A stretch of 63,709 bases of DNA, counting the filler. It is 5 parts of 5 records of this genome, joined end to end, with 100 filler letters (N's around TTAATTAATTAA, not from the genome) between each part and the next. Parts side by side here need not be neighbours in the genome. Positions count along the whole stretch, not along the records: positions 53,068 to 63,709 come from SRR31156797_2244; 4 more parts are not named here. The stretch is one strand, 5' to 3'. Below the pieces are notes generated by a model. It did no database searches. It saw only the letters and a program-made list of their open reading frames with translations, and was not told where the DNA came from. A program made the translations under genes and the position numbers. Shown piece after piece: positions 1 through 63,709 of the stretch (positions are counted from its first letter, which is position 1; the number at the start of each line of letters is the position of its first letter).

Positions 1-1
1 A

Positions 2-286
2 CAAGGTGGAGATATGGTTAGAACAGGTGGAATTTCATATAAAATAAACCCTAAAGCTAAAATGGGTGAAAGAATATCTGAAATTACGCTAACTAAAAAT
101 GGCAAAAAACTAGAAGCCAACAAGATGTATAAGGTTGCTGGTTGGTCTACAGTTGGAGCTAAATCAGATGGTGAGCCAGTTTGGGAAACAGTTGAAACAT
201 ATCTAAGAAATGTAAAACATATCTCAAATCTTAAAGTTGACACTCCTGATATTGTTGGAGTTAAAGGTAACCCTGGAATCATCTAA
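2..286 (+). CDS. soxB: Thiosulfohydrolase SoxB, C-terminal fragment (5' truncated at window edge)
   Basis: The frame is open from base 2 and reads QGGDMVRTGG...YKVAGWS, the characteristic SoxB/5'-nucleotidase C-terminus. Typical sox accessory genes follow. Confidence 0.85.
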   Translation, partial: QGGDMVRTGGISYKINPKAKMGERISEITLTKNGKKLEANKMYKVAGWSTVGAKSDGEPVWETVETYLRNVKHISNLKVDTPDIVGVKGNPGII

Positions 287-287
287 G

Positions 288-311
288 AAGAAGAGATTTA
301 CTCTCTTCTTT
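288..311 (+). terminator. Stem-loop after soxB
   Basis: AAGAAGAGA/TCTCTTCTT 9-bp inverted repeat directly after the stop codon. Confidence 0.6.
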
Positions 312-331
312 AATTTAAGAAAGGGATTATT

Positions 332-1126
332 ATGATTTTAAGAGGATTCTTACTACTATTTTTTATTTCATCTTTTTTATTTGCTAGCTTCCATGAAGGT
401 CAAAAAGTATTTCAAGAAAAATGCGCTTCTTGCCACAAAGACTATATATCTTTTAAAAAACTAAAAGAAAACTTTTTTGAGAGAAACAATACTCTTTTGA
501 ATTTAAAAACTCCAACAGAGAATATGTTAGCTTGGGCAATTATACATAGTCCTAAAAAAATTGGTGACCCAAATGACAAAGAGATGAGACAATTGGAGAT
601 TCAAGATTTTTTAAAAGAATACTTAGCTAATCCAGATTTGGATGATAGTATTTGTGATACTCATGTCTTGAAATATTATGATAAGAAAAAACCTATGAAA
701 ATCACTGAAGAGGAAGCTTCTTTATTAGCTGATTATTTTATGGAGTATAAAGAACATAGACTAAAATCTGCACCAAATAAAATAAAAGTTTTAACAAAAA
801 ATTATGATGAAAAAGAGATATTATCAAATGCTCTTGAAGAAGGTAAACATATAATTGTTTATGCTACTTCTCAAAGCTGTTATTTTTGTAAAAAGATGAA
901 AAAAGAGGTTTTATCTTTAAAAAAAGTACAAGATAAAATAGATGAAGACTATATATTTGTAGAGGTTGATGTAGACTTTATAAAACTACCTTTTGGATTA
1001 AATGCAAAATTCAAAGGGATGACTCCTACATTTTTTATTTTAACTAATAGTGCTGAGTTATTAAATATATATCCAGGAGCTTGGGTTGAAAAAGATTTTC
1101 TAGAGATATTAAAGGAAAACTTATAA
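332..1126 (+). CDS. Periplasmic cytochrome c + thioredoxin-fold (SoxW-like) fusion
   Basis: Signal peptide, CASCH haem-binding motif, and a C-terminal CYFC...TPTF thioredoxin motif. Confidence 0.75.
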   Translation: MILRGFLLLFFISSFLFASFHEGQKVFQEKCASCHKDYISFKKLKENFFERNNTLLNLKTPTENMLAWAIIHSPKKIGDPNDKEMRQLEIQDFLKEYLANPDLDDSICDTHVLKYYDKKKPMKITEEEASLLADYFMEYKEHRLKSAPNKIKVLTKNYDEKEILSNALEEGKHIIVYATSQSCYFCKKMKKEVLSLKKVQDKIDEDYIFVEVDVDFIKLPFGLNAKFKGMTPTFFILTNSAELLNIYPGAWVEKDFLEILKENL

Positions 1127-1557
1127 TGAAAGTATTAGATACTTTTAGTGCAAAAAAAGCTCAAAGTGGCTTACCAAGACCAAAAGTTGAAAGCCTTAAT
1201 TTAATTGTAGATTTTGGTATAGAGTTTGACAAGTTTGCAGGTAAAGATATTGAAAAAAGTGTAATGGTAGTAGGAAAATATAGTTACGATTTAGCAAAAG
1301 AAAATAATATAGATTTAGAGTATGGAAGTTTAGGAGAAAATATTCTTTTAGATTTTAATCCCCACGATTATCCTGATGGAAGTAAATTTAAGATAGGAAA
1401 TACTATCATAGAAATAACTGAATCTTGTAGTATTTGCAATCATTTGAGTGTTTTTGATGATGATTTGCCTATATTACTTCAAGATTGTAGAGGTTTATAT
1501 TGTAAAATAATACAAAGTGGACTCATACAAAAAGATATGAGTGTAGAGATTCAATAA
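1126..1557 (+). CDS. MOSC domain protein
   Basis: GSLGENI and CSIC...RGLYCKII motifs. Confidence 0.8.
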   Translation: MKVLDTFSAKKAQSGLPRPKVESLNLIVDFGIEFDKFAGKDIEKSVMVVGKYSYDLAKENNIDLEYGSLGENILLDFNPHDYPDGSKFKIGNTIIEITESCSICNHLSVFDDDLPILLQDCRGLYCKIIQSGLIQKDMSVEIQ

Positions 1558-1574
1558 AACAAAAAAGGAAAAGC

Positions 1575-2012
1575 ATGAAAAAAATCATTTTATTTGCACT
1601 ATTGAGTATTTTTGCATTTGCAGAATCTACTTTTAGTGATCCACAACCTACATTTGACAATCCAAGAAAAATCGCTTTTCAGATTTATGATTCTGACTTA
1701 AAAAAAGTGAATCATAATTTAAGCACTATATACAATATCTTAAAAGAGTATCCAGAAGAGAGTTTAAAAGTTGTAGTTATAACTTATGGAAACGGGGTAA
1801 GAGCTTTAAAAAAAGATTATGATAAGAAAACATTGACAAGAATTAACTCACTTATGGAGTATGATGTGGAGTTTATTGTTTGTAAAAATACAATGGATAC
1901 GATGAACTGGACAAAAGATGATTTTATTGATGATGTATCTTATGTACAAGCAGGAATTGTAGAACTTGTAGAGAGGGAAGTTGCTGGATATAAGGCTATT
2001 CTTGCATATTAA
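1575..2012 (+). CDS. Exported DsrE-family protein
   Basis: Signal peptide, VITYGNG, CKNTM and YVQAGIVEL motifs. Confidence 0.8.
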   Translation: MKKIILFALLSIFAFAESTFSDPQPTFDNPRKIAFQIYDSDLKKVNHNLSTIYNILKEYPEESLKVVVITYGNGVRALKKDYDKKTLTRINSLMEYDVEFIVCKNTMDTMNWTKDDFIDDVSYVQAGIVELVEREVAGYKAILAY

Positions 2013-2095
2013 AATAATTTATAAGTATATTGTCTAGTATAAAAAATAAATTATTTTATAAGAGTACTTTTATAGAATATTTAAAAGGAGTTATT

Positions 2096-2875
2096 ATGTT
2101 AAATAAAATCACTTTATTTCTGATTGGATTTGTATTTACACTATCTTTGCAGGCTGAAAAAGTTACAAAAGAAGAGTGTATAAAAAAAGACAACTTCATT
2201 TTCGCAGGTGGTGAGTGTATTGAATATAGAGTATACAAAGGAGAATCAAACGAACATATTATGGTTTTGATTCACGGAACTTGGCCTGATGGTACAAATA
2301 CATTAGGTAGATATGCACCATTTGCTGAAACAATGAATATGAATACAGATTTAACAACTATTGCCGTTGCCTTACCTGGTTACTCTAACTCTTCAACAAA
2401 CAATTTTACAGCCTTAGCTCACGAAGGAGTTAAAAACTTAGCTGCTAAAAAAGAGTATGTAGAGTTCTTAGGAGAGTTAATTAAAGAATTAAAAACAAAA
2501 TTTGGTGCTAGTACTGTTACTTATATAGGACACAGTGCAGGGGCTATGATGGGTGCGACACTTTTAGGTTTAGAACCAGACTTAATCCAAAACATTGCAC
2601 TTGCAGGTGGTAGATATGATATTCATAAAGAGGAAGAAGGTGATTTAATCTCTTTAGTTGATGTCATAGACGATGTAAATAAAGAAACAAAGATTTTATT
2701 TATCTATGGAACAAAAGATGAGATATCAAAACCTGAAATAACTACATCATTTTATAAAATTGCAAAAGATAAAGGCTTAAATGCAAAACTAATAAAAGTT
2801 GAAAATGCACCTCACTTAGACTTAGATATGACTGATACTTCAGTTGAAGCAATTACAGAAATGGTAGAAGAGTAA
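2096..2875 (+). CDS. Exported alpha/beta hydrolase
   Basis: AAGGAG RBS before ATG 2096, signal peptide, GHSAG nucleophile elbow, GTKD and PH catalytic motifs. Confidence 0.8.
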   Translation: MLNKITLFLIGFVFTLSLQAEKVTKEECIKKDNFIFAGGECIEYRVYKGESNEHIMVLIHGTWPDGTNTLGRYAPFAETMNMNTDLTTIAVALPGYSNSSTNNFTALAHEGVKNLAAKKEYVEFLGELIKELKTKFGASTVTYIGHSAGAMMGATLLGLEPDLIQNIALAGGRYDIHKEEEGDLISLVDVIDDVNKETKILFIYGTKDEISKPEITTSFYKIAKDKGLNAKLIKVENAPHLDLDMTDTSVEAITEMVEE

Positions 2876-2959
2876 ACAACTCTTTTATCATTTTACTTAC
2901 AAAAAAACTTCATATTAGCAAAGCTATAGTAATATTAATAATTACATATAGGATTTTTT

Positions 2960-4120
2960 ATGGATAAAAAGAAAGAGATATTTTTTAATTTAAACAATTT
3001 TTTATTGGCATTGTCAACACCACTAGATTATGTTGCAAAAGAAAAGTTTGCAGTAAAGTTTGGTAACTCAAAAAGAGTTGCATATGTTGCTGTAAAACTA
3101 GCCCAACAGTTCAATTTTGAACCAAAATATTTAAGTGATTTATGCTCTTATTCATTTTTGCATAATATTGCTCTTTTGAAGACTGAAAATATTGACAAAG
3201 ATTTTTGTAATATTAGTAATAGCTATGCAAGTAAATTTCCTTTTTTAATTGAAGCAAAAGATATATTGAAATTCCATTGTGAAAACTACGATGGAAGTGG
3301 AGTTTTTGGTTTAAAAGGAGATGAAATACCACTTTTCTCACAGTTTATCTCTTTTGCAAATCTTATTGATAAAAAATTTGATTTTTCTAATAAAGATATC
3401 CATAATAGAGTTTTTATATTGGATTTTGTAAAGGAAAATGAAAACAAACTTTTTTCATCTGATATAGTTGAAAGTTTTATAGAGCTTTCAAAAACTGAAA
3501 GTTTTTGGCTAGATTTACAAAATGAACAAGAGATGTTAAGTGCAACATTTAGTACATTTCTTGATTATACTGAACATATAACTTTTGAGAACTTATTAAA
3601 ACTGTGCGAATTATATTTTAATCTTTTAGAAGAAGAAAAACCCTTAATCCTAAACTGTGAAAAAGCTGCTGATTTTTATGGATTTGAGCATAAAGACAAG
3701 CTTACATTTCAAATTGCAGCATCATTGTCAAATATAGGGAAAATGTTTGTTCCTAAAGAGATTCTTTATAAAAAAGATACTCTTACAAAAGAGGAGTTTG
3801 CTTTAATAAAATCTTATCCATATAAAACAAAACAGGTTTTAACACATATATTAGGCTTCAATGATATTATCTCTTGGTCAAGTGCAATTCAAGAGAATAT
3901 AAATAAAACAGGATATCCTTTTTGCTTTGAAGCAAAAGACCTAAGTTTTAAGCATCGTTTATTATCTGTACTTAATATCTATTCATCTTTAATAAGTACT
4001 AAATCATATAGAAAAGCATATTCAAAAGAAGAAGCAATAAAGATTTTAGAAGAGTTAGCACTTAATAAGAAGATTGATAAATCTATTGTTGATGATTTCA
4101 AAGAGATATTCAAGATATAA
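2960..4120 (+). CDS. Tandem HD-GYP domain protein with degenerate metal sites
   Basis: HCENYDGSG and GYP motifs are present; the HD positions read HN and SN. Confidence 0.7.
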   Translation: MDKKKEIFFNLNNFLLALSTPLDYVAKEKFAVKFGNSKRVAYVAVKLAQQFNFEPKYLSDLCSYSFLHNIALLKTENIDKDFCNISNSYASKFPFLIEAKDILKFHCENYDGSGVFGLKGDEIPLFSQFISFANLIDKKFDFSNKDIHNRVFILDFVKENENKLFSSDIVESFIELSKTESFWLDLQNEQEMLSATFSTFLDYTEHITFENLLKLCELYFNLLEEEKPLILNCEKAADFYGFEHKDKLTFQIAASLSNIGKMFVPKEILYKKDTLTKEEFALIKSYPYKTKQVLTHILGFNDIISWSSAIQENINKTGYPFCFEAKDLSFKHRLLSVLNIYSSLISTKSYRKAYSKEEAIKILEELALNKKIDKSIVDDFKEIFKI

Positions 4121-4336
4121 ATAAGCTTAAGCCTAAAATATATGGTTTAAGTAACAAATATAAAATATTAGGAGTACATCTATTTCAAGAAGATATATAA
4201 TATATTAAAAATAAATTAATATAAATCTCTTATCTCTCTCAGTCACATTTACTATCACTTAAATACTTTAATCTTTCATCTTGTTTAATTAATATACAGC
4301 ATTTTATTTAAATTAAGTTTTGTTTAATAAAGCTAT

Positions 4337-4369
4337 TGATATATATCTGATATACTTTTGATATATCAG
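4337..4369. promoter_or_regulatory. Candidate GntR operator upstream of the hydroxyproline operon
   Basis: CTGATATA-N7-TATATCAG inverted repeat (4347-4369) overlapping the TGATATATCA palindrome (4359-4368), plus a further TGATATA at 4337. Confidence 0.5.
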
Positions 4370-4458
4370 TAATATTTTAATAAAATATATTGAAGATATA
4401 TAATTAAAAAGATGAAAAGAATAATGTTAAATTATTTATTTGACAAAAAGGTAATATA

Positions 4459-5427
4459 ATGGAAAGAACTAGTACAGATTGGCTTTATACGGTTATGCCA
4501 GCGGTATTTACATGGTTTAAAGAGTCAGAATCAGGTGCACTTGAAATTGATTTTGAAGAAACAAAAAGACAGGCTGAATATGTTTTAAAAGCTCAAGGAA
4601 TAGGTGGAAGCAAAATGGGTGGACTTGTTGCTTCTGGTACTTTAGGTGAAAATAGTTATTTAAGTAACGAACAGAGACTTTCTTTACTTGAATCACTTTC
4701 TGAAGTTGCTAAGGAAAACAATGTACCTTTAATCAGTGGAGCTTCGGCAGAAACTAAAGAAGAGATTGCCAAAATCATTACAGGATTAGCAAAAGTTGGT
4801 GTAGATACTGTTATGGTTATGCCTCCAAAAACTAAAGAAACTCCTAGTGATGAAGATATGTATGCTTATTATGCTCTTGCTGCTACAGCTGCAAAAGAGG
4901 CAGGAGTGACAATAATGCCTTATAATAATCCTGATGCAGCTGGATATCATGCAATCTCAACAAAAACTCTTATTAACCTGGCTGCTTTACCTGAAGTAGC
5001 TGCTCTTAAGATATCAACAATAGATGTCTCTATTATTGAAACACTATTATTAGTGAACAAAGATTTAAAAATCTTGGCAGGTGTTGACACTGTAACTGTA
5101 TATGCTGGACTTGCTGGAGCATGCGGTGGAATTACAGGTGTAGGTACTATCTTCCCAAAAGCTAGTATTACTATGCAGGAGTATGTTTTAAAAGGAGAAT
5201 GGGATGAGGCTCTAAAAGTTTCTCAGGCTATGAACTCAATTTCATATCTTGATGGTCAGCCACTTCTTATGGAATACCTAAAATTTGCAATGGGACTTCA
5301 TCATAATGATGTTGATGGAGCACTTCGTACTCTTGGTAAGAAATTAACTAAAGAGCAAATTGAAGATGTTCAAGCAAGATATATTCTAGCAAAAGAAAGA
5401 ATTGAAAGCTTAGGTTTATTAGATTAA
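4459..5427 (+). CDS. DHDPS/NAL-family enzyme, probable 1-pyrroline-4-hydroxy-2-carboxylate deaminase
   Basis: GTLGE, YNNP and the Schiff-base Lys (ALKIS); operon context. Confidence 0.75.
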   Translation: MERTSTDWLYTVMPAVFTWFKESESGALEIDFEETKRQAEYVLKAQGIGGSKMGGLVASGTLGENSYLSNEQRLSLLESLSEVAKENNVPLISGASAETKEEIAKIITGLAKVGVDTVMVMPPKTKETPSDEDMYAYYALAATAAKEAGVTIMPYNNPDAAGYHAISTKTLINLAALPEVAALKISTIDVSIIETLLLVNKDLKILAGVDTVTVYAGLAGACGGITGVGTIFPKASITMQEYVLKGEWDEALKVSQAMNSISYLDGQPLLMEYLKFAMGLHHNDVDGALRTLGKKLTKEQIEDVQARYILAKERIESLGLLD

Positions 5428-5473
5428 TCCTTATTAAAAAATTTAATACCAGCATTATAAAAAAGGATATAAA

Positions 5474-7057
5474 ATGAGTTTACATGGTAAAAACTTTATA
5501 GGAAATATATTATCAGCAAATGGTGATAAAGGTAGCAAGATATATGATATTCACTCTAACGAACCACTAGAGGGAGTATTTTATCATGCTACAAAAGAAG
5601 AGGTTGATGAAGCTTTAGAAAAAGCAAATTTAGCTTTTTTTGTATACAAAGAAAAAACTCAAGCTCAAAGAGCAGAGTTTTTAGAAACTATTGCTGATGA
5701 GATTATAAATCTTGGTGATGAACTTATAGTAAGAACTATTGCAGAATCAAATCTTCCAAGACCACGAATTGAAGGTGAGAGAGGAAGAACAGTAGGACAA
5801 CTTAGAATGTTTGCAAATCTTTTAAAAGAAGGTTCTTGGGTTGAAGCTACAATAGACGAAGCATTACCAGATAGAAAACCTCTTCCTAGAAATGATTTAA
5901 GAAAAATGTTAAGACCTATTGGAGTTGTTTCAGTATTTGAAGCTAGTAACTTTCCTTTAGCATTTGCTTGTGCGGGTGGAGATACAGCTTCAGCATTAGC
6001 TGCTGGGTGTCCAGTTATTGTAAAAGCTCACTCTTCACATAGTGGAACATCAGAGCTTATTGCAACTGCTATTATAGAAGCTGTAAAAAAATGTAATATG
6101 CCAGATGGTACATTTTCAATGGTTCATGGTGGTGGAAGAACAGTTGGTCAACAAATAGTACTTCATGAAGTAGTAAAAGCTGTAGGTTTTACAGGTTCAA
6201 CTCAAGGTGGTATGAAACTATTTGAACTTGCAAATCAAAGAAAAACTCCAATTCCAGTGTTTGCAGAAATGGGTAGTATAAATCCTTGTTTATTTTTACC
6301 ATCAGCTTTAAAAGATACTAAAAATATGGCAGAACTTTATGCTAGTTCTATTACTGTTGGTGTTGGGCAGTTTTGTACAAATCCTGGATTGATTTTATTA
6401 GTAAAAGATGAAAATTCAGATGCTTTTAAATCTGAATTAGCAAAATCAATTGAAGAAATTTCTCCTTCTACTATGTTATCAAGTGGTATACAACAAGCTT
6501 TTGAAAAATCAAAAACTGATGCATTGTCTCAAGAAGATATTGTGTTATTAGGTGAATCAAAACTTAAAAATACAAGAGCTGAAGGTAGACCAACAGTTGC
6601 TTGTGTTACTGCAAAAACATTTATCTCTAATCCAAAATTTCATGAAGAGATTTTTGGTCCATATTCACTTGTTGTCGAGTGTGAAAGCAAAGATGAACTT
6701 GATTTAGCTATTGAATCTTTAGAGGGACAATTAACTGCAACAGTTATGGGTGAAGAGCCTGATATGCTTGAGTTTAAAAAACAGATATTTTCTTTAGAAA
6801 ATAGATGTGGAAGAATTCTTTTCAATGGAGTTCCAACAGGAGTTGAAGTTTGTCACTCTATGCAACATGGAGGTCCTTTCCCTGCAGCAACTGATTCAAG
6901 ATTTACATCAGTTGGTACAGGAGCTATTAGAAGATTTGTTAGACCTGTTTGTTTCCAAGATTGTCCAAACTCATTACTTCCAGAAGAACTAAAAGATGAA
7001 AATCCTTTAGAGATTCTAAGAATAGTAAATGATAAGCATACAAGAGAATCATTATGA
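5474..7057 (+). CDS. NADP-dependent alpha-ketoglutaric semialdehyde dehydrogenase
   Basis: ASNFPLAF, GFTGS, EMGSINP, GQFCTNPG, EIFGP and HGGPFPA motifs of the KGSADH subfamily. Confidence 0.9.
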   Translation: MSLHGKNFIGNILSANGDKGSKIYDIHSNEPLEGVFYHATKEEVDEALEKANLAFFVYKEKTQAQRAEFLETIADEIINLGDELIVRTIAESNLPRPRIEGERGRTVGQLRMFANLLKEGSWVEATIDEALPDRKPLPRNDLRKMLRPIGVVSVFEASNFPLAFACAGGDTASALAAGCPVIVKAHSSHSGTSELIATAIIEAVKKCNMPDGTFSMVHGGGRTVGQQIVLHEVVKAVGFTGSTQGGMKLFELANQRKTPIPVFAEMGSINPCLFLPSALKDTKNMAELYASSITVGVGQFCTNPGLILLVKDENSDAFKSELAKSIEEISPSTMLSSGIQQAFEKSKTDALSQEDIVLLGESKLKNTRAEGRPTVACVTAKTFISNPKFHEEIFGPYSLVVECESKDELDLAIESLEGQLTATVMGEEPDMLEFKKQIFSLENRCGRILFNGVPTGVEVCHSMQHGGPFPAATDSRFTSVGTGAIRRFVRPVCFQDCPNSLLPEELKDENPLEILRIVNDKHTRESL

Positions 7058-7992
7058 GATTTATTGAAAAAGAAGATGTAATTAAAGCCTTGGATTATCC
7101 ATCGTTAATTGAAGCTTTAAAAGAGGCATTTATTAATGAAATAAATGTTCCTTCAAGATTACATTTTGATTTTAAAAACCCACAAGAGGGTATTGATTCT
7201 ACATTACTTCTAATGCCTGCATGGCAAGAAGGAGTCAGTGTAGGAACAAAAATTTTAACAGTAAGTCCTAATAATGCAAAATATAATTTACCAGCTATTA
7301 ATGGAATATATATTCTTTTTGATGGACACAAAGGTGAACTTCAAGCAGTTATTGATGGTAAACCTTTAACATCAAAAAGAACAGCAGCAGCTTCTGCACT
7401 AGCTAGTTCTTATTTATCAAGAGAAGATTCAAAGTCTATGTTGATGATAGGAACAGGAGCATTAAGTAGCGAACTTATAAAAGCTCATAGTTGTGTCAGA
7501 GATTTAAAAGAGATTTATATTTGGGGTAGAGATAAAAACAAAGCCCAAAAAGTAGCAGATTCTTTACCTGAATACAATATTCAGGTGATAGATAATATTG
7601 AAGATAAAATTTCTGAAGTTGATATTGTTTCTTGTGCAACACTTAGTATTAATCCTTTGATTTTTGGAAAAAATATAAAAGAGGGACAACATTATGATTT
7701 AGTTGGAGCTTATAAACCAGATATGAGAGAAGCTGATGATGAGTTTATAAAAAGTGTTGATATTTTTATAGATACAAATATGGCTAAAAAAGAATCAGGT
7801 GAAATAAAAATTCCTTTGGAAAATAAGATAATATCTGACGAAAATTTTAAGGCTGATTTGTTTGATTTAACAAGAGGTAAAAAAGAGGGAAGAGTAAATG
7901 ATTCTCAAATTACACTTTTTAAATCAGTTGGGCATGGATTGGAAGATTTAGCCGCGGCAAGATTAGTATATGAGAAAGTAACTAGGAGTTAA
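7054..7992 (+). CDS. Ornithine cyclodeaminase/mu-crystallin family, probable 1-pyrroline-2-carboxylate reductase
   Basis: LLMPAW, RTAAAS, GTG and FKSVGHGLEDLAAA motifs. Confidence 0.8.
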   Translation: MRFIEKEDVIKALDYPSLIEALKEAFINEINVPSRLHFDFKNPQEGIDSTLLLMPAWQEGVSVGTKILTVSPNNAKYNLPAINGIYILFDGHKGELQAVIDGKPLTSKRTAAASALASSYLSREDSKSMLMIGTGALSSELIKAHSCVRDLKEIYIWGRDKNKAQKVADSLPEYNIQVIDNIEDKISEVDIVSCATLSINPLIFGKNIKEGQHYDLVGAYKPDMREADDEFIKSVDIFIDTNMAKKESGEIKIPLENKIISDENFKADLFDLTRGKKEGRVNDSQITLFKSVGHGLEDLAAARLVYEKVTRS

Positions 7993-7993
7993 T

Positions 7994-8998
7994 ATGTCTT
8001 GTAAAACATTTTTTTGTGTAGATGCACACACTTGTGGAAATCCAGTAAGAGTAGTTTGTGGGGGAGCACCTTTACTTAAGGGTGCAAATATGAGCGAAAA
8101 AAGACAACACTTTTTAAAAGAGTTTGATTGGATTAGAAAAGGTTTGATGTTTGAACCAAGAGGTCACGATATGATGAGTGGTTCAATAGTTTTTCAACCA
8201 AGTAGCGATGAGTATGATGTATCAATTCTGTTTATTGAAACGAGTGGGTGTCTACCAATGTGTGGACATGGAACAATAGGAACAGTTACTGTTCTAATAG
8301 AAAAAGAGATTGTTACACCTAAAAAAGAGGGAGAATTAAGAATCGAAACTCCTGCTGGATTAGTTGTAGCAACATATAAAAGAGATGAAAAAGATAGAGT
8401 TAAGTCTGTAAAAATTGTAAATATTCCATCTTTTTTACACTCAACAAATCTTGAAGTTGAATCATCAGTATTAGGTAAATTAACTGTTGATGTAGCGTAT
8501 GGAGGTAACTTTTATGCAATTGTTGAACCTCAAGAAAACTTTGCAGGTATGGAAAACTATACAGCAAGTGAACTTATCTCAATGAGCAAAGAGTTAAGAG
8601 ATAAGTTAAATGAAAAATATACATTTGTTCATCCTCAAAATGAGACGATTTGTGGATTATCTCATATTGAATGGACAGGAAAAACCATTGATGATGATTC
8701 AACAGCTAGAAATGCTGTTTTTTATGGAGATAAAGCAATTGATAGATCTCCTTGTGGAACAGGTACTAGTGCAAGAATGGCTCAATGGTATTCAAGAGGG
8801 ATGTTAAAAAAAGGTGATGAATTTATTCATGAAAGTATTATTGGGTCTAAATTTATAGGAAGAATAGAAAAAGAGGTTCAGTTAGCTGATTATAAAGCAA
8901 TTGTTCCATCTATTGAGGGATGGGCAAAAATTACTGGATTAAATACTATTACAATTGACGATGATGATCCATATGCACATGGTTTTCAGGTGATATAA
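7994..8998 (+). CDS. 4-hydroxyproline 2-epimerase (proline racemase family)
   Basis: Both catalytic Cys motifs are present (MCGH, DRSPCGTG), plus EPRGH. Confidence 0.9.
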   Translation: MSCKTFFCVDAHTCGNPVRVVCGGAPLLKGANMSEKRQHFLKEFDWIRKGLMFEPRGHDMMSGSIVFQPSSDEYDVSILFIETSGCLPMCGHGTIGTVTVLIEKEIVTPKKEGELRIETPAGLVVATYKRDEKDRVKSVKIVNIPSFLHSTNLEVESSVLGKLTVDVAYGGNFYAIVEPQENFAGMENYTASELISMSKELRDKLNEKYTFVHPQNETICGLSHIEWTGKTIDDDSTARNAVFYGDKAIDRSPCGTGTSARMAQWYSRGMLKKGDEFIHESIIGSKFIGRIEKEVQLADYKAIVPSIEGWAKITGLNTITIDDDDPYAHGFQVI

Positions 8999-8999
8999 A

Positions 9000-10250
9000 A
9001 TGAAAGAAATAGCAATAGTTGGAGGGGGAATAAGTGGACTTTTCTCTGCTTATTTTCTACATAAAAGCGGACATAAGGTTACAGTTTTAGAATCAAATAA
9101 AATTGGAGTTGAATGCTCTTATGGAAATGCAGGTTTAATTGTACCAAGCCATTTCGAAGCATTAGCAAATCCGGGAGTTCTAAAAAAAGGTTTAAAATGG
9201 ATGTTAAATCCTAACTCTCCATTTTTTTTAAAGCCTAGATTTGATTTAGATTTAGTTAAATGGATTTTTAGATTTAACTCTTTTTGTACAAAAAAGCATG
9301 TTGAAAATAACAAATATTTTTTAAGAGATATTAGTCTTTACAGTACAGCTTTATATAAAGAACTTCTTGGAAATGAAGATTTTGACTTTGATTATAAAAA
9401 TACAGGTCTATTAATGATGTGTAAAGAGGAAAAGACTCTTTTAGAGGAAGAACATCTTATCAAAGAAGCGAATGAATTAGGTCTAAAAGGAAAGATATTA
9501 AATAAAGAAGATATCAAAAAGATAGAGCCAAATGCATCTTTTGATGTTTTAGGAGCTGCATATTATGAAGATGATGGAAGAGTTCAGCCTTATGACTTAA
9601 TTATAGCTATTAAAAACTATTTAGAAAGTGAAGGGGTTGTATTTAAAGAGGATTGCAAAATTGAAGATATAAACCTTTCAGGCTCAAAAATAGATTCTTT
9701 GGTTGATAATGATGGTGTTAAGTATGTTGCTGATGAATATATATTTGCAACAGGTGTTTTTACTGCAAATATAGCTAAAAAATTTAAATTGAATATTCCT
9801 ATGCAAGGTGGGAAAGGGTTCTCTTTTACAGTTAAGAAAAATGATGCTTTAAATTTTTCTACACCTATGATTTTAGCTGAAGAGAAAGTTGCAATCACTC
9901 CATATGATTCTTATGTAAGGTTTGCTGGTACTATGATGATTTGTGGAGAGGATAAAAGTATTGTTGATAGAAGAGTTAACAATATTAGAAATGCTTCAAA
10001 CAATTATATAAACAATGCAAATATACAAAAAAATGATATGGAAGATTTATGGGCAGGTTTAAGACCTTGTTCTCCTGATGGTATTCCTTATATTGGTAGA
10101 AGTAAAGAGTTTTCAAACTTAATTATAGCTACAGGACATGCAATGATTGGAATATCTTTAGGACCATCAACTGGGAAAATTGTAACTTCATTGGTAAATG
10201 AAGAAAAGCCAGATATAGATATTGAGAAAATGAATCTTTATAGATTTTGA
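9000..10250 (+). CDS. FAD-dependent D-amino acid dehydrogenase, probable D-hydroxyproline dehydrogenase
   Basis: GGGISG dinucleotide fold, SYGNAG, GLRPCSPDG and ATGH motifs. Confidence 0.85.
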   Translation: MKEIAIVGGGISGLFSAYFLHKSGHKVTVLESNKIGVECSYGNAGLIVPSHFEALANPGVLKKGLKWMLNPNSPFFLKPRFDLDLVKWIFRFNSFCTKKHVENNKYFLRDISLYSTALYKELLGNEDFDFDYKNTGLLMMCKEEKTLLEEEHLIKEANELGLKGKILNKEDIKKIEPNASFDVLGAAYYEDDGRVQPYDLIIAIKNYLESEGVVFKEDCKIEDINLSGSKIDSLVDNDGVKYVADEYIFATGVFTANIAKKFKLNIPMQGGKGFSFTVKKNDALNFSTPMILAEEKVAITPYDSYVRFAGTMMICGEDKSIVDRRVNNIRNASNNYINNANIQKNDMEDLWAGLRPCSPDGIPYIGRSKEFSNLIIATGHAMIGISLGPSTGKIVTSLVNEEKPDIDIEKMNLYRF

Positions 10251-10339
10251 TTAAGGAGGGTACTGTAATAAAAAATATAGTACATGTATGCAAAAGAAGA
10301 AGAAAGCTTTGAAATCAAAATAAAAAAAGGAAGATTATT

Positions 10340-11161
10340 ATGAAATTAGTTAAAAAATTTGCTCTTGTAGCAACTTCAGTTTTAGCACTTGGGGCAATGA
10401 GTGCAAATGCGGATTTATTAGATAAGGTACTTGAAAAAGGTAAATTAAAATGTGGTGTTGTTTTAGATTTCCCACCAATGGGCTATAGAGATGCAAAAAA
10501 TAAGCCAGCTGGATTTGATGTAGATTATTGTAGTGATTTAGCAAAAGCTTTAGGTGTTAAGTTAGAATTAAAATCTATGTCATTTGCGCAAAGAGTTCCA
10601 GCTATTACTTCAGGAAAAGTTGATGTAGTTATTGGTTCAACATCGGATACTTTAGAAAGAGCACAATCTGTAGGTTTTACAATACCTTACTTTGTATTTA
10701 AACAACAAGCAATGATAAAAAAAGATTCTGGAATAAAAACATTTGAAGATATCAAAGGTAAAAAAGTAAGTGCTGCTTTAAGTACAGTTTCTGAAACAGA
10801 GTTTATAAAAAATGCAGAAAAATTTGGATTTGATAAAGCAAACTATTTTTCATCTAAATCAGAAAATGATGCTCACCTAGCTCTATTACAAGGGAAAGCA
10901 GATGTTATCATCTCTAGTGATACAACAATTAGTGAATTATTAAAATTAGAAAAATTCAAAGATTATGAAGCAGGACCATTTATCCCTAACTATAACGATT
11001 ATGTATCAATTATTACAAAAAGAGATGAGTATGGATTTATTAACTATTTAAATCTTTTTGTACACCAACAAGTAAGAACAGGAAGATATGAAGAGTTAAA
11101 TAAACAATATTTTGGTACTTCGCCACTTAGAGACTTAACTGTCAATGGAATTTACTATTAA
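10340..11161 (+). CDS. Polar amino acid ABC transporter substrate-binding protein
   Basis: Signal peptide, DFPPM and GFDVD motifs of family 3 SBPs. Confidence 0.9.
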   Translation: MKLVKKFALVATSVLALGAMSANADLLDKVLEKGKLKCGVVLDFPPMGYRDAKNKPAGFDVDYCSDLAKALGVKLELKSMSFAQRVPAITSGKVDVVIGSTSDTLERAQSVGFTIPYFVFKQQAMIKKDSGIKTFEDIKGKKVSAALSTVSETEFIKNAEKFGFDKANYFSSKSENDAHLALLQGKADVIISSDTTISELLKLEKFKDYEAGPFIPNYNDYVSIITKRDEYGFINYLNLFVHQQVRTGRYEELNKQYFGTSPLRDLTVNGIYY

Positions 11162-11188
11162 TTATTCGGAAGCTTTGCTTCTGAATAA
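11162..11188 (+). terminator. Intra-operon stem-loop after the SBP gene
   Basis: TTATTCGGAAGC-TTT-GCTTCTGAATAA hairpin; probably stabilises or attenuates the mRNA. Confidence 0.55.
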
Positions 11189-11210
11189 TACATCAATGTA
11201 AGGATTGATA

Positions 11211-11885
11211 ATGTTTGATTTTGAATATAGTTTTCATTGGATTACAGTTTGGAATGTTTTTCCAGAAATGTTGAGTGCAGCTCTTGTAACACTTCAAGTA
11301 GCAATTATTTCTATGATTTTAGGTCTAGTTATAGGGATATTTTTATCTTTAGGGAAAGATTCTGATAATGAGTTTTTAAGAACACCAAGTGTTTTATGGA
11401 TTGAATTAGCTAGAAATACTCCAGCACTTTTTCAAATATATATGGCCTATTTTGGATTAGGTAGTTTTGGTATTCATTTAAGTCCTTATGTTGCTGTATT
11501 AGCTGCTTTAACATTTAATAATGCGGGATACTTAGCTGAAACGCTAAGAGGTGGTTTTGCTTCAATAGCAACAACTCAAATGTCAGCTTCAAGATCTTTA
11601 GGTATGACTAAATTTCAAGCTTATAGATATGTAATTGTGCCACAAGTTTTAAGAAAAGTTTATCATCCAATTACGAACCAAATGATTTGGGCATTGTTAA
11701 TGACATCATTAGGGACACTTGTAGGAATGTTGGAACTTACAGGTAAAACAGACCAATTGCAGTCTTTATCTTTTAGAACTTTCGAGTTTTATTTAGTAAC
11801 AGCTGGAATGTATTTTGTTATGGCAAAAATAATACTTCTTGGTTCAAGACTAGTTGGATATAAGTTATTTAAAGGAGATATATAA
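11211..11885 (+). CDS. Amino acid ABC permease (HisM/GlnP type)
   Basis: RNTP and AETLRGG...SLGM EAA loop; AAGGA RBS before ATG 11211. Confidence 0.9.
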   Translation: MFDFEYSFHWITVWNVFPEMLSAALVTLQVAIISMILGLVIGIFLSLGKDSDNEFLRTPSVLWIELARNTPALFQIYMAYFGLGSFGIHLSPYVAVLAALTFNNAGYLAETLRGGFASIATTQMSASRSLGMTKFQAYRYVIVPQVLRKVYHPITNQMIWALLMTSLGTLVGMLELTGKTDQLQSLSFRTFEFYLVTAGMYFVMAKIILLGSRLVGYKLFKGDI

Positions 11886-12607
11886 TGAGTAATCAACAAA
11901 TAAAAAAGCTTATTTATTCATTGGTTGGATTATATTTAGCTTATGAATTTATTGATGCTGTTAGACTATCTACTATTACTGTATATGATTTGAGTTTTAT
12001 TTTAGATGGTTTAATTAGAACAATTATGATTTCAGTAGTTTCAATTACTATAGGGACTTTTTTTGGTCTTATTTTTGGTTTTATAAAAAGTAACTCAAAT
12101 ATGTATGTAAATTTTATATTAGATGGGTTTTTAGATATTTTAAAATCTGTTCCATTAATTATTCAATTTATTTTATTTTATTCATTAATGGGTGTTTTAG
12201 AGATTGATATCTCAGTATTTTGGGTAGGAGCAATTGTTTTATCTGCTTATACTTCAGGTTTTGTTACTGAAGTTGCTAGAGCAGGAATTGATTCTGTTCC
12301 AAGTACAACAAGAAGAGCTGCAAGGTCTTTAGGAATGACTTTTTGGCAAGATTATATTTATATAGTTTTCCCTTTAGGTTTAAGAACAGTATTTCCTGCT
12401 TGGATTAATATTGTTTTATCTGTTATTAAAGATTCAGCATTAGTTTCAGTTATAGGATATATGGAGTTGTTAAGATCAACTCAAGAGATGATTTCAAAAA
12501 CACAAGAAGCATTATTGTTATTGATTGGTGTTGGAATATTTTATTTTATTATCTCATATCCAATTTCATTATATGCAGCAAATTTAGAAAGGAAGTTAAA
12601 AGTATGA
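11885..12607 (+). CDS. Amino acid ABC permease
   Basis: EVARAGI...ARSLGM and KDSALVSVIG motifs. Confidence 0.9.
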   Translation: MSNQQIKKLIYSLVGLYLAYEFIDAVRLSTITVYDLSFILDGLIRTIMISVVSITIGTFFGLIFGFIKSNSNMYVNFILDGFLDILKSVPLIIQFILFYSLMGVLEIDISVFWVGAIVLSAYTSGFVTEVARAGIDSVPSTTRRAARSLGMTFWQDYIYIVFPLGLRTVFPAWINIVLSVIKDSALVSVIGYMELLRSTQEMISKTQEALLLLIGVGIFYFIISYPISLYAANLERKLKV

Positions 12608-13329
12608 TAGAATTAAAAGGTGTACATAAATCATTTGGTGATTTAGAAGTTTTAAAAGGGATTGATTTAAATGTACAAAAAGGTGAAGTACTTTCTGTAA
12701 TTGGTGGTTCAGGTTCAGGTAAATCTACTATGCTTTATTGTATAAATGCAATTGAAAATATCCAAGGTGGTGAGATTTTAGTTGATGGAATATCTGTTCA
12801 TGATAAAAAAACAGATAAAAATAAACTAAGACAAAAAATTGGTATGGTTTTCCAACAATGGAACTCTTTCCCCCATTTAACTGTTCTTGAAAATGTAATG
12901 TTAGCTCCTATGAAAGTTTTAGGAATGTCTTATGAAGAAGCACATTATGTTGCAAAAGATCAACTTGAAAGAGTAGGGCTTAGAACAAAACTAGATGAAT
13001 ATCCAACAAGAATGTCTGGTGGGCAACAACAAAGACTTGCAATAGCAAGAGCACTTGCAATGAAAGCTGAATATATGTTGTTTGATGAGATTACATCAGC
13101 ACTTGACCCAGAATTAGTTGGAGAGGTTTTAGATACACTTAGACTTCTAAGAGATGAAGGTATGACTATGATATGTGTAACTCACGAAATTGCATTCGCA
13201 AGAGAAGTATCAGATAGAATTGCCTTTTTCCATAAAGGATTAATAGAGGAGATAGGAACACCAGAGCAGGTGATTGGAAATCCTCAAAGAGAAAGAACTC
13301 AACAGTTCTTATCAAAAGTATTACACTAA
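12604..13329 (+). CDS. Amino acid ABC ATP-binding protein (GlnQ-like)
   Basis: GGSGSGKS Walker A, SGGQQQR signature, DEITSALDPE. Confidence 0.95.
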   Translation: MIELKGVHKSFGDLEVLKGIDLNVQKGEVLSVIGGSGSGKSTMLYCINAIENIQGGEILVDGISVHDKKTDKNKLRQKIGMVFQQWNSFPHLTVLENVMLAPMKVLGMSYEEAHYVAKDQLERVGLRTKLDEYPTRMSGGQQQRLAIARALAMKAEYMLFDEITSALDPELVGEVLDTLRLLRDEGMTMICVTHEIAFAREVSDRIAFFHKGLIEEIGTPEQVIGNPQRERTQQFLSKVLH

Positions 13330-13367
13330 CTTTATTATATAAAGGAGTTAGTGTATAAAGGCTCACA

Positions 13368-14246
13368 ATGAATAAAAAAGTATATGTTTTATCACTAATT
13401 CTTTTTGTAATTTTACTTTGGGCAGGAAATTTTGTATTTATAGCTATTTTATTGAAAGAGCTTGAGCCATTTACAGCTTTAACTCTAAGATTTATAGTTA
13501 TTTCAATTTTACTTTTTCCTTTTATGCTTAAATTACCTGATTTAAAAGATTTCTTTTACTTAGTTATTGCAACATTGTTAATTGTACCAGGACATTTTGG
13601 ATTGCTTTTCTTATCAATTCAAAGTACAAAAAGTTTAGGGGGCATATCATTGCTTATACAACTTTCTATACCTTTTTCTATACTTTTATCTTGGGTAATA
13701 TTTAAAGATGTTCCTTCGAAACTACGTATTTTAGGTTTATTTATAGCTTTTGTTGGGATTATATTTTTATTATATGATCCAAATTTATTGGAAAGTAGAA
13801 AAGCATTTATATTGGCTATTTTCTCAGCACTATTTTTAGGTTTTTATTTTATTTTTGTAAAAAAGATAAAAAAAGTAAAAAGTATAGCAATAATTGCATG
13901 GACATCATTTTTAGGTATTCCTATGATGTATCTATTTATGTTATACGATAATCAAAGTTTTAATATTTTGAATAATATACAAAATCATATAACTTATTAT
14001 TCATTCTTTTATGTTGTTATTGCTGGAAGTATATTAGGTCATGGTATTTGGGCTTATTTATTGAAAATAGAAGATATAAGTTTTATCTCTCCATTTTTGT
14101 TGCTTGTACCACTTTTAACATCTATATTGAGTATTTTGGTTTTTAATGAACATTTAACTTTTAGATTTGTTATTGTTGGAACAGTTATTGTTATAGGTAT
14201 TTTTTTAGTTTTTATCTCAAAACAAAAAAGAGAAAGAGAAAACTAG
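13368..14246 (+). CDS. EamA/DMT family transporter
   Basis: About 10 TM helices in two repeats with an EamA-type pattern. Confidence 0.8.
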   Translation: MNKKVYVLSLILFVILLWAGNFVFIAILLKELEPFTALTLRFIVISILLFPFMLKLPDLKDFFYLVIATLLIVPGHFGLLFLSIQSTKSLGGISLLIQLSIPFSILLSWVIFKDVPSKLRILGLFIAFVGIIFLLYDPNLLESRKAFILAIFSALFLGFYFIFVKKIKKVKSIAIIAWTSFLGIPMMYLFMLYDNQSFNILNNIQNHITYYSFFYVVIAGSILGHGIWAYLLKIEDISFISPFLLLVPLLTSILSILVFNEHLTFRFVIVGTVIVIGIFLVFISKQKREREN

Positions 14247-14407
14247 AGTAGTCTTGATTTTATCAACTTTGTTTTGATAAGGACAATTATGATAAAATTA
14301 TTAATTATTGAATGATTTTTATTGGTAAAAATACAACAAGATATATTTTTTTACTAGGTGAAGATGACCCATTAAAGTTGGGATTTTTTTAAGATAAAGG
14401 AATAATA

Positions 14408-15046
14408 ATGCCTGAGAATAATCTATCGGCAAAAGCTTATAAGATTTTAGAAGAGTTACTTGTAACACTAAAACTAGAACCAGGAAAAACATATTCGGAA
14501 AAAGAGCTTATGGCATTATCTGATATTAGTAGAACTCCTCTTAGAGAAGCTTTATTAAAACTTGCTAATGAATCTTTAATCACAATTATTCCAAGACGTG
14601 GAGTAGAAATTTCTGATATTAATATGACCAATCAATTAGCAATTTTAGAAACAAGAAGAGTTCTTGACAGACTTCTTATTTCAAGAGCTACTAAATATGC
14701 TACAGCATTTGAAAAAAATAAAATTTTAGAGTTTAAAAAACAAATGCAAATTGCAGTAGATGATAAAGATGTAAATGAATATCTTAGAGTTGATAAATTA
14801 TTAGACCAAGCAGTTTTCGAATCAGCTAAAAATTCATACGCAGCAAATGCAACTGCACCATTACACATTAGAAGTAGACGATTTTGGTATTATTTTAAAG
14901 GCATTGATGATTTAGAAAATGCTGCAAAAGTTCATATGCAGCTAATTGATGCTATATTAGAATCAAATGAAGAGGAAGCTTGTAAAACATCTGATTTGAT
15001 AATAGACAAGTTAGTTGATATAGTAAAGAAATACATTAATATTTAA
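14408..15046 (+). CDS. GntR (FadR/FCD) family transcriptional regulator
   Basis: wHTH motif SEKELM...ISRTPLREAL...PRRG followed by an FCD-like domain. Confidence 0.9.
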   Translation: MPENNLSAKAYKILEELLVTLKLEPGKTYSEKELMALSDISRTPLREALLKLANESLITIIPRRGVEISDINMTNQLAILETRRVLDRLLISRATKYATAFEKNKILEFKKQMQIAVDDKDVNEYLRVDKLLDQAVFESAKNSYAANATAPLHIRSRRFWYYFKGIDDLENAAKVHMQLIDAILESNEEEACKTSDLIIDKLVDIVKKYINI

Positions 15047-15235
15047 TTATTTATTGTATTTCATTATTAGGATTTGCTCATAAAGCATATTACCAAACCC
15101 TTTTGGTAAATTTTCATGCTCTTTTTCGACAAGTGCAATAATACTTTTAATTTGAGTTTCATTCATATTTTTTACTATTGGAATAATTGAGTTTTCAATA
15201 GTTTTTTTAAATTCAGTTATTTCTTCTTTTGTCAT
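15047..15235 (-). CDS. Small hypothetical protein
   Basis: 62-aa ORF convergent with gntR, non-overlapping, with plausible composition. Confidence 0.55.
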   Translation of the reverse strand: MTKEEITEFKKTIENSIIPIVKNMNETQIKSIIALVEKEHENLPKGFGNMLYEQILIMKYNK

Positions 15236-15417
15236 ATATTTATTTCTTTGTAAATTAATTTAGGTTTATTATTATATTGAAGTTAACTAAAAAATCAGTT
15301 AATTCTTTCAAAAAAGTTATTTTAAAGAAAACTATTAATAAGAAATTGTATAAAATTTGACACTTTAATTCAAATAAGAACAAATTATGATATAATCGCG
15401 AAAAAATTTTAGGAAAA

Positions 15418-15957
15418 ATGATTTTGATTGAATTAAGTAAGAAAATATCTAAATTAGTTGGAAAAACAAATGCAGACTATGAATTAATAAAAGAGGGCGA
15501 CAGAGTACTTGTAGGTTTCTCTGGTGGAAAAGACTCTACAACATTAATACACGCATTAAACCACTTAAAAAGAGTTGCACCATATGACTTTGAGTTTAAA
15601 GCTGTTACAGTAACTTACGGTATGGGAGAACAAGTACAATTTCTAGCAGATCATTGTAAAAAACATGGAATTGAACACGAAATAATTGATACAGAAATTT
15701 TTGAACTTGCTGGTGAAAAAATTAGAAAGAACTCTTCATTTTGTTCATTCTTCTCAAGAATGAGAAGAGGATATTTATACTCTACAGCACAAGAACAAGG
15801 ATATAATAAACTTGCATTAGGTCATCATTTAGATGATGCTATGGAATCTTTTTTTATGAACTTCTTATATAATGGTGCTTTAAGATCAATGCCACCAGTT
15901 TATAAAGCAGAAAATGGTTTAGATGTAATTAGACCTTTAATCTTCTGTAGAGAGAGA
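15418..15957 (+). CDS. ttcA: tRNA 2-thiocytidine biosynthesis protein, 3' truncated by linker
   Basis: SGGKDS PP-loop, CSFFSRMRRG, LGHHLDD and VIRPL motifs. Confidence 0.9.
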
Positions 15958-16057
15958 NNNNNNNNNNNNNNNNNNNNNNNNNNNNNNNNNNNNNNNNNNN
16001 NTTAATTAATTAANNNNNNNNNNNNNNNNNNNNNNNNNNNNNNNNNNNNNNNNNNNN
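15958..16057. other. Artificial contig linker
   Basis: N44-TTAATTAATTAA-N44, which puts stops in all six frames. Confidence 0.99.
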
Positions 16058-16976
16058 CATATTTTTGTGAATTTACATAATCAATTGTGACAAACTCAAA
16101 TTGAGAGTTTTTATATACCACGACAAGTCCATCATTTGTATCATTTTTTAAGAGTTTATCTAGAGCAAAAGTCACAAACTCTGTTGCCATAAGTCTATCA
16201 AATACTGTTGGGTTTCCACCTCTTTGGATATGTCCTAGAGTAGTAGCTCTTGTTTCAATTCCCACATCGTTTTCAAGCCATTGAACCAGTTCGTTTGTTT
16301 TTTTTGTTCCCTCAGCTACGATACATACAACATATAATCTTCCATGTTCTATTTGAGAGCGAAGTTTTAACCCAAGAGAATCTAAACTGTATTCAAGCTC
16401 AGGAATTATACAAACTTCAGCTCCACAAGTGATAGCTGAAACTAATGCTAAATACCCACAATCTCTCCCCATAGTCTCGATTACACATCCACGTTTGAAT
16501 GAAGCTGATGTATCTCTTACTGCGTCTGTTGCACCTCTGATGATATTTAAAGCAGTATCAACACCAAGACAATAATCTGTTCCAAAAATATCATTATCAA
16601 TTGTAGATGGAACTCCTACAAATTGGATACCAAAATCTTTATAGAACTGATTTAAAGCTCTAAAAGATCCATCACCTCCTAAGATCACAAGTTTATCGAT
16701 CCCATGCTTTTGAAGATTATCAAAGGCTTGTTTTCTATACTCATATTCAAAAAATCTTTTTGAACGAGATGACCGCAGAATCGTTCCTCCTTGATGGATG
16801 ATCCCTGCTACATTTTGATGGGATGCTGATTTGATATTTCCATCAATAAGACCCTCTAATCCATCATAAATAAGATAAGGTTGAACATCATTTAGATAAC
16901 AATAATCGACAAATTGCTTAATGGCAGGGTTCATCCCTGCACAATCTCCTCCAGAGGTTAGTATCGCTATGGACAT
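16058..16976 (-). CDS. pfkA: ATP-dependent 6-phosphofructokinase, 3' truncated
   Basis: TSGGDCAGMN, GGDGS, TIDND, ETMGR and LGHIQRGG motifs. Confidence 0.95.
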
Positions 16977-16990
16977 TTGGTTTCCTTAAT

Positions 16991-18244
16991 TTATTGGAAT
17001 TTTTTTACTAAGATGTTTTTTCCAAGTTCTACACCTGGTTGATCATATGTATTTACTTCTAACATCGCTCCAACAAGTGAAGTAAGAAGCTCAAAATACA
17101 TAATAAGTGACCCAGCATTTTTTTCACTTGCTACACTTAAAGAGATCTTATCAGCTGGAACACCACTGTCAATAACACTTTGCATAGTTGCATCACATTG
17201 AGCATTGATTAGTGTATTAAAGCTATTTCCATTGATATAATCAGTTTTTTCAATATGTTTTAATGAGATATTAGGAATTGATCTATCATCTTCAAAATCA
17301 TCAATATTCATAAAAGTCACTGTTTTATCACGAGGACCTTCTATGATAAGTTGTAAAAATGAGTGCTGATCTACTGAACCTGTTAGACCAATTGGTGTAA
17401 GTCCCACATGTTGTCCATGTTTATCAATTTTTCCTAAAGATTCTCCCCAAAGTTGTACATACCATTTTGAAAAATTCTCCAGTGAATTTGAGTATGAAAA
17501 TACCACATTGATAGACTTTGAATCTTTGTTATTATAAAGATAATATGCTTTTTTTAGTAGATGATCTTCATTTCTATCAAAGAAACTATTTACAAACTCA
17601 CCCGCTCCATCAAGTAAAGAGTCCACATCATATCCAGCTAAGAAAAGTGGTACTAATCCAACTGAAGTAAGTACTGAAAATCTTCCACCCACATTACTTG
17701 GCATGTTAAACTCTTTGATTCCATATTCACTTGCAAATTGGCTTAAAATAGACCCAGGATCAGTAATAGCGATAAGTCTATGGGAATCAGCACTGTCTAG
17801 ATCAAAGTTTAGATTTGCCATAATTGTTTTAAATGTAGAGATCGTTTCAATCGTTCCACCAGATTTTGAGATAAGAACTACTGCACAATTGTTTTTTACA
17901 AATGAGTTAAGTTTTGAGCTGATATCTACAGGATCAGAGTTTTCAAAAAAGATGATTCTTTTTCCATTGTCTCTTTTATGACAAAGAAGTGAATCTATCG
18001 CCTTTGCACCAAGTGAAGATCCACCAATTCCTACTACAATAATATTTTTTGCATCAGTAATAGTCGTGTTTGTTTTTGTATACTCTTTAAGCTCACAAAT
18101 AACATCACGTGAAGTCTCAGGTAATTTATAATACCCGATCTCTCCACTATCACACTCAGATTTTACTTGTAAAAAGGCATTTTCTAAAACTTGATCTTCA
18201 TAGTCTGATTCATAAAAGTTGGTAGGAGTATGAAAATTAATCAT
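16991..18244 (-). CDS. pgi: Glucose-6-phosphate isomerase
   Basis: GIGGSSLG, SKSGGT, VGGRFS, QLWGESLGK and DQPGVELGK motifs. Confidence 0.95.
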   Translation of the reverse strand: MINFHTPTNFYESDYEDQVLENAFLQVKSECDSGEIGYYKLPETSRDVICELKEYTKTNTTITDAKNIIVVGIGGSSLGAKAIDSLLCHKRDNGKRIIFFENSDPVDISSKLNSFVKNNCAVVLISKSGGTIETISTFKTIMANLNFDLDSADSHRLIAITDPGSILSQFASEYGIKEFNMPSNVGGRFSVLTSVGLVPLFLAGYDVDSLLDGAGEFVNSFFDRNEDHLLKKAYYLYNNKDSKSINVVFSYSNSLENFSKWYVQLWGESLGKIDKHGQHVGLTPIGLTGSVDQHSFLQLIIEGPRDKTVTFMNIDDFEDDRSIPNISLKHIEKTDYINGNSFNTLINAQCDATMQSVIDSGVPADKISLSVASEKNAGSLIMYFELLTSLVGAMLEVNTYDQPGVELGKNILVKKFQ

Positions 18245-19239
18245 TACTTCTCACCTACGAATTTAACCATATCAACTAGTCTTGAACTATACCCCCACTC
18301 ATTATCATACCATGCAAGTACTTTTACAGTATTCCCATCAACTACACTTGTCATATCTGGTACAAATGTTGAACTATATGAGCTTCCAATAAAGTCACTA
18401 GAAACTCTTTTATCATTATCAATCTCAATTAATCCCTCAAATGAAGCAGCAGCAGCTTTTTCCATAGCTTCGTTTACTTGCTCTTTTGTTACTTCTTTTT
18501 TAAGGTTAACTGTAAGATCTACTACAGATACATCAGCAGTTGGAACTCTCATAGCATAACCATTAAGTTTTCCTTTTAAATGAGGCATTACAAGAGCAAT
18601 TGCTTTTGCAGCACCAGTTGTAGTTGGGATCATATTAATAGCTGCTGCACGTGCACGTCTTGTATCTTTTTTGTGTTTTACATCAAGGATATTTTGATCA
18701 TTTGTATATGAGTGGATAGTTGTCATAAGACCATTTTCGATTCCAAACTCATCATCTAAAACTTTACAAATTGGAGCTAAACAGTTTGTAGTACAACTTG
18801 CATTTGAGATGATCGCTTCACCATTATATGAATCTGTATTGATATTTAATACATACGTTGGAGTATCATCTTTCGCTGGAGCACTCATAACTACTTTTTC
18901 TACTCCACCTTTTAAATATGCTTGACATTTTTCAGTTGTTAAAAATGCTCCAGTACACTCAATAACGACTTTTGCTCCCATTCCACCAAAGTCAATATTA
19001 TTTGGATCTCTATCACTAAATACTCTGATTTTTTCACCATTGATACTAATATGGTTTTCATCAACTACTTCAGCCATAACTCCCATATGTACTGAATCGT
19101 ATTTAAATAAATACACTAACATATCTAAATCACAAGTTGAATTGATTGCTACTAATTCTAAATCATCTCTTGAAGCGATAATTTTCGCTACTATCATTCC
19201 AATTCGTCCTGTTCCATTGATTGCTACTTTTAATGCCAT
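18244..19239 (-). CDS. gap: Type I glyceraldehyde-3-phosphate dehydrogenase
   Basis: NGTGRIG, SNASCTTNCLAP and WYDNEWGY motifs. Confidence 0.97.
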   Translation of the reverse strand: MALKVAINGTGRIGMIVAKIIASRDDLELVAINSTCDLDMLVYLFKYDSVHMGVMAEVVDENHISINGEKIRVFSDRDPNNIDFGGMGAKVVIECTGAFLTTEKCQAYLKGGVEKVVMSAPAKDDTPTYVLNINTDSYNGEAIISNASCTTNCLAPICKVLDDEFGIENGLMTTIHSYTNDQNILDVKHKKDTRRARAAAINMIPTTTGAAKAIALVMPHLKGKLNGYAMRVPTADVSVVDLTVNLKKEVTKEQVNEAMEKAAAASFEGLIEIDNDKRVSSDFIGSSYSSTFVPDMTSVVDGNTVKVLAWYDNEWGYSSRLVDMVKFVGEK

Positions 19240-19303
19240 TGTTGATCCTTTGTGTAATTAATTTGGTATTATTTAGAATAATAATATAATATTATTTCCA
19301 ATT

Positions 19304-19319
19304 GGTTACAATTGTAACC
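19304..19319. promoter_or_regulatory. Perfect 16-bp palindrome between divergent gap and pyk
   Basis: GGTTACAATTGTAACC. Confidence 0.55.
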
Positions 19320-19383
19320 GATATGTGACTAAAATCTGATAAAATGATACAATAATATTTAAAAAACAAAAAAGGAATGTTCA

Positions 19384-20805
19384 ATGAGAAAAACGAAAAT
19401 AGTCGTAACACTAGGTCCCTCAACTGATAGTCTTCAATCTATTGAAAAGCTTATAAGAAAAGGGGTGAATGTTTTTAGATTGAATTTTTCCCACGCAACT
19501 CATGATTATCATAAAGAGTTAATAGATAAAATTCGAACAGCTTCAAAAAATATAGGAAAAGAGGTAGCGATCCTTCAAGATATCGCTGGACCTAAGATTC
19601 GGATCTCCCATTTAGAACAACCGATCGAGCTTAAAGTTGGAGATATATTAACGATCACAAAAGATACCGTAAATGAGAAAGAAAAAATTGTAAGTGTAAG
19701 TTATCCAACTATTGTAGATGATCTACAAGTTGGTGATCCTGTGTATTTCTCAGATGGAACAATCCGAGCTAAAGTGATAAAAAAAGAGGATCATAAACTG
19801 TTTTGTGAGATTATAGTAGCTGGAACCTTACAGTCTAAAAAAGGGATGAATCTTCCAAAATCAAAACTTACTATTAAAGCGATCACAGAAAAAGATACAA
19901 AAGATCTTCTCTTTGGAGCACAACATGGAGTAGATCTTGTAGCACTCTCTTTTGTAGGAGATGCAGAAGATATCACACATGCACGATCTATCGTAACAAA
20001 AGAGGGCGCAAATCCTATGATCTTTGCAAAAATTGAAAAGCAAGAAGCGATCAAGAATATCAAAGGCATTCTAGCTGAAGCAGATGGAATTATGGTAGCA
20101 CGTGGAGATATGGGAGTAGAACTTGGGCTTCAAAAAGTTCCGCATGTACAAAAAGATATTATTAAAAAAGCAAATAAAATAGGAAAACCAACGATCACTG
20201 CAACGCAGATGTTAACCTCTATGATCAATTCTCCTTACCCAACAAGAGCAGAGATCTCAGATATTGCCAATGCAGTTTTAGATGGAACAGATGCAGTTAT
20301 GCTAAGTGATGAGACAACGATTGGAAAGCATCCATTAAAAGCAGTGGAAGTATTAAATGGTACTATTATGGAGACTGAAAAAGATTATCCATATTATCAA
20401 AATACTGATGGGGTATCGTATGAAGATTCGATTGCAGCAGCTGTTACAACATTGGCTAAAAATATCAAACCTCATGCTTTGATCTCTTTTACAAGAGGAG
20501 GGCGTAGTACAATCTCTATGGCAAAGTTTAGACCAAAAGAGAAAATACTAGTGAGTAGTTTTGATATCAATACACTTAGAAAACTTCAAGTAGTTTGGGG
20601 GATTGATTCTATTTATCTTTCAGATCAGTTAAATGATGCAGATGAGCTGATTAAAAGCTTTTTAAGCTCAGCTCTTGAAAAGAAACAAATAAGTTTAGAT
20701 AAAAAATATGTATTGACTATAGGATCTCCTATTAATGTAAAACACTCAACGAATGATATTAGAATACTTGAACGTGAAAGTATGGAGTATATTTTAAATA
20801 AGTAA
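19384..20805 (+). CDS. pyk: Pyruvate kinase
   Basis: TKIVVTLGP, RLNFSH, AKIE, MVARGDMG, TQML and DAVMLS motifs. Confidence 0.97.
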   Translation: MRKTKIVVTLGPSTDSLQSIEKLIRKGVNVFRLNFSHATHDYHKELIDKIRTASKNIGKEVAILQDIAGPKIRISHLEQPIELKVGDILTITKDTVNEKEKIVSVSYPTIVDDLQVGDPVYFSDGTIRAKVIKKEDHKLFCEIIVAGTLQSKKGMNLPKSKLTIKAITEKDTKDLLFGAQHGVDLVALSFVGDAEDITHARSIVTKEGANPMIFAKIEKQEAIKNIKGILAEADGIMVARGDMGVELGLQKVPHVQKDIIKKANKIGKPTITATQMLTSMINSPYPTRAEISDIANAVLDGTDAVMLSDETTIGKHPLKAVEVLNGTIMETEKDYPYYQNTDGVSYEDSIAAAVTTLAKNIKPHALISFTRGGRSTISMAKFRPKEKILVSSFDINTLRKLQVVWGIDSIYLSDQLNDADELIKSFLSSALEKKQISLDKKYVLTIGSPINVKHSTNDIRILERESMEYILNK

Positions 20806-20831
20806 ACATAGATATTCAGTATTCTCTTTCC

Positions 20832-20870
20832 TTTAATACACTTTCTTTTAAATATTGAAAGTGTATTAAA
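20832..20870 (+). terminator. Hairpin after pyk
   Basis: TTTAATACACTTTC/GAAAGTGTATTAAA perfect 14-bp inverted repeat. Confidence 0.6.
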
Positions 20871-20926
20871 TAAAGCAACTCCAAAAGAAAAACAAATTAC
20901 AATGCACTATATAAAAGAGGTGAATA

Positions 20927-21718
20927 ATGGCTAATATTTATGATGGAATGACACAAACTGCACAAAAAATTGTAAAAGATGAATTAAAAGTACAATGGAC
21001 CTATAACTCAAATTCAATAGAGGGCAATACCATATCATTGGGAGATACTGCTTTTATAATCGAATATGGACTCACTGTAAAAGGAAAATCTGTACGAGAA
21101 CACAACGAGGTCTTGGGTCATGCAAAAGCAATTGATATTATTTATAACTATTTAGAAAAAGATATTTTAACAAAGCAAGATATTTGTGATCTCCATACTG
21201 CTATACAAACAAATATAGTTGTAGATATAGAGTGTCCAATAGGTGAATATAAAGTTGTAGAAAATGGACGCTATATAAGAGTTGATGGGAAAAGAGAGTT
21301 TCAACCTTATCCACATCCTAATGATATAGAGCATCTTATGAAAATTTGGTTTGATGAGTTTGGAGATATAAAAGAAGATACTCTGAGTCTTAAAGAGTGT
21401 ATTAAAAAGTATACTAGAAGTCACATAGGATTCACCTCTATTCATCCATTTTTTGATGGTAATGGTAGAGTTGGAAGGCTTTTAGCTAATATACCGATGC
21501 TTAAAAATGGCTATTTACCTATTATTATAAGTGTAGAAAATAGAGACGAATATATACAATTTTTATCTGAGTATAATCAAAAAGTAAAATCATTAGATAA
21601 TAATTCTACTGAGCTAATAGAAGAGAATGAGTATTTTGAGAAATTATATAGTTTTTTTACTACAGAGTATAATAATTCTCAAAAAATACTTGATGAAGTA
21701 AAAAGTAAACTGAAATGA
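20927..21718 (+). CDS. Fic-family protein, class II (N-terminal inhibitory motif)
   Basis: HPFFDGNGRVGR catalytic motif and SNSIEGN inhibitory motif. Confidence 0.9.
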   Translation: MANIYDGMTQTAQKIVKDELKVQWTYNSNSIEGNTISLGDTAFIIEYGLTVKGKSVREHNEVLGHAKAIDIIYNYLEKDILTKQDICDLHTAIQTNIVVDIECPIGEYKVVENGRYIRVDGKREFQPYPHPNDIEHLMKIWFDEFGDIKEDTLSLKECIKKYTRSHIGFTSIHPFFDGNGRVGRLLANIPMLKNGYLPIIISVENRDEYIQFLSEYNQKVKSLDNNSTELIEENEYFEKLYSFFTTEYNNSQKILDEVKSKLK

Positions 21719-21854
21719 TGGGTTGGAAATTAGTAAAACTACTACTATATTTTAATATATAAGATACTAAAATATTAAACTCTGTAACCATAATGAAATA
21801 GAATATAAGTAAAATTATGATAAATAACACAATGCAAAATAAAAAAGGAATACA

Positions 21855-23504
21855 ATGCAAATAATAGAGTATGAGTTCAGTAAAGATTATGATAAGCCAG
21901 TAGCATATTTTTCAATGGAGTTTGCAATTCATCAAGCTCTTAAGATCTATTCAGGTGGGCTAGGGTTCCTAGCCGGATCACATATGAGAAGTGCTTATAA
22001 TTTAAGACAAAATATGATTGGTGTTGGTATTTTGTGGAGCTATGGATATTATGACCAAGCAAGAGATGAAGATAGAAATCTTAAAGTAGAGTTTCGAAGA
22101 AAAAGATATTATTTCTTAAAAGATCTTGGTATTCAAGTTGAAGTACTAATTGATTCAAAACCTGTATATGTAAAAGCATTTTTAGTTCCAGCCGATCTTT
22201 TTGGGTCAGCTCCTATTATTCTTCTTTCAACTGATATCCCTGAAAATGATTACCTTTCACGAACTATTACTCATAAATTGTATGATCTTCATGAGCAAAC
22301 ACGAATTGCTCAAGAGATCGTTTTAGGAATTGGTGGGGTAAAAGTATTAGAAGCGATGAATCATCATGTGGATATTTATCATATGAATGAAGGGCATTCA
22401 CTTCCAATGGTCTTTGAGCTTTATAAGAATAAATACCAAACACCAGAAGAGTTAAAAGAAGTAGTAAGATTTACAACTCATACTCCTGAAGCTGCTGGAA
22501 ATGAGATACACAATATCAATCTTTTACATAAGATGGGATTTTTTAATGGTCTAGATCTTGAAACAGTAAGAGAACTTACAAAGATGCAAGATAATGATTT
22601 TAGCTTAACAGTATCAGCTTTACGAATTGCAAAACTTGCAAATGGGGTATCGAAGATGCATGCTGAGGTTGCAAAGGGAATGTGGGAACCTTATGGAGAG
22701 ACTTGTGATATTATCCCAATTACCAATGCACAAAATAAAAGATTCTGGGCAGATAAACCATTACTTCGAGCATTAGATGAAAATGAAGATTTTGAGATCA
22801 TTGCAAGAAAAAAACACTTAAAAAGACTTCTTTTTAGTGAAGTGGCAAATCAAACAGGAAAAATGTTTGATGAAAATATTCTTACAATTGTTTGGGCAAG
22901 AAGATTTGCAGAGTATAAAAGACCTGGTCTTTTAAAATATGATTTTGCAAGATTTGAAGATATGATCACAAGAAGTGAAAAACCTATCCAAATCATTTGG
23001 GCAGGAAAACCATATCCTCATGATACAAATGCAATCAATCTATTTAATGAGCTTTCTTATGTAGCAAGAGAGTATAAAAATGTTGCAGTGATGATCGGAT
23101 ATGAATTAGAGCTTTCTCAAATGCTTAAAAAAGGTGCAGATATCTGGCTTAATACTCCAAGAATTACAAGAGAGGCAAGTGGAACAAGTGGTATGACTGC
23201 TGCTATGAATGGTGCTATTAACTTCTCGATTGCGGATGGTTGGCATCCTGAGTTTTGTAAAGAGGGAAAAAATAGCTTTACAATTACAGGGGCTGATGCA
23301 TCTTTATCAACTGAAGAGCAAGATATCAATGATAATAAATCTATGATGGATATCTTAGAGAATACTATTCTTCCAACATATTATGATAAACCAGAAAAAT
23401 GGATCAAGATCATGAAAAGCTCAATGCATGATGTATTATATGATTTTGACTCAGATAAAATGGCGCACAAATATTATAAAAAGATGTATAACGACAAAGA
23501 GTAG
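21855..23504 (+). CDS. glgP: Alpha-glucan (glycogen) phosphorylase, short type
   Basis: YFSMEF, YSGGLGFLAG, HMNEGH, TTHTP, ARRFAEYKR and EASGTSGM motifs. Confidence 0.92.
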   Translation: MQIIEYEFSKDYDKPVAYFSMEFAIHQALKIYSGGLGFLAGSHMRSAYNLRQNMIGVGILWSYGYYDQARDEDRNLKVEFRRKRYYFLKDLGIQVEVLIDSKPVYVKAFLVPADLFGSAPIILLSTDIPENDYLSRTITHKLYDLHEQTRIAQEIVLGIGGVKVLEAMNHHVDIYHMNEGHSLPMVFELYKNKYQTPEELKEVVRFTTHTPEAAGNEIHNINLLHKMGFFNGLDLETVRELTKMQDNDFSLTVSALRIAKLANGVSKMHAEVAKGMWEPYGETCDIIPITNAQNKRFWADKPLLRALDENEDFEIIARKKHLKRLLFSEVANQTGKMFDENILTIVWARRFAEYKRPGLLKYDFARFEDMITRSEKPIQIIWAGKPYPHDTNAINLFNELSYVAREYKNVAVMIGYELELSQMLKKGADIWLNTPRITREASGTSGMTAAMNGAINFSIADGWHPEFCKEGKNSFTITGADASLSTEEQDINDNKSMMDILENTILPTYYDKPEKWIKIMKSSMHDVLYDFDSDKMAHKYYKKMYNDKE

Positions 23505-24700
23505 TGAGTCCCAATAAAAAGATATATTTAGTTGGTGGAGCTGTAAGGGATAAGCTTTTAGGGCTTCCATTAAAAGATAAAGACTTTGTTGCTGTAGGCT
23601 TTCAAGAAAATGAATTTTCCCACTTACAAAAAGTGGGGAAAGACTTCCCTGTATTTTTATTAGAAGATGGCTCTGAATTAGCCCTTGCTAGGATAGAGCG
23701 TAAAATAGCAAGTGGATATAATGGTTTTGAAGCAGATACAAGTGGTGTAAGCCTTGAAGATGATCTTAAACGAAGAGATCTTACCATTAACTCTATCGCT
23801 TATGATAAAGAGAATAATCTTTACATTGATCCTTACGGCGGACAAAAAGATCTAGAAAAAAAGATCTTACGCCATACTTCAGAAGCTTTTACAGAAGATC
23901 CTCTAAGAGTTTTGCGACTTGCTAGATTTCGAGGATATCTTGGAAGTAAGTGGAAAATAGCTCCACAAACGAAAGTGTTAGTGTATCAAATGAGAGAAGA
24001 ACTTAATTCTTTACAGCCTGATAGAGTCTGGAAAGAGATAGAAAAAGTACTTTTTTTAAAAAACTCCCATATCTTTTTTGAAACCCTTTTTGAACTAGGA
24101 GTATTAGATATAATATTTCCATCACTTTATCAACTCACTACACTAAAAGAGGGAACTATCTACCACCAAGAAGCCTCAGTATTTGTTCATACAATGATGG
24201 TCTTAGAAAACTTAAAAGATCAATCTATGATCTTAAAACTCACCGCACTCTATCATGATATCGCAAAGCCATATTGCTATAGAACCTATGGAAATGGAGC
24301 TGGGCATGAAAATATTGAATTAGTAGAAACTAGAATCGATATGCAGATCCCTAAAAAGCTTTTAAAAAAAGTACTTTTTTTAATCTCACTTCATGGAAAA
24401 GTAGCGTTACTTGAAGAGATGAAACCCTCTAAAGTAGCTACTTTTTTTGAAAGTTTTAAAGGGGATAAAGAACTTTTTTTAATGCTTTTGCGATTTAAAG
24501 AAGCTGATAATAAAGGAAGGATTTGTGATGAAGAAAAACCTCCAACTGATAATGAAAAACTTCTTAACATCTTTGAACAGATAAGTTTATATAGTCCTAA
24601 AGTTTGGCTTAAAACTAAAGTCAATACCCCAAGTGGTGAAGAGATCGCTGATCATATCCATCAATATAATATCTCCATAATAAAGAAATTTTTAAAATAA
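23504..24700 (+). CDS. cca: CCA tRNA nucleotidyltransferase with HD domain
   Basis: VGGAVRD, DxD, RRDLTIN, EDPLRVLR and LYHDIAK motifs. Confidence 0.85.
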   Translation: MSPNKKIYLVGGAVRDKLLGLPLKDKDFVAVGFQENEFSHLQKVGKDFPVFLLEDGSELALARIERKIASGYNGFEADTSGVSLEDDLKRRDLTINSIAYDKENNLYIDPYGGQKDLEKKILRHTSEAFTEDPLRVLRLARFRGYLGSKWKIAPQTKVLVYQMREELNSLQPDRVWKEIEKVLFLKNSHIFFETLFELGVLDIIFPSLYQLTTLKEGTIYHQEASVFVHTMMVLENLKDQSMILKLTALYHDIAKPYCYRTYGNGAGHENIELVETRIDMQIPKKLLKKVLFLISLHGKVALLEEMKPSKVATFFESFKGDKELFLMLLRFKEADNKGRICDEEKPPTDNEKLLNIFEQISLYSPKVWLKTKVNTPSGEEIADHIHQYNISIIKKFLK

Positions 24701-25522
<822 letters not shown>

Positions 25523-25642
25523 GAAGTGTAATTACCCCTAGGATCATCACTGTTCAAAGACAGGAGAGGAATTACCTAGGATCTGCATATGTATTATATA
25601 TAAAAAGTATAAAAAACTCTATAGAATGAAGAGAGGAAATAA

Positions 25643-28287
<2,645 letters not shown>

Positions 28288-28288
28288 G

Positions 28289-29053
28289 ATGAAAGCTTTA
28301 AGTTTTGAAATAGGTGGGAAAACGGCTATATTTAAAAAGCCTGATGTAAACTCCTATGCCTATTTTACTTATAATAATATCCATAAACCAGTATTATTGG
28401 GAATTCTAGGAGCAATTATAGGATTAAATGGATATACAAAACTGTATGATCAAAATAGAGGATTAAAAAAAGGAAAGCCTGGATATAACGATGGCTATCC
28501 TGAATACTATGAAAAACTAAAAGACTTAAAAATATCTATAGTTCCATTGGCGAAAAACGGATACTTTTCTAAAAAGATTCAAACTTTTAATAACTCTGTA
28601 GGATATGCAAGTTTTGAGCAAGGTGGAAATCTAGTCATAAGGGAACAATGGCTTGAAAATCCTAAATGGCAGATATTGATTTTAGAAGATAAGAGTGAAG
28701 AGTATCAAAAGTTAAAAGAGTATCTATTGAATCGAAAAGCTATCTATATTCCCTATCTTGGGAAAAATGATCATCCTGCAAATATAGATAAAGTACAGGA
28801 GTTAGATTTGATAAAGAGCATTAAATATGATAGTCTTGATTCTTTATTTATGGAAAAGGAGTTTGAAATATCTTCTCGAGCAGGGAGAAATATATTACCG
28901 TTTTTGTTTAAAGAAAGTTCTCCTATCGCTTTACAAAGTGAATTTCATTTTTATGAAAATCAAATATTAATTTTTACAAATCAAAAAGTGCAGCTAAAGT
29001 CTAGTTATGAAAATGTATTTTCATATGATGAAAAGAATTATTTTTTCTTTTAG
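28289..29053 (+). CDS. cas5: Type I-B Cas5
   Basis: GKTAIFKKPD, LGILGAIIG and PYLGKN motifs. Confidence 0.9.
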   Translation: MKALSFEIGGKTAIFKKPDVNSYAYFTYNNIHKPVLLGILGAIIGLNGYTKLYDQNRGLKKGKPGYNDGYPEYYEKLKDLKISIVPLAKNGYFSKKIQTFNNSVGYASFEQGGNLVIREQWLENPKWQILILEDKSEEYQKLKEYLLNRKAIYIPYLGKNDHPANIDKVQELDLIKSIKYDSLDSLFMEKEFEISSRAGRNILPFLFKESSPIALQSEFHFYENQILIFTNQKVQLKSSYENVFSYDEKNYFFF

Positions 29054-29061
29054 AGTAGAAA

Positions 29062-31515
29062 ATGTATATAAAACTTGATGAGCAAAAGTATAAAAATTAT
29101 TTTGCTCATACACATAATAACAAAGAGAGTGAAACTCTTATTGAACATTCATTACTTACTAAAAAATATTTAGAAAAAATTTTACAAGAAAAAAAACTAA
29201 AACCATTACTTAATAATCTAATTGAAAATTTGGATTATGATAATAGTGATTTAATTAAGAAGTTATTTTATAATGCAATATATTTACATGATTTAGGAAA
29301 AGTAAATCCATCTTTTCAGGCAAACAAAATGGATAATGATTTATTTGAAAAAACTTCACAAAGTAGTAATCATTCTGAACTTTCAGTAGGTGAGTATAAA
29401 AAGATATTTCTTGAAGAGATACAGGCAATAGACAATGATGATACTTTTTATAAACTTAATTTTATTTTTCATTGTTTTATGTACTCTATTGGAAAGCATC
29501 ATGGGAAATTAAATTCAATAGAAGATTTTATGTGTGATGATGAGTCTTTTGAAGATATAAAGAAAAATCCCTTAGAGTTTATCTCTAATTCTTTTGAATT
29601 TTATATTTTAAATAAACTTCTTTTTTCTCTTTTAGTCTCAAGTGATTATTATGCTACTACAGAGTATATAACAGATTTACCAACTAATGAGTTTGGAATT
29701 ATACAAAATAAGCAAAAAACTATTGATAAGTTTGAAGAGTATCCGATAATTAAAAAAATAAGAGAAGGTAAAAGTATAGAGGGGATAAATAAACTTCGTT
29801 CAAAGATGTTTTTAGAAGCAGAAGCAAATTTAGTTGAGAATAATCATAAAAATATTTTTTATCTCGAGGCTCCTACAGGGAGTGGAAAAACACTGACGTC
29901 TATTAATCTTGCCATGAATTTATTAAAGCAAGAAGAGATAAATAAGATATTTTATATTTTCCCTTTCAATACTCTAATTGAACAAACAAAAAAACAGCTA
30001 GATGAGATATTTGGCAATACCTTAGATATATCTGTAATAAACTCTATTACTCCTATCAAAGAAAAAAATGATTTAGAACAGGAAGATGAAGAGAGTAAAT
30101 ACCAAAAATCATATATGGGAAGACTTTTTTTTCATAGTCAACTTATACTGACAACACATATCTCTTTTTTTGATATATTATTTGGAACTACTAAAGAGGA
30201 TAATTTTCCTTTATGGCAGCTTGCAAACAGTGTGATAATACTTGATGAGATACAAAGTTATGATAATAATCTTTGGTCATACATGATTAAGTTTTTTTCT
30301 ATTTATGCAAAAAGTTTAAATATGAAAATCATCATAATGTCTGCAACATTACCAAAAATTGATGAGTTAATTGAAGATGATAAAGAACATGATCAATGTA
30401 TCTTTCAAGAACTTATAAAAAATAAAGATGAGTATTTTCAGAGTGATTATTTTAAAAATAGAGTTGTCGTTGACTTTTCTTTATTAGAAACATATCCAAC
30501 GATAGAAGATTATGATATTATAGTTCATAAGTTAGTTGAGGAAAAAGACAAATATTCAAAAATAATATTTGAGTTCATTAAAAAAGATAGTGCTAGGAAA
30601 TTTTTTGAAGAATTAAAAAATAATAGTAAGTTTGAAGAATTTGAAATATATGAGTTAAGTGGTGATGATAATAAAGCTACAAGAGAAAAGATAATCAGAA
30701 AAATAAAAGATGGGAAAGATTTAAAAATCATATTAGTTGCAACTCAAGTTATAGAAGCTGGTGTAGATATAGATATGGATTTAGGTTTTAAAGATATCTC
30801 TACCATAGATAGTGAAGAACAGTTTTTAGGGCGAATTAATAGATCCTGTTTAAAACGTGATAGAGAATTTAAACCAAAAGTATATTTCTTTAATAAAGAT
30901 GATGAAAATAGGATTTATAAACGAGATAATCGGATAGAGGATAATTTACGAAAGGATGAATTTAAAAAAGTTCTTTTAGATAAAGATTTTAAAAACTTTT
31001 ATCAAAGAGTATTTAAACGAATCAAAAAAAATGATCTTCAAATAGAAAATGGGATATGGGGCAATTTTGAAAGTTTTAATAAAAAAGTTGAACAACTCAA
31101 TTACAAAGAGATACAAAAACAAATGAAACTTATAAATACCCAAAGTTTTAGACTTTATTTCCCTTTTAAACTTGATATTTCAGGTTATACAATTGAAGAG
31201 TTTAAAGATAAAGAAAAATTGTCAAACTATTTAGATGAAAATGATAATTTAGATGGACAGCTCTTATGGGAAGAGTTTGAACAGATAAATGACATAGATG
31301 ATTTTGCAAAAAAAGCATGTAAACGAAGTGAACTAAATTCCCTGATGCAGTTTTTTACATTTAATATTTTGAAATACTCTGAAAAACAAATGTTACCTTA
31401 TTATGAGTATGTAGTGGGAGAATTTTATTATATTTCAAATTATGATGAATTTATAAAAAATGGTAAATTTGATAGAGAAGCATATCAGAAAAAAAGTGGA
31501 GATATATATTGGTAA
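29062..31515 (+). CDS. cas3: Cas3 HD nuclease-helicase
   Basis: AHTH...HDLGK HD domain; APTGSGKT, DEIQ, SAT, QVIEAGVDID and QFLGRINR helicase motifs. Confidence 0.95.
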   Translation: MYIKLDEQKYKNYFAHTHNNKESETLIEHSLLTKKYLEKILQEKKLKPLLNNLIENLDYDNSDLIKKLFYNAIYLHDLGKVNPSFQANKMDNDLFEKTSQSSNHSELSVGEYKKIFLEEIQAIDNDDTFYKLNFIFHCFMYSIGKHHGKLNSIEDFMCDDESFEDIKKNPLEFISNSFEFYILNKLLFSLLVSSDYYATTEYITDLPTNEFGIIQNKQKTIDKFEEYPIIKKIREGKSIEGINKLRSKMFLEAEANLVENNHKNIFYLEAPTGSGKTLTSINLAMNLLKQEEINKIFYIFPFNTLIEQTKKQLDEIFGNTLDISVINSITPIKEKNDLEQEDEESKYQKSYMGRLFFHSQLILTTHISFFDILFGTTKEDNFPLWQLANSVIILDEIQSYDNNLWSYMIKFFSIYAKSLNMKIIIMSATLPKIDELIEDDKEHDQCIFQELIKNKDEYFQSDYFKNRVVVDFSLLETYPTIEDYDIIVHKLVEEKDKYSKIIFEFIKKDSARKFFEELKNNSKFEEFEIYELSGDDNKATREKIIRKIKDGKDLKIILVATQVIEAGVDIDMDLGFKDISTIDSEEQFLGRINRSCLKRDREFKPKVYFFNKDDENRIYKRDNRIEDNLRKDEFKKVLLDKDFKNFYQRVFKRIKKNDLQIENGIWGNFESFNKKVEQLNYKEIQKQMKLINTQSFRLYFPFKLDISGYTIEEFKDKEKLSNYLDENDNLDGQLLWEEFEQINDIDDFAKKACKRSELNSLMQFFTFNILKYSEKQMLPYYEYVVGEFYYISNYDEFIKNGKFDREAYQKKSGDIYW

Positions 31516-31555
31516 ATTGTGATTATATTGTTTATTTCTATAAAACTAAAATATA

Positions 31556-31564
31556 TGCTATAAT
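31556..31564 (+). promoter_or_regulatory. Extended -10 promoter of the TA module
   Basis: TGCTATAAT about 30 bp upstream of the antitoxin ATG, with an AAGGA RBS. Confidence 0.6.
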
Positions 31565-31594
31565 TCTAATAGATTAATATATAAGGATTAAAAC

Positions 31595-31840
31595 ATGACA
31601 ACCTATGGTGTTACATCAATACAAAATAAACCATCATTATTAAAAGAGATGGATATAGCTCAAATTATAGATAAAAGAGCACATAAAAGTTTAGGATATT
31701 TTATCTCTTCTAAATATGAAAAGTATATAAAATCTGCCATTGAAGAGATTGAAAAAGCCGAGAAAATAGAAAAGCTCAAAAGATTAAAAGCTCATCAAGA
31801 TATAGAGTTTTTAGAGTTAGGTGTTGATGATGGATTATAA
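31595..31840 (+). CDS. Putative type II antitoxin
   Basis: 81 aa with an acidic C-terminal tail, upstream of and overlapping a PemK/MazF gene. Confidence 0.7.
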   Translation: MTTYGVTSIQNKPSLLKEMDIAQIIDKRAHKSLGYFISSKYEKYIKSAIEEIEKAEKIEKLKRLKAHQDIEFLELGVDDGL

Positions 31841-32162
31841 AAGAGGGGATATAGTAACGATAAACTTTAATCCTAAAAAAGGGGATGAAGTGGGAAAAAT
31901 AAGACCTGCCTTGATCATATCTGGAGATGAGGAAAATCAGATACTAGATACTATTATCGTGATGCCCTTATCAACACAGTTAATAGATAGAATGGAGCCT
32001 TTTAGAATAAGACTTTTAAAAAGGGAAGGACTAAAACAAGATTCTGATATTTTAATTAATCATATAAGAAGCATGTCAAAAAAAAGAGTTGGCACTAAAA
32101 TTGCTACAGTATGTGAGCAAGAATATCAAAATATTATTTCGAATCTTTGTAAAAATTTTTGA
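31830..32162 (+). CDS. PemK/MazF family endoribonuclease toxin
   Basis: YKRGDIVTINFNPKKGDEVGKIRPALIIS...VMPLST...IRSMSKKR pattern. Confidence 0.9.
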   Translation: MDYKRGDIVTINFNPKKGDEVGKIRPALIISGDEENQILDTIIVMPLSTQLIDRMEPFRIRLLKREGLKQDSDILINHIRSMSKKRVGTKIATVCEQEYQNIISNLCKNF

Positions 32163-32231
32163 TATAAACTAGGAATAGATTCCATATTTTGGAATACTTT
32201 TATGGAATATAGTCTACATAAATGAGGATAA

Positions 32232-32729
32232 ATGAATAATATTACAGGTACCCTAATAAACTACTACTTCCACTGTAAAACCCAATGCTGGCTCCACGCC
32301 AACCGAATCAATCTAGAAGACAATAGTGAAGATGTACGAATAGGAAAAGTACTCCATGAGATCAATGAGGAAAAATCGAAAAAGGGTGAGATTAGTATAG
32401 ATAATATCAAGATTGATAAACTTACACGAGATTATCTTGTAGAGGTAAAAAAGTCTGATAGTGATCCCGAAGCGGTAAAATGGCAGGTATTGCTTTATCT
32501 TTATAAATTAAAACAAAAGGGTGTGAAGAAAAAAGGAAAGATCGAATATATCGAAAAAAACAAACAAGATAAAAAGATAGATTATATTGAATTAAACAAA
32601 GCAAATGAAGAGGAGCTTTTAGATGTCTTAGAAGAGATCCAAATCTTGATAAATCAGTCGATGCCTCCTACCCCAAAGTTTGAAAATAAATGTAAAAAAT
32701 GTGCTTATTATGAGTATTGTTTTATTTAA
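32232..32729 (+). CDS. cas4: Cas4 nuclease
   Basis: YYFHCKTQCWL, IKID, EVKKS and CKKCAYYEYC Fe-S cysteines. Confidence 0.95.
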   Translation: MNNITGTLINYYFHCKTQCWLHANRINLEDNSEDVRIGKVLHEINEEKSKKGEISIDNIKIDKLTRDYLVEVKKSDSDPEAVKWQVLLYLYKLKQKGVKKKGKIEYIEKNKQDKKIDYIELNKANEEELLDVLEEIQILINQSMPPTPKFENKCKKCAYYEYCFI

Positions 32730-32744
32730 AAAGTAAGGATAATA

Positions 32745-34060
<1,316 letters not shown>

Positions 34061-34236
34061 AACTATCAAATATTTTCCAACCTCTTTCAAATAGATATCA
34101 TCTTAAAATAGCTATAATCACTGGGTAAATTGAAGTTCTTTTACAATTTATTGTTAATTTACCAATTGATTGGAAAAAGTGCTTTAAAGGCTTTATTTAA
34201 AGGGAAGATGTTTTTTAGACTCCTTTAATGGCTTTA
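34061..34236 (+). promoter_or_regulatory. CRISPR leader
   Basis: AT-rich non-coding 176 bp between cas2 and the first repeat, containing the inverted pair TTTTCCAA (34073) / TTGGAAAA (34170). Confidence 0.7.
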
Positions 34237-34264
34237 CTTGAACCTGAACATATAATGTATTGAA
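34237..34264 (+). CRISPR. First CRISPR repeat, truncated at contig end (array not assembled)
   Basis: CTTGAACCTGAACATATAATGTATTGAA resembles 30-nt type I-B repeats of the TTGAACC...ACA...ATGTATT class, and the contig breaks here. Only one copy is visible. Confidence 0.65.
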
Positions 34265-34364
34265 NNNNNNNNNNNNNNNNNNNNNNNNNNNNNNNNNNNN
34301 NNNNNNNNTTAATTAATTAANNNNNNNNNNNNNNNNNNNNNNNNNNNNNNNNNNNNNNNNNNNN
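34265..34364. other. Artificial contig linker
   Basis: N44-TTAATTAATTAA-N44. Confidence 0.99.
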
Positions 34365-35447
34365 ATACTTCATATCTATTATACTCTGTGAATTAGCAAA
34401 ATCATTGTTTTCTATAAAAAATCTTTGTGTAACTATATCTTTTGGATTAAACAGTAATATACATTCCGAGTTTTCTCCGTCTCTTCCCGCACGTCCTGCT
34501 TCCTGATAATAACTCTCTATATCCTTAGGAATATTATTGTGAATAACAAACCTAACATTTGATTTATCTATTCCCATTCCAAATGCATTTGTAGCTATCA
34601 TGATACTTGTGTTGTCATATATGAAATCATCCTGATTTTGTTTTCTTTCACTTTCTTTTAAACCAGCATGATATTTACCAACTTTATAGCCACGCTTAGT
34701 TAATTCGTCATGCAACGAGTCAACCTCTTTTCTGGTAGAAGCATAGATTATTCCCGATTCATTAGAATTTTTCTCCAGATATTTTCTGATGAATTTTTTG
34801 TTATTTTCACCTTTTATAACTGAGAAGTGTAAGTTCTCTCTATCAAAACCACTTATAAATTCAGTTGGAATAGCTATTTCCAATTTTTCTATGATATCAC
34901 TTCGAACCTCCGGTGTTGCAGTTGCGGTAAATGCAGCCAGTACAGGTTTAGTTGGGAAAGCATTAAGAAATCTGGGAATTTCCAGATAACTTTTTCTAAA
35001 ATCGTGTCCCCATTGTGATACACAGTGAGATTCATCTATTGCAACGAAAGATATAGTGATACTATTTATTATATTCATAAAAAAATCTGAATTTAATCTT
35101 TCCGGTGCTATATAGATAATTTTGTATTCATTATTTAAGATACCAAAAGTCCTCTTTTTCAGTTCAGAGGCATTTAAACTACTATTAATATATGTAGATT
35201 CAATACCAATATTATTAAGCGAATCCACTTGATCTTTCATAAGAGAGATAAGTGGTGATATAACAAGTGTAGTTCCCTCAAATATAAGTGCAGGTATTTG
35301 ATAGCATATTGATTTACCTCCACCGGTAGGCATGATCCCCACGGTATCTTTTCCCGCTAAGATACTTGAGATTATATCCTCCTGCCCGCTTCGAAACTCT
35401 TCATATCCGTAATATTTTTTTAATAATTCTTTTGCTTTAGTTAACAT
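34365..35447 (-). CDS. recQ: DNA helicase RecQ, 3' truncated
   Basis: MPTGGGKSICYQ, SPLISLMKDQV, DESHCVSQWGHDFR and YYQEAGRAGRDG motifs. Confidence 0.97.
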
Positions 35448-35591
35448 AAATCGACCCCTTGCTTTGTTTTGTGATAGTTATATTATAAAGGGAAAGAGCA
35501 ATAAATTCAAATTATATATTTTAGTTTAAATATGGTATAATTGTATGTATTAAATTCAAATATCATTATTAACAAAATGGTGGTGAAAAAG

Positions 35592-37202
35592 ATGAAGAAA
35601 TTACCGATAGGAATAGATGATTTTAAAGAACTTATAGAGCAGAATTATTATTTTGTAGATAAATCGTTATTTATAAAAAACATTATAGAAGAAGATTCAA
35701 AAGTTCTATTTTTACCGAGACCAAGAAGATTTGGAAAAAGCCTTAATATGTCTATGTTGAGGCGTTTTTTAAGTAATAAAAAATCGGAAGAAAATAATAA
35801 ACTTTTTGATGGTTTAAAAATTTCTTTGGAAAAAGAAATAATGCCCTTACAGGGTAAATATCCTGTAATTTATATTAGCTTTAAAGATGTTAAAGAAAAA
35901 ACTTTTAAAAATTGTTTAAATAAAGTTATGGATACTATCCAAACTCTTTTTAAAGAGCATAAATATTTACTTGATAATTTAGATGAATTTGATAGTGAGG
36001 ATTTTCGAAATATAATAAGAGGTAAAGCCAGTCAGGCTAAATATGAAAATAGCCTAAAATTTTTATCACAACTTCTTTCAGAATATTATAATGAAAAAGT
36101 TTTTATTTTAATTGATGAATATGATCAGCCTATAATTGCATCATATACAAATAATTATTTTGATGAAGGAAAATTATTGTTTAGAAATTTATATAGTGCT
36201 GCTCTAAAAGGAAATGAACATCTAAATAAAGGAATTTTAACAGGTATTTTAAGAATAGCAAAAGAGAGTATTTTCTCAGGTTTAAATAATTTATCTGTTG
36301 ATAGTATTTTACAAAATCAAATAAATTATTTTGGTTTATTAGAAAATGAAGTAAAAGAGATTTTGGATTACTATGATATGAGTTATGAAATAGATGAAGT
36401 AAGGGAATGGTATAATGGGTATAAATTTGGAGATGCTCTTGTATATAATCCTTGGTCTATAATTAATTTTGTAAAAAGTAAGGAACTAAAGTCACATTGG
36501 GTAAATACCAGTAGTAATGATTTGATAAAGGCCTCTCTGATAAATATAAGTAAAGATGAGTATAATGAACTAGTTGATTTATGTAATAATCAGGAAGTAA
36601 AAATAGATATTGAAGAGAATATAGCTTTTGATCATCTAGAAAATCCGTCGGTTATTTGGAATTTAATGTTATTTAGTGGTTATTTGAGTCTAACAAATAA
36701 TAAAAAAATAAGATTTCCAAATAGAGAAATCAGAGAGTTTTATATAAATGAATTTAAAACTTTAGCAGGGTATAATATTAACAAGTTTAACAATTTATTA
36801 GATTATTTAATTAAAGCGGATTTAGTAAATTTTGAGAATCTTTTGCGTGAATTATTCATGAGAGCATTGAGTTATTATGATACAAGTACGGAAGAGGAAA
36901 AATATTATCATAATCTTATGCTTGGTTTAGCTTTCGGTTTGGAGAAGAAGTATATAATTCATTCAAACAGAGAATATGGAACAGGCAGGGTAGATTTGCT
37001 TTTGAAATCTAAAAATGAAACTTTACCAAATTATATATTTGAGTTTAAAGTTTCAAATAAAGAGAGTAATTTAAAAGAATTAGCCCAAGAAGCTTTAGAG
37101 CAGATTGATAAAAAACAATATGATTTTGAGCTTAACTCTCCAATTAAAATAGGAATGGCATTTTATAAAAAAGAGTTTGAACTTATTTATAAAAAGAGTT
37201 GA
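35592..37202 (+). CDS. AAA-ATPase-like + PD-(D/E)XK nuclease (PDDEXK_9 type) protein
   Basis: KKLPIGIDDF, RPRRFGKS, LIDEYD, YNPWS and SNREYGTGRVDL...FEFK motifs. Confidence 0.88.
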   Translation: MKKLPIGIDDFKELIEQNYYFVDKSLFIKNIIEEDSKVLFLPRPRRFGKSLNMSMLRRFLSNKKSEENNKLFDGLKISLEKEIMPLQGKYPVIYISFKDVKEKTFKNCLNKVMDTIQTLFKEHKYLLDNLDEFDSEDFRNIIRGKASQAKYENSLKFLSQLLSEYYNEKVFILIDEYDQPIIASYTNNYFDEGKLLFRNLYSAALKGNEHLNKGILTGILRIAKESIFSGLNNLSVDSILQNQINYFGLLENEVKEILDYYDMSYEIDEVREWYNGYKFGDALVYNPWSIINFVKSKELKSHWVNTSSNDLIKASLINISKDEYNELVDLCNNQEVKIDIEENIAFDHLENPSVIWNLMLFSGYLSLTNNKKIRFPNREIREFYINEFKTLAGYNINKFNNLLDYLIKADLVNFENLLRELFMRALSYYDTSTEEEKYYHNLMLGLAFGLEKKYIIHSNREYGTGRVDLLLKSKNETLPNYIFEFKVSNKESNLKELAQEALEQIDKKQYDFELNSPIKIGMAFYKKEFELIYKKS

Positions 37203-37238
37203 TTATATATTGGCGAATAGAAAAAAATATTTGAAATT

Positions 37239-37265
37239 GACAGATTGAAACTCTGTCTTTTTTTT
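37239..37265 (+). terminator. Rho-independent terminator
   Basis: GACAGA/TCTGTC stem followed by a T-tract. Confidence 0.65.
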
Positions 37266-37392
37266 ATGCTTAAAACTTGTATTTTGCAATATCAATTTGC
37301 ACTTTACCAAAAGAGCTTGCAAGTAACCAAATTAAAGATAACAAAACCTCCTAATTTACATATAATTAAAGAAAAATACAGGAGGAAAAACA

Positions 37393-37968
37393 ATGAATAA
37401 AAAAAGTATAGCTACAATGATTATTTTGTTTATATCAGTAGTTAAATTTAGTTTTGCACAGGAGAATGTGATACTTTCAGGTGGGAACTATAAGAACGGT
37501 GGTTACGGTGCTGTGGAAGTTAAATCATTTCAATTTGATGATGATTCTGTCTTAATGGTAGGTGGTAGAGGTGGCTGGATAATCAATAGCTTTGTAACTA
37601 TTGGAGGTGCTGGTTATGGAACTTCAGGAGGAGTGGAAGATGCTAACGGAAATGATTTGGACATAAGTTACGGTGGTTTTATGCTAGGTTTCATTTTATT
37701 CTCAGATCAAGTTGTACATTTGGAGTTTAATACATTGTTTGGTAGTGGAGTGATGGGAAGTACTGACAGTACTACAAATGTTGAAACGACAGATAATTTT
37801 AGCATAACAGAGCCATCGCTTAATTTAGAGTTTAACATGACAGAGTTCTTTAGAATAGCCGCGGGAGTAGGTTATAGAATGGTGAATGGGCTGGATTATA
37901 ATGAGTATGAAAGTACTGATTTGCAGGGTACTACTGCTAATTTAGGGTTTAAGTTTGGAATGTTTTAA
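37393..37968 (+). CDS. Putative outer-membrane beta-barrel protein
   Basis: Signal peptide, Gly/aromatic alternating strands, C-terminal Phe, GGAGG RBS. Confidence 0.65.
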   Translation: MNKKSIATMIILFISVVKFSFAQENVILSGGNYKNGGYGAVEVKSFQFDDDSVLMVGGRGGWIINSFVTIGGAGYGTSGGVEDANGNDLDISYGGFMLGFILFSDQVVHLEFNTLFGSGVMGSTDSTTNVETTDNFSITEPSLNLEFNMTEFFRIAAGVGYRMVNGLDYNEYESTDLQGTTANLGFKFGMF

Positions 37969-38006
37969 TATTTAGCTAGATGAAAACGAAATATAAATAT
38001 CAAATT

Positions 38007-38037
38007 ATAGGGCAAAATCCATTTTTGCCCTGTTTTT
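38007..38037 (+). repeat. REP-like palindrome, copy 1
   Basis: ATAGGGCAAAATCCATTTTTGCCCTGTTTTT. Confidence 0.8.
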
Positions 38038-38094
38038 ATGTTTGATGTACGGGTGCTCCTTGTGGGTACGCGCGTTAGCAAATAGCGAAAAACC

Positions 38095-38121
38095 AGGGCA
38101 GATAGAGGCATCTGCCCCTAC
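38095..38121 (-). repeat. REP-like GTAG palindrome variant, inverted
   Basis: The minus strand reads GTAGGGGCAGATGCCTCTATCTGCCCT. Confidence 0.7.
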
Positions 38122-38207
38122 GGTGAATAATCTTTTGCAATTTTCTTCTAGGTGAAATAAATTTCATTTAGGAGAGAATTTTTTATTTTAAAACACTAAC
38201 AAACAAC

Positions 38208-38251
38208 TTGACAGTCTGTCAAAAATAGAGTATAAATATAACAGACTGTCA
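38208..38251 (+). promoter_or_regulatory. Sigma70 promoter with two palindromic operators
   Basis: TTGACA-N17-TATAAA (38208-38236). TGACAGTCTGTCA overlaps -35 and TAACAGACTGTCA (38239-38251) lies near +1. Confidence 0.8.
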
Positions 38252-38264
38252 CAGGGGTGAGAGA

Positions 38265-38441
38265 ATGGAAAAAAGAGAACTTAAAATTTCTTTTTTTAAA
38301 AGTGGAAGTGGTAGTATTTCAGCAAAGGCAAGTATTCCGAAGAGTTGGTTAGATAAATTAAAGATTACTCAAGAGGAAAAGGATATATATCTTGTTTTAG
38401 ATGAAGAGAACGACCAAATAATACTAAAAAAGAGAAATTAA
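38265..38441 (+). CDS. AbrB/MazE/SpoVT-like small DNA-binding protein (not in ORF track)
   Basis: 58 aa, MEKRELKISFFKSGSGSISAKASIPKSWLDKLKITQEEKDIYLVLDEENDQIILKKRN. GGGGTGA RBS; IPxxW...IILKK swapped-hairpin pattern. Confidence 0.75.
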   Translation: MEKRELKISFFKSGSGSISAKASIPKSWLDKLKITQEEKDIYLVLDEENDQIILKKRN

Positions 38442-38508
38442 AAAACCCCGCAAAGAACCGAGACGGTCCCATACAGGGTTTTTATAGTATACAACGTATA
38501 CTGTCGCA
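38440..38508 (-). ncRNA. Predicted ~70-nt cis-antisense RNA to the antirepressor leader
   Basis: Minus-strand TTGTAA-N17-TATACT promoter (38542-38514) and a terminator-like AAAAACCC...GGGTTTTT stem (38441-38483). Confidence 0.55.
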
Positions 38509-38559
38509 AGTAGAGTATACTATAAATTCCCTTAAATTACAAATTAAGGGAGGAATGCT

Positions 38560-39126
38560 ATGTTATTACAGGCAAAAGAAACAGAATATGGTCGAATGCT
38601 GTCAGCGAGAGAACTTCATACTTATCTGGAAATAGGTCGGGTTTTTGCATCTTGGATTCGTGGTAGAATTAGCAAATATCAATTTGAAAATCAAAAGGAT
38701 TATGCAGAGTTGTGGGTTGATAATAAAAGCGGTAAGTTAGTTAATTCAAGTGATGATTCGAGTACTATGGTCAATAGTGGCTATACAAAAGATTATTTTA
38801 TTTCAATCGATATGGCTAAAGAATTGTGTGTGCTTGAAAACAAAAGTCAAGGCAGAAGAGCAAGAAAATACTTGCAAGCCTGTGAAGAGAATCATATGAA
38901 CTATCTTAAGGCAAAACTGTATCTACTTGATGAAGGTAAAATTGATTATGAGAAAATAGGTGAATGGCAGGAAATGTTGGAAATTGCAAAAGAGTTTAAG
39001 CCAACACTTATGAGATTTAGCGATCAAATGAGTGAACTATTGAGTTGCTCGTTTAAATTAACAAATGATATGAACGGAATAAATGACCAGTTATTTGGAA
39101 TAGAGGGTAAAATAGAAGAATTGTAA
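38560..39126 (+). CDS. AntA/AntB phage antirepressor-family protein
   Basis: SARELHTYL...FASWI..RI.KY.F....DY and DY.ISIDMAKELC.LE...GRRARKY motifs. Confidence 0.85.
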   Translation: MLLQAKETEYGRMLSARELHTYLEIGRVFASWIRGRISKYQFENQKDYAELWVDNKSGKLVNSSDDSSTMVNSGYTKDYFISIDMAKELCVLENKSQGRRARKYLQACEENHMNYLKAKLYLLDEGKIDYEKIGEWQEMLEIAKEFKPTLMRFSDQMSELLSCSFKLTNDMNGINDQLFGIEGKIEEL

Positions 39127-39135
39127 ATATTAACT

Positions 39136-39165
39136 GTAGGGGCAAAATCTATTTTTGCCCTGTTT
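39136..39165 (+). repeat. REP-like palindrome, copy 2
   Basis: GTAGGGGCAAAATCTATTTTTGCCCTGTTT. Confidence 0.85.
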
Positions 39166-39241
39166 AAATTAACAAAATTTTGCATAAATAGTCAAGAAAA
39201 AATAAATTAGAATTACTATAATTACTTACGGAGGTGAAGTT

Positions 39242-40033
39242 GTGAACTGGATTAAAAGTATTCAAAATGCAATTGATTATATTGAGGAGAATATTGAATC
39301 TAATTTAAATTCCGATCGCATAGCTAGAGAGATAGGTGTTTCTAATTTTTATTTTCAACGAATGTTTACCATTATGTGTAATTGTTCTGTAGGTGAATAT
39401 ATTCGTAATCGGAGACTAACTTTGGCAGGGAGAGAAATATTAAATAGTAATCTAAATATTTTAGAAATTGCAATTAAATATGGATATGAAACTAATGAAA
39501 GTTTTACAAGAGCATTTCAAAGGTTTCATAATGTAACTCCTTCAACTGCGAGAAAAAATCAAATAGTCTTGAATGTATTTTACCCAATATCAGTTAAGGC
39601 TAAATTATTAGGAGGAAAAGATATGATAGCTGATTTTAGTAAAAGAGGATACGTTGTAAAGGAAACAGGAGCAGTTTATTATACTGAGGATATGGATAAA
39701 ACTGTTAAATGGTTTACTGAAACTCTTGGTTGGTATGGTCAAATTGAAGCAAGAAATGATGATGAGATAGGCTTATATGGATGTGTAAACAATATACCTA
39801 TCGAAATTGAAGCACTTAACATTGCTCCATTTACAGGAATTCATATGTTTAAGGGAGAGCCACTTAAAACTATGGTTGGTTTTATGAAAGTTGAAGGAAT
39901 AGAAAAATTATATCAATTTGTAAAAAATAATGGTTGGAACGAAATTTCTGAAATTAATCATGAAGCTTGGGGTGGAAAAACCTGTGAAGTAGTAACTATC
40001 GATGGAAGCATATTGAAGTTCTTTGAAGTGTAA
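39242..40033 (+). CDS. AraC (MarA/Rob-type HTH) regulator with C-terminal VOC/glyoxalase-like domain
   Basis: QNAIDYIEEN, EYIRNRRL and KYGYE..ESFTRAF motifs; C-terminal WGGK...TIDG.IL.F. Confidence 0.85.
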   Translation: MNWIKSIQNAIDYIEENIESNLNSDRIAREIGVSNFYFQRMFTIMCNCSVGEYIRNRRLTLAGREILNSNLNILEIAIKYGYETNESFTRAFQRFHNVTPSTARKNQIVLNVFYPISVKAKLLGGKDMIADFSKRGYVVKETGAVYYTEDMDKTVKWFTETLGWYGQIEARNDDEIGLYGCVNNIPIEIEALNIAPFTGIHMFKGEPLKTMVGFMKVEGIEKLYQFVKNNGWNEISEINHEAWGGKTCEVVTIDGSILKFFEV

Positions 40034-40043
40034 ATATTAATTT

Positions 40044-40075
40044 GTAGGGGCAAAATCCATTTTTGCCCTGTTTTT
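40044..40075 (+). repeat. REP-like palindrome, copy 3
   Basis: GTAGGGGCAAAATCCATTTTTGCCCTGTTTTT. Confidence 0.85.
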
Positions 40076-40190
40076 AATATTTTTTTGACGCTAAAAACTT
40101 TTTCTATTATACTAAATCATACATTTTATTTATTGGTTTATTAGATAACTTGTGTGATATAATAGATAAAAGCACAAATAAATAGGGGAG

Positions 40191-40547
40191 TTGATAAAAA
40201 TGAAAGAACAAAAAGCAATGAATTATTTTCACGGAGTAGAGGGTCTAAACTGTGTTCAATCAGTTCTAAAAGTTTATCAAGAAGAATACGGATTACTTGA
40301 TGGATTTATAGCTGACGCTCAAATTCACGGTGGGGGAAGAGCAGAAGAAGGAACTTGCGGAGCTCTTTATGCAATCAAAATGCTGATTCATGATAATAAA
40401 CCTGAAGTTTACAATAAAATCGCTGATCAATTTGAAAGTGAAGCTGGTTCACTACTATGTGAACCAATCAAAGAGATGGAAAAGAAAACTTGTAGAGAAT
40501 GTGTAGGGATAGCTGCGAGATACTTAGAGGAGTATATCAAAGGATGA
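40191..40547 (+). CDS. C-GCAxxG-C-C family redox protein
   Basis: NCVQSV, GGG...TCGAL, GSLLC and CRECV motifs. Confidence 0.8.
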   Translation: MIKMKEQKAMNYFHGVEGLNCVQSVLKVYQEEYGLLDGFIADAQIHGGGRAEEGTCGALYAIKMLIHDNKPEVYNKIADQFESEAGSLLCEPIKEMEKKTCRECVGIAARYLEEYIKG

Positions 40548-41101
40548 GTTTAATTAAAATTACGACTCAGAGACTAATCCTGAAACAGATAGATGAAACA
40601 TACGCTGATAAAGTTTTGCAATTTTATACAGAGAATAATGATTTTCTAAGTAAATGGGAACCTGCAAGATCAGAGAGTTTTTTCTCTGCTGATTATCATT
40701 CTAATATATTAAAGAGTGAACTGGAGAAATGTAACTCCGGTAGAATGATGAAGTTCTGGATATTTGAAACAGATAATCCGGATAAAGTTATTGGTTCAAT
40801 TGCACTTAATGAGATAGTAAGAGGCTGTTTTTTATCATGTTTCTTGGGCTATAAAATGGCAGAATCTTGTGCGAACAAGGGATATATGACAGAAGCGGTA
40901 AGTAGACTTGTTAAATATGCTTTTAATAGTATGAAACTTCATAGAATAGAGGCAAATATTATTCCGAGAAACCATGCATCTATAAAAGTTGTAGAGAAGT
41001 GCGGTTTTGAGAATGAGGGCCTTTCGAAGAAATACCTTAGAATTAACGGTGTCTGGGAAGATCATATTCATATGGTTATTTTAAATGAGAGTATGGAATA
41101 A
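40544..41101 (+). CDS. RimJ/RimL family GNAT acetyltransferase
   Basis: WEP, LGY, KGYMTEA, LHRIEANI.PRN..S and NG.WEDH motifs; ATGA overlap start. Confidence 0.9.
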   Translation: MSLIKITTQRLILKQIDETYADKVLQFYTENNDFLSKWEPARSESFFSADYHSNILKSELEKCNSGRMMKFWIFETDNPDKVIGSIALNEIVRGCFLSCFLGYKMAESCANKGYMTEAVSRLVKYAFNSMKLHRIEANIIPRNHASIKVVEKCGFENEGLSKKYLRINGVWEDHIHMVILNESME

Positions 41102-41177
41102 ATTTAGCTGATTTATGCTATAATATATAAAGAAAATTAAAAAATTAATACTATATAGATAAAAAGGAGAGATTTTC

Positions 41178-41483
41178 ATGGTTAAACATATTGTAATGTG
41201 GAATCTAAAAGAGGAAGCACTTGGAAAAACTAAAGAGGAAAATGCTGCTACGATCAAAGAGATGTTAGAAGCATTAACATCAGAAATTTCTGAAATCAAA
41301 TTTTTAGAAGTAGGAATTAATGATAAAGATTATGCTCCTTCAAATTATGATGTTGTATTAGTTAGTGAATTCGAAAGCTTTGATGATTTAAGAGCATATA
41401 ATGTTCATCCTAAACATCAGGAAGCTGGAAAATTCGTTAAACAAGTTGTAGATTCAAGAGTAGCTGTAGACTACGTAGTATAA
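41178..41483 (+). CDS. Dabb family stress-responsive A/B barrel protein
   Basis: MVKHIVMW, Y..HPKH and VDY motifs. Confidence 0.9.
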   Translation: MVKHIVMWNLKEEALGKTKEENAATIKEMLEALTSEISEIKFLEVGINDKDYAPSNYDVVLVSEFESFDDLRAYNVHPKHQEAGKFVKQVVDSRVAVDYVV

Positions 41484-41505
41484 TAATTAATAGTAAAATT
41501 AACTC

Positions 41506-41542
41506 AAAAAGCTTTAATCGATATTGATTAAGGCTTTTTTTT
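41506..41542 (+). terminator. Rho-independent terminator
   Basis: AAAAAGCTTTAATC/GATTAAGGCTTTTT stem followed by a T-tract. Confidence 0.75.
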
Positions 41543-41731
41543 ATTTCAAATATTCAAATATAATGGATATTTAAGATTAAATTGATAGAATTTGTTTTGG
41601 ATTTTTAAAGAAATAGTTTAAAATAGAGTGTGAGCTAAGAGTTTTGCATAATACCCAAAATAAATGAAAATGAATTATGCAAAACTTAATTAAAGTGAGA
41701 AAATCTAGAGCTATTATTATTTTGATTAGGA

Positions 41732-43060
41732 GTGAAATTAATGAATGATAAAAATACGATTTTTAAAATAAAAGGTGGAAAGCCACTAAAGGGAACTATT
41801 GAAGTTGGAGGAGCGAAAAATGCCGCAACTAAAATAATAGTTGCCTCTATTCTAGTAAATGACGTATGTATACTAGAAAACGTTCCAAAGATTAGAGATG
41901 TAATTAATACTCTAAATGTATGTGGAGAATTAGGTGCAACATATGAATGGTTAGACGAAACAACGCTTAAGATAGATACCAGTACAGTTAATAATTATAA
42001 AATACCTGCTAAGTATAGCGGCGCAATGAGAATATCTATTCTTTTTGTAGCTCCTCTACTGCTTAGAATGGGGAAAGCTGAGCTTGCAACTGTTGGTGGT
42101 TGCAATATTGGTGCAAGACCAATTGATTATCATTTAGAGGGACTAAAAAAATTAGGTGTAGAAGTGGAAATTGATGGGAATACTTATACTTTCTCAAATA
42201 CTAAATTAAAAGGTAACGTAACAGAGTTTGGATATCCAAGTGTTGGTGCAACTGAAAACTTAATTATGGCAGCAGTTATGGCAGAGGGAAGAACTACTAT
42301 TAAAAATGCTGCTATAGAACCTGAAATCGAAAATTTAATTGGATTCCTGCAAGCTGCCGGAGCAATTATTTATCAAAATACTGACAGAACATGGATAATA
42401 GAGGGTGTTAAAAAGTTAAAAGGAATTAAGTACAGAGTTATTTCTGATAGAATAGAAGCAGGCTCATATGCTTGTTGTGCAATTGCAACAAAAGGAGATG
42501 TTTTTATAAAAGGTGCTGACCAAAAGGATATGACAAATTTTCTTAACTGGCTTAGAAAAGCCGGTGGGAATTTTGAGGTTAAACCTGGAGGAATCAGATT
42601 TTATTATGAAGAACAGTTAACTCCTGTAGTTCTAGAAACTGATGTCCACCCTGGATTTATGACAGATTGGCAACCATCGTTTTTAACTATGCTGACTCAG
42701 GCAAAAGGTGTATCTATAGTTCATGAAACTGTATATGAGAATAGATTAGGTTTTGTATCTGCGCTTAACGATATGGGAGCTCAGATTCAACTTCATAAAG
42801 AGTGCCTTGGGAATACGACATGTAGATACGCAGATAGAAATATTGATCATAGTGCCGTAATTATTGGTGGAAGTGAACTGCAAGGCTCTGATCTATCTAT
42901 ACCGGATCTGAGAGCAGGATTTGCCTATGTTATGGCTGCTCTTATTGCTGATGGTGAGAGTATGGTTCACAATACTGTGCATGTTAAGAGGGGATATAGC
43001 AATTTAGTTGAAAAAATTACTTTACTTGGTGGAGAGATAGAAGAAATAGAAACTGAATAA
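41732..43060 (+). CDS. murA: UDP-N-acetylglucosamine 1-carboxyvinyltransferase
   Basis: GAKNA, GGCNIGARP, SVGATEN, PGFMTDWQ and DLRAG motifs. Confidence 0.95.
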   Translation: MKLMNDKNTIFKIKGGKPLKGTIEVGGAKNAATKIIVASILVNDVCILENVPKIRDVINTLNVCGELGATYEWLDETTLKIDTSTVNNYKIPAKYSGAMRISILFVAPLLLRMGKAELATVGGCNIGARPIDYHLEGLKKLGVEVEIDGNTYTFSNTKLKGNVTEFGYPSVGATENLIMAAVMAEGRTTIKNAAIEPEIENLIGFLQAAGAIIYQNTDRTWIIEGVKKLKGIKYRVISDRIEAGSYACCAIATKGDVFIKGADQKDMTNFLNWLRKAGGNFEVKPGGIRFYYEEQLTPVVLETDVHPGFMTDWQPSFLTMLTQAKGVSIVHETVYENRLGFVSALNDMGAQIQLHKECLGNTTCRYADRNIDHSAVIIGGSELQGSDLSIPDLRAGFAYVMAALIADGESMVHNTVHVKRGYSNLVEKITLLGGEIEEIETE

Positions 43061-43091
43061 TTTAATTCGTTTAAAAACGGGTAATCATAGG

Positions 43092-43191
43092 NNNNNNNNN
43101 NNNNNNNNNNNNNNNNNNNNNNNNNNNNNNNNNNNTTAATTAATTAANNNNNNNNNNNNNNNNNNNNNNNNNNNNNNNNNNNNNNNNNNNN
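43092..43191. other. Artificial contig linker
   Basis: N44-TTAATTAATTAA-N44. Confidence 0.99.
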
Positions 43192-43375
43192 ACCTCTCTT
43201 TCAAAACAGTAAGCTTCTTAACCTTTCCAATCTCAAAACTACCAACATCACAATTAATCATATTTTCAACAATCTTCAAAGGTTTAACTTTTTTATATGA
43301 TTTCCCTTCATAAAAAAAGCTAATGAAGTTTTTATCTTCAATAGCTTTTTTCAAAAACATCAACTCAATACTCAC
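43192..43375 (-). CDS. Small hypothetical protein, 3' truncated
   Basis: GTG start overlaps the upstream TGA; reads MSIELMFLKKAIEDKNFISFFY... Confidence 0.55.
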
Positions 43376-44199
43376 TCTACAATCCCACTCATGCAAGTAA
43401 CTTCAAATCCAGCTTTTCTCCAAGCTTTTACAATCTCAAGTAAACCTATACTATCACTTGGCATATGTGGAGCTATGATTATATTTCCTATGTTTTGTTC
43501 TATCACTGCTTTTTGTACATCTTCTGGTACATGCATAGCAACTATAGTCCCAACACCTGCTTCAAAATATGATTTATAAACATCAACTCCACCGTTTGTT
43601 CCACCTGCCATAAGAACTTCTATTTTCCCTGCATAGTCATTATCTGAACCAACTCTAATAACTGGTTGGGCAACTTTGCCTTGGTAGTATTCCCATGAGT
43701 TTAACTCTTCTATTATATCTTTTAGAGTTGTTTTAGGTTTGTTTTCAAAGGCTTTATCAAGTCTTGTTTGAACTATCTCTTCTGTTATAAAATCTGCTGG
43801 AATATGAATATTTAGGTATGGAAGATTCATAAGTCTTGCAGCTGAACTTACTTTGTCATAGTTTGAAGCGTGTCTTCCCAAATCAATACTTGCTTGTTTT
43901 CCCCTTAGAGCCTTTTGGGCTTTGTTTATTGGAACTCCTGCTTTTACCATTCTGTCTATTTGCACATCCATAACTTTTGCAAAATCAACCACACAAGAAT
44001 CAGCTTTTGGGTGATGGCTTACTACGCAGTCATATCCTAACTCTTTTGCCAAAAGTAGCTCAGGAGTTTCCATATCTATACCAATAAGCACTTTTTTAAT
44101 ATCTTCACCTTCAACTATTATTCCAGAGTCATAAGGTATTTCATTTAGTTTTGCTAAATCTAAAGCAATATTCATTAAATCATTTGTTTTCATTATCAT
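43372..44199 (-). CDS. NIF3-like dinuclear metal-centre protein
   Basis: IKKVLIGID, SHHP, NIHIPAD, GVGTIVAMH and APHMPSDSIG motifs. Confidence 0.7.
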   Translation of the reverse strand: MIMKTNDLMNIALDLAKLNEIPYDSGIIVEGEDIKKVLIGIDMETPELLLAKELGYDCVVSHHPKADSCVVDFAKVMDVQIDRMVKAGVPINKAQKALRGKQASIDLGRHASNYDKVSSAARLMNLPYLNIHIPADFITEEIVQTRLDKAFENKPKTTLKDIIEELNSWEYYQGKVAQPVIRVGSDNDYAGKIEVLMAGGTNGGVDVYKSYFEAGVGTIVAMHVPEDVQKAVIEQNIGNIIIAPHMPSDSIGLLEIVKAWRKAGFEVTCMSGIVE

Positions 44200-44249
44200 T
44201 CTTTTTAATTATTATAACCTATTTGTGAAAATAGAAAAATATATTTTGT

Positions 44250-46394
44250 CTAATAAACAACAACTTTATTTCTACCTGCACTTTTAGCTTGGTATAGCGC
44301 TTTATCTGCTCTTTGAAGTATCGATTCTTTTGTATCATCTTTTTTTGAGATTGTTACACCAAAACTTGCAGTTTTATTTCCCACTTCTTTAAAGTTGTGA
44401 GTTGCTATTTCTTCTTTTAGTGTTTCCATAAGGTTTTCTACATTTTTTAATTCAGATTCAGGGCATATTATTAGAAACTCTTCCCCTCCGTATCTGCCTA
44501 AAAAGTCAGTTTTTCTTAGATTGGTTTTTAAAATAGAAGCCATTTCTATTAAAACTTTATCTCCTATTTGGTGTCCAAAGGTATCATTAATTTTTTTAAA
44601 ATAGTCAATATCCACAATAGCCAAACCAAAAGTATGATAAAACCTTTCACTTCTATGCAGTTCTATCTCAAGAAGTTCTTCTATTTTTCTTCTATTGTAA
44701 ATATTTGTTAGTTTATCAGTAATTGCAAGTTTCTCTAACTCTTCATTTTTGATTTCAATATCTTTTTTTGCTTCTTTTAAAAGTTTATTTGTTTTTATAA
44801 TTTTTGTATTCCAGTATATAAATAATAAAATCAAAACAAAAGCACTAATAGCGACTTGCCATACAAGAGTATAATTTATCCCTTTTTGGTATTTTATTGG
44901 TAACCATTTTGTAAAAATCTCTCTATGTGTTTCTTCAGAAATACTATCAATAGCCTTTTGTAATATAGTTAATAATGTTTTTTCATCTTTTACTACAGCC
45001 ATTGAAAGTTTTAAATTTTCTGATATTTTTCCAGCTATTTTTAGTTCACCAAAATATTTTGACTGGAACTCATATCCAATACTAGCCAAAGTATCAATAT
45101 AAGCAAAGAGTTGACCATCTTTTACCATATCAAGTCCAGCATAAATATCATCAACTTCTACTAGATTTAGTTCGGGATATTTTTGTCTAAGTATTTTTAC
45201 AAAAACATCTCCTTTTATGATTCCTATTTTTTCACCTTTTAAATCCATAATATGATTGATGAAAGGAACATTTACTCTAGTTGCCACTACAAGAGGAACT
45301 TTTAAATATGGTTTTGTAAAGTTTAGATATTCTCTTCTTTGTGGTGTATCCATACCTAATGCTATCATATCGCATTTTTTTTCTTTTATGAAAGATATTG
45401 TTTCATTCCAGTTTTTTGTTTTTACAAGTTCAAATTTTGCTGATAAGATTTTTTCAAATACATTATAATAATCAGAACTGATTCCTATATGTTCCCCTTT
45501 TTTATTTAATCCTTCAAAAGGCATACCAGTAGAGTTTATGCAGTATTTGATTACATTTGTATCTATAAATGCAGTTTCATTTTTGCTAAGTTCTACATGC
45601 CCACCTGCAAACTCTTTTATTGAACCAATCCATTTATTAACTAAGGCTTCTTTTTCTTTTTTGCTAATAGAATCAAGAGCTTTTTGAATGATTGAAGATA
45701 ATAAAGGTTTTTGTGGATTTATTCCAAATCTTAAATCCTCTTTTTTTGTATTTGGAAGGTTTAGTTCACTTGCAAGTTTTATATTTGTATAAAGGTTTTC
45801 TTTTATGATATGGTTAATATTTGTAAGGTTTTGAATCAGTGCATCAATTTTTCCAAATACTAAATCTTTTATAACATCAGTATAATTATCATACATAACT
45901 ATATCCATTGTTTCTAAAGATTGAAGCTCTTTTATGTAAAAAACATCTTTCAAAACTCCCACTTTTTTCCCTTTTAGACTCTCTAATCCATCATACCTTC
46001 CAAAAGAATCATTTACAAATACCATAATTGGTATTTCATAATATGGTTTAGTAAAAAGAGTAAAAGGCTCTCTATATTTTTTGTATGAAATACTAGAAAT
46101 CATATCAAGTTTTTGGGTTTTGAAAGAGTTATAGATATTAGTCCATTTATCAAGTTTCTTTTCAAACTCTAAACCTGTTCTTTCAGTAATAATTTTTAAA
46201 ATGTCGTGTTCAAATCCTACAGGAGTATTTTTTATATAATAGGTAAAAGGGCTAAAATCAGGCATCATTCCAACTGTTACAACTGGATTGTTTTTTATAA
46301 ATTCTTTTTCTTTTTCAGAAAGATCAATATTAGTAGCCAAAGAATTTGTTGAAATATAAAAAAATATTAATAGATACAAAAGTACAGTTTTCAT
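44250..46394 (-). CDS. Diguanylate cyclase with two periplasmic family-3 SBP sensor domains
   Basis: Signal peptide, two PBP repeats, a TM helix, D.LT..YNRR, DID.FK..ND..GH and RYGGEEF. Confidence 0.92.
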   Translation of the reverse strand: MKTVLLYLLIFFYISTNSLATNIDLSEKEKEFIKNNPVVTVGMMPDFSPFTYYIKNTPVGFEHDILKIITERTGLEFEKKLDKWTNIYNSFKTQKLDMISSISYKKYREPFTLFTKPYYEIPIMVFVNDSFGRYDGLESLKGKKVGVLKDVFYIKELQSLETMDIVMYDNYTDVIKDLVFGKIDALIQNLTNINHIIKENLYTNIKLASELNLPNTKKEDLRFGINPQKPLLSSIIQKALDSISKKEKEALVNKWIGSIKEFAGGHVELSKNETAFIDTNVIKYCINSTGMPFEGLNKKGEHIGISSDYYNVFEKILSAKFELVKTKNWNETISFIKEKKCDMIALGMDTPQRREYLNFTKPYLKVPLVVATRVNVPFINHIMDLKGEKIGIIKGDVFVKILRQKYPELNLVEVDDIYAGLDMVKDGQLFAYIDTLASIGYEFQSKYFGELKIAGKISENLKLSMAVVKDEKTLLTILQKAIDSISEETHREIFTKWLPIKYQKGINYTLVWQVAISAFVLILLFIYWNTKIIKTNKLLKEAKKDIEIKNEELEKLAITDKLTNIYNRRKIEELLEIELHRSERFYHTFGLAIVDIDYFKKINDTFGHQIGDKVLIEMASILKTNLRKTDFLGRYGGEEFLIICPESELKNVENLMETLKEEIATHNFKEVGNKTASFGVTISKKDDTKESILQRADKALYQAKSAGRNKVVVY

Positions 46395-46525
46395 TTTTTT
46401 CCTTAAATATATTATATCAACTAATTTGTGTGATTATTCTATTCCTTTTAAAAATTTAAAATATTTTAGTTATCTCTTTAAAGATATTTACTATAATTAT
46501 AGCAATAATTTTTATAGGATATTTT

Positions 46526-46909
46526 ATGGATAAGACAAATGTAGCAGAAGTAGCAACGACAAAGTATGAAAAACAATTAGTACAAGAAAAATATAATGTA
46601 AATGTGGCTTTCTATGTTCATCTAAAAGAGTATCACAATGGCGTAAGAGAAGAGTTAGAACATCGACTTGAAGAGGTGTTCTTTTATGCTAAAGGTGTAG
46701 ATTGGAAGTTTGATAGTTTTGGTATTGAAAAAGCTGGGTCTAGAAGTAAAAATGTTTTAGGGTATTTTATTTTTAGAACTTGTAATATCACTGATTTGAA
46801 GAAGCTGTTTTTAGAGTATTTTAAAGATTATGATAATGCAGCAAAAATTACATGTTCCGTAGCTGAATATCAAAAAATCAAAGAGAAGTTTTTTGAAATA
46901 GAAGTATAA
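46526..46909 (+). CDS. Hypothetical protein
   Basis: 127-aa ORF with an AGGA RBS and a TATAAT upstream. Confidence 0.6.
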   Translation: MDKTNVAEVATTKYEKQLVQEKYNVNVAFYVHLKEYHNGVREELEHRLEEVFFYAKGVDWKFDSFGIEKAGSRSKNVLGYFIFRTCNITDLKKLFLEYFKDYDNAAKITCSVAEYQKIKEKFFEIEV

Positions 46910-46922
46910 AGTTAAGATATTT

Positions 46923-47582
46923 TTATCTTAACTTTTTTATTATCTCATAAATCTCTATAGGTGAATCGACCACAAAATCAGCATTTGCTTCTATTAACTC
47001 TTCTTTTGGTCTAAATCCCCAAGAAACTCCAATAGCAACCATTCCTGCTCTTTTGGCTGTTTCTATATCGTAACTTGTATCACCTACAAAAAAACTGTTT
47101 TCACAAGATACATTTAGGTTTTTTGCAATACTTATTGCACTTTGTGGATTTGGTTTTTTAGGTATTCCTTCTTTTTGTCCATGAACTTCTTTGATATCAA
47201 AGTCTAAGAAAAACTTTTCATAATATTTTACTGTAAATTCGTGAGGTTTATTTGATAAAATCCCTAGTTTTATATCATCTTCTTTTAGTTTTGTAAGAAG
47301 TTCTATAATCCCTGCGTAAGGAGTTGTATTTCCTTGAAGCTCGTTGTCATAAATTTTTTTAAATCTATCAAGTACTTTTAATATAATCTCTTCTGGTAAA
47401 TCTTTTGGTGTACAATTGTCTATTAAAACCCTTGCTCCTCCACCTGCAAAGTAGTTATAAGCTTCAAGAGTATGAGTAGGAAGTGAAAACTCTTCAAGTA
47501 CTTTATTTGCACATATTCCTATATCTTTGATTGAATCGATAAGTGTTCCATCCATATCAAAAATTGCTGCTTTGTTTGACAT
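46923..47582 (-). CDS. HAD family hydrolase (phosphoglycolate phosphatase-like)
   Basis: FDMDGTLIDS, SNK, KP.P and VGD..YD motifs. Confidence 0.9.
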   Translation of the reverse strand: MSNKAAIFDMDGTLIDSIKDIGICANKVLEEFSLPTHTLEAYNYFAGGGARVLIDNCTPKDLPEEIILKVLDRFKKIYDNELQGNTTPYAGIIELLTKLKEDDIKLGILSNKPHEFTVKYYEKFFLDFDIKEVHGQKEGIPKKPNPQSAISIAKNLNVSCENSFFVGDTSYDIETAKRAGMVAIGVSWGFRPKEELIEANADFVVDSPIEIYEIIKKLR

Positions 47583-47590
47583 CTATTCTC

Positions 47591-48769
47591 CTAATGAATC
47601 TTCTTAATTGGCTGTTTTGAAAAAAATATTGATAATAATGATGCCAAAAAAGTAATTAGGGATGTTATCATAAAAATGATTGAAAAACTATTTGTTATAT
47701 CATATAAATATCCTGCCACAACTGGACCAATTGCTTGACATAATCCAAAAAGCATTGTTACTAAAGATAAAATTTGCGAGGTTCTTTTTACATCAAAGTG
47801 TATTGAAGTCAACAATACTACCAAAGATGGGATACTCCAAACTGATATTCCAAATGCCATAGCACTAAACCAAATTGAAATATTTGAAAAATCACTGGCA
47901 AGTGAAAAGTGTGCAGCAGTTTGTAAAAGGTAAACAAATATCAAGGTTTTATATGCTCCAAATTTATCAGCAATCATTCCAAATAAAAGTCCAGAAAAAA
48001 TACTCATAAAACCAAGCAGTGCCCAAAAATCACCAGATATATCACTTGTCATACTAAATTTTTCTATAACTGCTTTTACAAAATATGTAACAAATATTGA
48101 GTATGTTAAACCAAAAATCATATAGATAACTGCAATTTTCCAAAAAGCAGATATAAAAAAGTATTTTTTAGATGACAGTTTAACTTCAGGAAGTTCATGT
48201 TTTGCATATTTTTTTATTCCTGGTTGACATAAAAAAGAGATTATTACTATAATTAAACTAAAGCTTAGCCAAGAATATTGCCAAGGTGAATCACTAATAA
48301 TATTTTCAAAGTAAGGTGTGATTTGTCCCGAGATTATGATAGCTAAACCACTTCCACTTACTGCAACTCCTAATGCTTTCCCTCTCATCTTTTTGGGAAT
48401 AATATTTGAAAGATGTGCCATTATTGAAATATTTGCAATTGCAGAAAAAAAACCACTTAAAGTGTAAAAAAATGAAAGCATTAAATAGCTTGTGAAAAGT
48501 GTCATCAGAGCCATACTTAATGCCTGTAGTATTAAAGTTATAAATATTAGTCTATATGTTGTAAATTTTGTATAAAAATAGTTTGCAAAAAATATCCCAA
48601 CTAAATACCCAATAAAATTTGCAGTTCCTATAAATCCAACTTGTGTTGTATTTATATCAAGTGAACTTTGAAGGTTTGGTAAAATCATACCAAATGAAAA
48701 ACGCCCAAGTCCTAGACAAGCAAGGATTATCAAAAAGGAAGCGATTATTATTTTGATATATTTTTTCAA
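47591..48769 (-). CDS. YbfB/YjiJ-like MFS transporter
   Basis: LGLGRFSFGMILP and ANFIGYL motifs; about 12 TM helices. Confidence 0.85.
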   Translation of the reverse strand: MKKYIKIIIASFLIILACLGLGRFSFGMILPNLQSSLDINTTQVGFIGTANFIGYLVGIFFANYFYTKFTTYRLIFITLILQALSMALMTLFTSYLMLSFFYTLSGFFSAIANISIMAHLSNIIPKKMRGKALGVAVSGSGLAIIISGQITPYFENIISDSPWQYSWLSFSLIIVIISFLCQPGIKKYAKHELPEVKLSSKKYFFISAFWKIAVIYMIFGLTYSIFVTYFVKAVIEKFSMTSDISGDFWALLGFMSIFSGLLFGMIADKFGAYKTLIFVYLLQTAAHFSLASDFSNISIWFSAMAFGISVWSIPSLVVLLTSIHFDVKRTSQILSLVTMLFGLCQAIGPVVAGYLYDITNSFSIIFMITSLITFLASLLSIFFSKQPIKKIH

Positions 48770-48884
48770 AGTACAACTTTACAAAGGTCAATATTGTCAT
48801 TGTTTTGGAGCAGTTGATATACACTCATTTCAAACCTTTGTTTTTAAACTTATGGTATAGTATTCAAATATTTATTAACAAATA

Positions 48885-49550
48885 ATGAAAAGAGTTTTAA
48901 TGGATTCGTGGAAGAAAATAATAGAGATAGAGAAACAAAAAGATTACTACAAAAAACTAAAAGAACAAATTGATAAAAAATACGAAGAGACTACAGTTTT
49001 CCCTCCAAAAGATATGATTTTTAATGCTTTTTCAAAAACAGATTTTGAGAACTTAAAAGTTGTTATTTTAGGGCAAGACCCATATCATGGAAAAGGGCAA
49101 GCACAAGGATTTTCTTTTTCAACTCCAAGTGATGTAAAAAACCCACCTTCAATGCAAAATATTTTAAAAGAGATAGAAGCAGATACAAACTCTCAATCTA
49201 TCTGTCTTGATGGAGATTTAACACCTTGGGCAACACAAGGAGTTCTTCTTTTAAATGCAATTTTGACAGTAGAAGAATCAAAGCCAAAATCCCATCATAA
49301 GTTAGGTTGGGAGGTTTTTACAGATAATATAATCAAATATATCTCACAAAATTGTAAAGATATAGTTTTTATTCTTTGGGGTGGTCCAGCAATTGCAAAG
49401 AGTAAAATCATTGATGAAACAAAACATCATATACTTACTGCACCACATCCAAGCCCATTGTCTTCATATAGAGGTTTTTTTGGATGTAAGCATTTTAGTA
49501 AAACAAATGAGATTTTAAAAAATATTGGAAAAGAACCAATAGCTTGGTAA
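48885..49550 (+). CDS. ung: Uracil-DNA glycosylase
   Basis: GQDPYH, PPS, GVLLLN and HPSPLS motifs. Confidence 0.97.
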   Translation: MKRVLMDSWKKIIEIEKQKDYYKKLKEQIDKKYEETTVFPPKDMIFNAFSKTDFENLKVVILGQDPYHGKGQAQGFSFSTPSDVKNPPSMQNILKEIEADTNSQSICLDGDLTPWATQGVLLLNAILTVEESKPKSHHKLGWEVFTDNIIKYISQNCKDIVFILWGGPAIAKSKIIDETKHHILTAPHPSPLSSYRGFFGCKHFSKTNEILKNIGKEPIAW

Positions 49551-49560
49551 GGAGAATTTA

Positions 49561-49962
49561 GTGGAAGAGAAATGGTATTTAGAAAATACAGGAAATATAA
49601 ACCAAATGTTAAGAGTAAGAGATGATATAGATTTACCTCAAACAGCAAATGAGTTTCCCCATTTGGTTTTAATAAAACACAATTTTCATATTGCAGATGA
49701 TATTATGTTTCCAGACCCAGCTTGTATAGCTTTTTTTACAGCTTTTGAAAATAACCATTTAGAAGCATTGGAAGAGGAAAATAGTGCGGCACTTTTGGCT
49801 GTAGATATTTGTGAAGGTCTTATGCAGTTTTATCTTTATTCAAAAGATCCACAAAAAACATTATATGATTGTATTGATTTTTTGAAATCAAATGATTTAT
49901 ACAAATGTGATTTTGAGATTATCAACAATGATAATTTTGAAACATTAGAGAGACTAATCTAA
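49561..49962 (+). CDS. Hypothetical protein (DUF695-like)
   Basis: 133-aa acidic ORF with an AAGGAG RBS. Confidence 0.5.
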   Translation: MEEKWYLENTGNINQMLRVRDDIDLPQTANEFPHLVLIKHNFHIADDIMFPDPACIAFFTAFENNHLEALEEENSAALLAVDICEGLMQFYLYSKDPQKTLYDCIDFLKSNDLYKCDFEIINNDNFETLERLI

Positions 49963-50508
49963 CTCTCTTTTTTGCCAGATATAGATTTTGTAGTACCAAT
50001 ATCTGTGACCTTTTGAAGGAAACTTTTTAATATCTCCAAATACAAACCCAATAATCTCTTTAGTCTCATCATCTAGGTGTGCACCTTTTGAGAGATATTG
50101 AGCAAAGCCATTTTTTAAAGTTGTAAATATCTGTTCTTCTTTTTCTACAAACTCTTGATAATCTAGGTTTTGGATTTTTCTAATTTCTTTTTTTGTAATT
50201 GTTCCTAAGTAGTTTTCAAATCTTCTATAGGCATTTGCTTTCAGTTTATTTTTTGTATTAAAAAAAGCTTTACTTGCTTTTTTAACATCATTTTTACTAT
50301 CTAGTCCAATGGCGATACATTGAGTTGTATCATAATCCACTTCTTTTTTTGATTCTTCTTTTTTAGTTAAATCTTCGTTTTCTATTACTAGACTTTTTTC
50401 TTTTTCAAGATTTGGTTTTTTCTTTATCTCAATTTTTATTTCGGATGTTTCTTCTTTCTTTTGTTTTTCAATGTTTTTTTTATCTTTTTTAAACATATCT
50501 AAAATCAT
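49954..50508 (-). CDS. Hypothetical protein
   Basis: 184-aa ORF with an AAGGA RBS. Confidence 0.6.
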   Translation of the reverse strand: MILDMFKKDKKNIEKQKKEETSEIKIEIKKKPNLEKEKSLVIENEDLTKKEESKKEVDYDTTQCIAIGLDSKNDVKKASKAFFNTKNKLKANAYRRFENYLGTITKKEIRKIQNLDYQEFVEKEEQIFTTLKNGFAQYLSKGAHLDDETKEIIGFVFGDIKKFPSKGHRYWYYKIYIWQKRELD

Positions 50509-50511
50509 TTT

Positions 50512-50907
50512 TTATCCTTCAGAATTGTCTTTATTTAGCTCTTTTAAAAACCCCACAAAATTCCTGTTATGCAATCTAACTATTTGTAAGTATATAAATA
50601 TAACAACAATAACATTTAGATGAATTACTGCATCTGAAAAACTTAAAAATGCAAGTAATATCCCAACGCCTAATATTAATATTGGGTAAGATAGTTTTAG
50701 GATATCTTCACTTTTTTGTAATTGTTCTTTATAGTCTTTAAGGTTTTGTTTTATAAAGGTTCTGTCATCTTCTGTTAATTCACCTTTATCTTTTAATTCA
50801 TCAAGGCCTTTTACTACACTTAGCTTTTTTTTGTATTGAACATATTTGAAAAAAATAGCAAGTAAAACAATAATTGATAGTATATTTGAGATAAGTATAA
50901 GTGGCAT
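50512..50907 (-). CDS. Hypothetical membrane protein
   Basis: Three hydrophobic segments; AAGGGG RBS. Confidence 0.65.
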   Translation of the reverse strand: MPLILISNILSIIVLLAIFFKYVQYKKKLSVVKGLDELKDKGELTEDDRTFIKQNLKDYKEQLQKSEDILKLSYPILILGVGILLAFLSFSDAVIHLNVIVVIFIYLQIVRLHNRNFVGFLKELNKDNSEG

Positions 50908-51051
50908 TTATTCCCCTTTTTATTGTGGTTTATATTTTAATACAAAATCCTTTAAAGTATATTATACGATTATTCATAATATATATACTTATAAAATAAA
51001 ATATTTATTTAAGTTATAATATAATTTAAAATATTATTTTAAGGAGAGGGT

Positions 51052-51300
51052 ATGATACGAATATTTTGGTTAATGTGTGTTCTTTTTTTAGGACTTTTAG
51101 TTGCTACTACTGATTTTAATAAGGCATCAAAAAGTGAATTAATGAACATAAAAGGTATAGGTGTAAAAAAAGCAGAAGCTATAATTGAATATAGAAAAGC
51201 AAATAAAATCAATAGTGTTGATGACTTAGAAAATATAAAAGGTTTTGGCAAAAAACTTATATCAAAGATTAAGATGTATGAATCTATGTCAACAAAATAA
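51052..51300 (+). CDS. comE: ComEA-like helix-hairpin-helix DNA-binding protein
   Basis: Signal peptide; N.AS..EL..IKGIG.KKAEAI...KGFG tandem HhH motifs. Confidence 0.85.
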   Translation: MIRIFWLMCVLFLGLLVATTDFNKASKSELMNIKGIGVKKAEAIIEYRKANKINSVDDLENIKGFGKKLISKIKMYESMSTK

Positions 51301-51383
51301 CTCTACAGGGCAGAAGGTATTCTGCTCTAACTATTATAATTTTTTTTGATATAATAGTAAAAAATCTTGACTAGGTTGCAATT

Positions 51384-51797
51384 ATGAAAATATCAGGAAA
51401 TGCTTTTTGTCCATGTGGAAGCCAAAAAAAATTTAAAAAATGCTGTAGAGTTTTTCATTATGGTCAAAGCCCAACAAATGCTCTTGAATTAATGAAATCA
51501 AGATATAGTGCTTATGCTGCAAATGATTCGTCATATATAATCAATACAACTCATAGAGATAATAAAGACTATACATCAGATTTTGATAAGTGGAAGGATT
51601 CTATTCATGAATTCTTTGATCATACGGAGTTTAAAAAGTTAGAAGTATTAGATTTTATTGATGGAGAAGATGAAGCTTATGTTACATTTAAAGCTACACT
51701 TTTCCAAGGTGCTATAGATATATCTTTTACAGAGAAAAGTAGATTTTTAAAGGCTAACAATATATGGTTATATCATAGTGGCGAGTTTATTCAGTAA
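51384..51797 (+). CDS. ychJ: YchJ family SEC-C protein
   Basis: CPCGS.KKFKKCC, LMKSRYSAY and EKSRF motifs. Confidence 0.9.
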   Translation: MKISGNAFCPCGSQKKFKKCCRVFHYGQSPTNALELMKSRYSAYAANDSSYIINTTHRDNKDYTSDFDKWKDSIHEFFDHTEFKKLEVLDFIDGEDEAYVTFKATLFQGAIDISFTEKSRFLKANNIWLYHSGEFIQ

Positions 51798-52443
51798 AGA
51801 ACTTACAAAAAAAGCATTTAAAACTCAAGAGGGATATATCCTTCTTTTGAGTATTATCTTAATCTTTGCTACAACTCTATATATTTTTATAAACTCTTTT
51901 TTTGATTATAAGACTACAAGTAAAATAGCTACAATGTTATTTACAAATATATTTATAGGTAGGGTTCCTGCCTTATCTTTTGGGTATGCTTCTAATCTTT
52001 CAGCCTCTAGTGTAATATCTTTTAATATTTTAGCAGAGATGATACTTGTCACACTTCTTTATTCCATATTTGTTTTTAGTTTCAAAGGGGTCTTAAAAGT
52101 AAAACGATTAGAAATCTTTTTTGAAAATGTAAAAAAAAGAAAAGAACAACATAATGAATTATTTCAAAAATATGGGATTTTTGGTTTATTTATTTTTGTT
52201 TTTATACCTTTTTGGATGACTGGTCCAATTGTTGGTTCTATAATTGGATTTTTAATTGGAATGAAGCATTATACTGTTATATTTACAGTCTTTTTAGCTA
52301 CTGTGGTATCAATGACACTTTGGGGGCTTTTCTTACAAGAGATTATAGGTTTCTTTGTGGAGTTTGATATAAGATTTATATGGGTACTTATATTAGCTGT
52401 AGCAATAGCATCAATAATAATGAAATTTAAAAAACGAGGATAA
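51778..52443 (+). CDS. Small multidrug export-family membrane protein
   Basis: GLFIFVFIPFWMTG motif; multiple TM helices. Confidence 0.7.
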   Translation: MASLFSKELTKKAFKTQEGYILLLSIILIFATTLYIFINSFFDYKTTSKIATMLFTNIFIGRVPALSFGYASNLSASSVISFNILAEMILVTLLYSIFVFSFKGVLKVKRLEIFFENVKKRKEQHNELFQKYGIFGLFIFVFIPFWMTGPIVGSIIGFLIGMKHYTVIFTVFLATVVSMTLWGLFLQEIIGFFVEFDIRFIWVLILAVAIASIIMKFKKRG

Positions 52444-52444
52444 T

Positions 52445-52967
52445 ATGAAAATACTTTTAGCACCAGCAGAAACAAAAAATAGTGGTGGAGAAGAAAAATC
52501 ATTTTGTAGTGAGAATTTTGTTTTTCCAGAACTTTTTGAAAAAAGAGAAGAGATTTTTAATGTCTATGAAGATTTTATAGCTTCACAATCTCTTGAAGAG
52601 TTATCAAAATGGTTTGGTTTGAAAAAACTTGAAGAAGTGGAAAAATACAAACATACACTTAAAGACAAGCCAACTATGAAAGCAATCACTAGATACAACG
52701 GTGTTGCATTTGATGCTTTGGATTATAATAACCTATCAGAAGATGAACAATCTTTTATAGATGAAAATGTAGTACTTTTTTCAAATCTATTTGGACCATT
52801 ACTTGCAAAAGATTTAATCCCTAACTACAAATATAAACAAGGTGCCAAATTACCTAATATAAATGTAGAAAAATTTTATATGGATAATTTTACTTCTGCT
52901 CTTGATGATTTAGTTGGGGAAGAGGTTATTGATTTAAGAGCAGGTTTTTATGAGAAGTTTTATAAAG
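52445..52967 (+). CDS. yaaA: YaaA family peroxide-stress protein, 3' truncated
   Basis: ILLAPAETK, AITRYNGV and SNLFG...IPNY motifs. Confidence 0.85.
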
Positions 52968-53067
52968 NNNNNNNNNNNNNNNNNNNNNNNNNNNNNNNNN
53001 NNNNNNNNNNNTTAATTAATTAANNNNNNNNNNNNNNNNNNNNNNNNNNNNNNNNNNNNNNNNNNNN
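52968..53067. other. Artificial contig linker
   Basis: N44-TTAATTAATTAA-N44. Confidence 0.99.
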
Positions 53068-54911
53068 TTTGCAGTTGTTCTTGAAGCTTTAGTATTATAT
53101 TTTTCACCAAATGCATCTTTTGCTTCAAAGTTTGCTACTCCAAAACTTAAATTAAATTTATCAGTTACTTTTCCGTTTACATCAAACTCAAAACCTTTAC
53201 TTGTAACCCCTTCAGCTTCTACACTTGCAACAGTAGTAGTCCCAGGAACAAAAACACCACTTGGATCATCTGCGGCAACATTGTCTTGCTCTATTCTAAA
53301 AATAGATAAAGAAGTAGTTAATTTACCATCAAAGTATTCACCTTTAATACCTGCTTCATAAGACTTACCTTCGATTGGATTTAAATAATTTCCACTACTA
53401 TCTTTGTCACTTTGAGGTTGGAAAATACTCGTATAACTAGTATAAATAGAATGGTTTTCATCTAAATCATAAACTAGCCCTACATATGGTGTAACTTCAT
53501 TATCAAATTTTCTTGACTCTGTTGAAGAGTTAGAGCTTGTATATTCCCAAGAGTTCAGTCTTGCACCTGCAATAAGTTTTAAATCTTGAGTAAGATTAAA
53601 TTTACTTGATAAATAAATTGCTTTTTGCACAATTTGTTCTGGTTTTACAATATAGTCTATATCAGATGATGTAGAAGTTGGTGATGAAATATCATAATTG
53701 TAAAAACTTGAAAGTGATGTGTAGTATCCATCAGGATATACACCATCATATGCTGTAGTTTTATTTACATTATATGCTGCTCCAACAACAATTTGTTGTG
53801 ATAAACCACCTATTTCAAATGGAATGTCAAAATTTACATCAAGGTTATCTTGAACCTTTTTAGTTTCTGCAATCCAATCCATATAACTGATTCCACTACC
53901 AGTTGATTTATCAATTGTTCCAGCAAAATACAATAGTGCTGTATCTGTATCAATTAAATCGTGTGAATAAGCTGCATTAAACTTAATACCTTCATATACA
54001 TCTTGTTGTAAATTAGCAAAAACTGATGTGATTTCACTATTCCAATATGTCCAGTCCTCAGAAACTGTTTTAGATCTACTGAAGTGTGTTCTTGAACCAT
54101 CTGAATAAAATGCTGGTAGTCCACCCCATCTAATACCATCTCTTTCAAGTTTTTGATATGAAACACCTGCTGATAAATAAGTAGTATCAGTAAGATCTGC
54201 ATCTACTACACCGTAGAATACATTATTTTCTCTTTCATAATTATCCATATATGAATCATTACTTTCGTGTTTTAAAACAACTCTACCTCTTACGCTACCA
54301 CTTTCATTAAGTTTTGAAGATAAATCAGTTTCAAAACTATAAGAGTTCCATGATCCAACAGATACAGATGCATCTCCTTTAAACTCTTTGCTATTTGCTC
54401 TTTTTCTTACAAGGTTAATACTCATACTTGGATTTCCTGAACCAGTAGTTAATCCATTTGCACCTCTTACAATTTCAACTTTTTCATAAATTGAAAGGTC
54501 TAAATCTCTTTCATTATATTCATTATAAGTTGGCATTCCATCAATCTTATAATAATCAATACTAAAACCTCTAGCTTTAGCTTGAACTCTCTCATCCCAT
54601 CTATCTAGTGTAACACCTGTCACATGACTTAATAACTCTTGATACGAAGTTACACCTAAATCACTAAGTTTTTGTACAGTAAAAACACTTACTGATTGTG
54701 GTGTATCTCTAATAGATAAATCTAACTTTGTAGATGTATTCATTGAACCTACTGTATATGTATCCATTTCTTCATTTGTTGTTGAAACAACCTCAACAGA
54801 TTTTAATTCATTTACATTTTTTTCATTTTTAACTTCATCAGCTAATACTTCAAAGTGAAGTAATGAAGCAACTAATATTGACAACTTAAAAGCTTTTTTG
54901 CTTAAACTCAT
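53068..54911 (-). CDS. TonB-dependent siderophore receptor (FhuE/FpvA-like), 3' truncated
   Basis: TKLDLSIRDTPQSVSV, ARGF, VEIVRGANGL..GSG.PS, WGGLP and PY.GLVYD motifs. Confidence 0.92.
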
Positions 54912-54922
54912 TTATTCTCCTT

Positions 54923-54943
54923 TTATGATATCAATTATCATAA
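54923..54943. promoter_or_regulatory. Fur box 1
   Basis: TTATGATATCAATTATCATAA palindrome upstream of the receptor gene. Confidence 0.8.
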
Positions 54944-55040
54944 TTGTAATTATCAGTGCGAATTATTTCCTCTTATCTCTTAATAGAAAATTACATAATT
55001 TACCTACATGACAAGCAGAGAAAATTGATATACAATTAGT

Positions 55041-55061
55041 TTATGATAACAATTATCATAA
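55041..55061. promoter_or_regulatory. Fur box 2 (tandem duplicated promoter)
   Basis: TTATGATAACAATTATCATAA. Confidence 0.8.
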
Positions 55062-55196
55062 TCTTAATCGACGAATTATTTCTTAATTTTGCTTAAATTT
55101 ACTTTTGATTTTAGACTCTCATGACAAGTAAAAATAATTTTTTTATAAAAAACTTATGCCACATTTTTTGCACATTTTTTTCTAATAACATACAAT

Positions 55197-55826
55197 ATGT
55201 CAAAATTAGATTTACTATATAACCATATTAAAAATACAAAGCTTGATATAAAAACGCTGATTGCTATATCTAATTGTTTTGTTGAAGATTTAAATGCAAG
55301 TCAAACAGCCTATAAAACTGGGCTTAGTCGACAAACTATAAATAGCTATTATAAGCTAATAAGAGAATACTTAATTAGCCAAGAAAACATGTCAATAAAT
55401 ATCTGTTTAGATAAAAGATTACTACAAAGTGATTGTATTACATTAAAATATATTGACTTTAGAAATTCTCCTATATATTTTCTTGAAATAGATAAAAAAA
55501 TAATTTTAATCGATGAAAACAATTATCTTTTTTCTAAGATAAGCTGCTATTTGAAAAATGAATTAAAAAACTCTCTTATAAATCACAAAAGAGCAAACTC
55601 TGCAAGAATTTTACACAATACACATGAAAACAAATATTTCACAGTAAGCTTTTTAAAATCTAATGATGAAGTGAATAACTTTGTAAATAATAGATTAAAA
55701 AAATTTAGAGGAATAAACAAAAACAATTATCTTATTCATATACAAGAATCGATAATAAGGTTTAATAATGATAAGACAACATTAAAAAGAAACTTACTTA
55801 ACTTTTTTGATAACTCTATTAGATAA
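55197..55826 (+). CDS. IS1595/IS1016 transposase-derived protein lacking the DDE catalytic motifs; putative DNA-binding regulator
   Basis: N-terminal CFVEDLNASQTA...GLSRQTINSYYKLIR HTH and C-terminal RLKKFRGI.K..Y..H..E...RFN match IS1016-group ends. The central DESYFGG, GKRGRGA, TD and NGIE motifs are absent. Confidence 0.65.
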   Translation: MSKLDLLYNHIKNTKLDIKTLIAISNCFVEDLNASQTAYKTGLSRQTINSYYKLIREYLISQENMSINICLDKRLLQSDCITLKYIDFRNSPIYFLEIDKKIILIDENNYLFSKISCYLKNELKNSLINHKRANSARILHNTHENKYFTVSFLKSNDEVNNFVNNRLKKFRGINKNNYLIHIQESIIRFNNDKTTLKRNLLNFFDNSIR

Positions 55827-55883
55827 AACTTTTAAACAAAATAATTTTCTATTTTTTTATACAAATATGAGTAAAATTGTTTT

Positions 55884-56858
55884 ATGAGCACAAAACAAGA
55901 TATAAACTACTATGAACTAATCGATGTAATAGAAAAAAAACAAAAACCATTTAATCGTGAAACCTTAATAGGAAGTGCAAAAAAAAACTTAGGTGACGGT
56001 TTTTTTATTTGGCATGATTTAGGAAATGGAATAGCAACATCAACTTGTAACTATAAACTATACCAAGATAGTTCAATCTCACTTAACTCAAATATATCTG
56101 GGGCAGTTCTTATTTTCAATCTAGGGAAAGATATTCTTTATACTTTTAAAGACAAGAAAGAATTTTTGCTAAAAAAGAACCAATTTTTTGTTGGTTTTTC
56201 TTCAGATGATTTTTTTGTGCAGATGCATTTGCAAAAAAACACTTATTATAATACATTAACCATAGGTATAAAAGAAGAATTACTTTTAAGTTTAACAAAC
56301 TACATGGATGAACTAAAAGAAAAGATGAAAGAAGCAAAAGAAAACAACTATTCAATTTTGGAAGGTGCACAAATTGACCCTGACCAATTAGAATTATTAA
56401 CAACTTTCACAGAAAAAGAAATGGACCAAAATCTTTTATCTGAATTATATTTAGAATCAAAAACAACAAATCTAATCCATTACACAATAAAAAAGATAGA
56501 AAAAATCATAGAAAGAAACTCTAGTATTGATACTAAAAAAATTGATTCTCTTGAAAGAGCCAAACAGATTATCTTAACTCAATATGCATCACCTTTATCA
56601 ATAAAAGATATTGCTTATAAATCAGCTATAAATGATTGTTACTTAAAAAAAGATTTCAAGGCTTATTATGGGATGACAATCCATGAGATGCTCCAAAAGC
56701 ATAGATTAAATGTAGCAAGAGATTTACTAAAAGAAAACCTAAGTGTTAAAGAGGTTGCTTTAAAGGTTGGATATAAACATGTTGGTAACTTTAGTAAAAT
56801 ATTTACAAATCAATTTGGAGTAAGTCCAAGTACCTACAAAAAAAACCAAAGCTTATAA
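55884..56858 (+). CDS. AraC family regulator (PchR/YbtA-like)
   Basis: LYLESK and C-terminal IN.CYLKKDFK..YG.T...VGY.HVGNFS..F...FGVSP motifs. Confidence 0.9.
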   Translation: MSTKQDINYYELIDVIEKKQKPFNRETLIGSAKKNLGDGFFIWHDLGNGIATSTCNYKLYQDSSISLNSNISGAVLIFNLGKDILYTFKDKKEFLLKKNQFFVGFSSDDFFVQMHLQKNTYYNTLTIGIKEELLLSLTNYMDELKEKMKEAKENNYSILEGAQIDPDQLELLTTFTEKEMDQNLLSELYLESKTTNLIHYTIKKIEKIIERNSSIDTKKIDSLERAKQIILTQYASPLSIKDIAYKSAINDCYLKKDFKAYYGMTIHEMLQKHRLNVARDLLKENLSVKEVALKVGYKHVGNFSKIFTNQFGVSPSTYKKNQSL

Positions 56859-56859
56859 T

Positions 56860-56935
56860 TTCCATATTTTAGATAATTAATTCCCATTTTTGTATTTACA
56901 ATATTGATAATAAGTATCAATATTTGATAGTATTC
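56860..56935 (+). promoter_or_regulatory. Fur- and probably AraC-controlled promoter, copy A
   Basis: TTCC..TTTT direct repeats 21 bp apart (56860, 56881), then TATTGATAATAAGTATCAATA (56902-56922). Confidence 0.75.
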
Positions 56936-56964
56936 CAAAAATCACACACGGGAGAATATTTATA

Positions 56965-59058
56965 ATGAGTAAAATTCATTTTAAAAAACATATGTCTATA
57001 GCTGTATCTGCATTACTTTTCAGCACTTTTCTAGTTGCAGATGAAACAAAACAAAAAACTACAAAACTTGACTCAGTTACAATTGTTGACCAAGCAAATT
57101 CTGATTATCAACCTGTAGGAAAAATATCTACAAATAGAGCAAATATTGATATTGAAGATGTTCCTAAATCTGTTCAAGTATTTAATGAAGACTTCTTATA
57201 TGACTATCAACCTCAATCATTAACAGATGTTGTTACAATGTCATCAAATGTAACTTATGGAGGGCATAACCACGGAAGAGCAAACAATTATCTAATGAGA
57301 GGTTTTTCAAACACTCCAATATTAAGAGATGGATTTAATATCACAAATGCAATAACTAATACAGAGATGTTTAACCTTGAAAGAATAGAAGTACTAAAAG
57401 GTCCAGATTCTTTACAATATGGGGAAGCAAGTCCTGGTGGAATTATTAACTTAGTTAAGAAAAAACCTAAAAAAGAAAATCATGCACAAATTGAGTTTGA
57501 AACAACAACAAATCCATCTTTTAAACCTAAAGTTGATGTTGGAGGTTCTATAAATGAAGATGGTTCTTTAAGATATAGATTAGTAACAACTTATAATCAT
57601 AAAGAACAACCAAATGATTTCAATGTAGATACTGAAACTATATTTATTGCTCCAACAATTGCCTATGATATAAATGATAACAATACTGTGACATTTATGA
57701 CTGAGTATTTAGATGAAACAAGTCCAGCAGATTTTGGAACTTTTGTAGGAAGTGATGGTGAAGCTTTGACTGACAGAGATACAGTAACAACACATCCTGA
57801 TGCAGAGTATGAAAAAGTTCAGAAAATAATAGGTCTTGATTTAGATAGTACATTTGATTCTTGGAATTCAAACTTTAGATATAGATATGTAGATCTTCAA
57901 AGAGATAATGACTCAGTTTACAGTCCTTATGTATTGGGAAGTATTATAAGAAGAAACTTTTCAACGCAAACATTTGATTCTGATGAACATGCTGCACAAT
58001 ATACTATAAATAAAGAGTTTTCTCTTGCTGGATTTAAAAATAAATTAAGCCTTGGATTTGATGCAAAAAGAGCACACTCTACAAATTATGGGTATTATGA
58101 TACAAGTGTTAACTATGATTTAGACCCTACTAATGTAAATTATGGAGACAACTCATATCTTTCAGATCACCCTAGTGCATATAAATATACAGATACAGAT
58201 TCTGTAATGAAAACTTACGGTGGATTTATTCAAGACCACATTGATTTAAATGAAGATTTAATTTTAAGTCTAGGACTTAGATACCAAAAAGTAAAGTCTG
58301 AAAGTACAAACAACTTAACTTCAACAACAAATGTATATACAAAAAGTGCAACAACTCCTCAGTTTGGATTAGTTTACAAGTTATCAACTCAAACCACATT
58401 ATACGCAAACTATTCGGAATCTTTCAATCCTCAAGATACTAAATATGTAGATGCTTCTGGAAATTTGTTAGATCCTGAAGAGGGGAAAGGTTTTGAGTTA
58501 GGAGTTAAACAAAAATTATTCAATGATAGATTCTCTCTTACTGCTGCAATATTTAGTATAGAGAAAGAAAATGTAGCAAAACAAGATCCAGCATCATCTA
58601 GACCAAATATCTTTTATACTACTAGTGAAAAAGTAAAAAGTAAAGGTTTCGAACTTGACTTAGCAGGACAAATCACAGACAACTGGTCACTTATGGCTTC
58701 TTATGGATATAGTGATACAGAAGATTTAGAAAATGATGGTAATCAACTAACTGGTGTTGCAAAACACACTGCAAATATTTTCACAACTTATGACTTATCA
58801 TCTTTTGGTTTAAATAATATGTATATTGGTGGTGGAGCAAGATATATAGGTGATAGATATGCAGATGATGCAAATAGTATAAAAATCGATTCTGACATAA
58901 TCTATAACGCAACATTTGGATATAAAAAAGGCAATTGGAGAGCAAACTTAAGTGTTAAAAACTTAACAGATGAAGAATATATTGAAACTGCAGCCTCAAC
59001 AAATGCAACTTATGGACAAAGAAGAACAGCAATACTTACAGTTAGCTATTCATTTTAA
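56965..59058 (+). CDS. TonB-dependent siderophore receptor
   Basis: Signal peptide, VPKSVQV, MRGF, ERIEVLKGP.S..YG..SPGG.IN, NLTD..Y and C-terminal Phe. Confidence 0.93.
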   Translation: MSKIHFKKHMSIAVSALLFSTFLVADETKQKTTKLDSVTIVDQANSDYQPVGKISTNRANIDIEDVPKSVQVFNEDFLYDYQPQSLTDVVTMSSNVTYGGHNHGRANNYLMRGFSNTPILRDGFNITNAITNTEMFNLERIEVLKGPDSLQYGEASPGGIINLVKKKPKKENHAQIEFETTTNPSFKPKVDVGGSINEDGSLRYRLVTTYNHKEQPNDFNVDTETIFIAPTIAYDINDNNTVTFMTEYLDETSPADFGTFVGSDGEALTDRDTVTTHPDAEYEKVQKIIGLDLDSTFDSWNSNFRYRYVDLQRDNDSVYSPYVLGSIIRRNFSTQTFDSDEHAAQYTINKEFSLAGFKNKLSLGFDAKRAHSTNYGYYDTSVNYDLDPTNVNYGDNSYLSDHPSAYKYTDTDSVMKTYGGFIQDHIDLNEDLILSLGLRYQKVKSESTNNLTSTTNVYTKSATTPQFGLVYKLSTQTTLYANYSESFNPQDTKYVDASGNLLDPEEGKGFELGVKQKLFNDRFSLTAAIFSIEKENVAKQDPASSRPNIFYTTSEKVKSKGFELDLAGQITDNWSLMASYGYSDTEDLENDGNQLTGVAKHTANIFTTYDLSSFGLNNMYIGGGARYIGDRYADDANSIKIDSDIIYNATFGYKKGNWRANLSVKNLTDEEYIETAASTNATYGQRRTAILTVSYSF

Positions 59059-59063
59059 TATAT

Positions 59064-59100
59064 AGTGGAGCTAAGATATTAAATACTTAGTTCCACTTTA
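59064..59100 (+). terminator. Terminator hairpin after the receptor gene
   Basis: AGTGGAGCTAAG/CTTAGTTCCACT stem followed by a T-rich tail. Confidence 0.65.
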
Positions 59101-59119
59101 TTTTCCAATACTTTTTTCT

Positions 59120-59195
59120 TTCCTCTTTTTAGATTATTTTTTCCCTATTTTGACTTAAACTTATTGATAATAAGTATCAATATTTGCTAATATTC
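59120..59195 (+). promoter_or_regulatory. Fur- and probably AraC-controlled promoter, copy B
   Basis: Same architecture as copy A at a constant offset of 2260 bp; identical Fur box at 59162-59182. Confidence 0.75.
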
Positions 59196-59287
59196 ATAAA
59201 ATTTTTTTGTGGAGAAAATCATGAATAACAAACAATTAAAAAAACTATTATCGAGTTTCAACTCTGATTATAAAAAAGTAAAAACTT

Positions 59288-59587
59288 ATGAATAAATTTT
59301 TTCTTTATCTAAGTACACCTGAAAAAAATGGTAAAAAAATAGGACTTTTTAGAACTTTAACAGCAATATTTGGAGGTCTTATCGCTTCTTATTTAGGAAT
59401 GACTCTACTTGCTTTTGTATTACCAATGCCAGTACAAGAATCGGCGATTGTCTCGATTATGCTTAATACTACAGCTTGGGCAATAATGGCAACTTGGATA
59501 GTACTTTCATATACTAAACTTAGTGCACTATTAAAATTTTTAATTCCAACTATTCTATTTTCTGTTGCACTTTATATATTCGCTTAA
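59288..59587 (+). CDS. Small iron-regulated membrane protein (DUF3649-like)
   Basis: Three TM helices, R.LTAIFGG motif, directly upstream of a PepSY-TM gene. Confidence 0.65.
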   Translation: MNKFFLYLSTPEKNGKKIGLFRTLTAIFGGLIASYLGMTLLAFVLPMPVQESAIVSIMLNTTAWAIMATWIVLSYTKLSALLKFLIPTILFSVALYIFA

Positions 59588-59596
59588 AGGTTATTT

Positions 59597-61180
59597 ATGA
59601 AAGAATCAAAATCAAAACTATTTAAACACAGATTATTTAGAGCTCATGTTGCAGCAGGAATAACCTTCTCTTTAGTTATGTATATTTCAATTTTTTTTGG
59701 TGTATTTGCTATTTTTTTACCATATTTAAAAACATGGGAAAAACCCTCTAGACATATTGAAAAAATAGAAATGACAAAAATAGACTACAATTCAATGATT
59801 GAAGAGGTTTTAAAAGACCCAGATTTTCCTAAAAATGACCTTCTTGTTAATCTTCCTGGAAGATTAGGAGATCCTGCAGTTACAGTTTCACATAGATTTG
59901 TAAAACCAATTGCATTTAATCCCAAAAATGGTGAAAAAATTGAAAATGAATCAGAAAAAGTATCTTATCTTGCAGATTTTCTTAATCACTTACACTATGG
60001 ACAGCCTTTAAAACTAGTAGGGAGATTATTATTTGGATTTGTTGCAGTTGGGACACTTTCATTAATTATTACAGGTTTAATTCTAATCATAATAATGAAA
60101 TTCAAAAATCAAGGTAGAAATCAACAAGCAATCTTTTCAAAAATTCATGTTGATGTTTTCACTTGGGCTTTTTTACCGTTTTTGTTAATCACAATAAGTG
60201 GAGCTGTGATGAATGTGGGATTAATAAGTTCAGGACCAATGTCTCAAATCTTAACAGATGGAAAAGCAAAATCTATTGATGGTGTTGTTGGTACTGTATT
60301 ATTTCCTCGTGGTGAAATAGTTAAAAAAGACAATATAAAAGGTGATATGCAAGCAATAAGTGAGTTATTGATAAAAGCACAAAAAATAAATCCGGAATTA
60401 ACATTTAAACAAATAAAAATAAAAAACTGGAATGACACAAATGCTAGAGTTGAATTTCTTGGATATAACCCATATAAGCCTTTTTTCAATGGAGGAATTT
60501 TTAATACTCCATCTGTGACTTTAAATGCAAATACAGGAGAGCTTATAAAAAATAAAAAAGTGATGGATAATGTATGGCCAGTATTTTTAGCAGAGGGGCT
60601 TTTTTTCCTACACTTTTTATTTGGTATAGATATTTTTTCAAGAATATTTATTGCAATTTTAATGGCTCTTTGTGGAATAGCAATAGGCTTTGGTGTAATG
60701 TTATGGCTTGAGAAAAAAGCTAAAAAATTTGATAATAAAATTACTTTCTATCACTGGATGGGGAAACTTTCACTTGCTACTATGGTTGGAATAATTCCAG
60801 CAACTGCAGTGGCTTTTGTATTGCAATGGGGTTTGCCTTTTTCACTAGAAGATAGAGTTTTATGGCAACAAGGTGCATTTTACAATACTTGGTTATTCAC
60901 TCTATTTTGGTCTTTTTATAGAATCAATTCATATACAGCATCAAAAGAGTTTTTCTTTACTGGTGGAGTTTTATTTATTTTATCAACAGTAATTCATAAT
61001 ATTAATTCTGGGTTCAATATTTTTAGTTTAATAAATCAAAATATGACTGAAATATTTGCAGTTGATTTAACTTTATTTATATTTGGAGCATTACTAATTT
61101 ATGTTTCAATTAAACTTCCAAAAAATAGAAAAGAGGCTAAATTATTTTGGCCTACTAAACAAAAAAAGGTTCAAAAATGA
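59597..61180 (+). CDS. PepSY-associated TM helix protein (putative ferri-siderophore reductase)
   Basis: Conserved His in H..AG, LN.LHY, KIH and FLHF; WE.P and MLWLEK motifs. Confidence 0.85.
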   Translation: MKESKSKLFKHRLFRAHVAAGITFSLVMYISIFFGVFAIFLPYLKTWEKPSRHIEKIEMTKIDYNSMIEEVLKDPDFPKNDLLVNLPGRLGDPAVTVSHRFVKPIAFNPKNGEKIENESEKVSYLADFLNHLHYGQPLKLVGRLLFGFVAVGTLSLIITGLILIIIMKFKNQGRNQQAIFSKIHVDVFTWAFLPFLLITISGAVMNVGLISSGPMSQILTDGKAKSIDGVVGTVLFPRGEIVKKDNIKGDMQAISELLIKAQKINPELTFKQIKIKNWNDTNARVEFLGYNPYKPFFNGGIFNTPSVTLNANTGELIKNKKVMDNVWPVFLAEGLFFLHFLFGIDIFSRIFIAILMALCGIAIGFGVMLWLEKKAKKFDNKITFYHWMGKLSLATMVGIIPATAVAFVLQWGLPFSLEDRVLWQQGAFYNTWLFTLFWSFYRINSYTASKEFFFTGGVLFILSTVIHNINSGFNIFSLINQNMTEIFAVDLTLFIFGALLIYVSIKLPKNRKEAKLFWPTKQKKVQK

Positions 61181-61671
61181 AAAAAATAATAAATTTACTG
61201 TTACTAATTTCTTTGCCGATATCACTTCTTGCACACTCTTTAGTATTAAGTGTTTTTGATAATGAAGATGGAACTCTTACAGCTTCAGGGATGTTTAATA
61301 CAGGAGAAAGTGCAGCTGGAGCTATTGTAAAACTTGAATCAAATTCAGGAGAGATACTATATGAAAAAAGACTTCCAGATGAAGGTGAATTAACAATAAA
61401 TATACCTTCAACTCCTTATAAAGTTATTCTTGAAGGTGGACCAGGTCATGTTGCAATCAAAGATGGAATTCCCCCAAAAGGTGGATTTAAAGCAGAGTCA
61501 GTAAAAAAAGAAACAAAAAAGGTAAAAAAACCTACAAGAACAGATATGACAGTTTCAACAAGTAAAGCTGTAACTATCTCAATTGTTTTGGCATTTATAC
61601 TTTTATTTGCCACGATAATAGTAAGTATTAGAAATACTAACAAGTTGTTAACTAATTTAAATAACAAATAA
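61177..61671 (+). CDS. Exported, membrane-anchored hypothetical protein of the iron-uptake operon
   Basis: Signal peptide ending A-H, GGPGH motif, C-terminal TM helix. Confidence 0.65.
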   Translation: MKKIINLLLLISLPISLLAHSLVLSVFDNEDGTLTASGMFNTGESAAGAIVKLESNSGEILYEKRLPDEGELTINIPSTPYKVILEGGPGHVAIKDGIPPKGGFKAESVKKETKKVKKPTRTDMTVSTSKAVTISIVLAFILLFATIIVSIRNTNKLLTNLNNK

Positions 61672-61730
61672 TTAACACAACAAACATATAATAAATCAAG
61701 GTACAAAATAAACTATTATCTTTTTACTTT

Positions 61731-61790
61731 CTTGTCATGAAAATAAAGAAAATAAGTTTATTTTTACTTAATATTGATTATAATTCTCAA
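61731..61790 (+). promoter_or_regulatory. Promoter of the TonB2-type energiser operon with Fur-like box and CTTGTCATG motif
   Basis: CTTGTCATG (61731-61739), then TATAAT (61779-61784) inside ATTGATTATAATTCTCAA. Confidence 0.65.
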
Positions 61791-61816
61791 AATTGTATAA
61801 AAAAGGATAGCTATAA

Positions 61817-62560
61817 ATGAGTCTTAAAAAAGTAATTAGCTTCGTAGTATTGATAAATACTATAGTTTTTTCAAATCCAATAGATGAATCTAGAAATGTT
61901 ATTGAAAAAACAAATGTAACCCTAAAAAATTATCAAGCAAAAATTGACAAACTTGATGAAAAACAAAAAGAGTTGTTAAGTGAGTATAAGTATGTAAATG
62001 AAGAGATAAAAAGTACAAAAAAATACAATAATCAACTTGAAGAAATAATAGCATCTCAAGAAAAAGAGATAGCTGATTTTGACCAACAGATAAAAGATAT
62101 AGAAGAAACTCAAAAAAATATCTACCCATTAATGGAAAATATGATTAAAAGTTTAAAGAAGCTAGTTGAACTTGATACTCCATTTCTTTTAGAAGAAAGA
62201 AATGAAAGAATCAGCAAACTTGAAAAGACACTTACAAGAGCTGATGTAAAAACTGCAGAAAAATTCAGAATTATATTAGAAGCTTTTAAAATAGAATATG
62301 ATTATGCAAAAAATATAGAAACATATCAAAAAACTAATGGAAATAAAACATTCAACTTCTTAAGAATTGGAAGAGTTGGATTATACAAACAATCACTAAA
62401 TCAAAAAGAGTATTTTGCGTGGGATAAAAAATCAAGAGATTGGAAAGCAATTGAAGACTCAAATCTAAAAGCAAATATTAGAAAAGGGATAAAAATAGCA
62501 AAAAAACATGACAATGTTGCTTTCTTAGAATTACCTTTTTCAGTTACTGAGGAGAAATAA
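61817..62560 (+). CDS. DUF3450 family coiled-coil protein (TonB2 system)
   Basis: PLM..M...L..LV..D.PF..EER..R, AEKFR.ILEA..IE..Y and LRIGRV motifs. Confidence 0.85.
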   Translation: MSLKKVISFVVLINTIVFSNPIDESRNVIEKTNVTLKNYQAKIDKLDEKQKELLSEYKYVNEEIKSTKKYNNQLEEIIASQEKEIADFDQQIKDIEETQKNIYPLMENMIKSLKKLVELDTPFLLEERNERISKLEKTLTRADVKTAEKFRIILEAFKIEYDYAKNIETYQKTNGNKTFNFLRIGRVGLYKQSLNQKEYFAWDKKSRDWKAIEDSNLKANIRKGIKIAKKHDNVAFLELPFSVTEEK

Positions 62561-63709
62561 TGTTTAAATATTTTATAATTTTATTATTAAGTGTAAATAC
62601 AATTTTCGCACTACAACTTGACAACCTATTAAAAGATATTAAAAAAGATGCGGCTGTTGAACTTCAAGAAGAAAGAAGCAGACTTCAAGAATTTGTAAAT
62701 AATGAAAAAGAACAAAAAAGACTTTTAGCTGAAGCAAAAAAAGTATTAGCATCAGAAAATAAAAAATCTGAAAATCTAAAATCAACTTTAGAGAAAAATG
62801 AAATTTTACTAACAGAAAAAGAAGCTGTTCTTACTGAAAAAACTGGTGATTTAGGTGAAATGTTTGGAAGTGTTAGACAAACTTCTGCTGACTTTTTAAC
62901 AAACTTTCAAAACTCATTAACTGCAGCACAAGACTTAAAAAAAGAAGAAATCTTTGAAGAATTTTCAAATTCTAAAAAACTACCTAATATTGAGCAATTA
63001 AAAGGTTTATGGCATGGAATGCTTGATGAAATTATAAAAAGTGGAAATGTTGAAAAATTTTCTGCTGATGTTATTTTAAACAATGGGGAAAAAGTAAACG
63101 AAGAAGTTACTAGAGTTGGTTTATTTTCAGCAAGAGCAGATGGAAAATATTTAAACTACTCAAATGAGATGAAATCACTAATTGAACTTGCAACTCAACC
63201 AACTTCTGTTGGAAGCAATCCGTTTAGTTCAGTTTCAAGTGACGAAAATGTATTTATTGTAGACCCTACAAGAGGAACATTGTTTCAATTATTAAATAAT
63301 CAACCAACTTTAAAACAAAGAATTCAACAAGGTGGAATTGTAGGTTATATTATTATAGCTCTTGGTGTTATTGGTTTATTATTTGCTATTTATAAAATGT
63401 TTGTTTTAAATGTATACCTTTCAAAAATAAATAAACAAATGAAAGATTTAGCTACACCAAATGAGAACAACTCATTAGGAAAAATCATTAATGTATTTAA
63501 AAAATACAAAGACTATGATATCAATGATTTAGAGATAAAAATTGCAGAAACAATTCTAAATGAAACAAATAAAGTTAAAAAAGGTCAAAGCTTTGTAAAG
63601 CTTCTTTCTGCTGTAACTCCATTACTAGGATTACTTGGAACTGTAACAGGTATGATTGCAACTTTCCAAGCAATTACACTATTTGGTACAGGTGACCCAA
63701 AACTTATGG
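62560..63709 (+). CDS. Long MotA/TolQ/ExbB family protein (TtpC-like), 3' truncated (not in ORF track)
   Basis: GGAG RBS, ATG 62560, GDLGEMFG, VDPTRG, QGGIVGY and PLLGLLGTVTGMI.TFQAITLFGTGDPKLM at the window end. Confidence 0.9.
   Translation, partial: MFKYFIILLLSVNTIFALQLDNLLKDIKKDAAVELQEERSRLQEFVNNEKEQKRLLAEAKKVLASENKKSENLKSTLEKNEILLTEKEAVLTEKTGDLGEMFGSVRQTSADFLTNFQNSLTAAQDLKKEEIFEEFSNSKKLPNIEQLKGLWHGMLDEIIKSGNVEKFSADVILNNGEKVNEEVTRVGLFSARADGKYLNYSNEMKSLIELATQPTSVGSNPFSSVSSDENVFIVDPTRGTLFQLLNNQPTLKQRIQQGGIVGYIIIALGVIGLLFAIYKMFVLNVYLSKINKQMKDLATPNENNSLGKIINVFKKYKDYDINDLEIKIAETILNETNKVKKGQSFVKLLSAVTPLLGLLGTVTGMIATFQAITLFGTGDPKLM

Follow-up and report, generated by a model that had tools for sequence, protein, structure and literature searches.

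X209, the gene at positions 55197..55826 (+ strand) of the window, is probably a domesticated IS1016-type transposase that now works as a sequence-specific regulator of iron uptake. The window is the whole stretch of DNA that was analysed (63 709 nt); it is made of several contigs with N44-TTAATTAATTAA-N44 spacers between them. X209 was read through from its ATG start over 209 aa with no internal stop, which confirmed the intact ORF reported in an earlier, sequence-only reading of this DNA. The terminal stretches quoted in that reading are residues 27-56 and 162-190 of the ORF. The gene of a TonB-dependent receptor (receptor A; 53068..54911, - strand) lies divergently from X209, and Plug and barrel domains were found in its product, as had been claimed. 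The left limit of the X209-bearing contig is the spacer at 52968..53067 (44 N, TTAATTAATTAA, 44 N). The receptor A gene is thus truncated by the contig end and lacks its 3' end, and the DNA left of the spacer is no true neighbour. On the other side, the gene of an AraC-family regulator (55884..56858, + strand) starts 57 nt after X209, and no terminator-like site was found between the two. It is followed on the + strand by the gene of TonB-dependent receptor B (56965..59058), by a small ORF (99 aa) with genes for a PepSY_TM protein (527 aa) and a 164-aa membrane protein (59288..61671), and by DUF3450 and ExbB genes (61817..63708) that start a TonB2-type cluster continuing past the window end.

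Strong X209 matches were present in 39 of 151 sampled Arcobacteraceae species. Neighbourhoods were compared at 21 X209 loci. An OmpR-type response regulator was beside X209 in 18 of them, a 7TMR-DISM histidine kinase in 15 and receptor A in 15; the TonB2 cluster was a further kept neighbour. Receptor A, the two-component system and the TonB2 cluster therefore stay beside X209. An orthologue of the kinase was detected in 38 of the 39 X209-positive genomes versus 4 of the 112 X209-negative ones. The conserved regulatory partner of X209 is this OmpR-type two-component system, not the AraC regulator. The AraC gene does lie directly downstream of X209, as the sequence-only reading stated, but it is not a conserved neighbour: it was found in 4/21 loci, each time followed by receptor B, and was rejected as a partner on this count. 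AraC and receptor B form a separate module. No response regulator or kinase gene was found in the window, where the contig ends at the place (spacer 52968-53067) at which both are expected.

A promoter word recurs around X209. The sequence CATGACAAG occurred three times in the window (0.34 copies expected), a number reached in 0 of 100 shuffles. The word CTTGTCATG, the proposed X209 operator, was located at 55007..55015 (- strand), 96 nt upstream of the receptor A start. A second copy was at 55120..55128 (- strand), 77 nt before the X209 ATG and within a tandem duplication of the promoter module (period 113-118 nt), and a third at 61731..61739 (+ strand), 86 nt ahead of the DUF3450-ExbB operon of the TonB2 type. 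The stretch from the word to the receptor A start contains the palindrome TTATGATAnCAATTATCATAA (54922..54950), which we take to be Fur-box-like from its resemblance to the Fur consensus. It has a second, 90% identical copy in the duplicated module (55040..55068). The element GAAATAATTC (54960..54969, - strand; second copy 55073-55082) was conserved in receptor promoters between word and palindrome. Copies of the word were counted over 298 kb of loci, and 15 of the 19 exact ones, oriented like the gene, preceded receptor A, the small-ORF/PepSY operon (where the word is present at other loci) or DUF3450 by 77-112 nt. The word occurred as a single copy per promoter, with no direct repeat, and was absent from the receptor B promoter. 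A sigma-70-type promoter scan gave 19 sites for 16.3 expected, too small an excess to be informative, and the accompanying scan found no terminator-like site.

The pattern CTTGTCATG-N10-26-TAAG was searched genome-wide, with the reversed pattern as a control. There were 66 matches in the 39 X209-positive genomes versus 39 matches in the 112 X209-negative genomes (19 versus 46 with the control). At least one match was obtained in 30/39 X209-positive and 30/112 X209-negative genomes (Fisher p 8.5e-8, relatedness between genomes being ignored). The word is above background only in X209-carrying genomes. Other candidate targets, with the word 73-77 nt ahead of them, were a DUF4198 gene and, in 3 genomes, FecI/FecR-like operons.

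The word also changes with the protein. In the HTH of X209 (residues ~18-70) the recognition helix is S44-R45-Q46-T47, and base 4 of the word co-varies with residue 46: Q goes with G in 17/17 genomes, and V, P or Y with A in 7/7. The 17 genomes with a Q-T helix all have G at word position 4. The word was CTTATCATG in 5/5 genomes with a V-T helix, TTTATCATG in the single genome with a P-T helix and TTAAACATG in the single genome with a Y-M helix. Between the sister species G143 (Q) and G114 (P), the G-to-A difference was seen at the X209-adjacent promoter and again at an otherwise near-identical ECF-sigma promoter. In V-helix genomes, 2 or 3 promoters near the locus had the A-form word. As the helix changed independently only three times, phylogenetic inertia is only partly excluded as an explanation of the covariation. 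Residues S44, R45, T47 and N49 are kept in real transposases too, so conservation of the helix alone is no proof of a host target. The link between X209 and the CTTGTCATG promoters, suggested from the window alone, was supported both by the enrichment of the word in X209-carrying genomes and by the covariation of residue 46 with base 4.

These data have to be weighed against two other readers of the word. X209 could be domesticated and serve the two-component system otherwise, for instance by partnering the regulator or by binding the direct repeat described below, with some other co-inherited protein reading CTTGTCATG. OmpR/PhoB-type regulators bind TGTCA-like direct repeats, and the close association of X209 with the response regulator (18/21 loci) and the kinase (38/39 genomes) would fit such a role. 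So would three related Q-helix genomes (G002, G003 and G021; loci L006, L007 and L050), which had no word near the locus and 0-1 pattern matches. We consider this explanation unlikely, since four genomes possess the kinase-regulator-receptor module and miss both X209 and the word: no pattern match was found genome-wide in these four, and no CTTGTCATG word in the 16-17 kb around the module. Moreover, the word is single in each promoter rather than a direct repeat, and it shifts with X209 residues 46-47, as seen in three lineages and, within a genome, at several promoters.

Less probable still, CTTGTCATG would be the -35 element of an ECF sigma promoter to which X209 is unrelated. TTGTCA resembles a -35 hexamer, TAAG follows the word at a fixed distance, and ECF sigma and FecR genes are within the same promoter set. 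Several ECF sigma factors are linked to TonB receptors in Arcobacter species, and the accessible part of the same report gives no promoter consensus for the ECF sigma factors of A. butzleri (PMC3445524). The word-TAAG distance was, however, either 12-13 nt or 23-24 nt, depending on the promoter. These spacings differ by about one helical turn and are easier to reconcile with an upstream activator site than with a sigma element. Enrichment and covariation also track X209.

The origin of X209 escapes routine annotation. Against Pfam, only HTH_29 was returned (E 0.24, below every threshold) and PF12762 was not matched even at E<=10. No match was obtained in NCBIfam, none below E 1.5 among PDB sequences, and no PF12762 match in 5 orthologue-carrying genomes. 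A phmmer search of 1.84 billion representatives gave 95 matches at E<=1e-3. Of the 73 weaker ones, 64 were aligned (9 fragments of 81-127 aa were left out), and 14 of these 64 matched PF12762 (DDE_Tnp_IS1595), with a best E of 2.8e-25. A profile of the X209 family (A1, 37 sequences) was then aligned by hhalign with a profile built from 28 bona fide PF12762 transposases (A3). The alignment ran end to end over 187 columns with a probability of 99.5% and an E-value of 1.4e-22. Judged by this profile comparison, nearly the whole of X209 is homologous to transposases of the IS1016 type (IS1595 family); the strong homology agrees with the IS1016-type termini described earlier.

The catalytic site has not been kept. 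In the A1/A3 alignment, D1 (ELDES) falls in a gap of X209 between L83 and K84; the GKRGRG loop is missing too, through a deletion. D2 (YTD) is aligned with T142, in a variable column with 11 different residues among the 37 sequences, and E3 (NGIENFW) with N160, in a column of 24 E, 6 D and 7 N. An acidic residue is thus kept at the third catalytic position in 30/37 relatives, and E184 is invariant. From this alignment the catalytic motifs are absent from X209 and no DDE triad was found, in agreement with the claim that the middle of the protein is devoid of them.

In the AF2 model of X209 (pLDDT 88.2, pTM 0.85) the elements follow one another as in the model of a true transposase (three-helix HTH, b1-b2-b3, a1, b4, b5, helices), without the b1-b2 loop and the a2 helix of the latter. 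A Foldseek search of the PDB with this model gave no match at E<=1e-3. Just two PDB matches covered most of the model: the ISCth4 transposase, with Z 6.2 over 154 residues, and Hermes, with Z 5.2 over 125 residues. The VIA Z of 6.2 was equalled by unrelated helical matches. No integrase core of the PDB was matched by X209, whereas the true transposase model scored Z 10-12 on integrase cores. The model is consistent with a heavily remodelled, weakly recognisable RNase H-like core (residues 81-167), followed by conserved C-terminal helices (residues 178-208).

Terminal inverted repeats were searched around X209. The sole bracketing pair was A/T-rich (24 nt, 75% complementary) and was one of 92 inverted pairs in 1.4 kb; their absence had been claimed, and such background pairs are all that was found. 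ISAcra1, an IS1016-type element used as a positive control, showed its perfect 15-bp TIR GGCTCTAGACTAGCA. This TIR is unlike CTTGTCATG, which speaks against a TIR-derived operator, one distant element being compared. X209 has one copy in the window and gave exactly one strong match per genome in 5/5 complete genomes. Among the 39 species with a strong match, the exception was G049, with two strong copies in a tandem pair 4.7 kb apart. Orthologues are intact ORFs at syntenic positions with 36-53% identity. Purifying selection was apparent from dN/dS values of 0.13-0.32 (7 pairs), and of 0.10-0.38 (5 pairs) in the former catalytic region. X209 is an immobile, fixed single-copy gene in part of the Arcobacteraceae, in a group of marine bacteria.

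A decayed IS1016-like copy with 6 stops was observed in G033. That X209 itself is a decaying or inert, functionless IS remnant would agree with its lost catalytic residues and with the lack of a curated family match, but is very improbable given intact syntenic ORFs in 39/151 species at 36-53% identity, the low dN/dS, and the stops by which the genuinely decayed G033 copy differs. It is just as improbable that X209 is a still-active non-canonical transposase or site-specific recombinase, for although the third catalytic position still holds Glu or Asp in 30/37 relatives and E184 does not vary, D1 is deleted, D2 is variable, TIRs are missing, the neighbourhood is fixed and the one strong match per genome is broken only by the G049 tandem pair.

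The promoter of X209 itself carries a direct repeat, CACAT-N6-CACAT, with an 11-nt period (55160..55175, + strand), 37 nt before the ATG and at about -38 to -23. Of 31 distinct X209 upstream regions, 28 had a repeat with this 11-nt spacing at about -37 to -40. It was also present upstream of the receptor gene in 3/4 X209-less loci. We regard it as a candidate site for the OmpR-type response regulator. The hexamer TAATAA (55183..55188, + strand), 8 nt before the ATG, is -10-like; such a hexamer was found in 31/31 upstream regions, which carries little weight as the pattern is loose and the DNA A/T-rich. More telling, no Shine-Dalgarno sequence (AGGA, GGAG, GAGG or AAGG in the last 20 nt) was found in any of the 31, so the X209 mRNA may well be leaderless. 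Leaderlessness and regulation of X209 by the response regulator are both put forward tentatively, at a little under even chances.

Under the preferred reading, that of a domesticated regulator, X209 would have retained the HTH, the remodelled RNase H-like core and the C-terminal helices and lost the catalytic residues and terminal repeats. Its recognition helix would read the word [C/G/T]TTGTCATG in the promoters of receptor A, the small-ORF/PepSY_TM operon and the DUF3450-ExbB TonB2 cluster, about 77-112 nt ahead of the start codon. In other genomes, the FecI/FecR-like sigma operons and the DUF4198 gene would be among its targets. Each word-bearing promoter would also have a Fur-box-like palindrome closer to the gene, and the upstream position of the word suggests iron-gated activation. 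Binding of X209 to DNA is predicted with good confidence; that it activates rather than represses is somewhat favoured. The adjacent 7TMR-DISM kinase would act through its OmpR-type response regulator, which would bind the pho-box-like repeat before X209, and the chain would run from kinase to response regulator, to X209 and to the uptake genes. Exaptation as a regulator, as the sequence-only reading had proposed, is supported by synteny, by purifying selection, and by the enrichment of the word and its covariation with the recognition helix.

A second family without a recognisable DDE triad, with a zinc ribbon, an HTH and an IS1595 C-terminus, adjoins hypB/hypD and was found in 107/151 sampled Arcobacteraceae species. 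More triad-less relatives were found in Flavihumibacter (Bacteroidota). We give an even chance to a broader proposal: IS1016/IS1595-type transposases would be a repeatedly recruited, unrecognised class of bacterial transcription factors. X209 would be one case, a relay made from a leaderless mRNA that leads from a two-component system to a Fur-gated iron regulon, with an HTH that co-evolved with its operators. Transposases that became transcription factors are well documented in eukaryotes; in bacteria, such a change was recently shown for RNA-guided relatives of TnpB and Cas12f. Our literature search found no bacterial DDE IS transposase recruited as a promoter-reading regulator. The X209 family is a compact testable case, with a 209-aa protein, a predicted 9-bp operator, natural specificity variants (residue 46 being Q, V, P or Y and base 4 being G or A) and natural genomes with and without X209 around the same kinase-regulator-receptor module. 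If the proposed role is true, iron uptake in Arcobacteraceae has one more regulator, which annotation has missed, and labels such as 'transposase' or 'hypothetical' given by similarity may hide fixed host regulators.

X209 is like the IS1016-group transposases (e.g. ISAcra1; PF12762) in its length class (209 aa versus 225-228 aa), its N-terminal HTH with S-R-x-T-x-N and its C-terminal RL.KFRGI...H.KE..FR.N helices. It differs by the absence of the D-D-E triad, the GKRGRG loop and TIRs. It is single-copy, syntenic and under purifying selection, whereas identical copies of ISAcra1 are on plasmids of 3 species. Among bacterial systems, the TnpB-derived nuclease-dead repressors (TldR) and dCas12f are described, in the available text of two reports, as exapted transcription factors (bioRxiv 10.1101/2023.11.30.569447; PMC13472631). 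As far as they are described there, X209 would resemble them in its history: an enzyme acting on nucleic acids, encoded by a transposon, lost its catalytic activity and was taken over by the host to control transcription. By the same accounts, TldR and dCas12f are RNA-guided and RuvC-type, whereas X209 is DDE-derived and would read DNA directly via its own HTH; TldR-type proteins repress and X209 would probably activate. FHY3/FAR1 are eukaryotic transcription factors from a DDE-type transposase whose DNA-binding domain recognises host promoter words. Compared with them, X209 is bacterial and much smaller, and would belong to a two-component and Fur iron-uptake circuit. InsA of IS1 is a transposase-related HTH regulator in a mobile element and binds the ends of its own element, whereas X209 is a host gene with predicted host promoter targets. 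The AraC gene of the window is, like those of the siderophore-responsive AraC regulators PchR and YbtA, directly upstream of a TonB-dependent receptor gene and likely has a similar role; its module with receptor B occurs in 4/21 loci and has a promoter without the word. Finally, the PhoB pho box consists of 11-nt-spaced direct repeats of the unit CTGTCAT in place of the -35 region. The repeat before X209 is similarly built, with two 11-nt-spaced repeats ~10 nt upstream of the -10 box and an OmpR/PhoB-family gene nearby, and differs in its unit, which is CACAT or GCCAT with a T-run.

The ORF of X209, the IS1016/IS1595-derived protein under study, was found intact at 55197-55826 (+), with an ATG start and 209 codons, as the sequence-only reading had described it; the two stretches quoted there correspond to residues 27-56 and 162-190. 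The best Pfam match was HTH_29 (E 0.24), NCBIfam gave no match and no PDB sequence scored below E 1.5. X209 is divergent from a TonB-dependent receptor gene (receptor A) carrying Plug and barrel domains, and an AraC-family gene starts 57 nt downstream; both placements had been proposed and stand. The window consists of contigs chained by N44-TTAATTAATTAA-N44 spacers (15958-16057, 34265-34364, 43092-43191 and 52968-53067, each 44 N + 12 nt + 44 N; the core at 53012-53023 reads TTAATTAATTAA), and gene order across the four spacers is therefore not real. The spacer at 52968-53067 marks a contig end that truncates the receptor gene, so genes farther left are not genuinely adjacent.

Relatives of X209 were collected by a word-indexed search (36 proteins of 175-237 aa, 36-53% identity, none with a recorded Pfam domain) and by an exhaustive phmmer search (95 matches at E<=1e-3). 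The top 22 phmmer matches were X209's own family and the weaker ones aligned in two stretches, N-terminal and C-terminal. Nine fragments of 81-127 aa were left out and 64 of the 73 weaker matches were aligned; 14 of these 64 matched PF12762 (DDE_Tnp_IS1595; best E 2.8e-25). One of the 14, P0116, has 1965 relatives carrying PF12762 and named IS1595 family transposase. The X209 family profile (A1, 37 sequences) aligned end to end with a profile of 28 true PF12762 transposases (A3) over 187 columns (probability 99.5%, E 1.4e-22), which upholds the view that the termini follow IS1016-group transposases. The catalytic motifs were absent, as had been noticed. Opposite the first catalytic Asp (ELDES), the X209 side of the alignment has a gap between L83 and K84, and it lacks the Gly/Lys/Arg-rich loop that comes next. 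The second Asp (YTD) lay opposite T142, in a column where the 37 sequences show 11 different residues, and the Glu (NGIENFW) opposite N160 (E 24, D 6, N 7 of 37).

An AlphaFold2 model of X209 was built on A1 (pLDDT 88.2, pTM 0.85). Its elements run in the order three-helix HTH, three strands, helix, two-strand hairpin, three helices. This order recurs in the model of the true transposase P0116 (pLDDT 87.3), where strand 1 is followed by an additional long loop and strands 4 and 5 are separated by an additional helix. Compared with known structures, P0116 matched retroviral integrase cores (Z 10-12), ISCth4 (Z 10.4 over 193 residues) and Hermes (Z 9.6). The X209 model matched ISCth4 (Z 6.2, rmsd 3.8, 154 residues) and Hermes (Z 5.2, 125 residues); the remaining matches covered the HTH alone, and Foldseek returned none at E<=1e-3. 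Since only ISCth4 and Hermes match the X209 model along most of its length, its core may be a heavily remodelled RNase H-like domain, which structure alone suggests weakly.

No terminal inverted repeats (TIRs) surround X209, in agreement with the first description: the sole bracketing pair was 24 nt long, 75% complementary, A/T-rich and one of 92 pairs in 1.4 kb. The IS1016-type element ISAcra1, found with the protein hit P0112 in 64 plasmid records, served as control: it spans ~730 bp, carries a perfect 15-bp TIR, and its copies on plasmids of three Acinetobacter species are nearly identical. X209 was present once in the window and gave one strong match per genome in 5/5 complete genomes. Of 151 evenly sampled Arcobacteraceae species, 43 gave matches at E<=1e-5: 39 strong ones (E<=1e-21), and four weak ones that hit other things. 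Only G049, among the 39, had two strong copies, 4.7 kb apart and each adjoining a kinase copy; the segment G049:C1:551858-558882 is a tandem duplication of the X209 and histidine kinase pair. Three matches had been flagged for a single TAA (G017, G055, G071), but the excised sequences proved open over 192, 192 and 218 aa; a split match in G143 was due to masked bases. True PF12762 transposases occurred in 20/151 genomes and were of a ~340-aa type; G017 has three copies with equal scores. A decayed IS1016-like copy with six in-frame stops (1 TGA, 2 TAG, 3 TAA) was seen at G033:C39:53026-53718, in contrast to the intact X209 genes. Pairwise dN/dS was 0.13-0.32 (seven orthologue pairs, >=55% identity), and 0.10-0.38 (five pairs) for the former catalytic region (residues 71-155). 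X209 is neither mobile nor decaying. It fails four defining features of the IS1595 family (Pfam threshold, triad, TIRs, multiple mobile copies) and, despite its homology to that family, does not merit annotation as a transposase. It is almost certainly a domesticated, non-mobile transposase derivative.

The surroundings of X209 were surveyed by ORF clustering and Pfam scans in the window and in 20 further loci, each from a different species, and form a conserved iron-uptake neighbourhood. An OmpR-type response regulator was found at 18/21 loci, a 7TMR-DISM histidine kinase at 15/21 and receptor A at 15/21, with 11 of the 15 divergent from X209. The neighbourhood also includes a small ORF + PepSY_TM operon and a DUF3450-ExbB-ExbB-ExbD-TonB-TPR cluster. 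The AraC gene, followed by a second TonB-dependent receptor (receptor B), occurred at only 4/21 loci; its adjacency to X209 in the window holds, but the partner of X209 is the two-component system, with putative Fur-type gating, rather than AraC. With orthologues called at E<=1e-137, or as contig-end fragments at >=55% identity, the kinase was present in 38/39 X209-positive and 4/112 X209-negative genomes (G149, G125, G035, G128). The exception, G073, has a 132-aa kinase fragment beside X209. At this locus (L023 7111-7509 and 12691-13439) DUF3450 is also seemingly split into two ORFs, and gene decay or a metagenome-assembly error may account for both.

The word CTTGTCATG occurred three times in the window (0.34 expected) and 19 times exactly in 298 kb of loci plus window. 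Fifteen of the 19 copies preceded receptor A, the small-ORF/PepSY operon or DUF3450 by 77-112 nt and were oriented with the gene; three were in coding sequence and one was the second copy in the tandem promoter module of the window. Receptor promoters follow the order word, 23-24 nt, TAAG, GAAATAATTC, a palindrome that we take to resemble a Fur box, AGGA ribosome site and ATG; at the other promoters TAAG comes 12-13 nt after the word. The receptor module (palindrome, GAATTATTTC, CATGACAAG) is duplicated in tandem in the window (54922-55015 and 55040-55128; period 113-118 nt) and single in other loci. In X209-positive genomes, additional word sites lay 73-77 nt before FecI/FecR-like sigma/anti-sigma operons (three genomes) and a DUF4198 gene; three of seven additional sites inspected were chance matches. 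The receptor B promoters (window 56858-56965 and 59058-59288; equivalents in L005, L006 and L007) have a TTTTCC-rich stretch followed by TTGATAATnAGTATCAA and lack CTTGTCATG, a layout that suggests a separate AraC + Fur module.

The pattern CTTGTCATG-N10-26-TAAG was scanned across the 151 genomes with the reversed pattern as control. The 39 X209-positive genomes gave 66 matches (control 19; at least one match in 30/39) and the 112 X209-negative genomes 39 (control 46; 30/112). The pattern was thus enriched over control in X209-positive genomes only, supporting the proposed link between X209 and the word promoters; Fisher's test for at least one match gave p 8.5e-8, a value that ignores relatedness, and many matches fall <=20 kb from X209. 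Four X209-less genomes with the kinase, regulator and receptor module had no pattern match genome-wide, no exact word within 16-17 kb around the module and, over the 260 nt preceding the receptor genes, neither TTGTCAT nor TGTCATG. Residues 44-47 of the recognition helix were set against the word at the X209/receptor promoter for each distinct genome with both readable. S-R-Q-T went with [C/G/T]TTGTCATG (one CTTGTCTTG) and G at base 4 in 17/17 genomes, S-R-V-T with CTTATCATG and A in 5/5, S-R-P-T with TTTATCATG and A (G114), and S-R-Y-M with TTAAACATG and A (G042). V-helix genomes carry the A form at two or three promoters around the locus. In the close relatives G143 (Q) and G114 (P), ECF-sigma promoters are near-identical over 200 nt with G->A at word position 4, and the X209-adjacent promoters differ likewise. 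G002, G003 and G021 have the Q helix, yet no word near the locus. The helix has changed independently three times, and each time the word has changed to match. This covariation is the strongest available argument for direct reading: X209 probably reads the word, and [C/G/T]TTGTCATG is its likely operator.

An 11-nt-spaced direct repeat starts ~37-40 nt before the X209 ATG in 28/31 distinct upstream regions (window 55160-55175, CACATTTTTTGCACAT). The ATG is preceded at 5-12 nt by an A/T-rich -10-like hexamer, and no Shine-Dalgarno-like sequence was found in the last 20 nt in any of the 31 regions, whereas neighbouring genes have one. The layout resembles a pho box in place of the -35 region, and the mRNA may be leaderless. 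In 3/4 X209-less loci (L024 10230, L025 6704, L026 9975) the 11-nt-spaced repeat (ATGTC/ATGGC) is found 69-143 nt ahead of the receptor operon, which there adjoins the response regulator gene. The regulator would activate the receptor directly where X209 is lacking, and through X209 where it is present. A cascade from the two-component system via X209 to the uptake genes is put forward tentatively, at slightly less than even chances. The contig that carries X209 in the window ends at the expected place of regulator and kinase.

A second IS1595-derived family of 216-218 aa was noticed (L021 2986-3642 (-), L022 2742-3392 (+)), with an N-terminal CxxC...CxxC zinc ribbon (Zn_ribbon_IS1595, below threshold), an HTH, a transposase C-terminus and no recognisable DDE motifs. 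It aligned with true transposases in hhalign (97.2%, E 3.7e-11) and was found in 107/151 species, mostly intact and one per genome. It adjoins what look like the hydrogenase-maturation genes hypB and hypD and a putative chemoreceptor. Other relatives of 190-230 aa (P0057, P0060, P0062, P0066, P0068 and others) have IS1016-type N- and C-termini, without DESYFGG, YTD or NGIE motifs or a PF12762 match; their named members are from Flavihumibacter (Bacteroidota) and labelled hypothetical or transposase.

Overall, the initial observation was confirmed and its interpretation is supported with refinements. In bacteria, transposon-derived transcription factors are known from the RNA-guided TldR and dCas12f proteins (bioRxiv 10.1101/2023.11.30.569447; PMC13472631). 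In open-access text on IS1595/IS1016 domestication or inactivity and on domesticated transposases as bacterial regulators, no bacterial regulator derived from a DDE transposase was found. Transposase-derived transcription factors are known from eukaryotes, and X209 is proposed to work like them.
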